19,723 nucleotides of DNA from Calditrichia bacterium (GCA_037381445.1 JARRQT010000115.1:1-19723), one strand, 5' to 3'. Positions 1 to 19,723 are shown, counted from the first letter of the stretch. Numbers and translations: made by a program. Notes: generated from the letters alone by a model not told the origin.

Positions 1-1
1 C

Positions 2-103
2 TCGGGACCGGTGACTGACTACAAGATCACCCTGGGAGGCGAACCGGCCATCTCGGAAACCGATTGGATGTCTTATCTCTTGTTCGGCAGGCCCACCGGC
101 GCC
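2..103 (+). pseudogene. Fragment resembling the C-terminal TamB/DUF490 domain (frame +2), joined to the downstream gene
   Basis: Frame +2 reads SGPVTDYKITLGGEPAISETDWMSYLLFGRP, resembling the TamB C-terminal pattern (G...P.ITLSS.P.LS..EILSYLLFGRP). The resemblance ends near nt 100. 60 of the first 100 nt are G/C, higher than the gene that follows. Confidence 0.55.
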
Positions 104-753
104 TCCGCGACAGCAAATTTACGGTGGTTAAAAACACCGAGCCCGCCTACCAGGACCAGAAATTTATCACTGAAGCCAGCAAGCTGCACGGCGACCTGCT
201 GTTTGCCCATATCCGCAGGCGTTCGCAGGGACCGGTGCTCATGGAGAACACCCATCCCTTTGTCTATAAAAACTGGATATTCATGCACAACGGAAACATT
301 CCTGACTTCGAGCAGTGCAAACTGGAGCTGAACAATCATTTGCCGCGCAATATGAATATCAAAACCGAGGGGTCCACAGACAGTGAATATCTGTTCAAAT
401 ATTTCCTGCACTGGTTCGAAAATTCAAAGAAATGCGACGTTTACTGTATTTTAAATATTATCTACAATATCATTCATAAAATCGTCAAGACAACTCCCGC
501 AGAAAAACAGGAGCTGCTGGCCCTTAATTTCGTTTTCACGGACGGCAAATACCTCATCGGTTTCCGCCGGAACCGATCTTTGTTTTACACGCAGCCGGAG
601 GACGGATTATTGATTTCTTCCGAACCTGTGGACAAAGAATACAACTGGAATGAAATTCCGGAGAATCATTTTATCCTTTGCCATAACCCGCATGAAATAA
701 AAATCGCTGCCTATGACATTGAATTAAGCCGCCGGGAAATGGGATTCGTTTAG
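103..753 (+). CDS. Class II glutamine amidotransferase (Ntn hydrolase, YafJ/EgtC-like), 5'-truncated
   Basis: Motifs K.TEPAYQD, AHIRRRSQG, ENTHPF, FMHNG, GSTDSEYLF, ALNF, ISSEP. The expected N-terminal Met-Cys nucleophile and DGWG segment are absent; frame +1 has a stop at 16-18. Confidence 0.8.
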   Translation, partial: LRDSKFTVVKNTEPAYQDQKFITEASKLHGDLLFAHIRRRSQGPVLMENTHPFVYKNWIFMHNGNIPDFEQCKLELNNHLPRNMNIKTEGSTDSEYLFKYFLHWFENSKKCDVYCILNIIYNIIHKIVKTTPAEKQELLALNFVFTDGKYLIGFRRNRSLFYTQPEDGLLISSEPVDKEYNWNEIPENHFILCHNPHEIKIAAYDIELSRREMGFV

Positions 754-837
754 CACTTCCTGGAAAACAATGCAGGCTGGGTCAATTTTTTTGTGTGAAT
801 GAATAGATGCGGTTATCTGTTTTCCACCGATATAAAT

Positions 838-1569
838 ATGAAAAAAGATGAATCCAAAATAGATATCGTGGCGTTTGGCGCCCATCCCGATGATGTTGAG
901 CTCGGCTGCGGCGGCACCCTTTATAAATTGAAAAAGCTTGGCTACCGCACCGCTGTCATCGATCTGACCGAAGGTGAGATGGGGAGCCGCGGAACGGTGG
1001 AGCAACGCTACCGGGAGTCGGCCAAATCGGCGGAAATTCTGCAGGTTGATCACCGCAGCAATCTGAAAATCCCCGACGGCAATATTGAAATCAATGCGGA
1101 AAACAAGGCAAAAATAATCAGTCAGATCAGAATCTTCAAACCATTGCTGATTTTTGCCCCCTATGCGAACGACCGTCATCCGGACCATGTGCATGCCAGC
1201 CAGTTGATTACGGAAAGCTGGTTTTATGCCGGCGTACGAAAATATCTGCCGGACAGTCCCCCGCACCGACCCTTTCGAATTATCTATTACATGGCGAAAT
1301 ATGAATTTGAGCCGAGTTTTGTGATTGATATTACGGATGAGTTTGAAACCAAATTCGATGCGCTGAAAGCCTACGAGTCCCAATTTTACAATCCAGAATG
1401 GCCGGAACAGCAGACTTTTATCTCTTCCTGCTGGTTTCTGGAATCCATAGAATTCAGGGCCCGCCATTTCGGCTGGCGGGCCGGCGTTAAATACGGCGAA
1501 CCTTTCTGGATAAAAGAACCGCTTGCCCTGGATGATCCGGTCCCGATATTTTCGCGCAGAATCCTCTGA
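838..1569 (+). CDS. bshB1: Bacillithiol biosynthesis deacetylase BshB1 (PIG-L/LmbE family)
   Basis: AFGAHPDDVELGCGGT, DLTEGEMGSRG, DRHPDH, YESQF, RARHFG...GVKYGEPF motifs. The ATG at 838 fits the family length better than 799. Confidence 0.88.
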   Translation: MKKDESKIDIVAFGAHPDDVELGCGGTLYKLKKLGYRTAVIDLTEGEMGSRGTVEQRYRESAKSAEILQVDHRSNLKIPDGNIEINAENKAKIISQIRIFKPLLIFAPYANDRHPDHVHASQLITESWFYAGVRKYLPDSPPHRPFRIIYYMAKYEFEPSFVIDITDEFETKFDALKAYESQFYNPEWPEQQTFISSCWFLESIEFRARHFGWRAGVKYGEPFWIKEPLALDDPVPIFSRRIL

Positions 1570-1642
1570 TCTATTAGAATTTCCCCCAAAATATCTACTA
1601 ACATCGCGCAACAAAACGCACCGGATTTTTTCTGCAAACCTG

Positions 1643-3793
1643 CTACTTGGTTTTCATGACGAATATTCCATCCCAGTCCTCTGCCGGCGGATGAGCCATA
1701 AACTCCTGGCAGCGCAGCAGATAGAGCCGCGAGGGACCGTCATCACTTTTCATCTGCACCGCCTGGCGGAAATAGTTGTTCGCCCATTCCCAGTTGCGCT
1801 TCAGATAATTTTCAAACCCCTGCTCATATTGGCGCAGCATCTCAAGGAGTGCTGTATCGACCGCCTCTTCTTTGGCAGCGATCAGCTCATACGCCTTTAC
1901 CGGCTTTTTCTTTCCCTTCACCGCCAGCATATCCAACGGACGCACGAGGAATTTATCTTTCACCAGTTCGTATGTTTTTTCCCCAATCATGATTTCAGTG
2001 CCATACAGTTTATTGGCGCCCTCCAATCGTGAGGCCAGATTGACTGAATCCCCCATCACCGTATAATCAAAACGGGTCACCGAACCCATATTTCCGACCA
2101 CCATATCACCGGAGTTCACCCCAATCCGCATATGCAGTTCAGGCTTGTCGGCTGCTTTCCAGCGCTCCCGCAACTGCTGCAGCCTCTTCTGCATCTGCAG
2201 TGCCGAACGGCAGGCCAGTTCCGCATGGTCGGGCATTTCCACCGGTGCGCCGAAAACCGCCATGATGGCATCACCTTCATACTTGTCGAGCATTCCCTGG
2301 TTCTCAAAAATCAGGTTGGTCATCTCCGTCAGATATTCGTTCAGAAGTGTTACCAGTTTTTCAGGCTCAAGCTGTTCGGAGATGGTCGTAAAACCGGCGA
2401 CATCCGAAAAAAGAACGCTGCAGAATTTCTTTTCGCCCCCCAGCTTCACTTTTTCCGGATTCCTGAGCAACACATCCACCACCGAGGAGGATACATAGTG
2501 GGAAAATATCCTCCTGACCCGTCGTTTATCTTTCTCCTCAAACATATACCTGTAGACATAGGTGGAGGCGAAAACCACCACCACCGCGAACATGGGTTGG
2601 ATCATTGGCATCCAGTAAGAATACAATTCCAGCGAGTAAAGCCCGGCCAGAATAATGAGGAACATAAAAAGAACGGTCAGCAATATGCTGCCCAGCGGCC
2701 GGACAAACACCAGCACGATTCCGGCCAGGACCGCAATAATCAGAATAAAGATAAAATTCGTTACATCGGACATTTTGTGGATATACTTGTTCTGTAAAAT
2801 CTGGTAGATTACATTGGCATTCACCTCCACGCCGGGATAGGCGGCCTGCAGCGGTGTAGTCCGCAAATCGAACAGGCCCGGCAGGGAAGAACCGACCACA
2901 ATAATTTTATCTTTCAGATACTCCGGCTGGACAAATCCCATGAGCACATCATAAAATGAAATATACCGGAAAGCACGAAATCCGCCCTCGTAATGGATCA
3001 GCATCTGGCCATGCTCATCAATGGGAACGGAATACTGTTTTCCATCCGCAGAATTCAAAATGAGATCAGAATGGCTTTCATCATAGCCGATTTTTTGAAT
3101 CCCCAGATTTTTCATGGCCATCTGAAACGCGAAGGAAGAATAGACATGATCATTAAATTTGAGAAAGGCGGGTATTCGCCTCAGAACGCCATCCGGGTCC
3201 GGAAACAGATTTACATAACCGGCTGTATAGCTTGCATTGAGGAATTCAGGAGAATCCGGGCCCAGCCGTTCCTGGCTGATTAAACGGGCGGATAATGCGG
3301 GGGGAACATCATACAGGAATCTTTTAAAATCCAACCCCTGGGGCTCACTGGTCATCACCGGCCGGAAATGCTCGCTGTCCGACACGGAGAAATAGAGCGC
3401 GCTGCAGACATTACCGGCATTGCGGATTGCAGAAATAAAAGCCCTGTCCTCGGCCGGATTCCGGCGATCGGGATCAAAAATAAAGTCCATGCCAATCATG
3501 GCGACCCCTGCTTTTTTCAGGTAATTGACCATGGTTTCCCAATGGGTGCGGGGCCATTGATGGTAACTTCCCAGCTTTTCCACACTGCGCTCATCAATAT
3601 CCACAATTACAATATCATCTATGGGACTTTTGGGCTGATCGATGGCACGCCGCATTCGCCAGTCGTAGGTTTGAGCCTCAATAGTGAAAAAGAAGTTTTT
3701 GAACAGCATATCGCTGACCACCCACACCAAAATGGCACTTAACACACCGGCCAGTACTCCGGTCATTATTTTTCTCAGGAAGCTCTGCTTCAT
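1643..3793 (-). CDS. CHASE2-domain membrane adenylate cyclase (class III) with C-terminal TPR-like tail
   Basis: N-terminal TM; CHASE2 motifs (IVIVDIDERS, WPR, DPDGVLRR, PGVEVNAN); 3 TM helices; cyclase motifs FSDVAGFT, DKYEGDA, RIGVNSG, DYTVMGDSVNLASRLE, VKGK. Confidence 0.93.
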   Translation of the reverse strand: MKQSFLRKIMTGVLAGVLSAILVWVVSDMLFKNFFFTIEAQTYDWRMRRAIDQPKSPIDDIVIVDIDERSVEKLGSYHQWPRTHWETMVNYLKKAGVAMIGMDFIFDPDRRNPAEDRAFISAIRNAGNVCSALYFSVSDSEHFRPVMTSEPQGLDFKRFLYDVPPALSARLISQERLGPDSPEFLNASYTAGYVNLFPDPDGVLRRIPAFLKFNDHVYSSFAFQMAMKNLGIQKIGYDESHSDLILNSADGKQYSVPIDEHGQMLIHYEGGFRAFRYISFYDVLMGFVQPEYLKDKIIVVGSSLPGLFDLRTTPLQAAYPGVEVNANVIYQILQNKYIHKMSDVTNFIFILIIAVLAGIVLVFVRPLGSILLTVLFMFLIILAGLYSLELYSYWMPMIQPMFAVVVVFASTYVYRYMFEEKDKRRVRRIFSHYVSSSVVDVLLRNPEKVKLGGEKKFCSVLFSDVAGFTTISEQLEPEKLVTLLNEYLTEMTNLIFENQGMLDKYEGDAIMAVFGAPVEMPDHAELACRSALQMQKRLQQLRERWKAADKPELHMRIGVNSGDMVVGNMGSVTRFDYTVMGDSVNLASRLEGANKLYGTEIMIGEKTYELVKDKFLVRPLDMLAVKGKKKPVKAYELIAAKEEAVDTALLEMLRQYEQGFENYLKRNWEWANNYFRQAVQMKSDDGPSRLYLLRCQEFMAHPPAEDWDGIFVMKTK

Positions 3794-3883
3794 GGTCTTT
3801 CTCCGTCATTCAGACTGAAATAATTTAACGAGTTATAATTAATGTCGCCAAAAAACAATTTCGTTTACTCAATCAAAGAAAAT

Positions 3884-5020
3884 TTATGAATGATTGTCAA
3901 AATCATGTAAGTAATCCAGAAGTTTGTCAAAATCACTTTGATCATTATAAAAATGAGGCGAGATGCGGATTTTGCCTTCCCGCAGTGAGACTGTCACTTT
4001 ATTTTCTTTCAGGAAATTAAAAAGTTCTTCGGCCCGGTCGTGATAAACGCTCACAATTCCTGACCGGACTTCTGGCTCAGAATGGGTAAAGAGCCGGTAG
4101 CCGGATTCGGTGAGTTTGCGGACCAGATAATCCGTATTGCCCAGCACCTTTGTTTCGATATTCTCCGGTCCGATTTCCAGCATAATTTCCAGCATGGCCG
4201 CGGCGGCGATAATCCCATAGGTATTCGCGGTTCCAGGTTCAAAGCGCTGCGCATTCTCCGCAAAAGGCTGGCCGTAATTGAAGAAATCCCAGGGGGTCTG
4301 CACGCTCAGCCACCCGGCCTGCGCCGGATAAATTCTGTCGAAGATATGGGCAGCAATATAGACGAATCCGATTCCGGCGGGCCACATGAGCCACTTATGC
4401 CCGCCAGTCGCCATAAAATCGATCCCCGTTTCCTGCACATCCAAACGCAGGCCCCCCAATCCCTGAATTGCATCCACGCAGAAAATGATGTTCCTTTGAC
4501 GGCACAACTCGCCGATTCTTTTCAGATCATTGCGATAGCCGTTGAGGAATTCCACAAAACTGATGGAGAGTAACCGCGTGGCAGGCTTGAGACTTTTTTC
4601 AATATCTTCAATAAAAACTGCGCCATCCCGGTTTTTGACGAAATCGATTTCGACCCCTTTGCGCCTGAGATTGATAAACGGAATTACATTGGAGGGAAAT
4701 TCGAAGTCATTTAAAAGAATCCGGTCGCCCGGCTTCCAGTCCAGGCCCATGGCAAGAATATTTAACCCGGCGGAAGTGTTAGGAACCAGGGCAATCTGAT
4801 TCTGCGGCGCATTGATAAGCTTTCCGATCAGTGTGATCAGCCTCGCCTTTCGATCCATAGCTTCCGGCCAGAATTCTATGTTTTTCTCCAGACGATTCTT
4901 AAAAAATTCTTCAACCGCTTCGAGGGTACGGGTATTCATGGGGGAGATCGCCGCGTGATTGAGATAGACATGCTCCCTGAGGTGCGGAAACAATTTCCGG
5001 TAAGATTCCCAATCTATCAT
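3884..5020 (-). CDS. Aminotransferase class V-fold PLP enzyme (cystine C-S lyase/EgtE-like rather than canonical IscS/SufS)
   Basis: YLNHAA, NTSAGLN, EFPSN, VDAIQ, GGHKWL (PLP lysine), RFEPGT, IRISPHFYN. No persulfide-forming Cys loop is present. Confidence 0.88.
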   Translation of the reverse strand: MIDWESYRKLFPHLREHVYLNHAAISPMNTRTLEAVEEFFKNRLEKNIEFWPEAMDRKARLITLIGKLINAPQNQIALVPNTSAGLNILAMGLDWKPGDRILLNDFEFPSNVIPFINLRRKGVEIDFVKNRDGAVFIEDIEKSLKPATRLLSISFVEFLNGYRNDLKRIGELCRQRNIIFCVDAIQGLGGLRLDVQETGIDFMATGGHKWLMWPAGIGFVYIAAHIFDRIYPAQAGWLSVQTPWDFFNYGQPFAENAQRFEPGTANTYGIIAAAAMLEIMLEIGPENIETKVLGNTDYLVRKLTESGYRLFTHSEPEVRSGIVSVYHDRAEELFNFLKENKVTVSLREGKIRISPHFYNDQSDFDKLLDYLHDFDNHS

Positions 5021-5046
5021 TTAAAAATATCCTTTCTGAATACAAA

Positions 5047-6642
5047 TTAATGAGTGTCCAACAATGACAGAATTCCGGGCAGATCCTCCAATTCAAATAC
5101 GGGCATTCCCCTGAAGTAGCTGTGGGGGGCCAGTTGTGCAGGAAGAGTAACTACCTCGAGGTCCATTTTATATAACCATTCTTTTTCAAATTCCGACGGA
5201 CAATTTAATAGTTCAGAGACATCAAGCGCAAGATATTGCTTGGGAAATTTCAGAATAAGGGCAATCCGGTAATTGTAAAAATAAGCAGGGTTGAATTCTC
5301 CTATTACCGCGGCGCCCTCTTTAAACAGAAAATAAAACTGCAGCCCCATAATCCAGGCCGGATAAGCCCTGCGCAGATCCTCCTCGGTAAAGGGAAGCAA
5401 TTTCGGATTGCTTCCCTGCATGCCGCAAACCAGTTCGAACAATTTTGAAGCGGGGAGCAGCTCGTCGGCAAAATTCAAATGCAGACAAAAGTATTCATAA
5501 ACATACTGGGGAATATGGATCCATTCGCTGGCCGGAAAATTTTGTTCCTGGATTTCCGCTTTCTCAATCATGGTCATCAAATCATGATACCTTAGACCGG
5601 CATTTTGCAGCCAGTCTCTTTTCTGAAAAAAAGTCCGCAGATATTTAAATAATTGAGGATTCAGGGGATGTTGAATAAATATCAGACGAAGCCAGTCCAT
5701 CCAGTTGGTTAAGTTGAAACTTTCCGTGAAATATCTCTCCAGTCGTCGGAATATGCCCGTATCAGAAGGATTTCCCATCAGGTATCTGAATGTCATTTCC
5801 TCGAACTCGTCATGCTTATCGGCGGCCTCTTTTATATCCAGAGAACGTCTGATCCAGTATCCTCGATTGGATCCCTTTCCAAGAAAATTGTCTGTCAGCT
5901 TTTCCGCTTCATCTAGCCGGGAATGATGAATCAGGTAGTCCACTTCCAGACTGTCAAATTCCCAGGATTTCAATTGCGGCAGGCCGGGATATTTAGTCAG
6001 CAGTCTCTGGTAGGTCTTTTGGGGCTTTACATGATCCTGCTGATATTTGATCGAAACATATTTTATTAAAAAATATTTGTCGGGATTTTCTTTCAACATC
6101 CTGCTTAAAATGCGAAGGGCATAACTTTTTTGTCCATTTCTCACCAGCGCCTCGCACCACAGCAACACAAACCAGGATTCATCCTTGAACTGCTTTTTCC
6201 AGGTGGAAAGAGTATTCAGCGCCTCGCCGTTACGGTTTAACTGCAATAAAAGAGTAAGGCATGATTTTAAGGCTACAGCGCGCGTTGCCGGACTTTTTAT
6301 CGCCAACAGATAGTACTGCCAGGCACGCCCAAATTTACCCTCTCTTTCCGATTTGACCGCCAGGGAATAATTTACATAGCCATCCCCGGGATTGCTTTTC
6401 AGAAGTTTTTCGAGGATCTGTCGGGCCTGAATCCGGGCACCTAATCGATTATATGTTTCAGAAAGGGAGAGCAGCAGCACGGGATGATTGGGATATTCAA
6501 GAACTGCCTGCTCAAGGGTATGAACAGCTTTGTTCCAGAGGTTTTGCGATTCAAATTCCCGTGCCAGCAGCAAATACTGGCGCAAGCGCCGGTTCGCCGG
6601 GGCTGTCGTATTTTCTCCATTCTGCGATTTACTTTCGTTCAT
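5047..6642 (-). CDS. Tetratricopeptide-repeat (helical repeat) protein
   Basis: 531 aa ORF with N-terminal TPR-like helices (A..LEQAVLEYP, A..ILEKLLKSNP, A..YY..A). It lies 26 nt upstream of the PLP gene, so probably co-transcribed. Confidence 0.7.
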   Translation of the reverse strand: MNESKSQNGENTTAPANRRLRQYLLLAREFESQNLWNKAVHTLEQAVLEYPNHPVLLLSLSETYNRLGARIQARQILEKLLKSNPGDGYVNYSLAVKSEREGKFGRAWQYYLLAIKSPATRAVALKSCLTLLLQLNRNGEALNTLSTWKKQFKDESWFVLLWCEALVRNGQKSYALRILSRMLKENPDKYFLIKYVSIKYQQDHVKPQKTYQRLLTKYPGLPQLKSWEFDSLEVDYLIHHSRLDEAEKLTDNFLGKGSNRGYWIRRSLDIKEAADKHDEFEEMTFRYLMGNPSDTGIFRRLERYFTESFNLTNWMDWLRLIFIQHPLNPQLFKYLRTFFQKRDWLQNAGLRYHDLMTMIEKAEIQEQNFPASEWIHIPQYVYEYFCLHLNFADELLPASKLFELVCGMQGSNPKLLPFTEEDLRRAYPAWIMGLQFYFLFKEGAAVIGEFNPAYFYNYRIALILKFPKQYLALDVSELLNCPSEFEKEWLYKMDLEVVTLPAQLAPHSYFRGMPVFELEDLPGILSLLDTH

Positions 6643-6978
6643 CCTGAAATCACTGACTTTGATTAAAGATTAATTCATCGTATTCCAAAACCGGTAACCG
6701 CTCAAAAACTGATATTGGGAAATCCCCCTCCCAGAATATAATGCTATGTTAAAGATAATTAATGACATATAAAATTAAGCGCAATCGGGCAATAAATCAA
6801 TGGATTTTCAAGGTAGAACAAGATTTGCAGGAAGGTACCAATCATATTGATTGAATTAAAATGGTAAAAGCCTCCGGGAATCAACCGCTTCATTATTTCC
6901 ATTTTTTATATGGTGATTAAATTTTGATACAAACCAGCTTTTTATTATCTTTTCTGGAGAATGAAAACGGAGCCTGAT

Positions 6979-7617
6979 ATGACCAAAGATCAAAAGATCA
7001 AATCGCTAATTTCCGAATTGTCAAAAATTTATCCTGAGCCAAGGCTGGCACTGAATTTCTCAAACGGTTTTGAATTGCTAGTGGCAGTCATTCTTTCTGC
7101 CCAGTGCACCGATGAACGGGTCAATAAAGTGACCGCTGACCTCTTCAAAAAATACTCCGCACCCGGAGATTATCTAAAGACACCCGATAAAGATTTGCAG
7201 GAAGACATCCGATCCACCGGATTTTATAAAAATAAGGCCAGGGCTCTTAAAGCCTGCTGTCAAAAATTATCTGAGGAATTTCAGGGAAAAATTCCTCAGA
7301 ATATCGACGAATTGACAGCACTGCCGGGGGTAGGGAGAAAAACCGCGGCCATGGTGCTGGGAAATGTTTATGGCAAAAATGAGGGCATCGCTGTTGATAC
7401 CCATGTGAAGCGGGTTATTCAGCGGCTGGAGATTTCCAAAGAAAACAGCGTTGACAAAATGGAAAGAGAGCTCATGGAACTGATCCCGCGAGAAAAGTGG
7501 ACCTGGGCGAGTAATGCTGCCATTCTTTTCGGACGAAATATCTGCCAGTCACGGAAGCCCAAATGCCCGGAATGTCCCCTGCGGCAGTGGTGTCCCTACC
7601 CCGATAAGACTGTTTAA
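6979..7617 (+). CDS. nth: Endonuclease III
   Basis: LLVAVILSAQCTD, GFYKNKA, HhH motif LPGVGRKTA, AVDTHV and the 4Fe-4S motif C-X6-C-X2-C-X5-C. GGAG at 6969-6972 favours the ATG at 6979 over 6961. Confidence 0.95.
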   Translation: MTKDQKIKSLISELSKIYPEPRLALNFSNGFELLVAVILSAQCTDERVNKVTADLFKKYSAPGDYLKTPDKDLQEDIRSTGFYKNKARALKACCQKLSEEFQGKIPQNIDELTALPGVGRKTAAMVLGNVYGKNEGIAVDTHVKRVIQRLEISKENSVDKMERELMELIPREKWTWASNAAILFGRNICQSRKPKCPECPLRQWCPYPDKTV

Positions 7618-8153
7618 AGATTTTTTTGAATTGATCGACCGAACTGCTTGATAAACGGATACATTTCAATACAGAAACTGGCCATTGAAAACAAATTGCC
7701 AGTCAACCGGATATTTTGCTGAATAAAATAAAATCAGTGCACATTTCTCTTATGAACAGAGAAACTGCCAGCAAGCTCCTTTTAGAGCGAATATTAAAGA
7801 ACATTTAAAATAATTGCGATAATAAGAAGAGAAATGTATATTTTTAGAAATTTTGAAAATTTTTCATTTTTAAAATTATGAAAAGCTATCGAATTTTATT
7901 GTAATTTGCAGAAAGAAGGTTGGCAAGAACTATTAATGAGTTCATAAATTGCAGTTTTATTTTGACAAGAAATTCCGGGTACCAAAGTTTTCAATAAGAC
8001 CAATTTACTCCCTTTCAAATTCTGAATGAAATAAAGGAGGCGATTTTTCGCTCATTTCTTCATCGTTAAATTTTGGGAATCCGTTAAGCGAATAAAATCG
8101 CGTCTGATTTTGATGCATTAAAAATGATACACATAAAGATCGCTGTTCAGGCT

Positions 8154-10406
8154 ATGAAAAAGTTTTTTCTCAAAAAAATTAAGATCCCCGTAGCCTCTCC
8201 GCTCAGGATCATACTTATATATATTGTATTGGGCGGAATCTGGATTTCCGTATCTGATCTGTTGTTGGAAAAATTAGCGGGCCCCATTCCCGAACTGACC
8301 ATCCTGCAGACTTTTAAGGGCTGGTTCTTTGTGATTGCCACCGCGCTTCTGCTTTATTGGCTCATCCGGAGAGGATTCTTTAAGCTCGAAAAATCTACTC
8401 GGGAACTCCGGGAAAATGAAGAACGATTAAATCTTGCCCTATATGGGACCGACCAGGCACTCTGGGACTGGGATATCAAAAAGGATAAACTTTTCTTTAA
8501 CGAAAAGTGGTCAAATATGCTGGGGTACGAGTTAAATGAGATCGATGGAAAATATAGCAGTTGGGAAAATTTGGTCCATCCCGCCGACCTCCCCAAAGTT
8601 ATGGATTTATTAAACAACCATCTTAAAGGAATTAGCGCCATCTACGAAGCACAATACCGGCTACAAACCAAATCGGGTGACTGGAAATGGATACTGGACC
8701 TGGGAAAAGTGGTCGAAAGGGATTCCACAGGAAAACCCATTCGGATGATCGGAACTCATAGGGATATTACAGCTCAGATCCAGGCGGAAAAAGCACTTCT
8801 GCAGAGCCAGAGAACTTTGTCTACCCTGATGAGCAATCTCCCGGGAATGGCATATCGCTGCCGGAATGATGAGGATTGGACTATGGAATTTGTGAGCGAG
8901 GGTTGTGTTCATCTGACCGGCTACGCCTCGCAAGATTTGATTGACAACCGAAATATTTCCTATGCCCGGTTAATTCATCCGGATGATCGACAAAGAGTCT
9001 GGGACGAAGTCCAAAAAAGTCTGGCTGCCAACCGGCCGTTTCAGTTGGTATACAGAATTGTGGCGGCCAACGATCAGACAAAATGGGTATGGGAAAAGGG
9101 AAGGCAGGTTCTGATCGATGGAAACGCACAGGGGATTTTGGAGGGATTCATCACGGACATTACCGAAAGAGTTAAGGCGCAGGAATCCCTGGCTATCCGG
9201 AATCTGCAATATGAAAACTTCATCCAAAATAATTTAGTCGGTATTTGGCGTCTGGAATTCCCGGAACCAATATCCGCAGAACTTCCTCCCCGCCAAATTG
9301 CCAGGAAAGTTCTGGAAACGGGTTATTTTACGGAAGGAAATGAAGCACTCCTGAGAATGTATCGGATATCCAACAAATCGGATTGGAGGGGAAAAGAAAT
9401 AAAGAACCTTATTATAGATTGGGATACTTCTATTGACCGCCTCGAAAATGTTATCAAAAACAATTTTAAGGCGGAAATACTTGATAATGAGGAAAAAGAT
9501 TTTGACGGAAATATTCACTATTTCCGAAACTCTTATTTTGGATATATCGAAGATGAAAAGCTGCTGTGGATGTGGGGGATTCAGCTTGACATTACTGAAC
9601 AAAAGAAACTAGAAGAGCAGTACCTGCAATCACAAAAAATGGAAGCTATCGGGAAACTGGCAGGGGGAATCGCTCACGATTTCAACAATCTGATGACGGT
9701 GGTCACCGGGTACAGCGAAGTTTTGCTGAACCAGCTAGACAACCGAGAGCAATTATTCAGCGGAATCAGCTCCATTAAGAAAGCTGGCGAAAGGGCGGCC
9801 TCGCTCACCCGCCAGTTGCTTGCATTCAGCAGGCGTCAGATCATTCAACCCAAAACCATTGACCTCAATTATATTGTCCATGATATTTATAAAATCTTAA
9901 AACGCCTCATCGGCGAAGATATCGAACTGAATCTGAATCCTGGCGAAAATCTGGACAAGGTCAGGGTGGATGCGGGTCAGATTGAGCAGGTGATTATGAA
10001 CCTGGCGGTTAATGCCAGAGACGCCATGCCAAATGGCGGGAAACTGACAATCGAAACCGAGAATGTTTACCTGGACGAGGCCTATGCCAGAAGGCACATG
10101 GAAGTTGACACAGGACAATACGTCATGCTGGCCGTCAGCGACACCGGCGTCGGGATAGATGAAAAAACCAGGGAAAGGATTTTTGAACCGTTCTTTACTA
10201 CAAAAACAAAGGACAGGGGCACAGGTTTGGGTCTGTCTACGGTCTACGGTATCATCAAACAAAGCGGCGCGCATATCTGGGTTTACAGCGAGCCCGAACA
10301 CGGGACTTCATTCAAGATTTATTTCCCGGCAATTCGGAGTGACATTCCCTCATCCGTTGAGAAAAAAGATTGGTGGTGGAAGACGAAGAAGATGTTCGGA
10401 CTTTGA
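8154..10406 (+). CDS. Membrane-anchored multi-PAS sensor histidine kinase (hybrid type; receiver separated by a frame break)
   Basis: Two TM helices (WISVSD...QTFKGWFFV), three PAS/PAC domains, H-box GGIAHDFNN, N-box NLAVNARDAM, G-boxes DTGVGI, FEPFFTTK, GTGLGLS. The tail after YFP is aberrant (KKDWWWKTKKMFGL). Start uncertain (8124 or 8154). Confidence 0.9.
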   Translation: MKKFFLKKIKIPVASPLRIILIYIVLGGIWISVSDLLLEKLAGPIPELTILQTFKGWFFVIATALLLYWLIRRGFFKLEKSTRELRENEERLNLALYGTDQALWDWDIKKDKLFFNEKWSNMLGYELNEIDGKYSSWENLVHPADLPKVMDLLNNHLKGISAIYEAQYRLQTKSGDWKWILDLGKVVERDSTGKPIRMIGTHRDITAQIQAEKALLQSQRTLSTLMSNLPGMAYRCRNDEDWTMEFVSEGCVHLTGYASQDLIDNRNISYARLIHPDDRQRVWDEVQKSLAANRPFQLVYRIVAANDQTKWVWEKGRQVLIDGNAQGILEGFITDITERVKAQESLAIRNLQYENFIQNNLVGIWRLEFPEPISAELPPRQIARKVLETGYFTEGNEALLRMYRISNKSDWRGKEIKNLIIDWDTSIDRLENVIKNNFKAEILDNEEKDFDGNIHYFRNSYFGYIEDEKLLWMWGIQLDITEQKKLEEQYLQSQKMEAIGKLAGGIAHDFNNLMTVVTGYSEVLLNQLDNREQLFSGISSIKKAGERAASLTRQLLAFSRRQIIQPKTIDLNYIVHDIYKILKRLIGEDIELNLNPGENLDKVRVDAGQIEQVIMNLAVNARDAMPNGGKLTIETENVYLDEAYARRHMEVDTGQYVMLAVSDTGVGIDEKTRERIFEPFFTTKTKDRGTGLGLSTVYGIIKQSGAHIWVYSEPEHGTSFKIYFPAIRSDIPSSVEKKDWWWKTKKMFGL

Positions 10407-10750
10407 TCCATGAAATTTTGAAATCCACCGGGTATGAGGTATTGGAGGCGGGAAGCGCTGACGAGGCAATTAATTTTTGCCGGAATCAAAACAACTCTGT
10501 TAATCTAATACTTACCGATGTAATCATGCCGAAAATGAACGGCCCGGAACTGGTTAAAAAATGTGCTGAGTTCAGAAAAGATTTGAAAATATTATACCTG
10601 TCCGGCTATACCAACAACACCATAATTAATCATGGTGTTCTGGAAACGGGCGTCGCATTTCTTCAAAAGCCGTTCACGGCGGAAAATTTATTGAATAAGG
10701 TCTGGGAGGCACTGAATTCCAGCTCCCATGACGGATGGAAAAAGAATTAA
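10370..10750 (+). CDS. Response regulator receiver domain (out-of-frame C-terminus of the upstream kinase)
   Basis: LVVEDEEDVR, LILTDVIMPKMNG (phosphoacceptor Asp), LSGY, FLQKPF. It lies in the -1 frame relative to the kinase and has no obvious RBS. Confidence 0.85.
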   Translation: MVVEDEEDVRTLIHEILKSTGYEVLEAGSADEAINFCRNQNNSVNLILTDVIMPKMNGPELVKKCAEFRKDLKILYLSGYTNNTIINHGVLETGVAFLQKPFTAENLLNKVWEALNSSSHDGWKKN

Positions 10751-10858
10751 AGCGGGCTAATTTTATTCATAATCCGAGAGGAATTAAAAATATCTTTATT
10801 TCATGGGAGATATGTATTAATTTTGCGGGGCCAAAAATTAAGGATGGACGAGTTATCA

Positions 10859-10946
10859 GGAGAGGTGCCGGAGCGGTTGAACGGGGCGGTCTCGAAAACC
10901 GTTGACCCCCTTTGGGGGTCCCAGGGTTCGAATCCCTGCCTCTCCG
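10859..10946 (+). tRNA. tRNA-Ser(CGA)
   Basis: Acceptor stem GGAGAGG/CCTCTCC, anticodon arm GCGGT-CTCGAAA-ACCGT (CGA at 10893-10895), long variable arm GACCCC/GGGGTC, T-arm CAGGG-TTCGAAT-CCCTG, discriminator G. CCA is not encoded. Confidence 0.97.
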
Positions 10947-10965
10947 CAAGAAATAGATAATAATC

Positions 10966-11000
10966 AAGGGCTTATGCGAATGAGTATAAGCCCTTATTTT
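10966..11000 (+). terminator. Hairpin after the tRNA (intrinsic terminator and/or att-associated inverted repeat)
   Basis: AAGGGCTTATGC-GAATGA-GTATAAGCCCTT forms a 12 bp stem (one G-U pair), followed by ATTTT. Confidence 0.7.
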
Positions 11001-11389
11001 ATGTCTGAATTGCATCAAAGTTGGCGTTTTGGAGTTCAATGTTTGGTCTCAATTTGGACACACTTTTTTCTCTTCTCCGTTTGCATTCATTAATCTCCTT
11101 TCGTCAGTAAGAAGGAAATGAACACCCGGGACATTCCGCCGGAAGTCTCTTTTGCTAATATTTTTCTGACCAGTGAACCCGTCCGCAAGAAGGCGGACCA
11201 TGAAGACAAAAGCCTCTTTCACATATTATTGAGCATCTTTAACATCAATGTTATTTCACCATAGCAACCCATTACACCAACATTATCCATAATTTAAGAA
11301 CAATATACATTTAGCTTGTAAATGACAGCAGCAAAAATTAATTTTGAAAAGAATGTTTCATTTCTATAATCTCTGAAACAGGAGATGAT

Positions 11390-12721
11390 ATGACTTTCCC
11401 ATCAAATTTAACCACCGATATACTGGAATCACTCAGCGAAGGAGTCTTTACAGTCGATAAAAGTTTTAGAATCAATTTTATGAACCGCGCCGCAGAAAGG
11501 ATTACCGGGTTTCCCAGGGAAGAGGTGATCGGAAAATTTTGCAAATATGTGTTCAGGGCGGAGCTGTGCTCTCACCAATGCCCCATTGCGGTGGTGCTGG
11601 AATCCGGGCGGGATTTAAGGGATTTTGAATATTCGATCTATCACAGAAACGGGAACAATCTTCATATCCGTATCAATGCCGCAGTTTTACGAAACAGAGA
11701 AAGTGAACCGGTTGGCGGAGTCATTTCTTTTCGCAATCTATCCGAATATGAAGCGATCAGAAAAAACTTGGAAAAGAGCGCCCATTTTCATGGTATCATA
11801 GGCCACGGCAAATCCATGCGCGAGATATTTGATCTGATTGAGGAAATCGCCGATACTGATGCCACGGTGTTAATTCAGGGGGATTCCGGCACTGGCAAGG
11901 AAATGATCGCCAATGCCATCCAGTCGCTGAGCACGCGGAGCGACAAACCGTTTATAAAAGTCAACTGCTCGGTCTTTACCCCTCAGCTTCTGGCCAGCGA
12001 GCTGTTCGGGCATGTAAAGGGAGCATTCACCGGGGCCATTAAAGACCGCCTGGGCCGATTTGAAATGGCACATACCGGCACTTTGTTTCTCGATGAAGTT
12101 GCGGAAACCCCGCTGGAAATGCAGATACAGTTATTGCGGGTGCTTCAGGAAGGCACTTTCGAGCGGGTGGGTGAATCCCTTAGTCGCAAAGTAGATGTGC
12201 GGGTAATCGCCGCTACTAACAAAAATCTGAGCCGGGCACTGGCAGATAGCAAATTCCGGGAAGACCTGTACTACCGACTGAATGTGATCCCCATTCATGT
12301 GCCTTCGCTGCAGGAACATCCCGAGGATATCCCCTATCTTGTGCGGCATTTTCTGCAAAAATATTCCCTTCTATATCAAAAAACGATTGACGAAATAGAA
12401 GATGGAGCACTGGAAATCCTTGTCAATCAACAGTGGAGAGGAAATGTCCGCGAGCTTGAAAACAGTATTGAATATGCATTCGCCCGCACGAAAAGCGGGT
12501 CGGTTATTCAGGCCTGCAAACTGCCCCCCACTATCCGGCACACAGTGCGCTGTCGCGATTCTCATAAGGCCGCTAATTTTGCAGACGATGAAGCCGCCCG
12601 CATATTTGATCTTCTTCAAAAATACCGCTGGAACAAATCGAAAGTGGCAAAAATTATGGGAATCGGCCGCACTACCCTGTGGAGAAAAATACGCCGCTTT
12701 GATCTGGAAATCCCGGAATGA
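11390..12721 (+). CDS. PAS-domain sigma-54-dependent transcriptional activator (bEBP, Fis-type HTH)
   Basis: N-terminal PAS; Walker A GDSGTGKE; intact GAFTGA; Walker [25 protein letters not shown]-terminal [30 protein letters not shown] at 11381-11384. Confidence 0.95.
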
Positions 12722-12731
12722 GATGTTCCAA

Positions 12732-12749
12732 CTGTTCCGCCCGGAACAG
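12732..12749. promoter_or_regulatory. Putative upstream activator sequence for the bEBP
   Basis: Perfect palindrome CTGTTCCG-CC-CGGAACAG containing TGT-N10-ACA, about 135-150 nt upstream of the -24 box. Extra TGTTCC half-sites occur at 12724 and 12833. Confidence 0.65.
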
Positions 12750-12882
12750 AATGATCCACCGGATATGAATCCATTATAAATACTGAACTTAAGATTTTCA
12801 GATCACCTCCATATCCCTCAAAAGAAACAAAATGTTCCATTTCTTGAATCCCCCCACATCCATATTCTAGGCCTTTTTTCGA

Positions 12883-12899
12883 TTGGCAGTAAAATTGTA
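12883..12899 (+). promoter_or_regulatory. Putative sigma-54 (-24/-12) promoter
   Basis: TTGGCAGTAAAATTGTA gives GG-N10-GT against the consensus TGGCAC-N5-TTGC. It is followed by a GAGG RBS (12911-12914) and the ATG at 12920, directly downstream of a bEBP gene. Confidence 0.7.
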
Positions 12900-12919
12900 T
12901 CAGATAAAGAGAGGCTGCC

Positions 12920-13390
12920 ATGTACGAAATGCTTGGAAATCAACAATTCTTAGCACGTAACTATGATAAAGCGGCGGAATATCTTGCCAGGGCAGCAGCG
13001 AAAGATCCCGGGAATAAAGGTATCCGCCGAAAACTTATCATCTGTTACACTCAATTGGGAAAAGTTGACGATGCACTGTCCGTTTTTCTTCCACTGGTAA
13101 TGGAAGATGCGGATTTCATCATCAGAACCCATCCGGTGGATGATGACTGCCCCTGCCGGGAGATGGTTTACGATATGGAATCTCGGACCCGTTCGACGGA
13201 AAAATCAATGGGCGAACAAATCATATTAGGCATCCTATGGCTATATTGTGATCTTGAAAAATCAATCCAATATTTTGAACAGGCCCATAATACAGCCCCG
13301 GAAAATCCTGCCGTCAAAACTGTTTTAACAATTCTGTATGCCCGTTTCGAAAAGGAAAGAATGAAAAAATCCTTGAATAAGGATCACTAA
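12920..13390 (+). CDS. Small TPR-containing protein with a DDCPC motif
   Basis: 156 aa; TPR-like helices (LGNQQF..RNYDKAAEYL..A...DP; YFEQA....PEN); central HPVDDDCPC; GAGG RBS; no signal peptide. Confidence 0.8.
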   Translation: MYEMLGNQQFLARNYDKAAEYLARAAAKDPGNKGIRRKLIICYTQLGKVDDALSVFLPLVMEDADFIIRTHPVDDDCPCREMVYDMESRTRSTEKSMGEQIILGILWLYCDLEKSIQYFEQAHNTAPENPAVKTVLTILYARFEKERMKKSLNKDH

Positions 13391-13483
13391 AAAGCAAAAT
13401 CCGGAATCTGGCTGCAGATGAAAACTGAAAATTGTTGTCTTATTTCATTATCCGTGAATCACACCAAAAGAAGGGAGTTATTT

Positions 13484-14941
13484 ATGAGACATTCTTTACT
13501 AAATTTCAGGATTCTGTTATTGCTGGTCGTCTTTTCATTTGCTTTGTACGGCCAGGCGAATTTTGCCACCAGTTTACACAAGGAACGAAAGGGTAAAAAC
13601 TACTGGTATGGGGCCGATACCAGTGTAACCCATGCTCCGGCTCCCGGCTTTGAATCTCTGACCAATGTGCCAATTTCCAATCCGAATGTGGCTTGTCTAT
13701 CCTGTCATCCGGGAGACAATCTGGATGCCAATGGAGATCCCTATCCTATCCCCTATCCGGGGGCAAACTGCGTGGACTGCCACGCCACCGCGACCTCGCC
13801 ATTCCCTGGTCCCGTTACGGAGGATGATTGTTACGGATGCCATAGCCGGCAAAAGGCAGAGAAGGTAACTTTGGGATACGCTGATGTCCATCGGGACGCC
13901 AGCACCCCTCTGGAATGCTGGGATTGTCACCGGAAATCGGATTTGCACGGAGATGACGGCATCAGCTATAACTCGATGCTGGAACCGGGTGCCATTAAGG
14001 CCGATTGCGCCAATTCGGGATGTCACGACAATTTGCCTGCCGGTCACGCCGCCAACGATCCACATGGCGGTGCACTGCACTGCAGCGCCTGCCATACAAA
14101 ATCCGTCATAAGTTGTTATAACTGCCATTTCGAAAGTCAGGTGGATGCAGCACTCAAACGGGCCAAACAACAGATTCATGATTATGTGATTCTGGTTAAC
14201 AGAACTTCTGACGGGAAAGTTCATACCGCCACATTCCAGTCATTAAGCTATAAGGGCAATTCCTGGGTTGCTTTCGCCCCTTATGCGGCGCATACTATTA
14301 CGAAAACCGATGCCAGAAAATGCGCGGACTGCCACCTGAATTTCGGCGGACAGGTGGCCGCGATACAGGAATATAATACAAATCACCTGATTCAATTCGC
14401 CACCTGGAATTCCACGGACAGCACGCTGAGCTGGCTGCATGGGGTGGTGCCTATGCCTGCGGATTATCAAACGACATTCAAGATGGATTTTATCACTTAT
14501 AACGGTGATCCCTCTGATCCGGTGGCACCTTCCAAGAACTGGTCATTCCTCAAGAGTAACTGGGACGGCCATCAGATGTTTTTTGCCACGCCGCTGACCA
14601 AAGTACAGATGCAGAAACTTGGTTTCGACACCACTCTAACGGCCATCGAAAAGAATTCAGACGTGCAAATGCCCTATGATTTCGCGTTGGAGCAAAACTA
14701 TCCCAATCCCTTCAATCCCGGCACGATCATCGAATTTGAGCTGAGGCAATCGGCGACTGTGACACTTAGGGTGTATAATATCTTGGGCGAAGAAATCGTA
14801 ACGCTGATTAATAATCAGAAAATGGCAGCAGGGAAACATCAGGTGAATTTTGATGCCGGCAACTTATCCAGCGCCATCTATTTCTATCGCCTGGAAAGCG
14901 GAGGTCTTAGTCAGATCCGCAAAATGTTTCTGATGCAATAG
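13484..14941 (+). CDS. Secreted multiheme c-type cytochrome (7 CXXCH + 1 CX4CH) with a T9SS type A C-terminal sorting domain
   Basis: GGGAG RBS before the ATG at 13484; Sec signal peptide MRHS...FALYG|Q. Heme motifs: CLSCH 13694, CVDCH 13769, CYGCH 13829, CWDCH 13916, CANSGCH 14006, CSACH 14081, CYNCH 14114, CADCH 14321. The CTD runs from about 14681 (FALEQNYPNPFNP...VYNILG...SSAIYFYRL...RKMFLMQ). Confidence 0.92.
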   Translation: MRHSLLNFRILLLLVVFSFALYGQANFATSLHKERKGKNYWYGADTSVTHAPAPGFESLTNVPISNPNVACLSCHPGDNLDANGDPYPIPYPGANCVDCHATATSPFPGPVTEDDCYGCHSRQKAEKVTLGYADVHRDASTPLECWDCHRKSDLHGDDGISYNSMLEPGAIKADCANSGCHDNLPAGHAANDPHGGALHCSACHTKSVISCYNCHFESQVDAALKRAKQQIHDYVILVNRTSDGKVHTATFQSLSYKGNSWVAFAPYAAHTITKTDARKCADCHLNFGGQVAAIQEYNTNHLIQFATWNSTDSTLSWLHGVVPMPADYQTTFKMDFITYNGDPSDPVAPSKNWSFLKSNWDGHQMFFATPLTKVQMQKLGFDTTLTAIEKNSDVQMPYDFALEQNYPNPFNPGTIIEFELRQSATVTLRVYNILGEEIVTLINNQKMAAGKHQVNFDAGNLSSAIYFYRLESGGLSQIRKMFLMQ

Positions 14942-15068
14942 AAGTTGGATTGCGGTATAATTAATTGGACAGATTATCGTTTGCATGATAAAAAGTATTT
15001 TATTCGGCCAAACTTTTTCGGAACAGAAAGATAAAAAATCATTCAAACATTTTCACAACAATTGCCTC

Positions 15069-15112
15069 AGGGCAGGCAAACCGGAAATTACCTGCCCTAT
15101 TTTCTTCATTTT
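15069..15112 (+). terminator. Probable intrinsic terminator of the TPR-cytochrome operon
   Basis: AGGGCAGG...CCTGCCCT stem followed by ATTTTCTTCATTTT. Confidence 0.55.
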
Positions 15113-15427
15113 CGCTGATCAATCATTATTTCAAGTCGGTCCTCTTTACTTTCAAAGAGCATCAGATATGTCTCATCCATCTGAAATAGACAATAGATTT
15201 TTCACAATATCACGATATAATATTCTCATTTTCCCCGGCGGCAAATCCCATAAAACAAACATTTGATGCTTCAGACTCCCCTCCCTTGACTCATCTTGCG
15301 ACATTCGAATGCAAATCGGGTTTTCATTAAAAACTCATTTAGACCTGTTTTATTCAGTCAGAACAAGAAGGATATCTTTGAACAAGCATAATCAGACTGA
15401 AATATAAAAAATCGGGAGGAAACCGTT

Positions 15428-16312
15428 ATGAAAGAGAATGTTGCATTTATCGGCTTGGGAGCGATGGGAAAAGGAATGGCGCTGCGATTGCTGGAAGCGG
15501 GATTCCCGGTGAAGGTATACAACCGCACACGGGAAAAGATGAAGCCGCTCACCGATAAGGGAGCGGAGTCGGCGGAGAGCCCGGCCGATGCGGTGACGCC
15601 CGGTAGTGTCCTGGTTACGATGCTGTCCGATGACAATGCAGTGGAAGCGGTAGCTGATAGCAAATTGCTAAAGAAACTGGGGAAAGGCAGTATTCATCTT
15701 TCCATGAGCACCCTGAGTCCGGAAGGCGCTGGCAGACTGGCCCGCCGTCACGCCGAATTCGGAGTGGATTACCTCGGTTGTCCGGTATTCGGCAGGCCCG
15801 ATGTGGCAAGCGCCGGCAAGTTATGGTTATGCCTGGCCGGAAACTCGGTCGCCAAAAACAGGGTACGTCCCCTGTTGGATGCCGTGGGGCAGGGCGTTTA
15901 TGATTTCGGTGACAAGCCGGAACTGGCTAATGTAGTGAAGATCGCAGGCAATTTCCTGATCGCCTCAGCCATTGAGGCCATGGCAGAAGCATTTGCTTTC
16001 ATGGAGAAAAACGGAGCGGATGCCGGGAAGGCCCATGGCCTTTTCAGCGAATCGTTATTCAACTGCCTCATTCATAAAAACTACGGTAAAGCAATCCTGG
16101 AACGGAGCTTCTCACCGGCCGGATTCCGTCTTTCTCTGGGAGCCAAGGATGTTCGTCTGATAAGGGATACCGCCCGTAATAGTCATATTCCGATGCCGCT
16201 GGCAGCCCTACTGGAGGATCGTTTCCTGCGCTCCCTGGCCCATAACCGGGAGGAACTTGACTGGTCGGCCATCTCACTGAACCAGCGTGAAGATGCCGGA
16301 CTGTCTTCGTGA
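15428..16312 (+). CDS. NAD(P)-dependent beta-hydroxyacid dehydrogenase (3-hydroxyisobutyrate/6PGD-like family)
   Basis: FIGLGAMG Rossmann motif, YNRT, SMSTLSP, PVFG, catalytic VKIAGN, F.L....KD; strong GGGAGG RBS. Confidence 0.92.
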   Translation: MKENVAFIGLGAMGKGMALRLLEAGFPVKVYNRTREKMKPLTDKGAESAESPADAVTPGSVLVTMLSDDNAVEAVADSKLLKKLGKGSIHLSMSTLSPEGAGRLARRHAEFGVDYLGCPVFGRPDVASAGKLWLCLAGNSVAKNRVRPLLDAVGQGVYDFGDKPELANVVKIAGNFLIASAIEAMAEAFAFMEKNGADAGKAHGLFSESLFNCLIHKNYGKAILERSFSPAGFRLSLGAKDVRLIRDTARNSHIPMPLAALLEDRFLRSLAHNREELDWSAISLNQREDAGLSS

Positions 16313-16416
16313 AGTCCTCCCAAAAAAAGAATTTTGGTGCCCGGATCTCTTTAGTCGGGGATTATCCCTGTGCCTTATCGAACTCTCATTTTGGAATTTG
16401 CAGAGCAAACGACACG

Positions 16417-16444
16417 CAGGATGATTTATCAATAAATCATCCTG
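16417..16444. repeat. Perfect 13 bp inverted repeat between convergent genes
   Basis: CAGGATGATTTAT-CA-ATAAATCATCCTG; no flanking U-tract. Confidence 0.8.
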
Positions 16445-16520
16445 GCCGAACTCCACAGATTGTATCCGGATCCCATCTGAGAAAAACGCAGTTTCGGTGA
16501 ATTTACTAATGGTTAGCTAG

Positions 16521-17147
16521 CTAGTTATCATTGATTATTCTGCCGGTTCCGGTCACACTGGAAATAATGGAAGGATTGCCTTTGTAATACACATTCCCGG
16601 TGCCGGTAAGAGTGACCACCAGCAATTCGTTCACGCGAATCCGGCAATTCCCCGTTCCGGTTATTGTAATCGTGCAGGTATCAACCGGCAGAGCATAAGC
16701 ATCCACATTTCCGGTACCCGTCAGATTAAAAATGATGCGGCTCTGCTTCGCCCCGGTCATGGTGAAATTGCCAACCCCAATGGAATTGATGTCCGAAATC
16801 GCGGCTACAGTAATATCAGCCTCAATCTCTTCCGACGTTTTCACATTAATATTTTCTCCAAAATCCAGGGTCAATTTGCCGGCCTCAACTTCACAACGAA
16901 GCACATCCAGAACATTCTGCTGCGCCTTCAGGACTACTTTTTGCGGACTGCCCTTTGTGACGCTTACCCGGGTCATGGCAATATTCACAATACTCTGAAA
17001 TGCCGGAGGATCGACCGTTTTTAAGACAATGGGCCCGCTTCCGATCACCATCGTTTTATCATTGCTTATAATTTTGTTATCGGAATCGCATCTGAAAAGA
17101 ATGATGGCCAGCATGGTTGCGGTGATAAGAGAGATACATTTTTTCAT
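16521..17147 (-). CDS. DUF2807/head GIN-domain beta-helix protein, probable lipoprotein
   Basis: Signal peptide ending ILFRC; GSG.I...T; repeated I/L.GTGN units; terminal GNVYYKGNP......GTGRI typical of DUF2807. Confidence 0.8.
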   Translation of the reverse strand: MKKCISLITATMLAIILFRCDSDNKIISNDKTMVIGSGPIVLKTVDPPAFQSIVNIAMTRVSVTKGSPQKVVLKAQQNVLDVLRCEVEAGKLTLDFGENINVKTSEEIEADITVAAISDINSIGVGNFTMTGAKQSRIIFNLTGTGNVDAYALPVDTCTITITGTGNCRIRVNELLVVTLTGTGNVYYKGNPSIISSVTGTGRIINDN

Positions 17148-17217
17148 AGGGTATCTTCTTTTATTATTTGTTTGTGCCCCTCCTATAGTTGAGCTGATTC
17201 AAATAATCTCCCCATCA

Positions 17218-18885
17218 TTACTGGTCATCTCCGGAATTCTTATCGATCAATTCCAGCACAAATTCCTTTTCCGCATCCCGTCCTGCCAGTATATCTTCAA
17301 TGGCCGGTCGGACGGTATAATCCGGAATGATGCCACGGTCTTTGAACATACCCTGAACCGCTACCGCGAAGGAGCCCTGCGCGACCTGCAGCATGAGATT
17401 TGTATTTTTAAGCGGAATGATTGCCTTTGCATCATTACAGGAATATGTGCCTCCGGTTTCACTGCCGATGAAAGTGCCGATGCGATGATATTTGAGCAGT
17501 GCGGCTAAATGCCCGGTGGTGGAAAAGCATTTGCCATTGATGAGCGTATACAGGCTGCCGGCAAATCTGTTCTCAGCCAGATGGATTGGCTGCGCCAGAT
17601 CAGCATATTTTCCGAAAGGCTCGTCAAAATAAGGTATCGGTTGCGGAGTGAGGTATGACAGCAGGTAGGCTGAACAAAAAGGATCGCCGCCATCATTATC
17701 CCGCAGATCCAGAATCAGATTTTGTATTTCCTCATCATTAATTTCTGCAAAAGCGCTGTCAATAAATTTATAGAATCGCTTTTGTTCGTTGTAATAGTTG
17801 AAATTGTTAATGGTCAGGATCGCGGTGCTTTTTCCCCCGATAATCTCAAATTCGAGCAGCGGTTTCCGGGGACTTGCTTCCGATAATATTTTTCCGGCCA
17901 CAGCTTCAGTTTCAATACTTTTCTGCAGATTCTCAGCGGGCGAAAAATAGGAGATCCTGAACTTTTCCGGGAATCCATAGTGCAGGGCATACAGCCAGGC
18001 AAATCTTTCGTTTAAATGACTTATTCTATATCCCTTTCTGAATCCATCCGAGGAAATACCGGACAGCAGCCGCCCGGCGATTTCAGATGCCGATAATCCG
18101 TTAATGGAATCGATCCTGCTTCCAGAAACAATTTCATTCCTGCTGGAAAGATTATGAAGCACAAAGAGTTTGTTCTCGACAAATCGGACCTGCAGGGGAA
18201 AGAACCGGTCCGGCTGGCCCTGCCACCAGGCTTCCGGCATATAAACGGCGGAATGGCCGCACCCGATGCTGGTCATCAGGGGATTGACGATCCGAAAAAA
18301 TTCTACCCCGGTCATGGGTCCGTCAATGAGTCGGTATCGAGCCTCAAACAAAGAATCGAAAGTCGCTTTGTCCGTGAAATCATATAACGCCGGATGCAGA
18401 CCCTGAATGGTTTCCCTCATTTGGCGGTAATCTTCCTGCAATTGGGGAATACTGAATTGATAATTGGCGTTGAGAATATATCTGTCCAGATCGAATGGAC
18501 TCGCCGGCAAAATCTGCGGACTTCCTGAGAGGACAATCTTGCGGTTGCCATAAGGAGGATTGTCTTTCTCGGGATTTTGTTCCCAGATATCTCTGCCGCC
18601 CGCCTGACGAATCACAAATTTATATTCGATAACGCCAGCCTCGAATCCGGTGAAATCATGACTGAGTGTATAAATACTATCGGAATCCGCATCCGATAAA
18701 TGCAGCCTGTTCCCCTGCCAGCCATTAAGATTACCCCTGAGCACCAGGCTATCACCCTGCAGAGGTCTGAAAACAGAATGCTCAATGGGAATCCTCATAT
18801 CCACCTGAAATGTCAACTGATTTTGGGAAAACAAATTAATGGATAAAAACAATATAACAACCACAAAGCAGAAATATTTTTTCAT
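17218..18885 (-). CDS. Secreted S41-family peptidase with an N-terminal CBM20/48-like Ig domain and a PDZ-like insert
   Basis: Signal peptide MKKYF...NLFS|Q; TFQVDM...RGNLNGW...EYKFV...WE...NR; LHPALY, CGHS, GSRIDSING, LILDLRDNDGG, CFSTT (catalytic Ser position), IGSETGG, GIIPD. The ATG at 18885 is preferred over 18966. Confidence 0.85.
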   Translation of the reverse strand: MKKYFCFVVVILFLSINLFSQNQLTFQVDMRIPIEHSVFRPLQGDSLVLRGNLNGWQGNRLHLSDADSDSIYTLSHDFTGFEAGVIEYKFVIRQAGGRDIWEQNPEKDNPPYGNRKIVLSGSPQILPASPFDLDRYILNANYQFSIPQLQEDYRQMRETIQGLHPALYDFTDKATFDSLFEARYRLIDGPMTGVEFFRIVNPLMTSIGCGHSAVYMPEAWWQGQPDRFFPLQVRFVENKLFVLHNLSSRNEIVSGSRIDSINGLSASEIAGRLLSGISSDGFRKGYRISHLNERFAWLYALHYGFPEKFRISYFSPAENLQKSIETEAVAGKILSEASPRKPLLEFEIIGGKSTAILTINNFNYYNEQKRFYKFIDSAFAEINDEEIQNLILDLRDNDGGDPFCSAYLLSYLTPQPIPYFDEPFGKYADLAQPIHLAENRFAGSLYTLINGKCFSTTGHLAALLKYHRIGTFIGSETGGTYSCNDAKAIIPLKNTNLMLQVAQGSFAVAVQGMFKDRGIIPDYTVRPAIEDILAGRDAEKEFVLELIDKNSGDDQ

Positions 18886-19025
18886 TTCCAACCCTTTCGA
18901 ATATGCGTTTGTGAGGATGTTCTCATTTAAGATTATTCCGGAAACCCGGAAGTTCAGAATAATCATTGGGAAATGTAAAAAACCGAACAGAAACTTCTAT
19001 GGCAGGAAAATTCAGAATTAGAATT

Positions 19026-19041
19026 TTGACCAAACGGTCAT
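19026..19041. promoter_or_regulatory. Candidate TetR-type operator upstream of the peptidase gene
   Basis: TTGACCAAACGGTCAT contains the palindrome TGACC-N4-GGTCA, about 140 nt upstream of the 18885 start. Confidence 0.4.
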
Positions 19042-19383
19042 AAAAGGAAGTGGCATCTTGTTCTTTTTAATATATAATAAAAATGCCGGCAGTCTGTAAC
19101 TTCCCTGGGTAACCTCTTTCATTCGCTCAGGATCAGCCGGCATCATCTGCAACGAATATACATCAGGCAGAATGTTTATCAAACCCATATTTTTTAACAG
19201 GTATATGCAGAGATTGACATCAGCTGTGAAGAAGAGACAATACCATATTCCAAAAACCGCTTAATGGAAATAAATATCTGCCAATATAAAATTGAGATAG
19301 AAATCAAATGTCTGAGGCGGATATATCATGCCATTCGCAAGCATGATATATCTCTTTTCTATTAAATGGATTTATGCCGTTTT

Positions 19384-19626
19384 TCAGGCACCCCTGCGGG
19401 TAAGCAACGATTTGAAAGATTCGTCTTTGCTCAACAGATCGACGGCCACCTGAGTGACACCCTCCGTATCCGTATCAGCAAAGATGGATAATTGAACTGA
19501 ACCGCTGTGTTCGCCAACCACCACATTTTCGAATACAGCCGATTTGCTGTGTCCCAGAAGCGCCACATATAAATCCTCATCATCACGATAGGATTTGAGC
19601 GCCTTTTTAATATCTCCGACTGTCAT
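19384..19626 (-). CDS. Small hypothetical protein (80 aa)
   Basis: Strong AGGAGG RBS 6 nt before the ATG at 19626; the protein begins MTVGDIKKALKSYRDDEDLYV. Confidence 0.7.
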   Translation of the reverse strand: MTVGDIKKALKSYRDDEDLYVALLGHSKSAVFENVVVGEHSGSVQLSIFADTDTEGVTQVAVDLLSKDESFKSLLTRRGA

Positions 19627-19723
19627 TTTCAACCTCCTGTGTATTTTGTAAAAACCTGTGTTAAAACATTTCTATTTTATAATATTAGATTTTTATGAAG
19701 TTTCAGTGAAGTTTTATTCATTT

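Follow-up and report, generated by a model that had tools for sequence, protein, structure and literature searches.

The gene at positions 13484..14941 (+) of the window, i.e., the whole 19,723-nucleotide stretch of Calditrichia bacterium DNA analyzed here, encodes a 485-residue octaheme cytochrome with a type A sorting domain for the secretion system of type IX (T9SS) at its C-terminus. A distant kinship links the heme domain to octaheme tetrathionate reductase (OTR), although it is not an OTR proper, and export of the protein by T9SS is likely judging from its sequence and the gene content of the host genome. The best reading of these data is an exported OTR-like surface reductase, to which we give a probability of roughly 0.45. 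Among the three roles proposed in the initial annotation (surface reductase, shuttle or filament subunit), the reductase fits best, and nothing was found for the filament.

A GGAG-type ribosome-binding site lies directly 5' of the ATG at 13484, the position at which the homologues begin as well; an alternative start at 13418 was ruled out on both grounds. By eye, the N-terminus (MRH, a hydrophobic stretch, and ALYG followed by Q) reads as a Sec/SPI-type signal peptide (residues 1–23; 13484..13552, +). The model helix at residues 2–22 and the near invariance of Q24, the predicted mature start, among 53 aligned homologues bear out the Sec signal claimed earlier. The eight heme-binding motifs that had been noted within about 215 residues are likewise present: seven CXXCH motifs (C71, C96, C116, C145, C200, C211, and C280) and one CX4CH motif (C175-C180-H181) occupy residues 71–284 (13694..14335, +), a span of 214 residues. 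In 20,000 shuffles of the protein, CXXCH motifs number 0.02 on average and never more than two. The CX4CH motif (motif 5; 14006..14026, +) is CXXCH in many homologues, and both cysteines and the histidine are invariant at this position in 212/212 repeat units; it is a true family motif. What had been described as a heme-free spacer turned out to be folded: residues 285–385 (14336..14638, +) form a conserved, beta-rich, heme-free part of the cytochrome domain with a pLDDT above 90 in the model, and the true linker comprises about residues 386–399 (pLDDT under 50 at 388–398).

A homologue search with residues 24–390 finds 483 proteins, the close homologues being 65–71% identical "Calditrichia" proteins, by whose names the host probably belongs to Calditrichota. 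Among 120 listed homologues, 90 have eight motifs, 28 have 16, and two truncated ones have 14–15; forms with 23–24 motifs occur too. A tail-type motif is found in 115 of the 120, and some members are labeled "T9SS type A sorting domain-containing protein" by NCBI. The loci (80 kept of 127) belong mostly to Ignavibacteria, Calditrichota, KSB1, and Kryptonia, with single loci in Latescibacterota, Phycisphaerales, Planctomycetaceae, Acidobacteria, Thermoanaerobaculales, and Methylomirabilota. The carriers include Ignavibacterium and Caldithrix genome records, genera with cultured species. In a Caldithrix-labeled locus, a family copy is split over two frames (L084:5956-7403), reflecting a frameshift or sequencing error. 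A distant paralogue of the family, an 11-heme lipoprotein with about 31% identity, is encoded beside rhodanese lipoproteins within the activator-TPR cassette described below (L024:1883-3268 and L079:2-1069).

The relation to OTR emerges from structure and sequence. Foldseek with the full-length model is swamped by Ig-like tail matches, which are all it returns, and the cytochrome domain was therefore modeled alone (pLDDT 94.6, pTM 0.92). Among 48,161 representatives, 1SP3 (Shewanella OTR, SO4144) is the sole chain with a Z-score of at least 5 (Z 9.8, rmsd 4.6, 239 aligned residues), followed by OcwA (Z 4.0) and 6QVM (Z 3.6). Foldseek also ranks 1SP3 first for the domain model (E 0.008, probability 0.98), with a TM-score of only 0.42 that marks the protein as a distant variant. 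OmcS, OmcE, OmcZ, and the archaeal nanowire chains, which the initial annotation had named for comparison, are not among the matches listed by Foldseek or by the fold comparison. An HHalign comparison with 17 OTR proteins (alignment A2, itself matching 1SP3 at E 3e-192) aligns motifs 1–6 with OTR hemes II–VII (98.3%, E 1.7e-14), so that motif 1 (C71–H75; 13694..13708, +) falls on the catalytic heme II. A global HHalign of low confidence pairs motif 8 with heme VIII, and motif 7 (C211–H215; 14114..14128, +), which is invariant in 212/212 units, remains as an extra motif without a partner. The motif for OTR heme I is absent from the window protein, and identity to OTR is 15–19%. OTR Cys64 has no counterpart, as there are zero cysteines between K38 and C71; the active-site cysteine is invariant in the 17 OTRs.

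The OTR family model TIGR04315 (cut-off 375 bits) does not match the window protein, at E 0.01 either, nor any protein of the host genome at E 0.001; the relative P0133 matches it at E 1e-12. Failing TIGR04315 yet sharing the fold, the protein is an OTR relative rather than an OTR. A close match to a characterized periplasmic enzyme family, which the initial annotation had named as speaking against its reading, is thus touched in part, by a distant relation to OTR without membership by TIGR04315. A PDB sequence search with the single protein gives nothing below E 0.1, and a search with the family profile A1 yields only short NrfB-type heme stretches. PF22113 (surface cytochromes) matches 20/53 family members at E 0.001, the window protein not being one of them. 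In a sample of 61 genomes of the phylum, full OTR is present in 27 and the OTR-like family in eight, never together in one genome; this exclusion follows lineage and is not counted as evidence. Four further loci (L120, L121, L123, and L124) encode divergent OTR-like octahemes that fall short of the TIGR04315 cut-off and differ from OTR in their N-terminal active-site region; these are further uncharacterized OTR branches. In the available text of a study of a related protein, OTR is said to reduce tetrathionate, nitrite, and hydroxylamine, its heme II is described as Lys-ligated and catalytic, and the native role of the OTR family is called cryptic (10.1101/2023.04.20.537704).

More than ten additional histidines had been suggested as distal ligands of the window protein. 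The mature protein does have 14 non-motif histidines, but just five of them never vary within the close family and about six are conserved across the wide family, which comprises 121 units from 50%-identity representatives. Six conserved histidines (32, 136, 155, 188–191, 194, and 270) coincide with distal histidine positions of OTR. With about six conserved distal histidines for eight hemes, two hemes are left without a His partner. For motif 7, conservation points to K225, Q252/M, and Q364/H as candidate ligands. A further candidate axial ligand is the lysine in the segment H32...G37-K38 (13577..13597, +), whose invariant histidine corresponds to OTR His38 by register. Position 38 is Lys in 209/212 units of the close family and Lys (64), Met (46), or His (4) in 114/121 units of the wide family. 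Lys38 is found in 17/17 tailed units of the wide set and in 30/30 later repeats of the tandem forms, which therefore consist of whole repeated units. Lys, Met, and His all bind heme iron, and their interchange suggests that position 38, and with it Lys38, is probably an axial ligand. HHalign leaves Lys38 and OTR K56 unaligned, and their match is an indirect one, suggested by the register of the aligned N-terminal ends and by the G-K motif. The first aligned residues of both structure comparisons are offset by six, which places H32 on OTR H38; after subtraction of a 12-residue OTR insertion, G37-K38 would fall on G55-K56. Bridging K38 to K56 via intermediate sequences was unsuccessful, the local alignments beginning at motif 1.

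The genomic context adds a regulatory cassette. Upstream of the cytochrome gene lie a PAS-AAA-HTH sigma54 activator, whose PAS domain has a C-x8-C-x3-C motif (11390..12721, +), and, as the first gene of a predicted operon, that of a small TPR protein, which has a conserved CPC motif and lacks a signal peptide (12920..13390, +). Both genes precede the cytochrome in 40/80 loci; the three-Cys PAS motif occurs in 37/40 activators and the CPC-type motif in 48/49 TPR proteins. Two palindromes (12733..12748 and 12824..12838) are candidate activator-binding sites, and a sigma54-type promoter site, TGGCA-N6-TTGT, is located at 12884..12898 (+). The palindrome pattern occurs in 37/51 regions (0.05 in shuffled sequences). 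The sigma54 pattern occurs in 34/51 regions upstream of TPR genes (0.5 in shuffled sequences), a count that is partly fitted, as this pattern was relaxed, like the palindromes were defined, after viewing the same sequences. A strict sigma54 pattern is found in 14/40 and misses the site of the window itself. Scans for sigma70 promoters and terminators remain at shuffle level. Further 5', at 8124-10750 (+), a PAS histidine kinase and a receiver domain are read in different frames that overlap around 10370; this is apparently a hybrid kinase broken in two, either by a frameshift close to an A-run or by an assembly slip. A tRNA-Ser(CGA) (10859-10947, +) lies just 5' of the activator-TPR-cytochrome cassette, which might be an insertion beside the tRNA.

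The only other activator-TPR pair of the host genome precedes a T9SS-tailed, split-Soret-cytochrome-like gene on contig C125 (C125:6565-9772, -; locus L015). The C125 protein matches NF047622 at E 1.6e-52, below the cut-off, and has a Tat-like signal, two CXXCH motifs, and a T9SS tail; it is a possible Tat-then-T9SS cargo. Split-Soret-like genes are also found 3' of the octaheme gene in L063 and L073 and 5' of it in L076. An unrelated, T9SS-tailed octaheme of 930 residues is encoded near a [NiFe]-hydrogenase cluster and two multihemes (C50:176-2968, -; locus L016), and similar tailed proteins with eight to nine hemes adjoin the family gene in L020, L032, L037, and L044. Directly upstream of the family gene, 7/80 loci have genes for a 14-heme protein, a lipoprotein multiheme, and a probable porin, the last read by eye with no family over its cut-off. 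Homologues of this porin-cytochrome cluster are present in the host genome (C151 and C334), in which the MtrB/PioB porin family has no match. Two candidate porin-cytochrome or outer-surface multiheme clusters are located at C39:8660-14865 and C334:3839-6337, the former having genes for 11, 4, and 5 hemes together with a possible beta-barrel and the latter an 11- and 16-heme pair. Rhodanese lipoproteins flank 2/80 loci; in at least four Kryptonia loci, genes for DsrE2 and for TmcC-like and DsrK-like proteins lie ahead of the octaheme gene.

Does the exported domain catalyze or merely conduct? A close rival to the surface reductase is a non-catalytic electron conduit, likewise exported by T9SS and either surface-bound or released, which would pass electrons to or from minerals, humics, electrodes, or partner cells with a six-coordinate His/Lys or His/Met heme 1. 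It would explain the interchange of Lys, Met, and His at position 38. His/Met ligation suits an electron-transfer heme, and an unrooted FastTree phylogeny of the 121 units, in which the tailed copies cluster but do not form one clade, has Lys and Met changing several times; such recurrent Lys-to-Met swaps are as compatible with six-coordinate ligation of an electron-transfer heme as with a catalytic heme. Moreover, the 16- and 24-heme tandem forms lengthen the chain, a porin-cytochrome-type cluster adjoins 7/80 loci, OTR Cys64 is absent, and two surface cytochromes, OcwA (Z 4.0) and 6QVM (Z 3.6), match the fold weakly. The missing Cys64, the distance of the fold match, the indirect assignment of K38 to K56 by register, and the confinement of sulfur-related neighbors to few loci count against the reductase. 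A precedent is MmcA, which the available text describes as an OTR-family protein turned conduit (10.1101/2023.04.20.537704). However, MmcA no longer has the second heme motif or the Lys, whereas the family studied here has retained the matching motif and probably the Lys as well. The tandem forms repeat whole units and retain Lys38 in every later repeat, and the residues R122, R226, and Y42, which never vary within the close family, would be suitable for a substrate pocket. We regard the conduit as possible but on the unlikely side and retain the surface reductase as the preferred reading.

Both of these readings require export. The C-terminal sorting domain (14681..14938, +) is above the cut-offs of PF18962 (39.7 bits, cut-off 27) and TIGR04183 (36.7 bits, cut-off 23) over residues 406–481, as the initial annotation had proposed, and its model has the fold of the C-terminal domains of mirolase 8QB1 (Z 10.2), NucA 8GLK (Z 9.2), and PorU 6ZA2 (range for the three 9.2–10.7). 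The host genome (5.1 Mb, 401 contigs, 91.85% complete) encodes SprA, 24 PorV-family matches above the cut-off, and a PorU above the cut-off with a GHG...ATC stretch, which we take to be the C25 His-Cys dyad. PF18962 has 130 matches among the 150 of 158 candidates that were scored. CcmA/B/C/E/F-like genes are located on contig C44 (C and F by PF01578, the others by eye), and the genome has a CcsA-type gene in addition to this cluster. Only three of the 22 open reading frames with at least two CXXCH motifs are T9SS-tailed, namely, the window octaheme, the octaheme on C50, and the split-Soret-like protein on C125. The gene content called for by the earlier export claim was thus partly found: SprA, PorV, PorU, and Ccm are there and the tail co-occurs with SprA (see below), but GldKLMN was not detected. 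GldK, GldL, GldM, and GldN have no match over the cut-off in the 91.85% complete host genome, where a divergent chain could escape detection. BLAST and phmmer with GldL, GldM, and GldN from three Bacteroidota loci likewise give no match in the host genome, and GldK gives weak matches only. GldM is found in 0/50 host genomes of the family with a model that is positive in 15/61 Bacteroidota genomes; GldL is found in 0/61 genomes of the phylum with no positive in its control, GldM alone having a positive control. Two marginal matches to PF11751 (PorP/SprF), one of them on a PorV-family gene, were set aside. In Bacteroidota, the energy chain is required to eject the substrate-PorV complex from the translocon, according to the available part of PMC12635249. 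The missing GldKLMN is therefore the main objection to export, which we call likely only. The combination of SprA, PorU, and many PorV paralogues without detectable GldK/L/M/N in the host, the 61 phylum genomes, and the 50 family host genomes may represent a motor-less type IX system.

In line with this objection, the protein could instead be an OTR-like enzyme of the periplasm or tethered to the outer membrane, with a tail that does not lead to full export in lineages without the Gld/Por energy chain. OTR proper is treated as a periplasmic enzyme in the available text of a survey (PMC11492766). Untailed and lipoprotein-like relatives are common: in the wide family, 17/121 units are T9SS-tailed and 104/121 untailed, 57 of the units being lipobox-like by a crude pattern. 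SprA is present in 45 of 50 host genomes tested (from the 80), with 44/44 tailed copies in SprA genomes and 5/5 complete untailed copies in genomes without an SprA match; the remaining copy, truncated at the end of its contig, lies in an SprA genome. The hosts are kin and non-independent, so that this co-occurrence is a pattern and not a statistic, and an untailed Met variant (L122) in the SprA-bearing genome G047 is a counter-example. This variant and the mostly untailed distant relatives suggest that the domain is probably able to function in the periplasm or bound to a membrane. Other sorting tags above their cut-offs (18 scanned) are JDVT-CTERM in one protein and GC-dockerin in one, and 74% of an archaeal cluster of structural neighbors (TM 0.62) carry PGF-CTERM. 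This repeated joining of the domain to envelope-sorting signals favors a surface role. Furthermore, the retention of SprA, PorU, 24 genes of the PorV family, and some 130 matches to the tail would be hard to explain if nothing were exported, tail and SprA co-occur, and a divergent motor can escape profile searches. A periplasmic or tethered enzyme appears improbable. A polymerized filament (nanowire) subunit whose assembly is triggered by tail removal, for which the tandem repeats of the domain and the C-terminal part of OmcZ, reportedly cleaved before assembly, could be cited, is very improbable: OTR, which matches the fold best, is a globular enzyme, and much of the fold is free of heme. Export in some form, the filament case included, appears probable to us.

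For the surface reductase, we propose the following sequence of events from the genes and motifs. On a redox cue, the PAS-sigma54 activator would turn on the TPR-cytochrome operon. The cytochrome would be exported by Sec and receive its hemes from Ccm in the periplasm, and the tail would then carry the folded holo-protein through SprA onto PorV, where PorU may cut the tail and thereby anchor or release the cytochrome. Electrons would arrive from a porin-cytochrome conduit and travel along about six bis-His hemes to the end heme (motif 1, the equivalent of OTR heme II with Lys38 as ligand), which might reduce an external acceptor; this last step is the weakest. The most plausible acceptor would be a sulfur or nitrogen oxyanion, e.g., polythionate, nitrite, or hydroxylamine. 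More broadly, we tentatively suggest that a type IX system lacking the Gld/Por motor might bring several unrelated holo-cytochrome families to the cell surface in Calditrichota, Ignavibacteria, KSB1, and Kryptonia. These would be the OTR-like octaheme with its forms of 8, 16, and 24 hemes, another octaheme family, and the split-Soret-like protein; a dedicated sigma54 redox cassette would control at least two of them, and porin-cytochrome conduits would supply them all.

To our knowledge, T9SS is not among the characterized routes for extracellular multihemes, which are T2SS, porin complexes, and wall or S-layer anchoring. Full-text searches for T9SS with multiheme cytochromes, in this spelling, or with Calditrichota found no paper, and broader searches by title and the start of the abstract found no description of a cytochrome as T9SS cargo. 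A term look-up in the available text of two T9SS reviews (PMC11205867; PMC10202324) does not find the word "cytochrome". The OTR-like octaheme family is undescribed in the available parts of PMC5317091, PMC6137239, PMC11492766, PMC8840924, PMC10376724, and PMC7914226, and the available part of PMC5492636 is a weak test for its mention. PMC5317091, in the same part, mentions a canonical Otr of Caldithrix abyssi. Genome papers or supplements may mention the family. The family has no profile of its own, so that marker-gene screens would miss it. If export holds true, it would be an overlooked surface redox protein in lineages common in sediments, aquifers, and hot springs. The OTR family gains an uncharacterized branch, and the question arises how SprA-PorV-PorU works without detectable GldKLMN; should the motor-less reading be correct, it would imply a new route of extracellular respiration and a type IX system energized in an unknown way.

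Compared with known systems, the window protein is closest to OTR. Six consecutive motifs align with hemes II–VII and the last motif, at low confidence, with heme VIII, six distal histidines match, and a Lys probably lies beside the heme II equivalent. In contrast to OTR, it lacks heme I and Cys64 and has motif 7 and a T9SS tail, and Lys is replaced by Met in 46/121 units of the wide family. It shares with MmcA, the heptaheme of Methanosarcina acetivorans, an OTR-derived scaffold, which MmcA, as far as its available description goes, reuses for electron transfer including to extracellular acceptors. The same description sets MmcA apart by the loss of heme II and its Lys and by its place in an Rnf operon, whereas in the window protein the heme II-equivalent motif is retained and invariant, and a sorting tail is present. 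OcwA (6I5B), the S-layer cytochrome of Carboxydothermus (6QVM), and MtrC/OmcA are multiheme redox proteins placed at the surface, as is likely for the window protein; the first two share a fold similarity with it that is too weak for membership. OcwA and 6QVM are anchored to the Gram-positive wall or S-layer and MtrC/OmcA exported by T2SS, none of them by T9SS. While its host is apparently outside Bacteroidota and has no detectable GldKLMN chain, the window protein resembles the type A T9SS cargo proteins (mirolase 8QB1, NucA 8GLK, and PorU 6ZA2) in its signal peptide, its Ig-like C-terminal sorting domain, and a host equipped with SprA, PorV, and PorU.
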